Shown: in pieces, positions 1 through 64,000 of the stretch
Position numbering within the stretch: position 1 is the stretch's first letter
How the letters are laid out: every line of letters begins with the position of its first letter
Source of the DNA: Octopus vulgaris
Taxonomy: Eukaryota
Assembly (NCBI GenBank): GCA_951406725.2
Contig: OX597831.1
Coordinates: 71,796,001 to 71,860,000 of the forward strand
Length of the DNA stretch: 64,000 nucleotides
Reading direction: 5' to 3'
Notes under the pieces: model-generated
What the model was told of the DNA's origin: nothing
Seen by the model: only the letters and a program-made list of their open reading frames with translations
The model's database searches: none
Made by a program: the position numbers and the translations under genes

Positions 1-939
1 CTATGTGAGGTCAGTAACTAAATGGAAGGAGTTAATAGAAGGCATGTGTGTAACATAATTAAGGGAAACAGAGTGAGTCATTCGAACCTTGTGCTTTTAA
101 AGGATGGTTATCCTTTTTAAAGAATGTGTCGCTTTCACATATATATATATATATATATATATATGATCTGTGTGTATGAATGTACGCATAGCGAGAACTA
201 AAGAACTACGACATATGACTGTTTATATGTGCGCAATCTGTATACGTTTGTGTGCGCATATGTGTGTACATGTGTGTATGTGTGCGTATGTATGTTTACG
301 CGCGCGTAAGCGTGTGTGTATATTTGTGTCTCTGATGTATTTTAGAATGAAACAAAGCACTTTTTGTTCTAATCATTTTTCATTACACACACGCATATAC
401 GCTCACATATACACACTCATATGAGTGTGGCCGTATAGCTAGAGTGAGGGATGGATGTATGCATGTATCGTAAATGTGTTTGTTTGGGATCATAATGCTC
501 AAAGTTCAAATCTAGCTAGGCCCAACTTTCCCTTTAATTTTTTCGGGTTCGGATAAAGCAATCACCAATCCAGGGCGGCAGACTGACAGATATCTGCTCA
601 GGCTGTTTTCTGGCTGAGTTCTTGAGTAGCATGTCTCAATCAGTCGGCCAGTTTGAAAGCACCATCTGTTAGTTTTAGTACTTGGTGAGCTTATAATATA
701 GTACATTATGCGTTTTGGGTTAGATGTACGGTCTGTGAATACCTTTTTCTCAATCTCCCATCGACCTTCAGTGGCCATGAAAATAGAAATAGTCAAAGAT
801 CATACGCTTTCCATTCTGACGGAACGCTAATATATATATATATATATAGTGTAATAAATAAAATATATGCATACATACAAACATATATGTACGTACCTAC
901 ATCTACATGTATATATACATGCATATATAAATATATATA

Positions 940-1260
940 CGTGAGTACAGGACACCACAACTAGACGTAGAACTCAACGAGAAACGAAAACGGAAACACA
1001 AGCATGGAACAAACCATTTTTTTACAACAGAAAAACAGAGTACAAGACAAACTACACATGGAAAAATCCCCTTCATCAGCTGTCTCTAGTTCAACTCTAG
1101 CGTGTTTCGAAGGTAAGACAGAACACGACTCGTAAAAAATAGCCCTTCCTGCGAGAGAATTAAAATAAAATTACTTCGCAGAGGGGTAAAAACAAAGAAA
1201 GAAAAAATGTAACACAAACAGGACGTAAAAACGATACAAATAAAAATACAAAATAAAATA
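940..1260 (-). mobile_element. Non-autonomous (TA)n-associated element carrying a permuted hammerhead motif
   Basis: Same layout as 20870-21212 and 24780-25310 (plus strand ...CAGGAC/GG...purine-rich...CCCTTCATCAG...); abuts a TA-rich tract. Boundaries approximate. Confidence 0.55.
1068..1127 (-). ncRNA. Hammerhead-like motif, non-circularly permuted strand order (copy A)
   Basis: Minus strand: CGTG-T-T-CTGTCT-ta-CCTTC-GAAA-CACG-15nt-AGACAG-CTGATGA-A-GGGG. Confidence 0.6.
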
Positions 1261-1269
1261 CAAGATAAA

Positions 1270-1930
1270 ATCAGAATCTCGCGTTCTTCACAGAGAGCCG
1301 TGGTAGGCCGTCTAGTTACGAAGTAGAGTTCGCTACCATCATCGATCCATCACGCTCCCCAAACATTCGCTCAAAGTGCTGCTGGAAAACCGCGCACATC
1401 TGCTCAGAACCGAGTAATTCACGTCCGTCCAAATCTGTCAAAGACTTCATTGTGGTTTTGTTTCCACATCGCGTCTTTACCGTTCGGGCCCATCGGACGG
1501 CTATAGTTCTTTTGTGTTTTAGCGAAGGGCCTTATCTCTGACAACGCACCCTTCCTACTTCGCCTCAAAGAAATGGTGAAGGACCATTCTCGCCGCTAAC
1601 ACGTCGGTTCGACCCTTTTACTAATAGCCTCTTCTAGTCTGCTAACTAGTTCTCCCTCTAATCTATTTCTTCCTATTTCTAAATCGTTGCTAGACGCTAT
1701 CGATTCTATTCTAATCGCTCTCTTCAGAGCGATCCACTACCGGTTGTTGACTAGTTCGCTAATCCGGTCCCTGTAGTCTTTGTGAGCCGGTAAGGTCGCA
1801 TTCAACTTCCAGTAACCGGGTCCCTGTCTACGGGTCCAATCTAAATCGACTGAGCGTATCACATATTTGTGATCTGTGTAGCTGACCAATTTCAATTGTA
1901 GACAACCTATGCTATCTCTATCATCTGCAC
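1270..1930 (-). pseudogene. L1/Tx1-clade LINE ORF2 fragment (end of APE endonuclease and linker)
   Basis: Minus translation of 1800-1920 reads RDSIGCLQLKLVSYTDHKYVIRSVDLDWTRRQGPGYWKLNA. TDH (SDH) followed by GPGYWKLN is characteristic of L1/Tx1 ORF2. Confidence 0.75.
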
Positions 1931-2017
1931 TAACAAATATAACGTTTGTAGAAATACATAAATCTGGAGGGGAAACACACTCTAAGATGTAGAGCAGTAA
2001 ATATTACGATGACCGAA

Positions 2018-2172
2018 AGCGGTGAGCTGGCAGAAAGTTTAACACGCCGGGTGAAATGCTTAGCAGTATTTCATCCGTCTTTACGTTGTGAGATCAAATT
2101 CCACCGAGATCAAATTCCACCGAGATCAACTTTACCTTTCATTCTTTCGGGGTCGATGAATTAAGTTCCAGA
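2018..2172 (+). mobile_element. tRNA-derived SINE family S2, degenerate 5' part
   Basis: GCGGTGAGCTGGCAGAA head and CCTTTCATTCTTTCGGGGTCGAT central domain; matches the 16883-17087 copy. Confidence 0.7.
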
Positions 2173-2916
2173 GGACGAGAAGATATAGTTTGAAGCAGAG
2201 TGGTTGCTATTTCTAGCAAGTCACAGTGACCGCATAGTAGCTTCATCGTTTGCTTGTGGAAAGGTTGGTAATTAGTTTGTTACTACTGACAATGCTTGTC
2301 TTAGTATAAAAGCAGTGGTGTGGAAGACGGTGGTAGGTTGAGATGAGATGTGCCAGCATTTACAGTGATGGGGGAGATTCTTTGTAGTGATGGGAAAGGG
2401 TGAATGTTTAGGTAACATAGGCTATAGGAGGGTAGGTATGAAAGTAAACTGGGTGGAATAAAACGCTAGAATACACAAAGCATGTTGATGATGTTGAAGC
2501 TGAGATAGTAACCGGTCGATTAAGGGACAAATATTTAAGACTGGCATCAAGCTATCGGGTTCAGTAGGGTCATTTTATCAGGTTAAACAAAGTTTATTAT
2601 CTATCAGTCCCTTCCTTCTGTTCCCTTCCCTCTCTCTCCCTCTCTCTTTCTCTCTCTCTCTTCTATGCATTCCCTTTCTCTGTCTCCCGTTCATATTCTC
2701 AGCTGTATTCTGTTAATCTTTTGTTTCACTCATTTGACTGGGTCTATGCCAGGGTTCAGTCTGGAGCAGTTTACTTGATCTAATCGATCCTTGTACAGTT
2801 TCAACTCTGGTACTTATTCCATCGGACGCTTACTTAACCGGTTGTCAAAACGGTAAATGCACACATATATATGTATATGTGTGCATCTGTATGATCGTAT
2901 GTCTGTCTTTTACCGT

Positions 2917-2980
<64 letters not shown>

Positions 2981-3133
2981 TGTGTGTGTGTGTGTGTATA
3001 CTCTCTCTTTTACTTGTTTCAGTCATTTGACTGCGGCCGTGCTGGAGCACCGCCTTTAGTCGAGCAACTCGACCCCGGGACTTATTCTTTTGTAAGCCCA
3101 GTACTTATTCTATCGGCCTCTTTGCCGAACCGC

Positions 3134-3165
<32 letters not shown>

Positions 3166-3204
3166 TATATATATAGCGGTTCGGCAAGGAGGCCGATAGA
3201 ATGT

Positions 3205-3444
3205 TTTATTGCATTTTATTGCAGAAACAGGTGTAAGCTAACAATGTTCATAGGATAAATAGAAATATGGCTATTTCTAAGTCTCTCTAAAGGAGACTAC
3301 AGCAGCGGTATTGGATCGCCAAGGATAGGATAATCGTTGATTCCCTTATCTTCGCATCCTCTCTCTCTTTCTCTCTCACACACATTCTTTTATTCTTTAC
3401 TTGTTTCAGTCGTTTGACTGCGGCTATGCTGGAGCACCAAATTG

Positions 3445-3500
<56 letters not shown>

Positions 3501-3705
3501 CTGAAACAAGTAAAGAATAAAAGAATGTGTGTGAGAGAGAATGAGAGAGAGAATGCGAAGATAAGGGAATCAACGATTATCCTATCCTTGGCGATCCAAT
3601 ACCGCTGCTGTAGTCTCCTTTAGAGAGACTTAGAAATAGCCATATTTCTATTTATCCTATGAACATTGTTAGCTTACACCTGTTTCTGCAATAAAATGCA
3701 ATAAA
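3205..3705. repeat. Inverted duplication, ~206-bp arms (3205-3410 / 3500-3705)
   Basis: TTTATTGCATTTTATTGCAG...TTGTTTCAGT is the near-exact reverse complement of ACTGAAACAA...TGCAATAAA; the spacer ends in (TA)n. Confidence 0.9.
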
Positions 3706-3981
3706 CCCATAGTTGAGAGCCTGAGTAACACATAGCTAACCGAAATACATACATACGTATGTATCTTACGCAGCGTATTGTCTTTCCGTGTATACACGAA
3801 CATTATTTACATTATTTGTCCTCATCTTGTTTGTTTCGGTTGATATACCCTATTGGGGTAATTTTTCGATGTTATTATTATTATCATTCAGGTCGAACTC
3901 GGAATGCTTGGAGTTAGTAGCTTGAACTCTTTAACCACTACGCCATATGCTCGTGGTCAATTATGGAGTGAATTTTAAGGC

Positions 3982-4855
3982 TTATAAATCTAATATTCTC
4001 CTATCCTTCCTTAATACTGGTTCCCATATGCTGTTCATATCTGCACTCGGTCTGCTTAGGAGGTTGTTGTGTCCTAGCATATGTGCTGCTTCTTTTAGTT
4101 TTCGTATTTTCCAGTGGTGTTCTCTGTCTATTATTTTAACTTCATCCCACAGGAGTAGGTGGTGTCCATTTTTCCATACATGATCAGCTATACCCGATTT
4201 ATCAGTATCTCCTCGTGTCACAGCTTTGCGATGTTCCTCTACCCTTATTTTGAGGGGGTGGCATGTTTCACCTTTGTATAACCTACCACAGCTGCATGGG
4301 ATGGAGTACATGCAGTCTTTGGTCATATTCTCTTCTGTTGGTGGTTTTACCCGAGGGAGATATTTGCGAAGTGTTGTATTACTCTTGAATACTGTCCTGA
4401 TGTCATATGGGCTACATATATTTTGTATCTTTTCAGAGAGGCCTTTCACATAGGGTAGACAGACTGTGGACAGTTTATTGGTTTCATCCTCTCCTTTCTT
4501 CATAGTTGGAGTAGATAATATGCTTTTGGGGTAATTGCTTAATAGATTGTTACTGAGCTTGATCATTTCTTCGTGGTGGATATCACGATCGCTACTTATA
4601 TTATTTGCTCGATGTTTTAGGCATTGAGTAATCTCTCTCTTTACACTGTATGGATGGTGGGAATTGAAGTTGAGGTATCGTCTAGTGAAGGTCAGCTTGC
4701 GGTATACAAACGCCCTGAATCCATACTTGGTATGTGTTATTAATACGTCCACAAATGCTAGCAAATTGTTTTTTTCCTTTGCCATTGTGAACTGTATGGA
4801 TGGTTTTATTGAGTTCACATGATCTAACAGCACTTGGACATCTTCCCCACCAGGA
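3982..4855 (-). pseudogene. Penelope-like element (Penelope/Poseidon type), 5'-truncated RT thumb plus GIY-YIG endonuclease
   Basis: Motifs IQFTM.KE, LAFVDVLI, YRKLTFTRRYLNFNSHHPYSVK, LPYVKGLSEKI, YSIPCSCGRLYKGET, RVEEH, SGIADH, KEAAH. The ORF N-terminus is microsatellite. Confidence 0.9.
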
Positions 4856-4935
4856 TATGTGTATGTTTGTATGTATGTATGTATGTATGTATGTATGTAT
4901 GTATGTATGTATGTATGTATGTATGTATGTATGTA

Positions 4936-4978
<43 letters not shown>

Positions 4979-5158
4979 TCCAAAAATACATTAAAAATAC
5001 ATAAAAATGATTTGAAAGAACAATAAACAGAGTATGTTTGTTTAACAGCCAGGAAAAATGGAAGAGATTTTCAACGTTTCTAGCTTACGTTCTTCTGCAG
5101 AAATGGAAAAAGGAGAGAAAACAGAAGGAGAGACGAAAACATGTGTCAGAATTAACGG

Positions 5159-5189
<31 letters not shown>

Positions 5190-6581
5190 CATACATACAT
5201 ACATACATACATACATACATACATACATACATACATACATACGTGTATATATGACGGGCTTCAGTTTCCGTCTCCCAAATTCACTCACAAGGATTTGGTC
5301 GGCCCGGAGCTATAGTAGAAAGTCACTTGCTCAAGGTGCTATGCAGTGGGGCTGAACCCGTAACCATGTAGTTCCTTATCACACACAGTCATGCCTATCT
5401 TTTCTGCAACCCCAATAAAATTTAGTCTAATTGTTGTTACATACATCACTTCGCCCCCACTGGGAGTCATTTTTTCACAAAATAACGAAGTATTTTAAAG
5501 CCAACACTATACGTTAATATAATTATAATCCACAAGTGCTATGCGGGAACTGATATCAGCTGTCCTAGCAAGCAAGATTCTGACCCGACTGTGACCTGCC
5601 TTTTATATAAACTCCCCAATGGTTTCTAGAAACAATGAACTGTAAAGTTTAGTAACTGTGAGATCATTTCATTGAGCGTTGCTGTTCGTCGCTTATCTGA
5701 CAAATACGGGTTTACGTTGCTTCACGGCTGTGCTTACATCTACGAAGTGTAAGCTGATGAAGCGTTATATACAGGTTAAGTACCACCCATTCAGAATATG
5801 GTAATTATAGCGAATTTATGCTGGCAAATACATATGGTTTAGCTTATATAATAAATGATGGTGTGATGTACTTTTGATTCACGCTATTAATACTGTAGTA
5901 ATTCCTATGCTTCTTCGATGGTCCACTTGAGAAACGTGTAACCTAATGTTTGTGTGAACTGTAAATAAACACGCACAATAACGGGGGGTAGGTGAGATAT
6001 ATTTCTTTGCGGTTACAGTTATTCACAGGATTATCCCTGGAGTAGAAAATGCTGGTCTGTCACATAGGATACATAGAAATATTTCATATTCCGCTCCGCC
6101 CCGCCACCAAAATTGGGCTCGACTTTCATTAGAGATAACGTCATTCGTGTATATGCGGCACGCACACGCACACACACATACACATACACACATACACACA
6201 CACATACACACACACACACACATACACACGCATTATTTGATTGAGTCATTGGATTGCGGTCATGCTGGAACAAACTCTAACAAATCGACCTTGGTATTTG
6301 ATATTAAGTCTGGTACTTATTCTATCGGCTCTTTGGTTGAACAGCTAAGTTACAAGGACATAAACAAACCAACACGGGTTGCCAAGCGGGGGGAAGAGAG
6401 ACAAACACAAAGACATATACACGTGTGTGTGTATGTATATCTATCAATCTATCTATCATCTATCTATTTATCTATCTATACCTCTCTCTCACCCTCTCAC
6501 TATCTCTCTTTCTATATATATACATATATACATATATACATATATATACATATATACATATATACATACATATGCATATAT

Positions 6582-6612
<31 letters not shown>

Positions 6613-6650
6613 CATACATACATACATACATACATACATACATACATACA

Positions 6651-6683
<33 letters not shown>

Positions 6684-6983
6684 GTCACCTGTTCGTTCGT
6701 GTTAGTAAACATCTTAACCACAGGACTACAATCCTACACCAATGTTCAGGAGGCGTATATTCACGGATTGTGAGGACTTGTCGATTTTTGGTGCGTGAAC
6801 AAACTGTTGTACATGCACGAACAGGTGTTCTTTGTTCATTGCTTGTATAATTGTTTCGTTTTGTAAACGTTACCTGCTAACAATTTTTAACTGTGTTTAT
6901 TGCCCTGCTTTGCATTCTGTTTTTTTGTTGCTGGCCCAGATGGAAATATGGGTGTTGAGCAAGCTATAATAAGTGTTTTGATA

Positions 6984-7196
6984 TACTCTTTACTCTTTTA
7001 CTTGTTTCAGTCATTCGACTACGGCCATGCTGGAGCACCGCCTTTAGTCGAGCAACTCGACCCCGGGACTTATTCTTTTTGTAAGCCCAGTACTTATTCT
7101 ATCGGTCTCTTTTTACCGAACCGCTAAGTGACGGGGACGTAAATACACCAGCATCGGTTGTCAAGCAATGCTAGGGGAACAAACACAGACACACAA

Positions 7197-7280
<84 letters not shown>

Positions 7281-7443
7281 GACAGGCGTCTTTCAGTTTC
7301 CGTCTACCAAATCCACTCACAAGGCATTGGTCGGCCCGGGGCTATAGCAGAAGACACTTGCCCAAAGTGCCACGCAGTGGGACTGAACCCGGAACCATGT
7401 GGTTGGTAAGCAAGCTACATACCACTCAGCCACTCCTGTGCCT
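6984..7443 (-). mobile_element. tRNA-derived CORE-type SINE family S1 (octopus OR-like), full length
   Basis: Head AGGCACAGGAGTGGCTGAGTGG...GGTTCAGTCCC, CORE-like ACTTTGGGCAAGTG, internal (TA)n, tail GCTCCAGCATGGCC...GACTGAAACAAGTAAAAGAGT. Confidence 0.85.
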
Positions 7444-7459
7444 ATGAGTACAAGGTCGA

Positions 7460-7650
7460 AGGCGGTGACCTGGCAGAATCATTAGCACACTTGGCAAAAT
7501 GCTCAGCCACATTCCGTGAGACTCAAATTCCGCCTCGGTCAACTTTTACCTTTTTAAAACCTTTCATGATCGGTAAAATAAGTACCGGTTAAGCACTCAG
7601 GGTCGATATAATCGACTTACCCACTCCCTCCAATCTGCCGGCCGTGTCCT
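7460..7650 (+). mobile_element. SINE family S2, degenerate
   Basis: AGGCGGTGACCTGGCAGAATCATTAGCAC head; TAAGTACCGG...GGGTCGAT. Further degenerate minus copies lie at ~7670-7940. Confidence 0.6.
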
Positions 7651-8892
7651 AAAATCCCTTGAGGGCTGAGAGGCAATGTAGACTCTGGTGGAATTTGAAC
7701 TCGGAATATAATGTATTGCAAGAATTAGTATTTTCCCGACCAACTAGCAATTCTGCCAGCTTGCCACCTTATATGGAACTTATAATAATCCTTACTATTA
7801 TAGGCAGGAAGCTAATCAATCATATCGAACCCAGTGCTGAACTGGTCCTTATTTTGTCGACCCCCAAAAGGATAAAAAGCAAAGTCTAACTTCTGTAGCA
7901 TTTGAAATCAGAGCGTTAAGCCGGAAGAAAAACTGCTAAATATTTTCTCGTCGCCTTATGAGCAACGCGTGAAATACGTAAGCAAAACAGAGAAAACATA
8001 AGAGAGAGAGAGAGGGGGGGAAGACGGATAGACAGAAAGGCAGACAGACAGAGACAGAGAATGAAAGAGATAGATGACAATAGTAAATAAGAAAACAGAA
8101 GTAGTAAATAAGAACAGCCAGAAAAAAATGTAAAATGAAAGGAAATATAGCGAAAACAAAAGTAAAACTTGGGAGAGAGGAAAGAGCGAGAGAGAAAGAA
8201 AACAAGCAGAAACGAAGAGACGGTGAGAAATGTGTCATTTAATTGTATCTTTGTGAATATTAAATAAAAAGGAGAAATATATTTATTTATAAGAGAGAGT
8301 GAAAAGAAGAAGAAAGCGTAAGAAAATGTAAGACATTGAGGCTACATAAATTGTTTTAAACTGGGAGAGAAAGAATGACAGGAGTAGGAAGAACTGGAAG
8401 CCGAGAGAATTAGTGTTTTTAGAAGGCGGTATGATTCGGCCGTGAGGCGCGAGAGAGATACTATATATTTTCTTAAAGGAGTGGCGTTGGAGAAAACGTC
8501 TGTACTTATAGAGTATCATAAATCTGATATGGATAGGCTAGGTGTGGGGAGATTTCAACAAGTTGAAGGTAAAAAGTATTGAAAACTGAAGTAGAGCTGT
8601 GAATGGAAAAAGGAAGAAGAGAAGAATAAAGTCGAAAGAGGATAATGAGCGCGTGTAACGATAAATACGCACTGATTGCTTGCAAGACTAGAGAGAATAT
8701 TTCAGTAAAAGAGAAGTTGGTGTACTAAGTAAATAACATAAGTAAATTTAAGTGAAAGTTCGCAATAAACAACAACAACAACAAAAAATCCAGAGTGGTG
8801 ACATCACCAGAAAAATTCAATGAGGTCACACACACACACACACACACATATATATACACACACCAACTAATCATAATGATTCTCAAAAGATA

Positions 8893-9044
8893 CGTGGCTG
8901 TGTAGAAAGAAGCTTGCTTCTCAACGGCATGGTTTCGGGTTCAGTCCCACCGTGTAGCACCTTTAGCAAGTGTCTTCTACCATAGCCTCGAGCTAACCAA
9001 AGCCTTGAGGGAATTTGGTGGACGGAAACTGAAAGAAACTCGTC

Positions 9045-9122
<78 letters not shown>

Positions 9123-9270
9123 GTCTGTCTGTGTGCGTGCATGCGTGCGCGCGCGCGTGTGTGTGTGTGCCACCATCATTTGACTACCGGTGTTGGTGTG
9201 TTTACATCGCCGCAACTTAGCAGTTACGGCAAAAGCGATCGATAGAATAACTACCAGGCTTAACAAAAGA
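8893..9270 (+). mobile_element. SINE family S1, degenerate
   Basis: CGTGGCTGTG...GGGTTCAGTCCC...GACGGAAACTGAAAGAA, internal (CTAT)n, partial 3' half. Confidence 0.75.
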
Positions 9271-9305
9271 TTAAGTACATACATACATGCATATATATAT
9301 GTATG

Positions 9306-9399
<94 letters not shown>

Positions 9400-9403
<4 letters not shown>

Positions 9404-9612
9404 TTAATCCAAACAAGAAAGCACAAAAAAAAAACACAACAACGCGAGGACGTGGAACAAATATAGTATTATTGGACGCTCAGGAAAGAAGGAAAGAAGG
9501 AGGGTTTAACGTTTCGAGCGGAGCTCTTCGTCGGAAACATAGGAGAAGGAAAGATCCAGAGAAGGGAAGACAAAAGGAAAAAAATCGCCAACGTTACACA
9601 CGAGGTCACATA
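9400..9612 (-). mobile_element. ~210-bp non-autonomous element (family F1) with minimal type I hammerhead at 9504-9538
   Basis: Near-identical to 10925-11131 and 49020-49222; each abuts (TA)n at AAGTTAATCC. Motif GTTT-CCGACGA-A-GAGC-TCC-GCTC-GAAA-CGTT-AAAC. Confidence 0.75.
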
Positions 9613-9800
9613 TAAGATAGGAGATGGAATGTGTATGTATCTATGTATGTGTGCATGCATACAAGTGTGACATACAGCAAATCGTTATTTGCACTGTGCA
9701 TAGCAAGATCTAAAACGATGACCTGAAGAATTTTACAACGTTGATATGCTATACAGATAATGTTATAAGATAATGGTCATTACATGTTTGTGATAATCCC

Positions 9801-9931
<131 letters not shown>

Positions 9932-10314
9932 ATTATATGTAGAAAAATACAAACTGGGACAAGAACGTAAAACATTTAGAAGACGATACAAAAACACGGA
10001 CGGGACATTCGAAGCCTTCAATCTTCAGTCAAGAACCGGATCATCCTAGCAATTTCAGCTGATTATATATATGTTAATGCAGAAGACGGAGTGTAACTAG
10101 AAGCATTTATTAGCACAACAATCGTTTCGGTTTCATTCTGCACGGCTCCATTGTGGACGTGGAACGATGTAATAACACCAGATACAACGCACAGTGCAAA
10201 AGTATCAGGTGACGTAAGATGCTTCACAAGTTCCCTGATTTACATTTCATTTTCGCTTCAAGTTATATGCTGATGGTGAAATGCAAGTAGTTCGGGGGGA
10301 CACATACACGTGCA

Positions 10315-10351
<37 letters not shown>

Positions 10352-10593
10352 ACTACCGCGTGCACACACACACACACACACACAAAGAATATGAGGGGTT
10401 TAGTTCACTTGTGATCTAAACGAATAGATACGCTGAGTAAGTGATACAGCTGTTCGTCCTTTAGGTTCCAAGTTCATTGCTGAGGCTAGGTTTATGGATC
10501 CGTATTAGGTTTCCGTTATAGCAGGGATATGTTATATTAGAGGAAAAAGCAAAAGCAAGGCAGAACGAGTATCATAAGTCATTTAGAATAAAT

Positions 10594-10722
10594 AGTCAAG
10601 ACTATTTAAGCCTTTTATCTGATCAGTTTCCATTCTATGGTTGCGAAACTGTTTCCGGAGGGAAACGCAATCTTTCAGGATGATAATGCACCAATTCACA
10701 CAGCTAACGTTGTTATTGAATG
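10594..10722 (+). pseudogene. Tc1 transposase fragment (same family as 12579-13819)
   Basis: Encodes SQDYLSLLSDQ...GNAIFQDDNAPIHTA, matching the larger copy. Confidence 0.8.
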
Positions 10723-10821
10723 ACAGAAACGGCTGTAAGATATAAAATTCACATTGCTCTAATTAAATTATTCTAAATGACTTCAGATACTCGTTCTGCT
10801 TTGGTTTTCCTTTTCCCTCTA

Positions 10822-11131
<310 letters not shown>

Positions 11132-11170
11132 GAATGTATATATATATATCTATATATATATATATATACA

Positions 11171-11570
11171 TCTTTTTACTTTTTTACTTGTTTCAGTCAT
11201 TTGACTGCGGCATGCTGGAGCACCGCCTTTAGTCGAGCAAATCGACCCCGGGACTTAATCTTTGTAAGCCCAGTACTTATTCTATCGGTCTCTTTTTACC
11301 GAACCGCTAAGTGACGGGGACATAAACACACCAGCATCGGTTGTCAAGGAATGCTAGGGAGACAAACACAAACACAAAAAAAAGACACATATATATATAT
11401 ACATATATACGACGGGCTTCTTTCAGTTTCCATCTACCAAATCCACTCACAAGGCTTTGGTCGGCCCAAGGCTATAGCAGAAGACACTTGCCCAAGGTGC
11501 CACGCAGTGGGACTGAACCCGGAACCATGTGGTTGGTAAGCAAGCTACTTACCACATAGCCACTCCTGCG
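11171..11570 (-). mobile_element. SINE family S1, full length
   Basis: Head and tail as in 6984-7443. Confidence 0.85.
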
Positions 11571-12118
11571 ACTTATATATATATTTATATATATATATGT
11601 ATCTAGACTCTTACTCTAGCTTTTATTCCCACTCCCATTTTCTTCTTTTCTCTCGTTCTCCCTCTCTCACATTTCTTTGCCCTCTTTCTTTAACTCCCAC
11701 TATTTCTCACTCGTTTATCTCCCCTGCATCTTTCTCTTCGTCTCTGCTTTTTTTTTCTAATCCTTCAATCCCGCTGTCCCCTACCCATTTCTCCTCTTTC
11801 CACGTAACCGGTGTCCGGCCAGCCATGGTTTTTCTTTCTTTAGCCTGACTGTTGACCGTCAACACGTCTTGTGTCCGTCTCCCATCTTCCTGCCTTTAGG
11901 CTTTCACTCCACACACGCCAGCTCAATTTGTAACGTTCTCAGTCGAAAGACGCCTGTTGATATTTCTTGTTGTTTGTATTCGTAATTCTGTAACATGTTC
12001 TCCGTTTCTTTTTGCTTGTTTGTTTGTTTTTTGCCTTTGTTGCCGTACACATTCGCTAGCTTTTTTACAAAGGGGTCTAATGCTCTTAGCTTAGACTATT
12101 TGGGGACAACCAGATTGA

Positions 12119-12181
12119 ACCATCTCAAATGTAACTGTCCGAAATGGTCGTGACTTCTGGTACTTGACTGATGAAAGAAAG
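12119..12181 (+). ncRNA. Hammerhead-like motif, non-circularly permuted order, divergent stems (copy E)
   Basis: ACCA-T-C-TCAAat-gtaa-CTGTCC-GAAA-TGGT-13nt-acTTGA-CTGATGA-A-AGAAAG; stem II has two mismatches. Confidence 0.5.
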
Positions 12182-12278
12182 CTCTTTTTTGCTTGTCCTT
12201 CTAATTGTTGTTTCTTGTGTCGGCCTTTGTGTCGTCTACCTGTCCGAACGTTTTAATGCCCCCTATTGTGTCTTTATT

Positions 12279-12319
<41 letters not shown>

Positions 12320-12497
12320 AGATCGTTAGCTCCTACACGCATTTTTTTCTCTCCTTGTTTTTTTCTGTGTATCTTTCTGTCGGAGAGCGTAGGCTCGCAA
12401 CGTAAAGGACTTTTTCTATCCCTGAGCGCTATACTAATACATTTGTTTGTTTGTACTCAACATGCCTTCGTCTTTTGTTTATTTTCGTAAACTTACC

Positions 12498-12501
<4 letters not shown>
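12320..12501 (+). mobile_element. ~180-bp element (family F2) with degenerate minimal hammerhead
   Basis: Homologous to 51155-51310 (minus); TTT-CTGTCGG-A-GAGC-GTAG-GCTC-GCAA-CGTA-AAG; flanked by (TA)n on both sides. Confidence 0.6.
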
Positions 12502-12578
<77 letters not shown>

Positions 12579-12581
<3 letters not shown>

Positions 12582-13819
12582 GGGTTGAAAACGCCTTAAA
12601 ATTTTAAACAAATTTATTTTAATATGGGACAGAACCGCCTTTGGCAGCAATTACAGCTTGAATTTTAAGAGATATGGACTCGTACAAAGTTTCAATTGTT
12701 TCTAAAGGAATTTTTGTCCATTCTTCAGCTAAAACAGTCTCCAGTTCTTGCAGTGATGATGGTAGAGGATATCGACTCCTTACTTGTTTTTTTAAAATGC
12801 ACCATAAATGTTCAATGATATTGAGATTTGGTGTCTGTGGTGGTCAGATAAGATGTTCAACTTCACTGGAATGTTCCTCGTGCCATTCAATAATAACTTA
12901 AGCTCTGTGAATTGGTGCATTATCATCCTGAAAGATTGCGTTTCCCCCCAGAAACCGTTCCACAACCATAGGATTAAACTGATCAGATAAAATGCTTAAA
13001 TAGTCTTGACTATTAGTTCTGTCATGAAGGGAAACCACTGGGCTAGCAGATTTGCAAGATATAGCGCCCCAGATCATCACAGATCCTCCTCCATGTTTAA
13101 CAGTTGGAAGAAGGCAGTCTTGATCAAATGCTTCTTTTTGGCTGTCTCCACACGTATACTCGGCCGGTGGTCGGAAATAAAATAAAGGATGATTCTTCCA
13201 CTGTTCTAGGGACCAATTCTGTAGGTTTTTACTCCACTCTGAAAGCTTTGCAACGTTTGATTTTGAAAGTAGTGGTTTTCTGTTTGCAGTCCTCCCGTGA
13301 AATCCGGCTTTGTGCAGCTCCTGGCGAACAGTTTTTGTAGAAACTGGGTTCTCGAGGTGGTCATTAACCTCTGCAGTAATTTTAGGAGCTGTACTTTTGT
13401 GATCCTTTCTAGCAATTCGCGTAAGAATACGAAGGCCCCTGTCCGAAAGTTTTGGTTTTCTTCTGGAGTTTTGTTTCAACAAGGAGGTTTTTGCCACTTT
13501 ATCAAAGGTTGTCATTACTTTCGAGACACTTCTTCTTGATACACCAAACATTTCGGCTGTTTCCGTTACTCTAGCGCCTGCCATACGAACACCAACAATT
13601 TGACCTCTTTGAAAGTCCGATAGATCTGTTATTTTAATGAATTTTAATTACCTTTTTCTGATGATACCTGAAAAGAAACAGCAATTTTAGCAAAACATTT
13701 TAAGCAACACAAAAAAGAAAAAAAAACATAAAAATAAACAAACTTTTGACGGTTTTATAGATATCTCAATATTATGATGCCATGATGCTAGGTGTTTCCA
13801 TTATTTTGTCCAACAGCTG
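12579..13819 (-). mobile_element. Tc1-family DNA transposon, defective, DD36E spacing
   Basis: TIR remnants CAGGGGTTG..AAACGCC and CAGCTGTTGGACAAAATAATGGAAACACC lie in or next to TA tracts. Transposase motifs DLSDFQRGQIVG, RKPLL, PTVKHGGGSVMIWG, FQDDNAPIH, PPQTPNLNIIEHLW, AVIAAKGG. The first catalytic Asp motif is missing and there are two stops. Confidence 0.92.
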
Positions 13820-13848
13820 CTTGTATATATATATATATATATATATAA

Positions 13849-13907
<59 letters not shown>

Positions 13908-13938
13908 TATATAATATATATAATATATACATATATAT

Positions 13939-13994
<56 letters not shown>

Positions 13995-14589
13995 CATACA
14001 TACACACACATACACACAGACACAGACACACACAGACTCACACACACGCATATATGTATATATATACCAGTGGCGACTCCATCACTCGGGCTGCTCGATT
14101 TAGCCCGTGTATAGATTTAGCAAAGTGGACGCGTATTTGCAAGCTGATTCAATTTCTGCCAAAACTTACATCAACTATATATTTACAGCCAATAACTCGG
14201 GCTCCGTTCATTTATTTTCGTACACCGGCTGGCGGTCGTCTTAGAGGTGAGTCCAGATACTTGAATCTATGTTGAGAGATTGTCTTGGCCCGTTTGCTTT
14301 CGGACGGTTGATTTCTGTAGTTATTATTAGTGTATTTTGGCGATTTAAATAAGAGTCTTGACTGTTCTTTTCAGCAGGTAGACATACTCAGTATGTCTTT
14401 TGATTAATTTTCGTCCTTCAGCTATTTAATGCCTTTTTTGGGCGGGGGGATGCAATCGCCTATATTATTGATTCTGTTATTATTATCTTTAAATTGTTAA
14501 ACTAGATAATAACAGAGTCAATTATATCTTCGCAATTTATTTTTCCGTGAATTATTTTTCTCATGAATTATTTACTCCGTATTGAAATC

Positions 14590-14830
14590 ATTTTCACACC
14601 CCTTCGCTCCTTTATTTAATATCACGGCTTTGAGTCGACCAAGAAGGAATTTTATCAAATTACTAATATGAGAGTATGATCCAAATCTGTCTCTTCTTTG
14701 GTTAATACTTCGATAATTTATATAGTTTTCGACGATTTTTATCGTAACCTTCTATCAAGATGTTCCCGTACGGATTTTACTGGATTAAGGTCGCGGCATT
14801 GAGAAACTTATTTCAAAGATAATTCAAAGA
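14590..14830 (-). pseudogene. Old Tc1 transposase C-terminal remnant
   Basis: Minus translation QCRDLNPVKSVREHLDRRLR and GRLKAVILNKG, resembling QSPDLNPIE...RLxAVIxxKG. Confidence 0.55.
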
Positions 14831-15067
14831 GATTCCGTGACTAAACCATTGCAAGAGAGGGAGAGAGAAACAGAGAAACAGAGAGAGACTGAGAAAGAGA
14901 GAGAGAGAGGCAGAGAGAAAGAGAGATTGAATCCAAGTTTCACTCCAAAAGAGAATTGTAGTAAAACACTAGTGTCTGCAGATATCAGATACCGGCAGCT
15001 TCTGTTTGATATAGTTCAACTAAATAACTCCGTTAATGATTAATCACACCTGGGATGATCATCTGGG

Positions 15068-15110
15068 TTACGTAAGTTGAGGCAGTGACGTCAGTAGATG
15101 TTAGTTCCGG
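15068..15110. promoter_or_regulatory. Cluster of bZIP and ETS-like motifs (TTACGTAA, TGACGTCA, TTCCGG)
   Basis: Perfect TTACGTAA at 15068-15075, CRE palindrome at 15086-15093 and TTCCGG at 15105-15110, in sequence not repeated in this window. Confidence 0.3.
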
Positions 15111-15311
15111 CCACTTTCTGGTTAGTTTCGTCAAATACTGCAACGGGACTGCAACTGTGATAACAACTGACCACACCTAGTATATGCATCATTAAGCTAT
15201 GCTTAATGTAGAATAACGGCTATTTTTACCTGATGAGTACAGGTGAGATAATATACTGGATGCGTGCGAATATGTATGCTTGTGTGTATGTATGAGTGTG
15301 AATGGCTATGC

Positions 15312-15343
<32 letters not shown>

Positions 15344-15529
15344 GTGTGTATGTGTGCGTGTGCGTGTACGTGTGTGAATGGCTGTATGAGTGTATGTGAG
15401 TATGTAAATAGAATTTCACATTCCAAGAAAATCATGCATCGTTTATCTTGTGTGATATTCGTTTCATGTTACACTCCGATAACGCCTATCTCTCCCCCTT
15501 TCTCTCTACCTATCTCTCTCTCACTCTCT

Positions 15530-15598
<69 letters not shown>

Positions 15599-15869
15599 CA
15601 CACACACATACAATTACATATAAATATACATACATACGAACACACACGAACACGCATATACGTATACATTTACATATTTGCATTTACGCATGCATACTAC
15701 ATAAATTTATATGTGCATACATATATGAAAATGCAGAGTAATGCGCACGCGCGTGTTAGTGTGTGTGCGTGTGTGTGCGTGCGTTTGTGCACATACCTAG
15801 ACTGTGACATGCACTCATTCACATGCATACGCACTCACATAGCTACACACTTTTACAAACACACACAGA

Positions 15870-16150
15870 ACAGGCACTCCATCGATCGACGGAACAACCT
15901 ACGTGTAAAATGTCCACGTGTAAGTGGCTGAGTACTCCACAGACACGAGTACCCTCAACGTAGATCTCTGTGAGATTCAGCGTGACAGAATGTGACAAGG
16001 CTGGCCCTTTGAAATACAGCAACTACTCATTTTTACCAGCTGAGAGCAGACTGGAGCAACCTGAAATAAAGTGTCTTGCTCAAGGACACAACACGTCGCC
16101 GGGAATCGAACTCACGACCTCACGATGATGAGCCGAATACCCTAACCGCT
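15870..16150 (-). mobile_element. tRNA-derived SINE family S3
   Basis: Minus: GAGTTCGATTCCC B-box, TGTCCTTGAGCAAGACACTTTA, AAGGGCCAGCCTTGTCACA; homologous to 21835-22112 and 29312-29665. Confidence 0.75.
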
Positions 16151-16725
16151 AATCTACACAAACATACATAGAAATATCTGAAGGTCTCTAACCCGAACAT
16201 CCTGTTCGGGTTAGAGTTGGCACAAAGGTATTACATTTGGTTTGAAGTGCGATGGGATTATGTGATGTGTTATGCTTGCAGAAGGTCATTCATGGCGTAG
16301 GAGAGGTAAAATTGCCTTCAAAATGAGATTGAAAGCGTGCCGCTATCTTGGCTTCTCTACCGTCTCCCATACGCTCGTCAGAATTTAGGGTCATGTAATT
16401 CCCAGCTGAAGATTTTGCTTGCTAGTGCTGGACAATCATTTTTAGCATCAGAGGCAATCACAGACTAACCATAACATAGCATAATATATATACATTCATT
16501 CAAGCAAGCGCAAGTCCTTGCATACATGCTCACACACAAAGATACACACAAACACACACACGCGTTAAGTTTTAAAGTCTTTTCAGATTCGTTAAATCGT
16601 CGAATGGAGAGCGTTGTCGTATAAGTCCAGGCTGTCTGCGCTCTAAGTTCATATCCTATGGCAGTCAATTTGGCTTTTTACTCTTTCGAGGTCGATTAAT
16701 GTAATAGCTGTTTAGTACTGGGGTA

Positions 16726-16765
<40 letters not shown>

Positions 16766-16882
16766 TCCCTCTCCCATTCCCTTCCCCTCCCTCACTCCTC
16801 TCTCCCCCATCTCCCCCTCTCTCTGTGCATTGTACATGTAATCCGAAGTTTCAGCCTTGTTACATTATTTCATGTTGTATAA

Positions 16883-17087
16883 GGCGGCGAGCTGGCAGAA
16901 ACGTTAGCACACCGGGCGAAATGATTTGCGGTATTTCGTCTGCCGTTACGTTGTGAGTTCAAATTCCGCCGAGGTCAACTTTGCTTTTCATCCGTTCGGG
17001 GTCGATAAATTAAGTACCAGTTACGCACTGGGGTCGAGTCCTTGTTTGTCCCCTTTATGCTTAGCCCCTTGTGGGTAATAAAGAAAT
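16883..17087 (+). mobile_element. SINE family S2 with a 14-bp target-site duplication
   Basis: A-box TGGCAGAAACG, B-box GTTCAAATTCC, GCTTTTCATCCGTTCGGGGTCGATAAATTAAGTACC central domain. ATTATTTCATGTTG occurs at 16864-16877 and 17089-17102. Confidence 0.85.
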
Positions 17088-18436
17088 AATTATTTCATGT
17101 TGATGGGAATTGTATTAAGATGGGAATTGTATTTTTTCCATCTTTCCTCCTTTCTTACTCTATAACTTACTCGCGCTGACACTTATTCTCTCGCTCTTTC
17201 TTACATCACACTATATTTCACTGCCTGCTCACCTTTTTTTGCCTGTAGAACCATCGTCCTTACAAACCAACAGTTTACAATGCCTCCCTCTATTTCTGCA
17301 TCTCTACCACTCGTTAAATCTCTCGCCTTCTATTTATCTTCGCTCATCCACACACTTACACACATTCAAATATCACACGCTTATATACTAGGATAGTACT
17401 CGTCCTTCAGTTATATTAAGGGATTCTTTCAGTTTCTGTCTGTCAAATTCACTCGCAAGGCTTTGGTCGATCCGAGGTTATTGTAGAAGACACTTCACCA
17501 AGATGCATCGCAGTGGGATTGAACCTAGTGCCATGTGGTTGGAATGCAAACTTCACACCACATATGCACACACACACACACATGAAGACAGAGAGACAGG
17601 GAGAAAAAGGCGGGAAATAAAGACACACACACACACACACACACAAAAACAAACAAACAGAGAGACTGAGTTCGAGAAAGGCGCCAAACCTCTGTGCGAG
17701 ATTGGTATCCTGTCGGAAGGGCACTTTTCTGGCTTTCCTATGTTAATATTTACACTGTTTTTCTATCGTTTATATTAAAAATTTTACCCTTTGATACGTA
17801 CATACATACACACATATATGCCTGTGTGTATGTATGCATTCATGCATCTATGTAAAGTGCATATCTGAAATTGTGAGCTTTTACGTTGATGCTGTGTTCT
17901 TGGGCAGATGTGTTTATATTTATGAAAATGAAAATTTACCCATGTGTTGTTGGTTAGTTCTATGATCAAAGACATTCCAGCTTTGACCCACACCCCCTTT
18001 GCATCCCTCTTTATTAAGATAGCAGGGTGTGGTTTCAGGAAGATTTGATTATTATTTCTTATAGGTCAAGTGACCACGTAGAGGATATTTTATTGGCTAC
18101 AAAGTTATGACTGTCGTTTGGCTATTGAGAGCTTTCCAGATTCAGTTTTTGACAAGAGCCATTAAATATAGGTCGCTTATGTATCTATGTGTATCATCTA
18201 CGTATATTTATTATTTCATGTGTGCATTTATGCCTCTATACATATGTGTCTTTGTATTTACAAAGATGTACTTTTATATCATCGTGTACTGATGTGTAGT
18301 GTATGCTTGTATATATATATGCATACACTCGCGAGCGCACACACACACGCATATTATGTGTGAGTATGTATAACTATCATGTGTGTATGTGTATATGTGC
18401 GTGTATGTATATGTAAATATATATCTATATATCTAC

Positions 18437-18483
<47 letters not shown>

Positions 18484-18646
18484 TGTATATGTATATATAT
18501 GTATGTATAATATGTATGAATACTACCACACTAGCAGATTTACACACACACACACGTTTAAAACTGCGTATGGCTTATCCCTTTATTTATATAAGGAGAT
18601 ATCACTAAAAACAAACTTTATTTATTATCTTTTCAACATCAAAAGT

Positions 18647-18748
<102 letters not shown>

Positions 18749-18749
18749 A

Positions 18750-18785
<36 letters not shown>

Positions 18786-18919
18786 TGTATGTATGTATGT
18801 ATGTATGTATGTATGTGTGTATATCTACATATATATATGTATGTATATATATGTAAAAACCTCCAACTACATTTTCCCGCCCACACACGTATTCTACAAT
18901 ATTTATGTGTGTTTGTGTT

Positions 18920-18966
<47 letters not shown>

Positions 18967-19100
18967 ATGCATACACATATACACAGACATACGCACACTT
19001 TTATGCATAAGAAAAATCAAAAACTCAGTACCCCAAGCACTATTTTGGGGAAAACAGTCGGTGACTTATTGCCCCAGTCCTCAGAGGTTCAGTCATACAC

Positions 19101-19175
<75 letters not shown>

Positions 19176-20685
19176 TATATGTTCAGATCTATCTGGTGAA
19201 ATTGTGAATGCAACTGAGAAATCTTGGAATTTGCTAAAAGCTCTTTACATGATCGAACTTGTTGCGTATTTACAGGTTTTCATTTATGTACCACGGTTAT
19301 GTTTCGGCTTACATAACAGTAGCACACTTATGTACAGGTTTGTTTGTGATTGTGGTATTTGAACTGGGAAGCTACGTTGTCCACACAGAAAAATGCTTCG
19401 TAAGAAAACTTTGTGTGATTTGATGAAATCAGAGTATTTATGCGTAGGTAGGAAATAATGTATTAGCGTTAGAACTTCCTGGTTATGTTCGCGTTGAATT
19501 CTAGGTTGTGTGGTGGATTAAAGCAGATTACTTCCGTTTTCCTGGTTTTACTTTGCTGTGTCGGGAGTGGGTTCTTATCCGTATAGTCTAGATTTTTCAC
19601 TGAAGCTGCTCCTCGTTAATGCCTCATTATAATAGAGGGTATTATGGTATCCTATACAAGATAGCTCTACGTACACACGTGCACGCGCATTCATATCTAC
19701 ATGCATATATGTGTGTGTGTGTGTGTGTGTGTGCATGTATACATTAGTGTATATATATGTTGTGTATGTGTGTTTATATCTAAATATATACCGACCAGTC
19801 AAAAGACCACCCACCACGACCACCCCCACTACAAACTACCATCATTAGCAATCTTCCTCTTTTCACCAACGTCATATTTTAAGTAAATTATAAACAAAAA
19901 AAACAATAAAAATTCGCAAATCCGCAAACGCGTCTGAATTCACACTCATACGCACGTACACGCGCGCGCAGAGCTGGTAAATTCCTATTTCATCTCAATA
20001 TGAAACTCAAGGAATTCTTTTACTTTCTCTAAGTAAATCCTTTATCCTAAAAAAAATCGTACAATTGCCTCCGAAATAAAGAGATTATCAGCGCTAAAGA
20101 AAACCAAATCTTGAAATACTTGACATCAAGCAACGGCTGAATAATTCATCTCATTTCATGCTGTGACGAAATAGGAATGTACAAGTTAATGTCTTTGCAT
20201 CTACTTCTGTTGTTTGCGCCCAGCTCAGCCCTAATCGAGCTGAACTATGGTCTAAGACACTCTAGCCATGACGAACTAATCTTTCTAAGCAATAATGTCT
20301 TCGGATCCACGTTATTCAATGCGTCTTTCCTATAAGACGTTAGGCCGTAATTTGGAGAGACTGCCTATTTTAAGTATGTGGAACGGCCACTTTAGAGGTA
20401 CTCTTGGTGTCTTGATGAACGATGTCCCTGTTATTTAGTTTCAGAGCGACCCTGACCAAACAGACTTACGATTAGAAGGTGCTCCAACCATGATCATCCT
20501 GTGGCACTTTTTGAGAAACTATACTATGATTCGAGTGAAGTTTCATCTTAGTACAGTTAAGAAGTAATTCTTTTAGATTCTTCAGAAGATCTGGTATTGT
20601 AACAGATTGGAACATACATATATACACGCATATATAGTTACACATAATACATATTTCTATATGCACATATACAAATATACATATG

Positions 20686-20744
<59 letters not shown>

Positions 20745-20826
20745 AATAATATATATATATGCACATATACATACGTATATGTACATACTTACATCAATAT
20801 ATATATCTCCATTTTCTAATTTTGTA

Positions 20827-20867
<41 letters not shown>

Positions 20868-20869
20868 TA

Positions 20870-21212
20870 TGTGGGCACAGGACGTCAAAAATGTGTTCAA
20901 CAGAAAAATACGAAGTACGAGTACATGAAATATGAACTAGTTTTTCGAACAATGAAAGACACAAATGGAAAACAAGACAAACAACACAAAGAACAACCCT
21001 TCATCAGTTGTCGGGTGTTTTTCTTCTCTCGTATTTCGAGCATTTAACAACAATATACGCTTTCGATAAAACAGTTGCTCCCGCAAAGCAAATTAAATAA
21101 AATTTGGGGTTTTGCGGAGGATCAAAATTGGTAGCACAAACAGGACAGTGAAAACAAACAGGAAGGGCTGCTATGCTTAAACGAGGTTGTGGTGGCGAAC
21201 GCGTAAATTAAG
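20870..21212 (-). mobile_element. Non-autonomous element carrying a permuted hammerhead (copy B)
   Basis: Alignable along its length to 24780-25115; flanked by TA/TACA tracts. Confidence 0.7.
20996..21059 (-). ncRNA. Hammerhead-like motif, non-circularly permuted order (copy B)
   Basis: CGTA-T-A-TTGTTG-ttaaat-GCTC-GAAA-TACG-16nt-CGACAA-CTGATGA-A-GGGT. Confidence 0.62.
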
Positions 21213-21234
21213 CTTATATACATACATACATACA

Positions 21235-21380
<146 letters not shown>

Positions 21381-21540
21381 TACATATACATATATATATA
21401 TATATATATACATTGTTAATGTACAGAAGTACACGTGTATATATTTGCAAATCTATGCACACACAAACATATACTAAGAGCATTAGACCCCTTTGTAAGA
21501 AAGCCAGGGAATGTGTACGGCAACAAAGACGAAAACACAA

Positions 21541-22401
21541 ATATATAAGCCATTTACGATTAACAATCAGAGACTGAATAGAAAAAAGGAGAGAGATCCT
21601 TCCACGAAACTCAAAACCCGTATGCTTCTTAATTGTTGATATAAATGAGTATGCATGTGTGTGTGTGTGCGTATGTGCGTGTGTGTGCGTGTGTGTGTGT
21701 GTGTGTTTTTTTATCTTTCTAAATAGTTAAGTTACCAGATAGTGTAATGCCGCGTAGTGTAGGAAACTGCAATGTGTTACATTAATTAGCATATTGTTAT
21801 ATGATGCATTTAAAATGAACGAGAGGATACTGGTTCTCCGTCGGCCACGACGACGAGCGTTCCAGTTGATCCGATCAACGGGACAGCCTATTCATGAAAT
21901 TAAAGTAGAATTGATAAAGCACTCCACAGACACGCGAACCCTTAACGTAGTTCTCAGGGAGATTCAGCATGACACAGAATGTGACAAGGCTAACTGGACT
22001 GGAGCAACTTGAAATAAAGTGCCTTGCCCAAGGACACAACGCACTGCCGGTTATCGAACTCACGGCTTTACGATTCGAGAGCCGAACACCCTACCCACTA
22101 AGCCACGCGCCTTCATACTGGAAGACACACACACACACACTCGTGTTGTATGTAAAGATCGAGTTGCCAGTTGCCTAGTTTCGCCAAACAGCTTATTCTG
22201 CCCGAGTGAATAAGTTAAGAGTCGAGACTCGAAATCCCAATCAACGCATTCTTTAAAACAAATTTACCTCAGAGTAGAGGCAAACCTCAATTAATAAATG
22301 TTCTGTTGTTATTCTTAAACTAACACCGAAATAAAGATCTTAATTTAGCTCACACACACACTCACAAACACACATACACACACACACACACACTCTTTCT
22401 T

Positions 22402-22463
<62 letters not shown>

Positions 22464-22575
22464 ATACTCACTTATATCAACAATTAAGAATTAAGAAGCA
22501 TACGGGTTTTGAGTCTCGTGGGAGGACCTGTCTCCTTTTTTCTATTCAGTCTCTGATTGTTAATCGTAAATGGCT

Positions 22576-22581
<6 letters not shown>
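21541..22581. repeat. Inverted duplication, ~115-bp arms (21541-21653 / 22463-22581)
   Basis: ATATATAAGCCATTTACGATTAACAATCAGAGACTG...GAGTATG is reverse-complemented at 22463-22581, with a few substitutions and a 7-nt duplication. Confidence 0.85.
21835..22112 (-). mobile_element. SINE family S3
   Basis: Minus: GGCGCGTGGCTTAGTGGGTAGG head, GAGTTCGATA B-box, TGTCCTTGGGCAAGGCACTTTA. Confidence 0.75.
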
Positions 22582-22609
<28 letters not shown>

Positions 22610-23606
22610 AACACACACACACATACACACGCATCATGCATATATATGTTTGTGTAGATTTTCCTCGTGATCTATTAAACGCTAATGAGCTCAGCTAAGT
22701 CAATTCCAAGAGAACGTTCTTCTATGGCAGACGAATAAATCTAAATATCCTATTTTATTTAATACTGGCTTTCTATTTACCTTTCATCATTCTAGGCTAG
22801 AGAAAATAAATAGTAGTAAAATGTTTAGCCGCGCGCATGCGTGTGTGTTTATGTTGTTGTTGTTCTTCTTTTTTGTGATTGTTTTTATCAGTCGCCTTAA
22901 ATTTCTGGCCTTGTGCCTAACTTACAAATCATTATTTTTCAAAACCAGCAATAATTGTCTAACTTGACCTTATTCCTTGGAAAAAAAAGAAAGAAAGAAA
23001 AAAGACTGGATTCCCTTTTTCTCCCTGCGTTTCCCTCCTGTTTTCTCTCCCTCACTTTTAACTAACCAAATCTGTGTCTCTTTCCAACTACGAGTCTGTT
23101 AATCTATCCGAACCTTGTCATCTTTGTCACACAAACACATTTTGTCGTTGTTCTCTCACAGCTCTTTCTACCAACTCTCTCTCTCTCACGTCTCTCCCTC
23201 GCCACTCTCTTACCTCACTCTCTCCCATTCTCTCCCTCTTTCTCAATAACACACACAAAATAATCATACCTCATCTTATTATTTCCCAGTGAATTTGTCA
23301 AAACTGGGTGACTCTGCCAAAAATGATTAGGCTGAACAATCCTACTCTAAGCATGCGCCTTCGAACTTGGAAAGAAGAGTTTCGCAAGGGCTTGTGTCCT
23401 TGGTGGTCCGAGCGATCTTGGATCTGTGGGATTTCTTGATTGGTCCAAGTTAGAGATTCCGTTGCATCAGTAGGATTGCTGCATAGTAGTATACACATAC
23501 TTTGTACACTATCATACTTTCATTTCATTTCTCCATCTGTCTTTCTTCCCTTTGTAAAACCCCGCACAAAATGTAATATTCCCCTCATCTGTTGCCCTTG
23601 TGGCAA

Positions 23607-23740
<134 letters not shown>

Positions 23741-24703
23741 GGAGGTGTTATCATGTACATTGTTTTGTCTTGGTATAAAAGATGGACTAACAGCAAATAT
23801 TCTGCTCAATACCATAGATTTGCGTGTCAGTTGCTTAACCTTAATTAGTTGGCCATGTCCCTTAGTGGCTGACGATACGTGCATCTCTGATCACAAGCAG
23901 AAGTATTGGAGGAGCATCATAGCCATGTGTTGAGAGGAATTCTTTGAGGTTTGGATAATTCACCTGTGGAAACATGGGTGTTTTGTTCAGCATCCTTAAA
24001 CAATCCTTATTCAGGGACCTTTTGAGTAGGATGGGCTGGCTACTCGACCTGAAGAAAATTTTAATTGGGCCTCACCTGCAAGGTCATGTGCTGTTTATCT
24101 TGATATGAGATCACTATGTCGTGCACATATGGTTGTGATGCATGTGCCTGGTGTGCCCTTATCAGACGGGTAGTCATGATGGGTATACTAGGTTTCGTAT
24201 ATTTTACCCCAGTGTCACTTTGATGGCATGCACTGCTCTCTCACTCAATAATAATAATAATAAAGGAAAGGCTTATCAATATTTCAACGTAGAAATAAAT
24301 TTATATATACATTTATAAATACAAATCTATGTTGGACAGAGCATAGCTAGAATATGGAAATCTATGAACAACATCCCGAAGTTTTATCAAAGCTATAGGA
24401 AGCTATCTATAAAGCATCACATTATATTTGAAACATAGGAAACCATCAATGAATGAAACATCAGATCGTAGCTAAGATACATTATTTCAGTCAATGGATC
24501 ATGGCCATGCTGTGGCAACGACTTAAAGGGTTTTAGCCGAGCAAATCAACCCTGGTACTTATTCTATTGGACACTTTTGTCGAATCGCTAAGTTACGTGG
24601 TCATAAACAAACCAACAACGGTTGTCAGGCGAGGTAAGGAAAGCACACACACACATACATATGTATGTATGTATGTATATATAATATAATATAATATAGA
24701 TAA

Positions 24704-24738
<35 letters not shown>

Positions 24739-24779
24739 GTATACGTATACGTACATACATGTTTACGTATGTACATAAG

Positions 24780-25310
24780 CATATGTGGGCACAGGAGGTC
24801 ACAAAACATAAACAAAAATTAATACGAAATACGAGGATGTGGAATAAGGATTTTTTGCAAGCAACGAAAGAAACAAATGGAAAACAAGACAAGAAACACA
24901 AGGAACGACCCTTCATCAGTTGTCGGCTGTTTTTCTAATCCGTATTTCGAGCAATTCACGACAAGATACGCCTTCGATAAAGTAGTTGCTCTCGCAAAGC
25001 AAATTAAATAAAATTTGCGATCTTGAAGAGAATCAAGATTGGTGATAAAAGCAGGACAGTGAAAACAAACAGGAAGGGCTGCTAAGCCTAAATGAGGTTG
25101 TGGTGGCGAACGCGAAGAAACAAATCTGGACAGGAGACAGAGAACAATATGTCTTCCCTGTCCAGCTGAAATAAGAAGAAAGAAAGAAACACAAGTTAGG
25201 AGAATGACCGATGGTCACGTGGGAGCCACGTGAGCAAAGGAGGCAGAGTGAGGGAGAGAGAGTCACAGACAGAGAACTGTGAAGGGGTGAGGAAAAGATT
25301 TGGAGACAGG
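24780..25310 (-). mobile_element. Non-autonomous element carrying a permuted hammerhead (copy C), nested in an S1 SINE
   Basis: Lies between the S1 3' half (~24480-24650) and the S1 head (~25315-25465), next to the SINE's internal TA tract. Confidence 0.7.
24908..24970 (-). ncRNA. Hammerhead-like motif, non-circularly permuted order (copy C, best preserved)
   Basis: CGTA-T-C-TTGTCG-tgaatt-GCTC-GAAA-TACG-15nt-CGACAA-CTGATGA-A-GGGT. Confidence 0.68.
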
Positions 25311-26206
25311 AGAGGCTCCTTTCAGTTTCCGTCTACCAAAACCACTCACAAACCGTTAGTTGTCCCAAAGCTACAGTAGAAGACACTTGCCCTATGTTCC
25401 ATGGGTGGGACTGAACTCAGAACCATGTGGTTGAGTAGGTAGCTTCTTACTACACAACCACGCACTTTCTTTTTTAATCTTTTAGTTAAGTGGAAAGCAG
25501 TGCGCATGCCTCCATTACAGAGTCTAGGCTGTTGGTAGATAGGTAACCTCAGACCGGAAACCTGGATCAGATGTTCGCAATAAGCCGGGTGACGAGTTAA
25601 GTCTACCGCGCAAGTACGCCATGGTGGGATTTGGATTCAAAACGCAAAGAGACTAAACAAATACCGCTAGATATCTGAATCGACCTTCTTACAATTTCGC
25701 TAATTGTTTTCGATCTCGAAAGAACGAAAGTCAACGATGACCTTGTCAGTATTCGATCTCAGAGAATAGAGTCGCAATAATTACTATGGATCATTCTATC
25801 AGATACTCTAAGGACTCGGCCAGTTCACTGCCTCAGCTCACCAGGTCAAAAATATAAGCCAAATCTCCTTCAATCCTTACAAGGTCCAGTTCTTGTTGCT
25901 GTCTGCTGGTTTGTTTGCTTCAGGGACCCTAGAGCTATGCCAGCGGAACGCCAGCTCCTGGTCAGGCCGATCATGCTCGGCTGATCAAAAGGACTAGATT
26001 AATACGGACCACTTTTTCCAGGAGGTAAAAAAAGGGGACTGCGTTGAGAATAGGAAATAACAAAGTTATAGAAACATCGATGATATGACAAAAGCATCAA
26101 AGCTTGGGAGAGGAAGGCCTTCCCTCAGTGAGGTGCCCTCTGTACTGAGTCGAGAAGAGAAGAGCAAAATTGCCAATGGCTTTGCTCCATAACGAGCGAA
26201 GGACTT

Positions 26207-26260
<54 letters not shown>

Positions 26261-26294
26261 AACTATAACTACTACTACTACTACTACAACTATA

Positions 26295-26328
<34 letters not shown>

Positions 26329-26330
26329 AT

Positions 26331-26386
<56 letters not shown>

Positions 26387-26481
26387 ATCACTACTACTAC
26401 TATTACTACTACTACTACTACCACTACTACTATTACTACTACTACTACTACTAATCACTACTACTACTACTACTACTACTA

Positions 26482-26515
<34 letters not shown>

Positions 26516-26628
26516 CACTACTACTACTACTATTACTACTATTACTACTAATACTACTACAACAACAACAGCAACTACTACTACCACCACCACCACCACC
26601 ACTACTACTACTACTACTATTACTACTA

Positions 26629-26670
<42 letters not shown>

Positions 26671-26671
26671 T

Positions 26672-26724
<53 letters not shown>
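26207..26724. repeat. (CTA)n microsatellite
   Basis: Direct observation; interrupted ~520-bp array. Confidence 0.97.
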
Positions 26725-26725
<1 letters not shown>

Positions 26726-26969
26726 ATACTCTGTTGCTTCTTAACCGTAAGGATGGTGATGATCATACGAAGCTGGACGAGGGTACTGTTGAAAGTAACA
26801 GACGCCAGTGCATGACTGAGGGTTTCTATCTTTGTTCCTCTTACGTCGCTCTGAGAGGTCAACAACTACTTTGGACTCTACTAAGATTAGAACTCGCAAA
26901 GAAGGAGAATGCAATCCACTCATTGTGAAGGTCAGAATTCCGTTGCCTCTTCCTTACCATAGCATCAAC

Positions 26970-26985
26970 ATCGATGCCGTTGTCG

Positions 26986-27018
<33 letters not shown>

Positions 27019-27026
27019 CCACCACC

Positions 27027-27072
<46 letters not shown>

Positions 27073-27600
27073 ACATTATCATCATCCCCAAATCCACCAC
27101 CTCCACCACCACTACAATCATCATCATCATCATCCCGATTATTATCATCTTCATCTTCATCATTATCATCATCGTCGTTGACGGCGGCGGCGGCGGCGTC
27201 GTTGTCGTCGTATTCATCGTCATTATCATTATCATCTTTGTAATCCTCGTCATCATTCTCATTATCACCGTCGTCGTCGACGTCAGAACCATCACCATCG
27301 TCATCATCGTCGTCATCATCGTCGTCGCAGTCTTCGCAGCCTTCGCCGTCGTTGTAGTCGTCATCTTCCTCGTTATAGTCATCACAGCCATCCTGATCAT
27401 CGTCGTCGTCATCGTCACCGCAGTCGTCATCATTATCAGCCTCACCGCCATCATCATCATCATCATCATCATCGTCATCATCATCATCATCATCATCATC
27501 ATTATCATCATCATCATAATCATCATCATCATCATCATCGTCGTCATCATCATCATCATCATCGTCATCATCATCATCATCATCGTCATCATCATCAATA
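26970..27600. repeat. Degenerate (CAT/CGT/CAC)n trinucleotide array
   Basis: Direct observation; followed by a degenerate (CAA)n region to ~28000. Confidence 0.95.
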
Positions 27601-28207
27601 TTGGTGTCAACATCGTCACCAACAGCATAAACACAATGCATGAGTAATCACGATGCAAGCCGCATTAACAACGGCGAAACGATTTAAAACAGGCAAATTA
27701 CAACAAAAAACAACAAAAAACAACAGCAAACAACAAACAACAGCAATAGAAACAACAACAACAACAACATCCACAACAATAACACTGATAAATAAAGAAA
27801 GAAAAATATCAATTAAAGCAGTGTCAAAAACAATTTACAAGATAAACAACAACAAAAAAAGACAAGAACAATCATAGTAATGACAAAAACAAATCTATCA
27901 ACAACAATAATATAAACAATAAAAGAAACAACAACAACACCATGTAATTTAACATCGGTAACAGGAACAATAAGAACAACAACAACAATAACAATAGCAA
28001 TAGTTTTTTTATATATATATATATAAAATGATGTTTTTAGCAACTGCGAAAACAATTATTTCATTAAAATTGTGTGTATATCAATCAAATGTTAGTATAT
28101 AAGTGTGTGTGTGTGTATGTGTGTATACATACATATATATATGTGTAAATGTATCCGCTTGTACACACACATACATACATACATACATACATACATACAT
28201 ACATACA

Positions 28208-28243
<36 letters not shown>

Positions 28244-28253
28244 CACCCACACA

Positions 28254-28464
28254 CGAGGGTGTGCTGAAAAGTTCCTGTCTGGCTTTGGGTAAAAGAAAAT
28301 AGGGGAGGATCAGTTAATTATGATTTTGTTGAATATATTCCCCTCTCAGATTCACAGACTTATTGTAGTAATTCTTCAGTTTTCCTAAAGAACTTGGAAT
28401 GTAGGGCCCCCAAACCAGGCTTTTCACAACACTTTCATAGCCAGGAACTTTTCACCACCCCTTC
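28254..28464. mobile_element. Mariner-derived MITE
   Basis: Imperfect TIRs CGAGGGTGTGCTGAAAAGTTCCTG and CAGGAACTTTTCACCACCCCTTC; ~210 bp, no ORF. Confidence 0.7.
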
Positions 28465-28484
28465 CAATATATATATATATATAT

Positions 28485-28627
28485 TCTTTAATTTGTTTCA
28501 GTCATTTGACCGTGGCCTAGTACTTATTCTATCGTTCTCTTTTGCCAAACCGTTAAGTTACGAGGACATAAACACACCAACATCAGTTGTGAAGCGATAG
28601 TGGGAGGACAAACAGGCACACAAAAAT

Positions 28628-28675
<48 letters not shown>

Positions 28676-28837
28676 GACGGGCTTTTTTCAGTTTCCGTCT
28701 ACCAAATCCACTCACAAGGCTTAGGTCGGCCTGTGGTTATAGTAGGAAACACTTGCCCAAGGTATCATGCAGTGGGACTGTACCTGGAACCATGTGGTTG
28801 GTAAGCAAGCTTCTTACCACACAGCCACACCTGTGCC
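28485..28837 (-). mobile_element. SINE family S1
   Basis: Head, internal (TA)n and an internally deleted tail. Confidence 0.8.
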
Positions 28838-29220
28838 ATATGTATATACATACAAAAACTGTTAGGTGGGAGTTATTTCTTTTGGTTATTTATAAATAGA
28901 ATAGTAGATGGAATTTGAAACTGGAGACAGTGAAGGACTTGGCGACACTTCAGCTCTTTAACTTTCCATTCTCTTTTCTGTTTGGTACTTTTAATTCTTA
29001 TTTTCTTAATCATATTGTGTTCAGAAGTTACGTCAAAACACTTAACGCATATAAATCAATAGTGTAAGTTCTGTAAAACAAGCCATAAGTGATCCAGATA
29101 GCTTAAGGACGAGTTATATTGCCTGCTTGGTGAGTATCTGGCATACATTAAGCACGAAACTTTGAGTTAGTGTATTATCTCTAATGGGCTATATCATTAA
29201 TTTCATATATATTCCACTGA

Positions 29221-29298
<78 letters not shown>

Positions 29299-29311
29299 GT
29301 ATGTATATATA

Positions 29312-29665
29312 GTGGAGGCGCAATGGCCCAGTGGTTAGGACAGCGGATGTCGGTTATAGGATCGCGGTTTCGATCCCTAGACTGTGCGTTGTGAGTGTTT
29401 ATTGAGCGAATACACCAAAATCTCCGCGAGGCTCAAGCAAGGAATGGTGGAGATTCCTGCTGTATTCTTTCATTAAAACTTTCTCCCACTCTTCCTCCCT
29501 GTTTCTGTTGTACCTGTATTTCAAAGGGCCAGCCATGTCACACTCTGCGTCACGCCGAATCTCCTGAGAACTACATTAAGGGTGCACGTGTCTGTGGAGT
29601 GCTCAGCCACTTGCACGTTAACTCGATTAACTGGCGCCCTCGTCGTCGTAACCGACGGAGAGCCA
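29312..29665 (+). mobile_element. tRNA-derived SINE family S3 (variant head)
   Basis: A-box TGGCCCAGTGG, B-box GTTTCGATCCC; 3' half AAGGGCCAGCCATGTCACA...GTCTGTGGAGTGCTCAGCCAC is shared with the other S3 copies. Confidence 0.75.
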
Positions 29666-29796
29666 CGATGCATATATATCTAAACATATACTCATATTCA
29701 TATATATATATATATGTATATATATATAGATAGATATATAGATAGATAGATATAGATATTGATATAGATTTATATATCTATCTATCTATCTATCTA

Positions 29797-29837
<41 letters not shown>

Positions 29838-29979
29838 AGATAGATAGATAGATAGATAAATCTATATCAATATATATATATTTACATATATTATATAATT
29901 ACAGTGTATTTATATATAAATTTCGAATTGATCACTCATTTGTGGAAATGATCGTGTGTATGTGTATGAGTGTGTGTGT

Positions 29980-30052
<73 letters not shown>

Positions 30053-31059
30053 GAGGGTTTCATACACATGAGTAGGTGCGTGTGTGGGTACACGAATGTA
30101 TATTCATGTGGGATAGGCATGTGAATATATATATGGGTTACAAAGTTAATGTGTCAGAACGTGTATGTGTAAGGTGCTTTGATGCGTACTTGTGCTTATA
30201 TACTTGCATGCCCTTGTTTCATAAATGTGTGAATGTGCATCTGTGAGCATGTGTGTGTGTGCATGAGTATATAAATAAATGTATGATTGCCGACTGCGTT
30301 CTTGAGTGTGTGTATATACGTCTATATGCGCGAGTGAAAGAGGGCAAGTGAGAGAAAGTCTGTAATTGACTATATGTGACTCTATGGCTTATATTAAGTG
30401 TTAGTATAAAGCGACAGGGTCCTGCTGATTTTATCTTCTCATTAAACAATGGTTATTTTTATGAAACTCGTATGTTGTCCTTATTTATAATAACAAACTG
30501 TAGATTCTATGACATTTTTGCTATTAGAAGCGTTAATGCATGTGTAAGTAGCTTATAAAAACTATGAGATATAAGGCATGTCTGCAGTTCACAGCGGTCG
30601 TGTGTTTGACTAGCTTATAGAAACTGCGGGATATATAACATATCTGCGGCTGAAGTGTTAGTAAGTGTAAATAGTATATGGAAACTGTACAATATGTCCA
30701 CAGTCGTAATATTTTGGATTAAGCTTCCGGAAATTATAGAATAAGTCACATGTACATGGTGCATTCCAAAAGTTGTGAGACTTTTCAAGGTGTTTCTTAC
30801 ATTGATGTTGAGCAGAGAAATCCTAGAAGATCAAAGGTCAGGATCACCAGACTTTATCAAGAGAGTAACTGCAATGCATCCGTAGAGGTGGTGTCCATGG
30901 TTGTGTCCCAATTCGAATTCACAATAATGGAAATGAATGGCGATAGTAATGGGGATCTGCGAAGGTAACGAAAATTGTGTGTATTTGTTTATATGTGTAT
31001 ATATGGATATGTAGTGTTTGTGTACGTTCATATATCTTTCACCGATGTACTACAACGAA

Positions 31060-31285
31060 AGGGGGAGCTAGCAGAATCGTTAGCACGCCGGGCGAAATGC
31101 TCAGCGGTATTTCGTCTGCCGTTACGTTCTGAGTTCAAATTCCACCGAGGTCGACTTTGCTTTTCATCCTTTCGGGGTCGATTAAATAAGTACCAGTTAC
31201 GCACTGGGGTCGATATAATCGACTTAATCCGTTTGTCTGTCCTTGTTTGTTTGTCCTCTCTGTGTTTAGCCCCTTCTGGGTAGTA
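31060..31285 (+). mobile_element. SINE family S2, full length
   Basis: GAGCTAGCAGAATCGTTAGC head, GTTCAAATTCC, CATCCTTTCGGGGTCGAT, A-rich end. Confidence 0.85.
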
Positions 31286-32075
31286 AAAAAAAAAGGTATA
31301 AGCATCAGTGAGAAAACCGAAATCCCCCCCCACCGCTCCCACCCCAAAAAACCTTGCTTTACAAACAAAATGTTTGATCTGCATGGAACTACATCCACCT
31401 ACTTGTCACTACCAAAATTGCAAGAAGCCAATAATTGTTCCTTTGAAAACCTGTAAACAGCAACGGTCTTTGTTGTTACTAACTTCCATACAAAATTTTA
31501 AAACTAAATGTTATTTCTACCAACTGTGAACCACGTGATGTTTGCAATGCAAAGTGTTGTTGCTAAACTCCAGATCAGATTATGATTCAGTGTGTCTATA
31601 TGCAAGCCGTTACCATCCCGTCTTCATTTTCAGGCAGTGGACCATTTTATTCAATGACCTTCTGTTTTTAAGACAGTAGCGTAGGATTTGTGGGCGATTT
31701 GGCTGCTATTTTTAACCTTTTAAGAACCCATGTTTGTCTCGAGTTCAGGGTGTTATGAAATCGGTTTCAAGAAGCAGCACTACTGTTCTTGCTGAAGTGT
31801 TGTTGTTGTTGTTATCGTTGTTGTTATTGTAGCTGTTATGTTGTTGTTGTTGTTCTTGTTGTTGTTGAAGCACAGTTTTAGCTGTTCCCGTTTTGTGCAT
31901 TCCCTAAGCAAACCCATACAACGAAGGTAATCGAACCAATGCCTAAGTGCGACACCCACAACTGTTCTTCAAAGTATATACGTGTTTCCACCTTACCTGA
32001 TGATTATATTGCACATCATAAAAAGCAGAGAATTGATCATATGATATACAATGCTGGATTCTTGACTCGTTTTAC

Positions 32076-32133
<58 letters not shown>

Positions 32134-32759
32134 CATCGTCCAGTCAGTTTCCGAACGCCTGTAGAGTATGATGGTAGCAACAGCAGCGACGGACAGGGGG
32201 TAGGTGACGTGATTAGAGTCCAACTATAGCCGATTCTATATAGCCAGTTCTTTGTGCCACACATCATCGGTGGTGAGCACAGCAGCTAACCAACCTATTG
32301 ATGCCGCACCAACATTTGTTTAGTCCTTTTGCTTGTTACCTGTTTTAGTCATAGGACTGTGACTTGCTGGAGCACCATTCTGAAAGGTTTTGTCAGACAA
32401 ATAAACATTAGTGCTCACTTTTAAGTCTGGTAATTATTCTCTTAGTCTCATTTGTCGAACAGCTAGAATACGAGGACGTAAACAAACCAGCATCCGTTAT
32501 CAAGCGGCTGTGTGTGACAAACACAATGACGTACACACACACTCACTTACACACACGTACACACATACGCACACTTGTATACAATAGGTTTTCACAGTTT
32601 GTCTACCAAATTCATTCACAAGGCATTGGGTGGCTCAGAGCCATAGGAGATATTTTTCCAAGGTTTGGTGCAGTGGGACTGGATCCGAAACTATGTGCTT
32701 GCAAAGTAACCTTCTTAACTACACAGTCGTGTCTGTTGTTATTTCTTTTTATAAATATA

Positions 32760-33877
32760 CTAGCAAAGACACCCGGCTTTGCTCGGGATTAAAATGACAT
32801 AGTTTGTATATAATATATTACAGTTATGTTGAAACGGGTGATATGAGAAAGTGCAGTATTGACAACAAAATATTTGTGGAGTAAATGATGGGCTAATTCG
32901 ACTAAGCATCATGCTATGCGTCTGTTTGGAGTATTTCAGGCCCTAACCTGTAGGGGTTAAGTTTGTTTTGAACGCACCGAGAAATTGTCAGTGGATATAC
33001 TCTCTTTTGTGGCAGTCGGCGCTGTGTCTAACACGACCCATCATTTGAAATGTTGACACCTCCTTCGGGTTTGTTGTCCTACATCACTCATAAAGTAAAT
33101 TTGGAGGAACTGTGGTTGTTCATTTGTGGGTAACAGGGAACCAATGAGGTGACAGACTTGCCCTTGAACTTTGACGTTGTCGTAAATTCAAGTTTATCTA
33201 TCTTCTTAGATGCACCAAACGATGTCATTTGCAGAGTTGTATTGTCTAATATCGTCTGATATTTGACTGGATGGAAATGCTTTCTAGAAGATCCATGAGG
33301 TTGAGAAGGAGCTGGTAGTGCTGGCAATGTTTCCTGACCGCCTGAACAGCACATGCCATTGTTTCATTTGAAAATTTGAAAGCTCTGAAAAAAAGACAAT
33401 TTGAGTTTAGCACACCAATTTGGACAGACTTATTATTTTTATAAGAATGGGAAGGATCATATCTGAAAATAGCTTTAGGAGTTGTGAAGAACGAATTTGT
33501 ACGTAGTCTGTTTCTGAGAGCTATTCTATTGGACCTCTGTCCAATCATTAAAACATTGATTTAATGATCCAGCATTAAGTGCTGCAACATGCATTTGCTG
33601 ATGCTGAGAAAGTCTCATCTCGCTTCTCTCTTCAGACTCTCGCGTTCGGTTTTCTACAATCCTCCTTGCCTTGTCCTTGTTTCTGGAGAGATTACGTCTT
33701 TTCTTTGGTGGCATATTTTTCCCATTATTGTAAACAAAAAAATTATGAACATAGAAAGAAATTATACATTAATCCCTATTTTTGTAAGCAGTTGTATCCG
33801 TAAAAATTTTATTTGATGAGAGCAGAAATTGAAAGAACAGAGAAAGTGAAAGATGTATGTGCTTCTATATGAAATGG

Positions 33878-33919
<42 letters not shown>

Positions 33920-34936
33920 ATGTATGTGTGTGCGTGCTTGCGCGTGTGTATGTGAGAGATAGAGTGACTGAGAGAAGGTGAGTGAGTGAATGAGAGTGAA
34001 GTCGTGATGATTGACGTCTTTTAAGGTACAGACACATATAGAAAATGTGACATCATCATATAAAATTTTTACGATAGTTGATTTATGGAAAAGATTATGT
34101 TAAATTTTTGAAATGCAAATATGTGAATGAAAATTAAGTTTAATTTGTAGCCAAAATAGTACTGAATCTTTTGATATCCCATACGTCAAAATCTGTAATT
34201 CGGTTTTGGAAAGCATAAGGAACATATAATATCAATGAGGCAGACCTCTACATTGTAGCAAGACCTGGTAGAAATAGCAGCCAAATCTCCCTCTAAACAC
34301 CCTACTGTCTTAATCCGAAAATTCTGCCTATTATGTAGTTTGAATGAGAAACTGTAACTAAAGATTAAGATTATTAACCCCACAGAGAGAGGAAAGAAGA
34401 GAAACAGCATAGCGACGGTTTGGGCTGACTGTCATCCTATACTCCCCTTGTTGCTAGCGAAATGGCATGTGCCGGCTCTCTGAGCAACTGGTTGTTTTAA
34501 TGGCAGAACAAAAAAGGACATAAAGATCATAAAAATAGCGATTCTCACTTTGAAACTAACAATTTTGAAAATCTTTTTAGATTACGGAACGCCCCGCTCT
34601 CTCATGTATCCATGTTTAAAATTTCAGGAGTTGTGAAGAACGAATTTGTACGTAGTCTGTTTCTGAGATCTATTCTATTGGACCTCTGTCTAATCATTTA
34701 AACATTGATTTAATGATCCAGTATTAAGTGCTGCAACATGCATTTGCTGATCTTGAGAAAATCTCATCTAGCTTCTCTCTTCAGACTCTCGCGTTCGGTT
34801 TTCTACAATCCTCCTTGTATTATATTTGTTTCTGGGGAGATTACGTCTTTTCTTTGGATGATAGGATGAACAATACACGAGTTATAAGCGCACAAACAGA
34901 CGGACAGACAGAACGGATTTTATATATTAAGATAGA
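32760..34936 (-). mobile_element. Defective Helitron with decayed RepHel N-terminal region
   Basis: Minus 5' end TCTATCTTAATATATAAAA; 3' hairpin CCCGAGCAAAGCCGGG then CTAG|T. Frameshifted peptides FRYDP..Y..VQIG, MCCSGG..LP, LQMTSFGA, PQFLQIYF. Confidence 0.85.
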
Positions 34937-35743
34937 CGCAGACGTGGCTGTGGTAAGGAGCTTGCTTCCCAGTCACTCGGTTCCGGGTTCAGTACTACTG
35001 CTCAGTACCTTAGATAAGTGTCTTCTTCTATACCCTCGGGTTCACCAAAGCCATGTGAGTGAATTTGGTTGACGGAAACTGAATGAAACCTGCTGTATAT
35101 GTGCGTGTGTGTGTGTGCGTCTTAGCATCTGTATTTGCCCCACCACCACTTGACTATCGGTGTTGGTGTGTTTACGTCCCCATAACTTAGCAGTTCGGCA
35201 AAGGTGACCTATATAAAAAGTGCCAGGCTTTACAAAATGTACTGGGGTCGATTCGTTCGATTAAAAGTTGCTCAAGGATTCTGTCATTAGACTGCGGCCA
35301 AGCTGGGGCACCGCCTTGAGGAACGTTTGTTGAATGAACAGACAGCAGAACTGTTTTTAAAGCCTGATGCTTATTGTCAAACGGTACTGGTGGGGAACAA
35401 ACACAGACACAAAAACGCGCGCGCGCACACACACACATACACACACAGAGACGCACGGATACGCATGCACACATACATGCGCGCACACACACTGCGCGCG
35501 CACACACGCACACATGCGAGCGCACATACACACACACACCTTTCAGTTTCTGTCTGTCAAATCCACAGGGCTTTGGTCAGCCTGAGGCTATCGTCGAAGA
35601 CACTTGCCCAAAATGCCACGCAATGGGATTGAACCCGGAACCATGTGGTTGGGAAGCTTCTTGAATTTCTAGTCAAAGAAATTGAAGCTTCTTACCATAC
35701 AACCACGCGTGCATACATATATAATACAGACACAGACACACGC

Positions 35744-35791
<48 letters not shown>

Positions 35792-35960
35792 TCATACGAT
35801 GGGCTCATAGCAGTTTCCGTCTACCAAATCCACACACAGGGCTTAGGTTGACCCGAGGCAATAGTAACAAGGAACTCGGCCAAGGTGCCCCGCACTGGGA
35901 CTGAACCCAGAAGCCAATTTTGGGCAAGCAAGATTCTTACCAGACAGTCACTCATGTGCC
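34937..35960. mobile_element. Cluster of degenerate S1 SINEs (one plus, two minus)
   Basis: Plus copy ~34937-35280, minus copy ~35280-35710, minus head ~35795-35960. Confidence 0.75.
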
Positions 35961-35978
35961 TATATATATTAATAGAAA

Positions 35979-36065
35979 TGGTAAGATAACAAAAGAATGA
36001 AAGAGACCTCGATATTATGTAAATAGAGGAATTTATCTGTAAAATAATATGTGACAATTATTCGG
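35979..36065 (-). mobile_element. Solo fragment related to the PLE terminal region at 58619-58700
   Basis: GGTAAGATAACAAAAGAA...AGAGACCTC.ATATTATGTAAATAGAGGAA.TTTATCT is shared with 58619-58700. Confidence 0.75.
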
Positions 36066-37382
36066 AGTTTTATTATGGCTACTGAATAATTGACACATAT
36101 TACATTTACAGATATATATACATAAATGTATGAGTGTGTGTGTGCTTGTGGAACGTCTTTGATAAAAGACCAGCCTAAGAGAACCGAATCGGTACTAAAC
36201 AGCAGCTACTCGTATCAAAACTGTTAGTTTCTCCCAAGACGTCGGACTTGGGTATAAACTCCACGTTCTAAGCCCAACTAAGCCACAAATGAAATAACAG
36301 CATATAACCCTAACATCCTCAGCAAATATCCCTACCCCCCCTTCTTATTTACACTCTCAGACATTGCTGAAAGACACGTCGCTGTTATCACTAATTCCTT
36401 ACTCTGCTCTTTCCAAAACCACAACACAGATTCCAACCACCAACTGAACACAAAGAATATGTCAACTCGTCAAAAGCTAAAAGTGAAAAACAAAACACTG
36501 AAAATCTACAATAATAGAAATATAAAAGAAAAAGAAATCTCGCCCTAACATATTATTCCAACTACCATATACACAAACAAAACTATTGACGCTATTTCCA
36601 CGCTATCCACTTAAATACAAAATATTGAACACCTCCTTAAGAAAGCTGGCTCCAAAACAACAGACTTAAAGCAGCACTTACCAAATTCACTGTCCCCAGT
36701 GCTACCAGGAGATATCTATTTCAAACATCCATCACATATTGAGCAACGTAAACATATCACACACACACACACGCACGCACGCACACACACACACACACTC
36801 TCTCTCTCTCTCTCTTTCTCTCTCGCACACATACACACACACAGAACGAGAGAGAGAAAAGGCTTTGCATATGACGCCTCGACATTTCCCAGATACACAG
36901 AAGACGGACGAGCAAAAGGACTTACATCCGCACGCACACACGCACACACACACACACAGACGTACGCACGCACTTAGAGCACTCACAATGTACCACATTT
37001 GACCATCAGAAATAAACAGCAACAAGGGTTGTATAAACAACACAATAGAACCATTAAAGATTATATCAGCTCTGCTTCAGCTTCCAGCATAATAAACTGC
37101 GAACTACACAAACTAGCGCCCTTCACCTCATCACACTGTATGCATAGATCACACCTACTAACCACTTACAAAACTTGGGTTGGCTGCGGTTTTTAGGCCA
37201 TCTGCTGGCATGTTCTAACGTTTCATATCACGGAAATAATTTACATATGAATTAGTAGCAGCTCGAGGTATATAAACAAAATCGAACACACATACACAAG
37301 TTAGGTGTGGTCCCTCGCTTGACTCTGGTGTTTAAACCATTTAACATGTAGTCGTAGCAGGCCTTGTTCGGTATGCGACATT

Positions 37383-37797
37383 TATCTCTTTATTGCCCAC
37401 AGGGGCCTAAACATAGAGGGGACAAACAAAGACAGACAAAAGGATTAAGTCAATTACATCGACTGCAGTACGTAACTGGTACTTATTTAATCGACCTCGA
37501 AAGGATGAAAGGCAAAGTCGACCTCGACGGAATTTGAACTCACAACGTAGCGGCAGACGAAATACCTATTTCTTTATTACCCACAAGCGGCTAAACATAG
37601 AGGGGACAAACAAGGATAGATATAGGTATTAAGTCGATTACATCGACCCCAGTGCGTAACTGGTACATAATTTATCGACCCCGAAAGGATGAAAGGCAAA
37701 GTCGACCTCGGCGGAATTTGAACTCAGAACGTAACGGCAGACGAAATACCGCTAAGCATTTCGCCCGACGTGCTAGCGAGACTGTCAGCTCACCGCC
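37383..37797 (-). mobile_element. S2 SINE with a 184-bp tandem repeat of its 3' portion
   Basis: CTAAACATAGAGGGG occurs at 37407 and 37591. Confidence 0.85.
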
Positions 37798-38021
37798 AGC
37801 ATACCGTTCGGTGTGCGGCATTGATAAGTCTCAACAACGGCGAAACACCGATGTCTGTCGCTCCGAGAAATGACCTGACGTGAGCTGTCTCGCTTGACTA
37901 TGACGTTTTTCACACCAGGCGGATATATTCTCTTAGGCCTAAAAACCGCAGCCACGAGCTAACAACACACCTACCTTGTGTATGTGTGTTCGAACTGCTA
38001 ATATTTATATTTGAATATCTT

Positions 38022-38382
38022 TTTTACTCTTTTACTCTTTTACTTGTTTCAGTCATTTGACTGCGGCCATGCTGGAGCACCGCCTTTAGTCGAGCAAATC
38101 GACCCCGGGACTTATTCTTTGTAAGCTCAGTACATATTCTATCGGTCTCTTTTGCCGAACCGCTAAGTGACGGGAACGTAAACACACCAGCATCGGTTGT
38201 CAAGCAATGCTAGGGAGACAAACACAGACACACAAACACACACACACACACACACGCACACATACATATATATATACATACATATATACAACAGGCTTCT
38301 TTCAGTTTCCGTCTACCAAATCCACTCACAAGGCATTGGTCGGCTCGAAGCTATAGCAGAAGACACTTGCCCAAGATGCCAC
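38022..38382 (-). mobile_element. SINE family S1, 5'-truncated
   Basis: Tail (TACTCTTT)n through CORE GGGCAAGTG. Confidence 0.85.
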
Positions 38383-38612
38383 CTCTCTGGTTAGGCGAGG
38401 AAGGCAACATTCCGCCTAATCTGAACGAAGTGAAGTGTTTTTCGCAAGAATACAACGCGCTGATCGGGCTGGGTATCGAAGCTGCGATTTAGCGATCGTA
38501 AATGCAAGACCCTAACCAATGGACCACGCGCCTATACGCGTGCGTGCGTGAAGATGTGTATATGTGTGTGTGTGTGTGTGTATGTGTGTGTGTGTATGTG
38601 TGCGTGTGTGTT

Positions 38613-38676
<64 letters not shown>

Positions 38677-38725
38677 TGTGTGTGTGTGTTTGTGTGTGTG
38701 TGTGTTTGTGTGTGTGTTTGTGTGT

Positions 38726-38776
<51 letters not shown>

Positions 38777-38860
38777 CGGACGAATGTGTAAATGTTTTTT
38801 GCTTCATTTTTAAAATATTTCCAATTGAGAAGGATGGTATTCAAATACCAGCTGGAATAT

Positions 38861-40085
38861 TATGTATGTATGTATGTACGTATGTATGTATGTATGTATG
38901 TATGTATGTATGTATGTATGTATGTATGTATGTATGTACGTACGTACGTATGTATGTATGTATGTATGTATGTATGTATGTACGTACGTACGTACGTATG
39001 TATGTATGTATGTATGTATGTATGTATGTATGTACGTATGTATGTACGTATGTATGTATGTATGTATGTATGTATGTATGTATGTATGTACGTACGTACG
39101 TATGTATGTATGTATGTATGTATGTATGTATGTATGTACGTATGTATGTATGTATGTATGTATGTATGTATGTATGTATGTATGTACGTACGTACGTACG
39201 TATGTATGTATGTATGTATGTATGTATGTATGTACGTACGTACGTATGTATGTATGTATGTATGTATGTATGTATGTATGTACGTATGTATGTATGTATG
39301 TATGTATGTATGTATGTATGTACGTACGTATGTATGTATGTATGTATGTATGTATGTATGTATGTATGTATGTACGTATGTATGTATGTATGTATGTATG
39401 TATGTATGTATGTATGTATGTACGTACGTACGTACGTATGTATGTATGTATGTATGTATGTATGTATGTATGTATGTATGTACGTACGTACGTATGTATG
39501 TATGTATGTATGTATGTATGTATGTACGTATGTATGTATGTATGTATGTATGTATGTATGTATGTATGTATGTATGTACGTACGTATGTATGTATGTATG
39601 TATGTATGTATGTATGTACGTACGTATGTATGTATGTATGTATGTATGTATGTATGTACGTACGTACGTACGTATGTATGTATGTATGTATGTATGTATG
39701 TATGTATGTATGTATGTACGTATGTATGTATTATGTATGTATGTATGTATGTATGTATGTATGTATGTACGTACGTATGTATGTATGTATGTATGTATGT
39801 ATGTATGTATGTATGTACGTACGTACGTACGTACGTATGTATGTATGTATGTATGTATGTATGTATGTATGTACGTACGTACGTATGTATGTATGTATGT
39901 ATGTATGTATGTATGTATGTACGTATGTATGTACGTATGTATGTATGATGTATGTATGTATGTATGTATGTATGAACGTATGTATGTATGTATGATGTAT
40001 GTATGTATGTACGTATGTACGTATTATGTATGTATGCATGCATGTATATACGCGTGTATGTATGTATGTATGTATGTATGTATGC
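38861..40085. repeat. ~1.2-kb (TATG)n array with interspersed (TACG) variants
   Basis: Direct observation; preceded by (TG)n at ~38560-38775. Confidence 0.98.
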
Positions 40086-40714
40086 GTGTGTATGTGTATG
40101 TATGTAGGTATGCATATAAGTATGTATTATGTCTACTATATACGCATGAATGTGTGTATGAACGCATATATATTTCGATATATGTATTGTATGTATACAT
40201 ATAGATGTGTATGTAGGTATGTTTGTATGCATGCAACTATATTTATGTAAACATGTAAGCATGCATATACGTATGTATGTGGTTATGTATGCATGTACGT
40301 ATGTATACACGCAAGTATAAATAGAAATGTGTATGAATGTATGTACGTACGTGGATAAGTATATTTCTCTTGCGTGCGACTATATGCGTTTGTTTATATA
40401 TTTTGATTTTGTAACTGAGATATTATGTTAGATGTATAAGTAACGTGATTTGCTGGTTAATTTCACGTTCAAATCCTCCCAATACGCCAAGATGCTTCAC
40501 TTCCTCACACATGTTTAATAAAAGTCATAAGTGTCAGCATTAGTTTACTAATAACGTCTCGGGTCATTTGGATTCGTTTACAAGAAACCTTCATACACAT
40601 CGCGCGCACACACACACTTAGATAGGCATATATATATATATATGCATATATATATATAAAGGTTCGTTAATATCGAATATAAATCTTGTTCCAATCTATC
40701 CATCCGTTCATGCA

Positions 40715-40742
40715 TCCATCTATCTATCTATCTATCAATCTT

Positions 40743-40813
<71 letters not shown>

Positions 40814-40858
40814 GCCTACCTGCCTGTCTGTTTGTCTATCTATCTATCCATCTATCTT

Positions 40859-40941
<83 letters not shown>

Positions 40942-40967
40942 ATCTATCATATATCTATCTATCTATA

Positions 40968-41012
<45 letters not shown>

Positions 41013-41038
41013 ATCTATCATCTATCTATCTATCTATC
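40715..41038. repeat. (CTAT)n microsatellite
   Basis: Direct observation. Confidence 0.96.
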
Positions 41039-41110
41039 TGCGCATATTGAAACAGCGTCTACAACATTTGAATAATATGTGTGTGTGTGTGTGTGTATAC
41101 ACACACATAC

Positions 41111-41154
<44 letters not shown>

Positions 41155-41338
41155 GCGCATACATACCTACACAGACTCGCACAGACTCTCACAAATATAT
41201 GTATATGTTGGAACACTTATAGTATTTGATATTAATGAACCGTAATGTGTGTGTATGTGTATTTGTGTGTATGGTTCTATGTATAAACACACACATATAT
41301 ATATATATACATATGTACATATATATGCATATATATGC

Positions 41339-41415
<77 letters not shown>

Positions 41416-41723
41416 GAGAGAGGGGCGGGTTAGAGAGGGAGAGAGAAACATTGGGAGTGAGTCGATGATTGACTTTTTTGGTAATCAATTAAGCAATCAT
41501 GTAAATGCTTCCGAATTGAAAGCGTGTGGCACGAACCTCTGAGTAGCAAGAGAACCAACTATTCACCGATTCCTTATATATTGAAAGTATACACCATACA
41601 TGGAGTACTGTTTTGTTTGCTTACAGAAATGTCAGTGTCCATATCTGTGCATGTATATATATATACAGGCATATACAGACACATACAGATACATACACAT
41701 ATCTATCTATCTGTCTGTCTGTC

Positions 41724-41726
<3 letters not shown>

Positions 41727-41755
<29 letters not shown>

Positions 41756-42101
41756 TGTATGTATGTATGTATGTATGTATGTATGTATGTATGTATGTAT
41801 GTATGTATGTATGTATGTATGTATGTATGTATGTGTGTGTGTATGTATGAATGAATGCATGTATGTATATATATATGAATGTATGTATGTATGTATGTAT
41901 GAATGTATGTATGTATGTATGAATGTATGTATGTATGTATGGAAGTATGTATGCATGAATGCATGTATGTATGTATATATGAATGTATGTATGTATGTAT
42001 GTATGTATGTATGTATGTGTGTATGTATGTATGTATGTACGTGCGTATGTATGTATGCATGCATGTATGTGTGTATGTATGTATGCATGCAAGCATGTAT
42101 G

Positions 42102-42132
<31 letters not shown>

Positions 42133-42510
42133 GTATGTATGTATGCATGTATGTATGTATATATGTATGTACGTACGTATGTATGCATGCATGTATGTGT
42201 GTATATATGTATGCATGCAAGCATGTATGTATGTATGAATATATGTGTGTATGTATGTATGTACGTATGTATGTAAGTATGTATGTATGCATGTATGTAT
42301 GTATATATGTATGTACGTACGTATGTATGAATGTATGTATGTATGTATGTATGAATGTATGTGTGTATGTATGTATGTATCTATGCATGAATGCATATAT
42401 GTATGAATGTATGTATGTATGTATGCATGTATGTATGTATGGAAGTATGTATGTAAGTATGTATGTATGAATGTATGTATGCATACATATATGCATGTAT
42501 GTATGTATAT
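41727..42510. repeat. Degenerate (TATG)n array
   Basis: Direct observation. Confidence 0.96.
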
Positions 42511-43002
42511 ATGTGTGTGTGTGTGTAAGCATGAATATACGCATGTTTGATTATGTTTCTCAGTGTGGGTGCGGAAGAGAGAGAGAGGGAAAGAGAGAAA
42601 GAGAAGAAGAAAGCGTGAGGAGAGTGAGGGAGTGATAATCACCAGAAGACTAGTATCCCGCATCTGTCTGTCTGTGTGTCTATCTGTCCATCTCCCTCCC
42701 TCCCTCGCCCTCTCTCTCCCACATACACTCCTTATATCGGATGTTGAAAAATATGTTCACCTCACACCCACCTTCTAATCCTCTCACCACAACTCTACGG
42801 ACGCGCCAGGAAGAAAAGTCAGAAGAACACAAGAACGGCTTTTTTCTGTTCAATGCCATAGCAACTTGTCAGCAAGGCATGGAAGACATTCCTCAGATGT
42901 CAACACATACGCTTCCGTCTGTCTACTTAGACTTCTGCAAATATATTCATGAAACAAGCTGGGAATTGTTGACGCTAAGACATTTTTTTTTACTGCCCAG
43001 AT

Positions 43003-43397
43003 AGAGCTAAACATAGAGGGGACAAACAAGGACAGACGAAGCGATTGAGTCGATTATATCGCCCCCAGTGCGAAACTGGTACTTTATTTATCGACCCCGA
43101 AAGGTTGAAAGGCAAAGTTGACCTCGGTGGAATTTGAACTCAGAACGTAACGACAGACGAAATACCTATTTCTTTATTACCCACAAGGGGCTAAACACAG
43201 AGGGGACAAACAAGGACAGACAAAGTGATTGAGTCGATTATATCGACCCCAGTGCGTAACTGGTACTTATTTAATCGACCCCGAAAGGATGAAAGACAAA
43301 GTTGACCTCGGCGGAATTTGAACTCAGAACGTAACGACAGACGAAATACCGCTAAGCATTGCGCCCGGTGTGCTAACGATTCTGCCAGCTCGCCACC
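43003..43397 (-). mobile_element. S2 SINE with a 184-bp tandem repeat of its 3' portion
   Basis: GCTAAACA.AGAGGGG occurs at ~43006 and 43190; the junction is identical to the 37.5-kb locus. Confidence 0.85.
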
Positions 43398-43483
43398 TCT
43401 ACCGAAACCTTTTTCTTTCCGCCACTTTTCTGCCCTCTTTTTGTCTTTCTCTCTCCCTCTCTCTCCCACCCACTCTTTTCCTC

Positions 43484-43517
<34 letters not shown>

Positions 43518-44282
43518 TCTCTCCATCTCTTTTCCCTCGCTCTGTCTCACTGCGAAACACAGAGTTACTCACGGAGCTGCTTTCATGTTCGAGCATCCTC
43601 TTAAGTTCGAATCGTCTGTGTGCGATCGACCGACCGACCAACCGACCGACCGACCTATCGAACGGCCGACCGAACGAACGAAAGCGAGGTCCCATTATGG
43701 AAACTTTGTTAATCTAAATTAATACGAGCATGTATGTGTGTGTGTGTGTGTGCCTCTTTTTACTGCTTGACGACCGGTGTTGGTGTGTTTGCACCTCTGC
43801 AACTTAGCGGTTCGGCAAAAGGATCGATTGAATTAGTACTGGGGGCGATTCATTCTTCAAAGGAGTACCCCAGCATGTCCGCAGTCTGATGACTAAACCA
43901 AGTAAAAGATAAAAGATCTAACATCGAATTGAAATTTGATGCTTACCAAACAATATAATTCAAAGTTACAACAATGAAGTTGGCAATTTCATTCTAATCT
44001 CGCTTTAATCCACCACAAGATCCGATCCTTGTTCCGTATTTTTCGTGTTTCAATGACCCTGAAAGTTATGTCAGTGGTTGAGTGGGGAGCTCTCATGTTA
44101 GATAAGTTGAAGAAGAGAAGTTAAACTAACACGGACCACTACTTTCCACAATTAAAGCCACGTACTTACTCTATCAGTCTTTTTTGCCGAAGCGCTAGAT
44201 ACGGGGACGTAAACACAACACCGGTTATCAAACGGTGGTGGAGGACCACTGGACACAATGACACACACACATTTATATATGC

Positions 44283-44340
<58 letters not shown>

Positions 44341-44402
44341 ACATATATACATATATGTATATATATATGTACGTTCAATCAAATAATTATATATATATAA
44401 GA

Positions 44403-44496
<94 letters not shown>

Positions 44497-44530
44497 TTAT
44501 ATATATAGCATATATACACACACACACAGT

Positions 44531-44589
<59 letters not shown>

Positions 44590-44591
<2 letters not shown>

Positions 44592-44732
44592 TGAGGATTA
44601 AGTAGATAGGCAGCCGACAGCTGATGAAGGGTCATTCTTTATGTTGCTTGTCCTATTTTCCATTTGTTTCTCTCGTTGTTTGTGTATTCAACTCATGTTG
44701 TTTACTGTTTGTGACGTCCTGTACTCATATAT
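44590..44732 (+). mobile_element. 5'-truncated copy (D) of the permuted-hammerhead element
   Basis: CAGC-CGACAG-CTGATGA-AGGGT...GTGACGTCCTGTACTCATATATGC is the reverse complement of the copy B/C ends; starts at a (TA)n. Confidence 0.65.
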
Positions 44733-45189
44733 GCATATATATAGTGTGTGTGCAAATATATACATATTTATGCGTATATGTGCATATATAATATAACTGG
44801 AAGAACAAGTCGCTACAGTTGATACCTGACGTCCCAGTCAAGCCATTATGTATAAACATTTCGCGCAAAAAAGGATTGAATTCTTTCCTTAGAACATATT
44901 TGTTGCAGGTTATGATTTATAATTTAACAACCTTGACATTAATAGTTTTCTGTTATTTCCCAGTTGACCTATTTTCTTTTATTTAATGACCGCCCACTCA
45001 TTAAATGTTTCTGTTATGAATAGTGTCTCATAAGTCACAAACCAGTTGCGTGATCAGCCGCACACTTATTAACAGGAAGACATCTCAGCTCTATACACAC
45101 AAGTCATATATAGATGTATATAGTGTTGTGTCTGGGGAGAGTCTTTCTCCTTTTTAGCAAAATTTCCATTCATTTACTTATTTATTTTT

Positions 45190-45226
45190 CTAAAATTTTC
45201 GTTGCGTCTTGCAAGCTTTTCAATAG
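45190..45226 (-). ncRNA. Minimal hammerhead-like motif with U3-A8 core
   Basis: CTA-TTGAAAA-G-cTTGC-AAGAC-GCAAc-GAAA-ATTT-TAG. Confidence 0.35.
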
Positions 45227-45314
45227 TTGTTGACTCTGAGTTAAATCATAAGGCACCAAATGAGAATAACTCTCTCCAGACACATGAACTTACATAATAA
45301 GAAATCCAGAAAAG

Positions 45315-45388
<74 letters not shown>

Positions 45389-45478
45389 TTGTAGAGATAC
45401 CCGGCGTTGCCCATGTTACATGCAACTGAAGAATTAGACTTTTCTATTATATTGTCTCAAGTGAACTGGAATACCTAT

Positions 45479-45888
45479 TACTCTTTTACTCCTTTACTTG
45501 TTTCAGTCATTTGACTGCGGCCATGCTGGAGCACCGCCTTTAGTCGAGCAAATCGACCCCGAGACTTATTCTTTGTAAGCCCAGTACTTATTCTCTCGGT
45601 CTCTTCTGCCGAACCGTTAAGTGACGGGTGCGTAAACACACCAGCATCGGTTGTCAAGCGATGTTGGGGGGACAAACACAGACACAAACACACACATACG
45701 CACATATATGCATATACATATATACGACAGGCTTCTTTCAGTTTCCGTCTACCAAATCCACTCACAAAGCATTGGTCAGCCCGGGGCTATAGCAGAAGAC
45801 ACTTGCCCAAGATGCCACGCAGTGGGACTGAACCCGGAACCATGTGGTTGGTAAGCAAGCTACTTACCACACAGCCACTTCTGCGCCT
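45479..45888 (-). mobile_element. SINE family S1, full length
   Basis: Complete head and tail. Confidence 0.88.
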
Positions 45889-46867
45889 ATGATTCGAATT
45901 TCATCAAAATTGCAGATGAGGGTTATTTCCCTCTTTACACACCCTAAAAAACTGTAATCATGATACACGTATTTTATGCGCAAATTCCAAAATCCCAGTC
46001 TTACAGAACCTGTTAAAAGGATTGTGCTCCTGAAAATGGAGGTCATGGAGCTCTAAAATGCGAGAGTTAAGGGTGGGCGTCTTGATGTCAACCAGAGAAG
46101 TTGAATTGTTGAGAATCTTTTTAACTTAGGTCTTATATCTATTGTTTGAATTTCTTTGAAAGAGGAAATATATGTATGTTCACTGGGTTTGTAAAAGCGA
46201 GCAAAGCTACAGGAAACCAAAAGACGAATGATCACAATAAGCAGTCAGTTACCCCACTCTAGTCGTTACCACTCCCAATGTAGGATTCCTCACCATACAG
46301 GTGACAGGCACAGCCGTAAGATGCATTACGGATCTATAGCAATTGGAAGGGCGTGACCCAACTGAAATAAACATTAACAACTGTATGACGTGAGAGCTAA
46401 GGAGAAATGAAAGTGTCACCTCTGGAGTTTGCAAATGATCATTATACTGATACATAACTGGACAGAATAAATTTACAATCTATAAATGTCTTTAAATAAC
46501 CAGTCACTCATCTTGGAAGGCCTTGAAATCAATGTTACCATCTGGGGAGTCTGTGTGACCTAATGATAATAAAAAGACTGAAAAGAGGTCTGCAATCAAG
46601 TAACTTTACTCAACACTTTACAACTGAAGAAGTGGAAGCAAAGATGTCTCTCATTTACTTGACAATTTATGCACCAAATTGAAGAAATCACGATCTAAGT
46701 ATATCTCAAAGCAAAATCTTACACTGTTGTACCATTGAATTACAAATAATGCTCATCTTTTTAGAAAGTTGAAAGACACTAACCTTTGGGAAGAGATTTC
46801 ACAAAATGTGTGTAGGCTTTGCTTTTATAGATGTGCAAGAGCTTTCAGTTCTTAACGTTTTCAAACA

Positions 46868-46996
46868 AGTGTTATTATATATAGTGAAAGTTGTTTTCAG
46901 TAAAATTGCTGTTGACTATTTCAGGTTTAGTTTCGGATAGACTTTCTAAAAGTTTCTTTTCTCAGTCTTAACTCTTTGAGAAAAGAATCTTCTCTC

Positions 46997-47042
<46 letters not shown>

Positions 47043-47206
47043 ACGCAGGAGTGGCTGTGTTGTAAGTAGCTTGTTTACCAACCACATGGTTCCGGGTTCA
47101 GTCCCACTGCGTGGCACCTTGGGCAAGTGTCTTCTACTATAGCCTCGGGTCGACCAAAGCCTTGTGAGTGGATTTGGGAGGCGGAAACTGAAAGAAGCCC
47201 GTCGTA

Positions 47207-47252
<46 letters not shown>

Positions 47253-47374
47253 TACGACGGTTTGGTCGGCCCGAGGCTATAGTAGAAGACACTTGCCCAA
47301 GGTGCCACGCAGTGGGACTGAAACCGGAACCATGTCGTTGGTAAACAAGCTACTTACAACACAGCCACTCCTGC

Positions 47375-47415
<41 letters not shown>

Positions 47416-47539
47416 GAGAGAAGATTCTTTTCTCAAAGAGTTAAGACTGAGAAAAGAACCTTTCTAGAAAGTATCCGAAACTAAACCTGAAATAGTCAAC
47501 AGCAATTTTACTGAAAACAACTTTCACTATATATAATAA

Positions 47540-47543
<4 letters not shown>
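46868..47543. repeat. Inverted duplication, ~285-bp arms (46868-47158 / 47261-47543), inside an S1 SINE
   Basis: Flank plus SINE head are re-copied in reverse inside the SINE's TA tract. The SINE resumes at ~47587, and a further inverted head lies at 47770-47932. Confidence 0.9.
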
Positions 47544-47587
<44 letters not shown>

Positions 47588-48945
47588 GTGTGTGTGTTTG
47601 TGTGTCTGTGTTTGTCCCCGCAACATTGCTTGACAACCGATGCTGGTGTGTTTATGTCCCCGTTACTTAGCGGTTCGGCAAAAGAGACCGATAGAATAAG
47701 TACTGGGCTTACAAAAGAATAAGTCGAGTTGCTCGACTAAAGGCGGTGCACATATATACATATACGTATATACGACGAGCTTCTTTCAGTTTCCGTCTTC
47801 CAAATACACTCACAAGGCTGTGGTCAGCCCGAGGCTATAGTAGAGAACACTTGCCCAAGGTGCCACGCAGTGGGACTGAACCCGGAACCATGTGGTTGGT
47901 AAGCAAGCTACTTACCACACAGCCACTCCTGCGACTATATAGATATTATTTTTGTCTTTAAATTGGTCAATTAAAACCAAATTGATCTATTAAAGACAAA
48001 AATAATAGCTATTCTACAGATTGGAAATTAATTAGTACAGCTAAGCTTTATCGAGTAGGGAAATAGCTGTGCCGCCGTGTATCGAACTCATGGCCTAACT
48101 ATCTTGAGCCACTTATCCTTACCACTTAGCCACACATGCGAGCACATATAAGCAATGCCTATGTATACATATATATGAAATATAATACATATATATATTA
48201 TATATAAATTTTAATTATATATGTAATATATATGTATATATACACACGCACATACACAGACACACACTGACACGCAAGCACACAAACAAACACACACATA
48301 CACACATACTTTCATAACCACATGCACAAATACACATTCAGACGTATGTGTGGATGTATTCATTCATGTTTGTTTGTGTGTGTGTGTGTGTGTATGTGTG
48401 TGTGTGCGTGTGTGTGGAGGTATTTGCGTAGTATGCAGGGCGTTTCGTTTGTCGGTGGGTGTATATTTATGTGCGTTTTCCGCTACTTAGTGTGTCAACA
48501 GTTATCTGTTGTGTGTGGTTACGCACACACATATATAAATGGGCAAATACATACATACATGTATTTTTACTCACACATACAACGCATTAAAGGTTCTTAC
48601 GAATTACTGAGCGAAAAATGGAGATATGAATGCATTCAAGCGTACAATTGAATGTTTAATTTGCTTAGTGAGGATATATAAAGCCTACCGCCAATGCGTG
48701 TTTACGTGTGTGAGTATCTGTGTTTGAATGTGTGTGTGTGAGAGAGAGTGTAAGAGCGTCTGATGTATGTGAGTGTGTCTGCATAAGTGTATGTGAAAGC
48801 CTTTATATTTGTATGTATGCCTAGAATAAATTCAAATTCCTCTATTATACGCATAGTAACACAAACAATACACCAATGCTACTTTAGATATCTATCTATA
48901 TTTACGTTTATAGATTCAAATCTTTTCATAGATATGCATATACAT

Positions 48946-49019
<74 letters not shown>

Positions 49020-49024
<5 letters not shown>

Positions 49025-49222
49025 TAATCCAAACATGAAAACACAAAGAGAAAACACAACAACGCGAGGACGTGGGACAAATATAGTATTATTGGAAGGA
49101 AGGGAAGAAGAAGGGTTTAACGTTTCGAGCAGAGCTCTTCGTCAGAAACATAGAAAAAGGAAACATCCAGAGAAGGGAAGACGGAGGAAAAAAATCGCCA
49201 ACGGTACACACACGGTCACACA
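49020..49222 (-). mobile_element. Family F1 element with canonical-core minimal hammerhead at 49115-49149
   Basis: GTTT-CTGACGA-A-GAGC-TCT-GCTC-GAAA-CGTT-AAAC. Confidence 0.78.
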
Positions 49223-49260
49223 TATATAAACATATAAACAAATTATTATTGATATATATA

Positions 49261-50027
49261 TAATAGAAATATTAAAATAACTAAGTCTCTCTAAAAGAGA
49301 ACAGCGGCAGCGTTCCCGGAAAATAACAGTTATCGCCATACTAATATGGCATTCTTATAAAAATAAGAAAAAAACCGTCCGCTTATTAGCTCCATGAGGC
49401 CATCGCCTTAAGTTAGCTATTTGATACACAAACTGTATCCATATAACCTTCGAACAAGGGAGGTCAGTCGCTCCACACTACTTGACCGGCAGCTACAGAC
49501 GCGTTTCGGGGTATTGCCCCTTTTCAATGACCTCCCTTGTTCGAAGGTTATATGGATACAGTTTGTGTATCAAATAGCTAACTTAAGGCGATGGCCTCAT
49601 GGAGCTAATAAGCGGACGGCTTTTTTCTTATTTTTATAAGAATGCCATATTAGTATGGCGATAACTGTTATTTTCCGGGAACGCTGCCGCTGTTCTCTTT
49701 TAGAGAGACTTAGTTATTTTAATATTTCTATTATTGAAAAAAGTGGATGTATTCCACCGAAACTAGGTAAATAAAACCATCGAACAGAGATTGTCGGAAG
49801 CGACACCTACTGGCTGGCTACGCTGCATTGAAAAGGGGCAATACCCCGAAACGCGTCTGTAGCTGCCGGTCAAGTAGTGTGGAGCGACTGACCTCCCTTG
49901 TTCGAAGGTTACATGGATACAGTTTGTGTATCAAATAGCTAACTTAAGGCGATGGCCTCATGGAGCTAATAAGCGGACGGTTTTTTCTTATTTTTATAAG
50001 AATGCCATATTAGTATGGCGATAACTG
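49261..50027 (+). mobile_element. Retrozyme-like / PLE pseudo-LTR element: 361-bp unit, partial tandem plus inverted copy
   Basis: TGACCTCCC occurs at 49528 and 49889 (period 361). 49261-49529 is a reverse-complement copy of the unit. Both ends lie in (TA)n. Confidence 0.8.
49822..49863 (+). ncRNA. Type I minimal hammerhead with U3-A8 compensatory core
   Basis: GCTGCA-TTGAAAA-GGGG-CAATA-CCCC-GAAA-CGC-GTC-TGTAGC; 6-bp stem I, 4-bp stem II, GUC triplet. Confidence 0.75.
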
Positions 50028-50298
50028 ATATATATATATATATCAATAATAATTTATGTGTGTGTGTGTGTGTGTGTGTGCGTGTTTGTATGTATATGAA
50101 TATCTCTATATATAAATCTATATATAAATATGTTCATGTATTATATTGGTGTATGTGTAGGGTGCATACGTAAATATGCATACAATTCATAAAATATAAC
50201 CATAAGTATATAAGAGTATGTGCGTATATACCTATGTATGTTTTTAAGCATGCGTGTGTTTGTAAGCATGTTTGCAGGAGGATGTACGTGTGTGTGTG

Positions 50299-50353
<55 letters not shown>

Positions 50354-50384
50354 ATCTATCTATCTATCTATCTATATCTATCTA

Positions 50385-50430
<46 letters not shown>

Positions 50431-50471
50431 ATATATATATTATATATATGTATATGTCTGTGTGTGTGTTC

Positions 50472-50885
50472 TTTTATTCTTTTACTCGTTTCAGTCATTT
50501 GACTGCGGCCATGCTGCAGCACAGCCTTTAGTCGAACAAATCCACCACAGAATTTATTCTTTGTTACCTTAGTACTTATTCCATCGGGCGCTTTCGTCGA
50601 ACCGCTAATTTACGGGACGTAAACACACCAATCTCGGTTGTCAAGTGATGTTGGGGGCAAACACAAACCTACAAACATATACATACATATACGACGGGCT
50701 TCTTTCAGTTTTCGCCCACCAAATCCACTCAGCAGGCTTTGGTCTGCCCGAGGCAATAGTAGAAGACACTTGTCCAATGAGCCACGTAGTGGGGCTGAAC
50801 TCGGAACCACGTGATTGGGAAACAAGCTTCTCACAACACAGCCACGCCTGCATCTATACACGCACACACACACACACACACATGA

Positions 50886-50916
<31 letters not shown>

Positions 50917-51072
50917 CATACGACGGGCTCCTTTCCGTCTTCCAAATCCACTCACAATGTTTTGGCCGGCCCAAGGCTACAGTAGAAGACATGATCCAAG
51001 GTACCATGCAGTGGGACTGAACCCGGGAGTATGTGGTTGGTAAGCAAGCTACCTACCACAGCCACTCCTGCG
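50472..51072 (-). mobile_element. S1 SINE (50472-50851) plus a second head (50920-51072)
   Basis: Family motifs as above. Confidence 0.8.
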
Positions 51073-51154
51073 CGTACACACACACACACACACACACATA
51101 TAAATATCTATAAATATATATATATATCTATATATATATCAATATATATATATA

Positions 51155-51308
51155 TAGGGAGAGTTTACGCAAAAAACAAACGACGAAGACAGGTGGTGTA
51201 CGAAACAAACAGATGTATTAGTATAACACTCAGGAATAGAAGAAGTATATTTTACGTTTCGAGCCTACGCTCTTCTACAGAAAGGGACACAGAAAAAATC
51301 AAGGAGAG

Positions 51309-51310
<2 letters not shown>
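51155..51310 (-). mobile_element. Family F2 element with hammerhead-like motif at 51251-51283
   Basis: TTT-CTGTAGA-A-GAGC-GTAG-GCTC-GAAA-CGTA-AAA. Confidence 0.62.
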
Positions 51311-51371
<61 letters not shown>

Positions 51372-51372
<1 letters not shown>

Positions 51373-51576
51373 CAATCAAGGAACGGCCATAATAGGCCAT
51401 TCACCCACTAGAAATAACAGCCAAAAGCTTTAACCGCAAAATAACATCAATTCCGTAAACCAGGAGAAAATTAAAAAACATCTCCTGGTTTACGGAATTG
51501 ATGTTATTTTGCGGTTAAAGCTTTTGGCTGTTATTTCTAGTGGGTGAATGGCCTATTATGGCCGTTCTTTGATTGT
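51372..51576. repeat. Near-perfect hairpin, 96-bp arms with a 13-nt loop
   Basis: 51372-51467 versus 51481-51576; one non-Watson-Crick position seen. Confidence 0.93.
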
Positions 51577-51683
51577 GATGTTGAACTTAAAAATGGTTTA
51601 TGACTATTTAATTTTTTCCCACTAGGCCGCTGGTGGCAAAAGAATTCTACAAAATTTTTTTTTTTGCCACCCTATATTGATTG

Positions 51684-51741
<58 letters not shown>

Positions 51742-52547
51742 TACATACTAGACTACCGTGACCGTTGGGTCAGCAGGAAAGTTTGAGTTTCCCACCAACG
51801 GGGTTTTGTTTCGTAGGTTTTTTTTCCTTCCCAAGTTATTTTGCATGCCTTGAAAGTGACATCGAAATCCCAAGGAAAGGAAAGGTTTGGTGGCTATTTC
51901 TTGCACACGCTGCTTCCAGGTTACAGGTATTTTGGCTCATTTAACGCAAATAGCAGTTATGTGATAGCAGGGCATGCTAGAAATACCGCCAGGTCTTTTG
52001 AAGTGAGATATTTTGAATGCATTCGAACGGTTCTTTTACGAAATATTTATGCCAAAAAAAATAGGTATTCACTTGAAAATAACTTAAAAACCATTAAGAT
52101 ATTGTCTGTTTAAAGAAAATAAAGCGTAAATACTTTGTACAAACAACTTACATCTCTGAAACCCCATTCACTTAATAATATTTCAAAATGACTAAAATAT
52201 TGTGTTTAACAAAAAAGCGAGAATAGAAACATTAACCGTAAAAAAACCAATCGTATTTTTCGTGGTCAAGTAACTGTCTAACCGAAAGGTAAGAATTACT
52301 TCCCTTCCAGAATTAAGTTAATTTCGGAGACTTTTCCCATTATTCACCGTTTTCGGTATTTATAGCCCGAAAATCCTTATTATCTTCACAACCACTTATC
52401 CGACTTATGCGAGATTTGTTTCATTTCGTTCGTATTTACATTTCAGGGAAGACTTAATTCCTAGAATGTTCCCATTATGTGCCAGTTTGGCTGAGTAACA
52501 TTGCAAGCAAGCTAGCAAGATTCAATCTGACTTTTAATGTATTATAT

Positions 52548-52655
<108 letters not shown>

Positions 52656-52966
52656 TATGTATATGTATATGCATATATGCATGTATATATTTGTGTATGT
52701 GTCTTTGTGTCAATACTTATCACCCACAACTTCTCTGCAACTAGTATTGGTGTGTTTACGTTCCCATAACATAGCTTTTTAACAAAAATGTCTAATAGAA
52801 TAAGTACCTGGCTCTAAAAGATATGTCATGGATTCGATTTGTTAAGTCACTTTGACTACGGCTCCAGCATGGCCGCAGTCAAAATGACTGAAACAAATAA
52901 AAGATAAAAGATAAAAAACATATATAGGTTTATGTGTATATATATATATATAATATAATATAATAT

Positions 52967-53026
<60 letters not shown>

Positions 53027-53685
53027 TACTTGACGCAGCCGGCAATTCCTGGCAAAGCAGGGCCTATCCCTTGGTTCCGTTCCCATAATTGTTTCGCTAA
53101 TCCAATAACAACAATACAATACGCTAGTGTTGGTATATTCGTGAATAAGTCACAAACCGAAACAAGTGGATCTGTTGTTTAGGAAAATACTATTTACATG
53201 TTTAAGGGTTGTTCTGGATAAAATAACTCTAACACTTTAAATACTAAGAAATAAGCATACACAATTTCATTTTTACCAAATAATTCAGGAAAATAAATGA
53301 GCTATTTCCCTTGGCTATATATAAGGATGTTTATATGTATGTATGTAAGTACGTATTTGCGTGTGTGTATGGATGGATGCATGTATGCATATAATTATGT
53401 ATGTATGTTTGTATGTATGTACGCATGTACGTATGTATCTATCTATCCATCTATCTATATATATGTATCTACCAACCTCTCTGTACGTATGTATGTATAT
53501 GTGTGTGTATCTATGTGGTGTATCTATGTGAGCGAGTGTATAGCGCGATGATATACACACGCATACATATTTCTCTATGCATGGAGTACATATATGTATG
53601 CATAAGTAAACAAAAATTAATACAGACATTTGCAATACAAACACACACTCAAACATACACAGATACATAAATATATACATGAATA

Positions 53686-54084
53686 TCTTTATATATAAAA
53701 GTAAGGTTTTGTGCTGTCTGTCTCCTACGATTTAGATTCCTAACTACTCCCACATTTTGCAGTGCAGTTTAACCAAAACCGGGTATCTTATAGTCGTGAT
53801 TCATATCGAGCCCTTCTGGGTATTAGCGCGCGTCTACGATGAGAGTACGATTTTAAAAATAATTTACCATCATTTTTTTCCATTTTAATGCATTTTTTCG
53901 CTATTATATAAGGGAAGTAACTCTCTAAAAATGTCTACGATGAGTCAACGATTAAAAAAAAATTTACCATCATTTGTTTTCCATTTTTAATGCATTTTTT
54001 TGCTATTTTTTGGCTATAACTCTCTAAAAATGCTTTATAGTTATTTCCCTTACAAACCCGAGCAACGCCGGGCGATACTGCTAG
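53686..54084 (+). mobile_element. Non-autonomous Helitron (~400 bp)
   Basis: A|TCTTTATATATAAAA 5' end; CCCGAGCAACGCCGGG hairpin then CTAG|T; internal ~100-bp imperfect tandem duplication. Confidence 0.85.
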
Positions 54085-54238
54085 TATGTATATTTTTTTT
54101 TCATGTTTGTTGTACACACACGTCTTTGCTAGTATATACACAGTGAAGCTATACAATAGCGTCATATTTATATCGACTGTTATTTTGCAGTAAATATTGG
54201 TGCCTCGTTGTACCATTTATCTACTTTTATTTGTGTAT

Positions 54239-54290
<52 letters not shown>

Positions 54291-55033
54291 TCATGTATTG
54301 CACGTATATATTCATAGAAATATATGCAAGTATATAAGTATAAATAAATATATATATGTACGCGTGTGTGTATGTATGTATGTATGTATGTATGTATGTA
54401 TATGTACCAACCTGCTGTTTATATTAATTTTATGTATGGACGTATGTATGCCTGCTTATATAATGTCTGTGTGTAAAAGAAAATACAAATCAAACAAAGA
54501 CAGAGAGAAAATGGAATCGTGGAAAGAAAGGAAGAAAGATAGAAAGCAAAGAAACGAAAAGGGGCGATTGAGTCTTAAGCTGGCTTCCACTGAGGGGTAT
54601 GTTATGATATTGTATTTATTTATTCTCTTGTAAGAGATCTCAGGTTTCTGGTTCAACGTCGGAAGGGACCCTTGCGCTATCAGATCACAAAGAAAGCCAC
54701 CCGGGTTAGCATTCGGGGCGAGATATACATCGCTGTGTGATCATATTTACAAAACTCTAGCAATGTATGTATGTACGTGTGTGTGTTTGTGTATTTGCGT
54801 GTGTTGTGGGTGTATTCGTGCATATGTGTGTGTTGTATTTTTGCATATTTTTTTACGGGTTCAACTAGTGACAGTGTGCAAGAATGTATGCGTGTATGTA
54901 TGTGTGTGTGCGCGCGTGCCTGTGTGCGTGTGTGTGTGATATATATATAGAGAGAGAGTGAATGAGTGAGAGATAGTGTTTATACGTGCATATGTGAGTA
55001 CGATTCTCCGTCTGCCCGTGAATGCGTAAGCGC

Positions 55034-55034
<1 letters not shown>

Positions 55035-55064
<30 letters not shown>

Positions 55065-55550
55065 TGTATGTATGTATGTATGCATGTATGTATGTATGCA
55101 TGTATGTATGTATGTATGTATGTATGTATGCATGTATGTATGGATGGATGGATGGATGTAAGTATGTATGTATGTATGTATGTATGTATGTATGTATGTA
55201 TGTATGTATGTATGTATGTATGTATGTATGTATGTATGTATGTATGTATGTATGTATGTATGTATGCATGTATGTATGTATGTATGTATGTACGTATGTA
55301 CGTATGTATGTATGTATGTACGTATGTATGTATGTATGTACGTACTACGTATGTATGTATGTATGTATGTATGTATGTAGGTAGGTAGGTAGGTAGGTAG
55401 GTAGGTAGGTTGGTAGGTTGGTGGGTAGGTAGGTTGGTGGGTAGGTAGGTAGGTAGGTAGGTAGGTAGGTAGGTAGGTAGGTAGGTAGGTAGGTAGGTAG
55501 GTAGGTAGGTAGGTAGGTAGGTAGGTAGGTAGGTAGGTAGGTAGGTAGGT
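55035..55550. repeat. (TATG)n array switching to (TAGG)n at ~55377
   Basis: Direct observation. Confidence 0.96.
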
Positions 55551-56025
55551 AAGTATGATGTAGGTATCTATGTGTACTCATATCCGAAGAATACGGAGAA
55601 GGAAAATGATGCTGATGATAATGATGATGATGATGATGATGTAGATAGTGGTAGTGGTGATAGTGGTGGTGATGTTACCGTTATTGATGACTACAGCGCT
55701 GCTACTGCTGCTGATGTTTTGAGAGAGTTCTGTTTATTATTATATATTAGATTATATAAAAACAGCATTTTATGCATGCATATGTATGTACGTACGTACA
55801 TATGTATATATGCTTCTACTTATTTATGTATGTATGCATATATATATACATACACACGCATATATATAAGTAAAACAAATTGAGTTTAAAATTTACGACA
55901 GCTGTTTCGGTAGAAATTTATTTGACTTTGAGCCCTATGTATTCATACTAAGCCATTTCTGGTGGCCTATATTTTGATGTGCCTTAATCCTTAACAATCT
56001 TCAAAACTAAATTATATATACATAC

Positions 56026-56118
<93 letters not shown>

Positions 56119-56144
56119 TATATGTTACATTACTCGATAGTCAA

Positions 56145-56202
56145 GATAAAACTCTGAGTTTCAGATGCCGAAGTGGGAATCCACGACATCTCTTCGGTTA
56201 TC
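56145..56202 (-). ncRNA. Type I hammerhead-like motif in the PLE 3' terminal repeat
   Basis: GATAA-CCGAAGA-GATG...CATC-T-GAAA-CTC-A-GAG-T-T-TTATC; core has a U4C variant. Confidence 0.65.
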
Positions 56203-56397
56203 TAGCTATTTGAAAACGCTATGAAAAAATACCGTTATACAAGGGGAAATTACTGTGTTACAACTCTGCTTGCCTGCGTATTTATACATCGCTCGCATTT
56301 TTCGCCATAAAAATTATATAAAAATACATAAAAAAATATATAAAAAATATATAAAAATATATAAAATCTTCTTGGGACATAACATAGAAAGCATGTT

Positions 56398-58503
56398 CTA
56401 TCTGTTTTCTTTAGGGGACCAAAAGCGTAACAGAAATTTAGTCACATGTGGGCATGATCCGAAAAGTTCTGTCCTTGTGTTTAGACATGTAGTAGGGTCT
56501 AAGCTGCTTTTCCAGATAAGCCATCTCTCCATGTCGCATAGACCGCACCTTCCGCTGCCGTTGGTATAGGGCTTACATCTGGCCAAAATCTTCCAATGTA
56601 TGTTATAACCGACACCTTTATCTCTTAAAGACCAAATATGATTAGATAATTGTGTCGCTTTTCTTTTGTTCCAGTGCCTAAAGCTCAAAGTGTGGTTATT
56701 GAACCTGGCCTTGAAGTTACCCTCTGTAAGGCCCACGTATTTCTTCGTCGAAACGGTGTCTTTAGTGGTTATAGAGTTTACGGTAGCTTCATATATGATG
56801 GTCTTGGACATGCAAGCTCCATTTAGCGGGCACAATTCTTTATTCCTGCATGAACAGCTGTTTTCTTGTTTTGTTTTTTGTATGTTATGTTTGATTATGT
56901 TTTTAAAATTTGTAGTGGAACTAAAACTAATTTTTAAATTGTGTCTATTGAAGAGTTTCCTATAAGTATGGTTAACTGGAAAATGTCTATCTATCAGTGC
57001 TAGGAAATATTTACCTATATTGAAGGCCACCTCGGGTGACCTTCCTATTTCTATTATTCCTTTTCCTTACTGTTGGGCTAGTAATCTGTGTATATTTTAT
57101 TTTTTCGCTAAAACCACTATCTTTTAAAGCCTTATTATAAACTGGGGCAACGCTATTGAAGATGTCCTTATCAGAGGAGAGGCTAGAAATCCTCTTACTA
57201 ATATTTTTAACTAAATTTTTGAATACTATAGGGGGATGGCATGAACCTACATTAATATAACTTAGTCTATCATTGGGCTTCCTATAAGGCTTATAAATAT
57301 TCTTATTAAGATCTAAGGAAACGTCTAAGAAATTGACAACCGTCAGGTTAGTATCTATAGTTATACTAAGTCCGAAGTATTTCATTAACTGGATAATATC
57401 CTTCCTAAAACGATCTTGTGCTGGTCCATTTGTATTAGCTGTTAAGGCGAGGGCATCATCTTTGTAGATGGCGAAATGTACGTCAGGGAATGTCTTACCT
57501 AAGGTATCTAGGAGAAAAAGTCCAATTAGATCGCAGATGCCTGCCCCATCATATGAACCCATGCTCACATTGAAAGCGCCCTCTGTGTCGGTGTTTTTTA
57601 CCCAATTTGCGTTCTCACTGAAAAGTAAGGTCTTTCTAGCATGGAAGATTATGTCCTTATCATTTGTACTAATTTCTATGAAGTCGCTAGCGAAGACGAG
57701 GGCTTTATCTAGCAGTTCTTTAGAGATAGAGGCATAAAAATCAACAATATCGAATTGTGTAAACCTCGCTTTTTTCTTATTCTTAAAGGCTTTAAACCAG
57801 TCTACGACTTCTATACTATTGGACCATTGTACTAGCCTAGTATCGGTCTTAATTTTCGCATTTATTTTATCTAAAATTTCTTTACTAATAATCCCAAGTT
57901 CTGACTTGGCTGGGTTGATAAGCCTACATTTAGGGTTGGAAAGGAATTTTTCTTTGTGATCTTTAATAGTAATAAAGGCCTCTTTTTGGGGGAGGGCTTC
58001 TATTTTTTTTTTATCTAATTTAAGTTTAGCGGCGATGACGCTAGCTTCTTTATTAATTTCGTTATATGTCTGTGCCCTGGCCTTAGTGTAATTATTAATG
58101 ATGCTGTTGTGTAAGAGTTGTGTGTATTTGCTGTTATCTACCAGGTATAAGTTTTTAGTTTTGTCCGAAAAAAGTGCTTTTTTCTTGGAGCTGTTTATAT
58201 GTTTAATATCTTTTTTCAATTTATGCTGGAAATCGTTAAAAGACTTACGAAATTTTATTTTGCTCATAATTTTCAGCAGGTCCGCTTCGAAATCTTCCAA
58301 GCCTTTAATCCTGGGAGGGAATTTTTGGATTTTATACGATAGAAAGTGTTTTCCGTGGTGTCCGCTTCTGTATCAAAAAAGAAAGCCTTCCATCTCATGC
58401 GCTTAATTAGATCAGTAATTTTCTGTAGAAGTTTCTTAGAGTAAAATTCCTTTGATGGGATCGGTATATTTTTCATAGAATAATCTATGTGATATGCATC
58501 CAT
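56398..58503 (-). pseudogene. PLE reverse transcriptase / GIY-YIG endonuclease, two frame disruptions
   Basis: Motifs YSMKNIPIPS..IKRMRWKAFFF, ITIKDHKE, RLINPAKSELG, FDIVDFYASI, MGSYDGA, YKDD, NFLDV, CSCRNKELCPLNGAC, IIYEA..KYVGLT, RCGLC. The frame shifts at an A5 run (~58324) and at ~57035, where the usual WFNPP motif is missing. Confidence 0.92.
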
Positions 58504-59074
58504 ATTAAATTCTTCTGTGTTTGAGAGTCCTCAACCGATGTTAGGCGATAATCCAAAAAGGCTGTATTAGCTCTTAGTTGAGAATAACGTCGTCCGGGAG
58601 GTGATTTATTGATAAAACGGTAAGATAACAAAAGAAAAAAAGAGACCTCAATATTATGTAAATAGAGGAAATTTATCTATACAATTATATGTTACATTAC
58701 TCGATAGTCAAGATAAAACTCTGAGTTTTAGATGCCGTGTATATATATATATATGTATATATATATATGTATATATATGTATGTATATATGTGTGTGTGT
58801 TTGTGTGTCCGTGTTTGTCCTCCCACCATCGCTTGACAACCGATGCTGGTGTGTTTACATCCCCGTACCCTAGCGGTTCGGCAAAAACGCCCGGTGGGAT
58901 AAGTACTAGGCTTACAAAGAATAAGTCCTGGGGTCGATTTGACTGAAACAAGTAAAAGAATGAAAGAATAAAAGAATATATACATAGTTGAAATTTACAG
59001 ATAAACAAAAGACGAAGTCAGGTCTCTGAACAACAAGCAGGTGTATTAGTTTGTCGAGCGGGAAAGCGGGAAAT

Positions 59075-59121
<47 letters not shown>

Positions 59122-59130
59122 CTCTCTCTA

Positions 59131-59231
<101 letters not shown>

Positions 59232-59959
59232 GTATATATATATATATATATATATGCATACATACATATAAACATACAGTGCAAGATGGAAATGGTCTTA
59301 TGTTATTTTGACTACGTATAAGATATTATTTTGTAATTTCAAGTCCGTTGCAAGCGTTTTACTGAATCGTTGTGTATAGTAGAAAAATTATTATAATTAA
59401 TTCTTGCTTCCTATTTTCCCGTCTATATCATAAATAGGCTTTTGATACTTCCTTGACTATTTACCGGCTTAACGAGCCTCAAGCATCTACACGGCATATC
59501 AGGAAAGACGCTAATGAATGTATGTATGGATATATACATATGTGCGGATGTTTGGTGTCTCTATTTACGATAAAACGCGGCTGTGTCAACGACCTTACAA
59601 ACCATGTACGGAAGTATCACTACGAGTTCTGCAATATATTCCAAGTGAACAAACTACGTATAGCATGACTAGATTCCGACCATTTTCTTGGAGTCACGAA
59701 CAACCATCATTAAATGCGTTATTAGAATCTCTGCCTCTCCCCCTCTCTCTCTCTCTTTCTCTCTCTCTTTTTTTTTTCTCTCTCTTTCTCTCCTTATTTG
59801 GCTATATATGTGTGCATCTGTGTGTGTGTGAGCGCATATATATATATATTGACAATTTTGTGTCTTTTTTTCGGCATATTTGGCATTAGAATTTTTCTTT
59901 TGTCCTTATTTTATAAGTGATTTACATATGTATATATATATATATATATATATACTGTT

Positions 59960-60294
59960 GGTGCAGGCGTGGCTGTGTGGTAAGAAGCTTGCTTCCCAAC
60001 CACATGGTTCCAGGTTCAGTCCCACTGCGTGTCATCTTGGGCAATATTTCCTACTATAACCTCGGGCCGACCAATGCCTTGTGAATGGATTTGGTAGACG
60101 GAAGCTGAAAGAAGCCCGTCGTATGTGTGTGTGTGTGTCCACCATCGCTTAACAACCAATGCTGGTGTGTTTGCAAAAAACCTTGATAAAATAAGTAATA
60201 GGCTTACAACGAATAAATCCTGGGGTCGATCTGTTCGACTAAAGGTGGTGCTCCAGCACGGCCGCAGTTAAATGACTGAAACAATGAAAAGAAT
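59960..60294 (+). mobile_element. SINE family S1, full length
   Basis: GGTGCAGGCGTGGCTGTGTGGTAAG head through to the GACTGAAACAA tail. Confidence 0.88.
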
Positions 60295-60315
60295 ATACAT
60301 GTATATATATCTATA

Positions 60316-61750
60316 GCGTGTTTCCCTGAAAATAAGACTCGGTCTTATATTAATTTTGCATCCCAAAAACGCACTAGGGCTTATTTTCGGAGAATGTCAT
60401 ATTTTTGCGGAAAAATCCATGAAAAGGAAAAGAAAACAGTAAAAAGGAAAACCGTGTTTTTAGTTGTCAAAAGTTTATTTATTTGCTTAATATTTTTAGT
60501 CAAGTACTCCTTTGGAGCATCATCATAAATCATCAAACCCAGGACTTCAGACTGAATTTCTTGCAAATCCATTTCCTGTATGATCATGGACCCCAATCTT
60601 TCATGTTTGGCAATATAACTTTCCTTAAATGAGCTCTTTTTGTCCAAGTACCCTGAATGCAGTGCATTGGCAACGCAACTGTAAGTAATTTTATTACATG
60701 AATTCTTCACCCAATTCAAGACTTCTTGGAGGTTGTATGACAAAGTCTCCATGCTGATTTCTCTCCATTCTATCCGCAAATAATCTTTGAAGGGCTTGTT
60801 ACAAGATCTAATGTTTGTAGATATAAAGTCATTCCCGTTGTAATCATTATGTATTCAATTCTTCTTTCAGAAAGGAAGGTTTTCATATCTTTTATACGAT
60901 GAGTATTGGCTGAATCCCAGACTAAAAGACATCTTTGAGAACCACATAAAATAATCAACCCGTTTTCTTATAACAGCTTGTGTGCACCAAGCCTTTTCCG
61001 TTTCAAGGACATAAATGCCCGAAACTCGTTCCATTCTCTTTTTTTTCTTTTTCTGCCTTTTGTGATGGTAAGCGGTAAGACTTTTGTTTCATTAAGACGA
61101 ATTGCTAAAACTAAAATACAAGTAACTCTTGCCCTTTCGTAACTCGTTGAGGCAACGTAGATTGACGAGGCATCTGTCAGTTGAATTGTTGTTTTAGATC
61201 ATTGGCCCATAAATACTGCAGTCTCATCCATAGCAATTATATTGGAGAAATTGTATTTGGAAAAGTCATCAACAAAGCACTTGAATGCAAGTGCACGTTG
61301 AATCACTTCAGCATCCTCCAAATTGAACAGTGTTATTGATCTTCTTAGCGAAAGAGCTCATATCGCCGAAGGAAGTTATCCAACCAAGGAAGTGATGCGT
61401 TGAATATCTCTTGGGGTACATCCAACTGTGGTGCCATTGCAAGAGCAAATTTTTTAATGTTAGTCCTGCGTACAACCGAAGCCTTTGTTCTTCTGTCAGG
61501 AATCCATCCCGAGGTGATATCTTCCAGCTCTGAAAATAACGGCTATCGACTTGATCCGCATTTGCGCTTCTTAGCAACTCCCTCATCCACCTGTCTGCTG
61601 AGATTATCATACTCTGCTTGCCATTTTCGAACCATTCGGAGATCCAACATCTTCTCCTCACAGAATGCCGTAAGATTCTTGTTATGTGACTCTTCCACAA
61701 TTCCTTTCTTGTACTCCACGGAATCACTCTTTCTTTTTGCACTCGTCTTG
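60316..61750 (-). mobile_element. pogo/Tigger-like DNA transposon remnant
   Basis: End TA|GCGTGTTTCCCTGAAAATAAGAC. Decayed peptides AMDETAVF, RARVTCIL, KAWCTQ, LLVWDSANTH, GMTLYLQTLDL; many frameshifts. Confidence 0.85.
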
Positions 61751-62104
61751 CCTGGGGGACAAGGCAGTCAGGCCAAGGGAGTTTAGCCAAGCTGCGGTAG
61801 TTGGTTTATTTTGCATTTTGGTATGTTTAAGTCCCCGTAGCTTAGCGGTTCAGCAAAAGAACCCGATAGAATAAGTACTAGGATTACAAAGAATAAGTCC
61901 TAGTGTCGATTTATTCGACTAAAGGTGGTGCTCCAGCATGGCCGCAGTGAAATGACTGAAACATGTAAAAGAACATATATATATATATATACATTATATA
62001 AATAAATATGTGTGTGTGCATGTGTGTGTGTGTGTGTTAAATAAAATGAGGCAACAAAGCCGACGCTGTGTGGAATTTATAGGACATTTATAAAGAGGAA
62101 GTTA

Positions 62105-62152
62105 GTCTTACAGCTGCTTCTGGGATGTTAGGGATATCCCTTCATCAGAGAC
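62105..62152 (-). ncRNA. Degenerate type I minimal hammerhead
   Basis: GTCT-CTGATGA-A-GGGAT..ATCCC-A-GAAG-CAGCTG-TA-AGAC; GAAG instead of GAAA. Confidence 0.5.
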
Positions 62153-62679
62153 GATATGAGAGAGTTAACAAGAGGGAAATAGTAGAGTTCAATATAAAGA
62201 GTTATTTTGGAAAAGGGTGGATAAAGGAAGTATAAAGGGAAATAGGAGAAAAGAGATAAAGGTAAAAATATATATAGGATGTTACAGTTGCAGTCCTATT
62301 GTCCAAGAAAAATGCTGTGTAGAATGGGTAGAATTCCGATAGGAGTTCATATTTTGTTATTATAAGTGGATAGAGTGGATAGATAAATTCCATGTGTTGT
62401 TCATTCAGACATGTGCTGCTCATTCAAACATTGTGATGTGAATGAAATTTTGAGAACGTACTGGTAGGGGTAAGCACAGTGAGAGGTGAGAATAGATATG
62501 TATGCTAGTAGGAGAATGGTATTAGTCAAAAGGATATAAGAAAAATGAAAAAAGCAGTGCTAGATGATGGTCAAGATATTGTGAGGAGGATGGGAGAGGT
62601 GATCTATAAAGATAAAAAAAATAGGGCGAGCGATAGAAAGAAGACATAAGAATGTAAGGAGGGAATATGTGAGAGAAGT

Positions 62680-63299
62680 GTGATTCGTATACAACTGGCT
62701 AAACAAAATTCAGGAGCTACTCGAAATGTTCCATCAAAGCACCAACGAGGAGAGATTTTTTAGAAATTCTATGCTTTTAGCCCTTCCAAATATCAAAATC
62801 CTCTTACCGTCAAACGTTGATTCATGCAACAAAAGATTTTCCCCATTGGCTGTTTTTACACAGTTTTCAGGTATAATAAGATCTTGAGCACACGATGACA
62901 ACGGCAAATGATTTCTTTTCTTGTGTTTACAGCGTCTTACATCTAGTCGAAGGATATGGAAGAAAGGTAGTTCTGTAGCTATCTCTTCCGATATAGACGT
63001 ACAAACTTCGGCAATGATTTGTCCTGTAGCCTCTTCAGTTTCTGTTGAAGGTTTTTTTAAATTTCTTGAAACACTTTTGCAGCTTCACACTTCAGTGTAT
63101 TTGGTTCATGTGTGTGACTGTGTAATTGTTCGATAATCTCACCTTGCCACATTTCTACCTTTCGTTTACATGACGCCTTATACCTCCGTCGTTCACATTC
63201 GTAAGATACCACACCATTTTCCAAATCTTTCTGCTTTTCGTAAACATATCCCTCATGAAATAATTTCACATTTCCTTTGTTACTCTTCACAAGCTCCAT
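62680..63299 (-). pseudogene. MULE (Mutator-like) transposase remnant with FLYWCH-type domain
   Basis: SNKGNVKLFHEGYVY..YECERR..CK..HSHTHEP, then RILIFG and WCFDGTFRVAP / QLYT; stops and frameshifts. Confidence 0.8.
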
Positions 63300-63487
63300 C
63301 TTCTATGGGCGGACTTTTAGCCGGTTTAAAAAAAATCTTCACCGCCTTGAGGACAACTATATAAACCTTTAAAAAATAAATAAAACAAGCAAGCGACTGT
63401 ACTACTATTTTAATAAGAAACTTTAAAAAAGCAAGGCAATTCATCAGTTTATAACGAACAAGGTAATTCATCAATTCTTCAATATTC

Positions 63488-63990
63488 CAGAGAATTTGCA
63501 GCAAATTTTGCCAAAAGCTTGGCGATACTTGTTCAGAGGCCTACGCAAAGTTTAAAAAAACTTTTCATGTTTCTCGGCACAATCAAGGGGGTTTTGTGCA
63601 ACTGAAACCGGAGTGTCTTTTTGGTCAGCTGAAAGCAGTTTTGGCACAAACTTGGCAGACATGCGTCTCATACCCAAATCTTCAGTGATAATAGACTGAA
63701 CTGTAACTAATCTGCACATCCTCTGATAACTCACTGATGGTGATTCGATGAGTTCCCATCCCATCGCACGCACATCTGCGATGTTTTTCTCAGTTCTACT
63801 GGTTGCAGGTCTCCCGGAACGTTCGTTGCTATCGACATTTTTCGGCCATCTTGGAAACGTCTGAACTACTCGTACACTCATGTGCGGCCCATACACTCCT
63901 CTCCATACACTTTCTGCGACTTTGCGTAGGCCTCTGAGTAGGTATCACCATGACAACTTTTTCTTTCATGGTCAATGCGACGATCACACG
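63488..63990 (-). pseudogene. mariner transposase N-terminal remnant with a short inverted copy
   Basis: ERSGRPATS, QSIITEDLGMRRMSAKFVPKLLSADQK. Plus-strand 63489-63552 encodes QRICSKFCQKLGDTCSEAYAK, matching minus 63920-63950. Confidence 0.82.
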
Positions 63991-64000
63991 CTACACACCT

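Follow-up and report, generated by a model that had tools for sequence, protein, structure and literature searches.

Does a repeat in the genome of Octopus vulgaris that carries the conserved boxes of a hammerhead ribozyme in reversed order, with no pairing partner for stem II beside them, represent a decayed copy of a known ribozyme type or a different wiring of the same core? The repeat lies in a stretch of 64,000 nucleotides (contig OX597831.1, positions 71,796,001 to 71,860,000, assembly GCA_951406725.2), here called the window. The motifs reported at 12119-12181 by a first-pass annotation made from the sequence are present as described: ACCA (12119-12122), UC (12123-12124), UCAAAU (12125-12130), CUGUCC (12135-12140), GAAA (12141-12144), UGGU (12145-12148), ACUUGA (12162-12167), CUGAUGA (12168-12174) and AAGAAAG (12175-12181). 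A cleavage block is followed by the GAAA block and then the CUGAUGA block, which is the reversed (S-G-C) hammerhead order. The CUGAnGA, GAAA and UH boxes are all found in the window copy, and each fixed position is kept in 27 to 30 of 30 copies of its repeat family, designated family A. Stem III has four pairs plus A15.1-U16.1, and stem I has five of six pairs, the mismatch of A12129 with C12163 being the sole defect in the core and stems. The expectation that a consensus would restore stem I held, as G occupies 12129 in 95 of 110 family copies, 93 of them forming a G-C pair with 12163. CUGUCC and AAGAAAG are unpaired (+0.3 kcal/mol).

The first-pass annotation had taken AAGAAAG to be a stem II strand decayed in this copy from a consensus GGACAG, and had named a genome search with 11800-12280 as the check, with a consensus that kept the mismatches counting against decay. 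That search returned 3,132 candidates, of which 40 were scored (82-87% identity), and the resulting consensus does not contain GGACAG. Our family A sample comprised 114 distinct copies (30 from the homology search plus 90 of 99 pattern matches, less six duplicates). AAGAAAG is the family state, present in 29 or 30 of 30 copies at every position, and none of 111 copies has GGAC or GGGC in the eight nucleotides after the core. The reading as an ordinary type SGC hammerhead, in which CUGUCC once paired with the strand after CUGAUGA and only the window copy has lost the helix, does fit the block order, and in families B and C, described below, up to about -2 to -3 kcal/mol of weak pairing is available to the strand after the core, through four pairs that include G-U. 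However, the registers downstream of the core in family A are only 41, 54, 51 and 17% paired, and in an alignment of family A with its homologue, family D, the downstream strand is 18% and 38% paired, no better than shuffles, and lacks covariation, whereas an upstream strand covaries. The decayed reading is refuted for families A and D, and we consider it highly improbable overall.

Instead, stem II is intact and pairs with a strand from upstream of the cleavage block, 11 nucleotides before the 5' limit first assigned to the motifs. In family A, GGACA (12104-12108) pairs with UGUCC (12136-12140) in 427 of 480 alignment cells. The joint A/D superfamily alignment was a plain MAFFT alignment of 31 hand-picked copies chosen by their CUGAnGA, GAAA and UH boxes, and those boxes are invariant in it by virtue of that selection. 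Here the upstream partner is paired in 150 of 155 cells (96.8%) with two-sided changes in three of five pairs, as against 8-39% for slid-register controls. Stems I, II and III, the 5' strand of stem II being the upstream one, all covary around the core (95.5-96.8% paired, three to four two-sided pairs each). The tertiary contact that joins stem I to stem II is also represented, as an interaction helix that is 91.6% paired across the 31 rows with two-sided changes in four of its five pairs. For the complete five-helix model, 18 of 29 pairs have two-sided changes, a value reached in none of 500 shuffles. The copies of family A also show a linked switch between A-U and G-C in stem II (46, 12, 10 and 24; Fisher p 5e-6), with the linkage broken in 22 of 92. 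The covarying cells were inherited by subfamilies, and therefore represent few independent events. Inserted copies diverge in the core (3.6%) and stems (4.1%) as they do in the flank (4.1%), with 6.7% in the linkers, which indicates no selection after insertion.

The same arrangement is found beyond family A. Stem II reads GGCUG/CAGCC in family D, GAGCAA/UUGCUC in B, GAAGG/CCUUC in C, GACACC/GGUGUC in E and GCACC/GGUGC in F, and the upstream duplex (-5.7 to -9.8) is more stable than the adjacent downstream duplex (+0.7 to -3.3) in all 11 representatives. Among 157 core hits in the window and 728 kb of loci picked for these families (0 hits in five shuffles), 120 score at least 4 for an upstream partner. 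Only 2 reach that score immediately downstream, and 36 do so when the downstream window is made as wide as the upstream one.

The predicted fold starts at 12058, so that the interval 12119-12181 contains the motifs but is too narrow as a boundary (Table 1). From 5' to 3', it consists of an outer-helix strand, a hairpin, the stem II strand, an interaction strand, the cleavage block, the GAAA block, the interaction partner, the stem I strand, CUGAUGA and the outer-helix partner. Strand order, helices and hairpin can be read directly from the aligned sequences, and, compared at that level, the wiring is that of type SGC with the last two strands shifted to the front, which leaves the chain open between A9 and G10.1. 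An equivalent hairpin lies between the outer-helix and stem II strands in families B, C, D and F. The outer helix is weak across A and D (67.7% paired) and poor in family E; it also appears in the free-energy fold of the window copy. The pseudoknot-free minimum-energy fold of that copy is a different rod that buries the core (z -1.9). We infer that A9 enters the outer helix and the hairpin leads into G10.1, such that a four-way-like junction would replace the usual A9-G10.1 link; the outer helix and hairpin would stack, meeting stem II and the A9-G12 pair at the junction, and the usual G12/G8 active site could still form.

Table 1. Elements of the predicted split-core fold, the repeat that carries it and related sites in the window
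Feature	Position	Strand	Details
Outer helix, 5' strand	12058..12066	+	Pairs with 12175-12183; -7.1 kcal/mol; 641 of 671 cells paired in family A
Hairpin between outer-helix strand and stem II 5' strand	12068..12102	+	-11.5 kcal/mol; 1 of 500 shuffles equally stable
Stem II 5' strand, GGACA, upstream of cleavage block	12104..12108	+	G12104 is G10.1; pairs with 12136-12140
Stem I-II interaction helix, 5' strand	12109..12114	+	Pairs with 12156-12161; 533 of 594 cells paired
Stem III 3' strand and AUC triplet	12119..12124	+	Predicted cut, placed by comparison with known hammerheads, between 12124 and 12125
Stem I 3' strand	12125..12130	+	Includes mismatched A12129
Block G: stem II 3' strand UGUCC, GAAA box, stem III 5' strand UGGU	12136..12148	+	
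Interaction-helix 3' strand (12156-12161), stem I 5' strand (12162-12167), CUGAUGA (12168-12174)	12156..12174	+	
Outer helix, 3' strand	12175..12183	+	Directly after A9; the strand first read as decayed stem II
Family A copy, nearly full-length, of ~770-bp non-coding repeat	11597..12282	+	Lacks about 50-70 nt of the 5' start
TA tract, 5' junction	11574..11598	.	
(AT)18 tract, fixed 3' end of element	12281..12316	.	
Family D ribozyme, 5'-truncated	10022..10065	-	Preceded by a TA tract; begins within a few nt 3' of the predicted cut
Family B, same layout	24913..24991	-	Second copy at about 21001-21080, minus strand
Truncated relative	about 44589-44627	+	
Family C, same layout	1073..1148	-	

A descriptor of the reversed order (stems I and III plus the boxes) found four sites in the window (12168 on the plus strand; 24919, 21007 and 1079 on the minus strand), with a mean of 0.09 and a maximum of 1 in 100 local shuffles of the window. 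The claim that sequence-distinct families share the permuted order was borne out. The further claim that the element is unrelated to the other copies applies to B, C and E, and fails for family D, represented in the same window at 10028 on the minus strand, which is homologous to A (62% over 647 nucleotides, E 4e-33). Family D is young (98-99% identity among the best 40 hits) and abundant, with 1,313 exact genome matches to a 38-mer and a seven-unit array of period ~830. In the 2.8 Gb genome searched, a joint A/D ribozyme pattern matched 4,730 sites and its reversed control none; no match to the A/D pattern was found in metagenome or viral contigs. A chance arrangement of short motifs might be entertained given that each stem has only 4-6 bp and that Rfam has no match: its scan of 11590-12285 gave no hammerhead even at E up to 10 and nothing else relevant, and the 150 of 382 whole-window matches listed included microsatellite-driven miRNA models. 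Set against these are the four window sites where 0.09 were expected from shuffles, the 4,730 genome sites versus zero, and the covariation, which already refute chance and leave it a negligible probability. The genome holds more families of split layout than the five studied; further examples were seen in flanking sequence at loci L063 (oriented 1244), L096 (1285), L003 (oriented 460) and L120 (oriented 491).

How does this wiring relate to those already described? Hammerhead types I, II and III have the circular orders CGS, GSC and SCG, none of which applies here, the order being S-G-C. That order and all core nucleotides are shared with type SGC, as in HRIMA-1 and its variants, which, in the accessible text of Eckert et al. 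2023, also run from the site through GAAA to CUGAnGA and have a short linker between stems I and II and a helix joining the far sides of these stems (PMC10085705). In the same text, however, CUGAnGA of type SGC continues straight into stem II ('Block C'), and six permutations are counted on the assumption that Block C is uninterruptible (PMC10085705). The octopus families do not have an intact Block C, with the stem II 5' strand one or two nucleotides after CUGAnGA; in family A the stem II and interaction strands are 5' of the cleavage block, and in place of the link there is an outer helix with a hairpin. According to that text, type SGC is known only from metatranscriptomes (PMC10085705), whereas the split core is present in an animal genome in thousands of copies. 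The pistol-like pseudoknot hammerhead resembles the present case in that the core is kept while the periphery is rewired with an extra helix, but as portrayed in the sections available its A9 still runs into G10.1-C11.1 and its connectivity is different (PMC11300833). A viroid hammerhead is described, in the part of that paper at hand, as tolerating one extra nucleotide between A9 and G10.1 (PMC3705267). A core opened between these two positions is not described in the open-access literature searched, Eckert et al. being covered in the main text, nor does one appear in the accessible portions of PMC3088659, PMC10162972 and PMC13725137, the last of which mentions 'variants containing additional helices', citing an earlier reference. 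Judged by its sequence, the predicted RNA would be hammerhead-like and retrozyme-like, yet fall outside types I-III and, with Block C not intact, outside type SGC.

The carrier of the fold is a transposable repeat. The pyrimidine-rich element between TA tracts first noted at ~11600-12280 is real, spanning about 11597-12282. Full family A units are about 770 bp and non-coding; at the 3' side they always stop at a TA tract, while their 5' ends are scattered. The window copy is 84% identical to another copy over 707 nucleotides, has a 15-nucleotide deletion just 3' of the ribozyme, and contains a single frame of at least 80 amino acids, of low complexity and without ribozyme overlap. The (AT)18 tract is likely the insertion target. 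The window copy, with its single mismatch in stem I, is an old insertion and probably plays no role for the host. An unrelated 249-amino-acid fragment of a Tc1/mariner-type transposase (PF01498, E 1.6e-13) lies 600 nucleotides away on the minus strand (12898-13647). The motif CACGTGAC, presumably an E-box, recurs in families A, B and D about 280-330 nucleotides upstream of the ribozyme, at the end of the pyrimidine-rich part; the window's version is CACGTA (11801-11806). It may be an internal promoter, and a counterpart, CCACGTGG, is carried by the 5' end of Naiad_Ovul as published in the portion available.

Metazoan non-LTR retrozymes are likewise non-coding and tandem or dispersed, with one hammerhead per unit, and are depicted in the available text of two reports as 150-450 bp units with a type I hammerhead, proposed to be non-autonomous partners of Penelope-like elements (PMC7229834; bioRxiv 10.64898/2026.07.22.740005). 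Families A and D share the non-coding tandem unit with one hammerhead, but their hammerhead is not of type I; unlike retrozymes, they have a split S-G-C core, units of 770-850 bp and TA targeting, and are known here from genomic copies. A separate repeat in the window carries a type I hammerhead in the minimal, Penelope-like form, at approximately 49115-49152, 11021-11058 and 9504-9541, all on the minus strand, with CUGA kept in the first and CCGA in the other two. Other repeats include a 184-bp unit in two-copy tandem at 37383-37750 and 43006-43350, and inverted repeat-piece pairs around TA tracts (3326-3584 and 47086-47333), for which Rfam long hairpins scored below threshold.

The marks listed for Penelope-like elements and Naiads in the accessible text of Craig et al. 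2021 are a (TA)n target for Naiads, tails of 30-40 nucleotides, partial tandems and inverted 5' pieces (PMC8557442). Families A and D bear the marks of non-autonomous Penelope-type elements, all four of which are read directly from genomic copies. Among 90 family D copies (contig C1), 10 cross the TA junction into the next unit, seven of them as tails of about 25-45 nucleotides, an inverted ribozyme piece occurs in four, and an upstream tandem in six; family A examples are at loci L008, L013 and L026. Full A and D units run from TA tract to TA tract without an ORF, the GIY-YIG and RT ORF of Naiads being absent.

In the same publication, as far as accessible, Naiads are said to have no canonical hammerheads, eight being marked 'HHR_half_core', Naiad_Ovul included (PMC8557442). 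When the few consensus sequences available in its supplement (a selection, not a census) were read by eye, the ends of Naiad_Obim and Naiad_Ovul were arranged in the same split fashion, the stem II partner lying upstream, and so were the ends of Naiad_Plae and of the preceding record (Naiad-2_Movir by table order); no split motif was seen in the printed ends of Naiad_Dcar and Naiad_Omin, both marked incomplete. Naiads share with A and D the target, the tails, the partial tandems and the inverted 5' pieces and, in four of these consensus sequences, a 3' UTR of split layout (PMC8557442), whereas neither A nor D contains an ORF, and outside the fold no homology of either to a Naiad 3' end was detected. 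A motif from the published Octopus Naiad consensus (Obim-type) has 141 exact matches in the genome, with RT fragments upstream (RVT_1, E 1.3e-5, below the curated cut-off).

The reverse transcriptase that moved A and D was likely of Penelope type and probably a Naiad, a partner proposed from these shared marks. A mover other than Naiad, either another Penelope-like clade or a HERO-type element acting with an active ribozyme, is possible, though we think it the less likely case. In its favor, family A gave no blastn match to the one Naiad 3' end compared, and cephalopod Naiads are described, in the accessible text, as long inactive, old remnants (PMC8557442), whereas D copies are 98-99% alike. 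No autonomous partner was found beside A or D copies among the frames listed for 115 loci. The targeting of (TA)n, together with the tails, the partial tandems and the inverted 5' pieces, nevertheless points to a Naiad or another Penelope-like element, these being the marks given for such elements in the text available (PMC8557442). With regard to HERO-type elements, a single HERO-like frame, cut off by the repeat, was found beside family B in 1 of 30 loci. This broken RLE/HERO-like ORF end (L039:1-1170), which we take to be HERO, is directly upstream of the family B copy and probably reflects nested insertion; a HERO link for family B, having the one locus L039 behind it, was set aside.

Whether the RNA cuts itself may be recorded in the 5' ends of the copies. 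We examined 90 family D copies, all on contig C1, neighboring pairs included, which had been chosen by a pattern 3' of the cut. Of the 5' ends, the 49 lying within 103 nucleotides were binned (L292, with an internal deletion, was excluded, and three rows scored 41 were rescored 38, the extra letters being TA tract); those near 165-190 arise where the alignment breaks off against another subfamily. Successive bins of ~20 nucleotides hold 5, 28, 6, 3 and 5 ends, and the bin with 28 is the one immediately 3' of the predicted cut at 12124/12125. That is, 28 of 90 copies start within 20 nucleotides 3' of the cut and six just 5' of it (p 2e-4), and the peak bin is not richer in TA or AT dinucleotides. 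Because so many family D copies begin just 3' of the predicted cut, we regard self-cleavage as likely; the pile-up is the pattern expected from reverse transcriptase running off a cut RNA, an indirect sign. In family A, 5' ends were not in excess at the cut (10 versus 6, p 0.45; L127, with an internal deletion, excluded). The mode of the family D ends lies 9-12 nucleotides 3' of the predicted cut and not at it, with four copies starting exactly at the cut. In both families 5' ends cluster where the stem II 3' strand begins (window 12136, about 11 nucleotides 3' of the predicted cut), with 4 of 90 copies in A and 12 of 90 within four nucleotides in D.

A different interpretation is that the fold is real and conserved but cleaves slowly or not at all, serving as a binding or pause site for a retroelement protein, such that the pile-up reflects stalling or template switching by the reverse transcriptase. 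Most D ends do fall 9-12 nucleotides short of the cut, where the stem II 3' strand begins, as do those of four A copies, and hammerhead mutants had no effect on insertion by the anole Penelope RT in the text available (PMC11167929). Yet unrelated families retain all the catalytic nucleotides, along with a variable N7 and a non-G at position 17, the density of 5' ends falls from 28 to 6 at the predicted cut, and an RT at those positions would already have displaced the 3' partner of every helix. We judge the non-cleaving interpretation unlikely.

The explanation that we consider probable is that a non-coding, (TA)n-flanked repeat carries a predicted split-core ribozyme, with an S-G-C core and an upstream-paired stem II, which likely divides the repeat's RNA into templates of unit length that a reverse transcriptase of Penelope type, probably that of a Naiad, would copy. 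Tandem or read-through (multimeric) transcripts would be cut after AUC. The Penelope-type RT would nick a (TA)n target and prime internally at the TA junction, about 160 nucleotides 3' of the cut, or one tail further, consistent with the anole Penelope element, in which reverse transcription is reported, in the part accessible, to start at these places (PMC11167929). On a cut linear RNA the RT would run off near the cut and leave short copies, whereas it would pass the cut if the template were a re-ligated circle or a multimer that had stayed uncut, giving long copies like that in the window, and tandems. The same source reports hammerhead cleavage to be dispensable for insertion of the anole element in vitro (PMC11167929). 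Somewhat less firmly, we favor a broader reading, in which hammerheads have a seventh natural wiring beyond the six permutations: the catalytic strand would open between A9 and G10.1, and a four-way junction would close it. This form may be the missing ribozyme of Naiads across animal phyla and may drive a large class of octopus RNA circles that are TA-targeted and retrozyme-like, their cut templates leaving a record in the 5' ends of genomic copies.

Current hammerhead searches assume stem II directly after CUGAnGA, and as such miss the split form altogether. If the RNA does cleave, the limit of six permutations would be overturned, and a ribozyme that is not circularly permuted would be present in animal genomes in thousands of copies. 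Genomic 5' ends would then report on cleavage in vivo, and what ribozymes and RNA circles contribute to Penelope-type transposition could be tested directly with RNAs of ~130 nucleotides. The puzzle of Naiads 'lacking' a hammerhead would also be removed.
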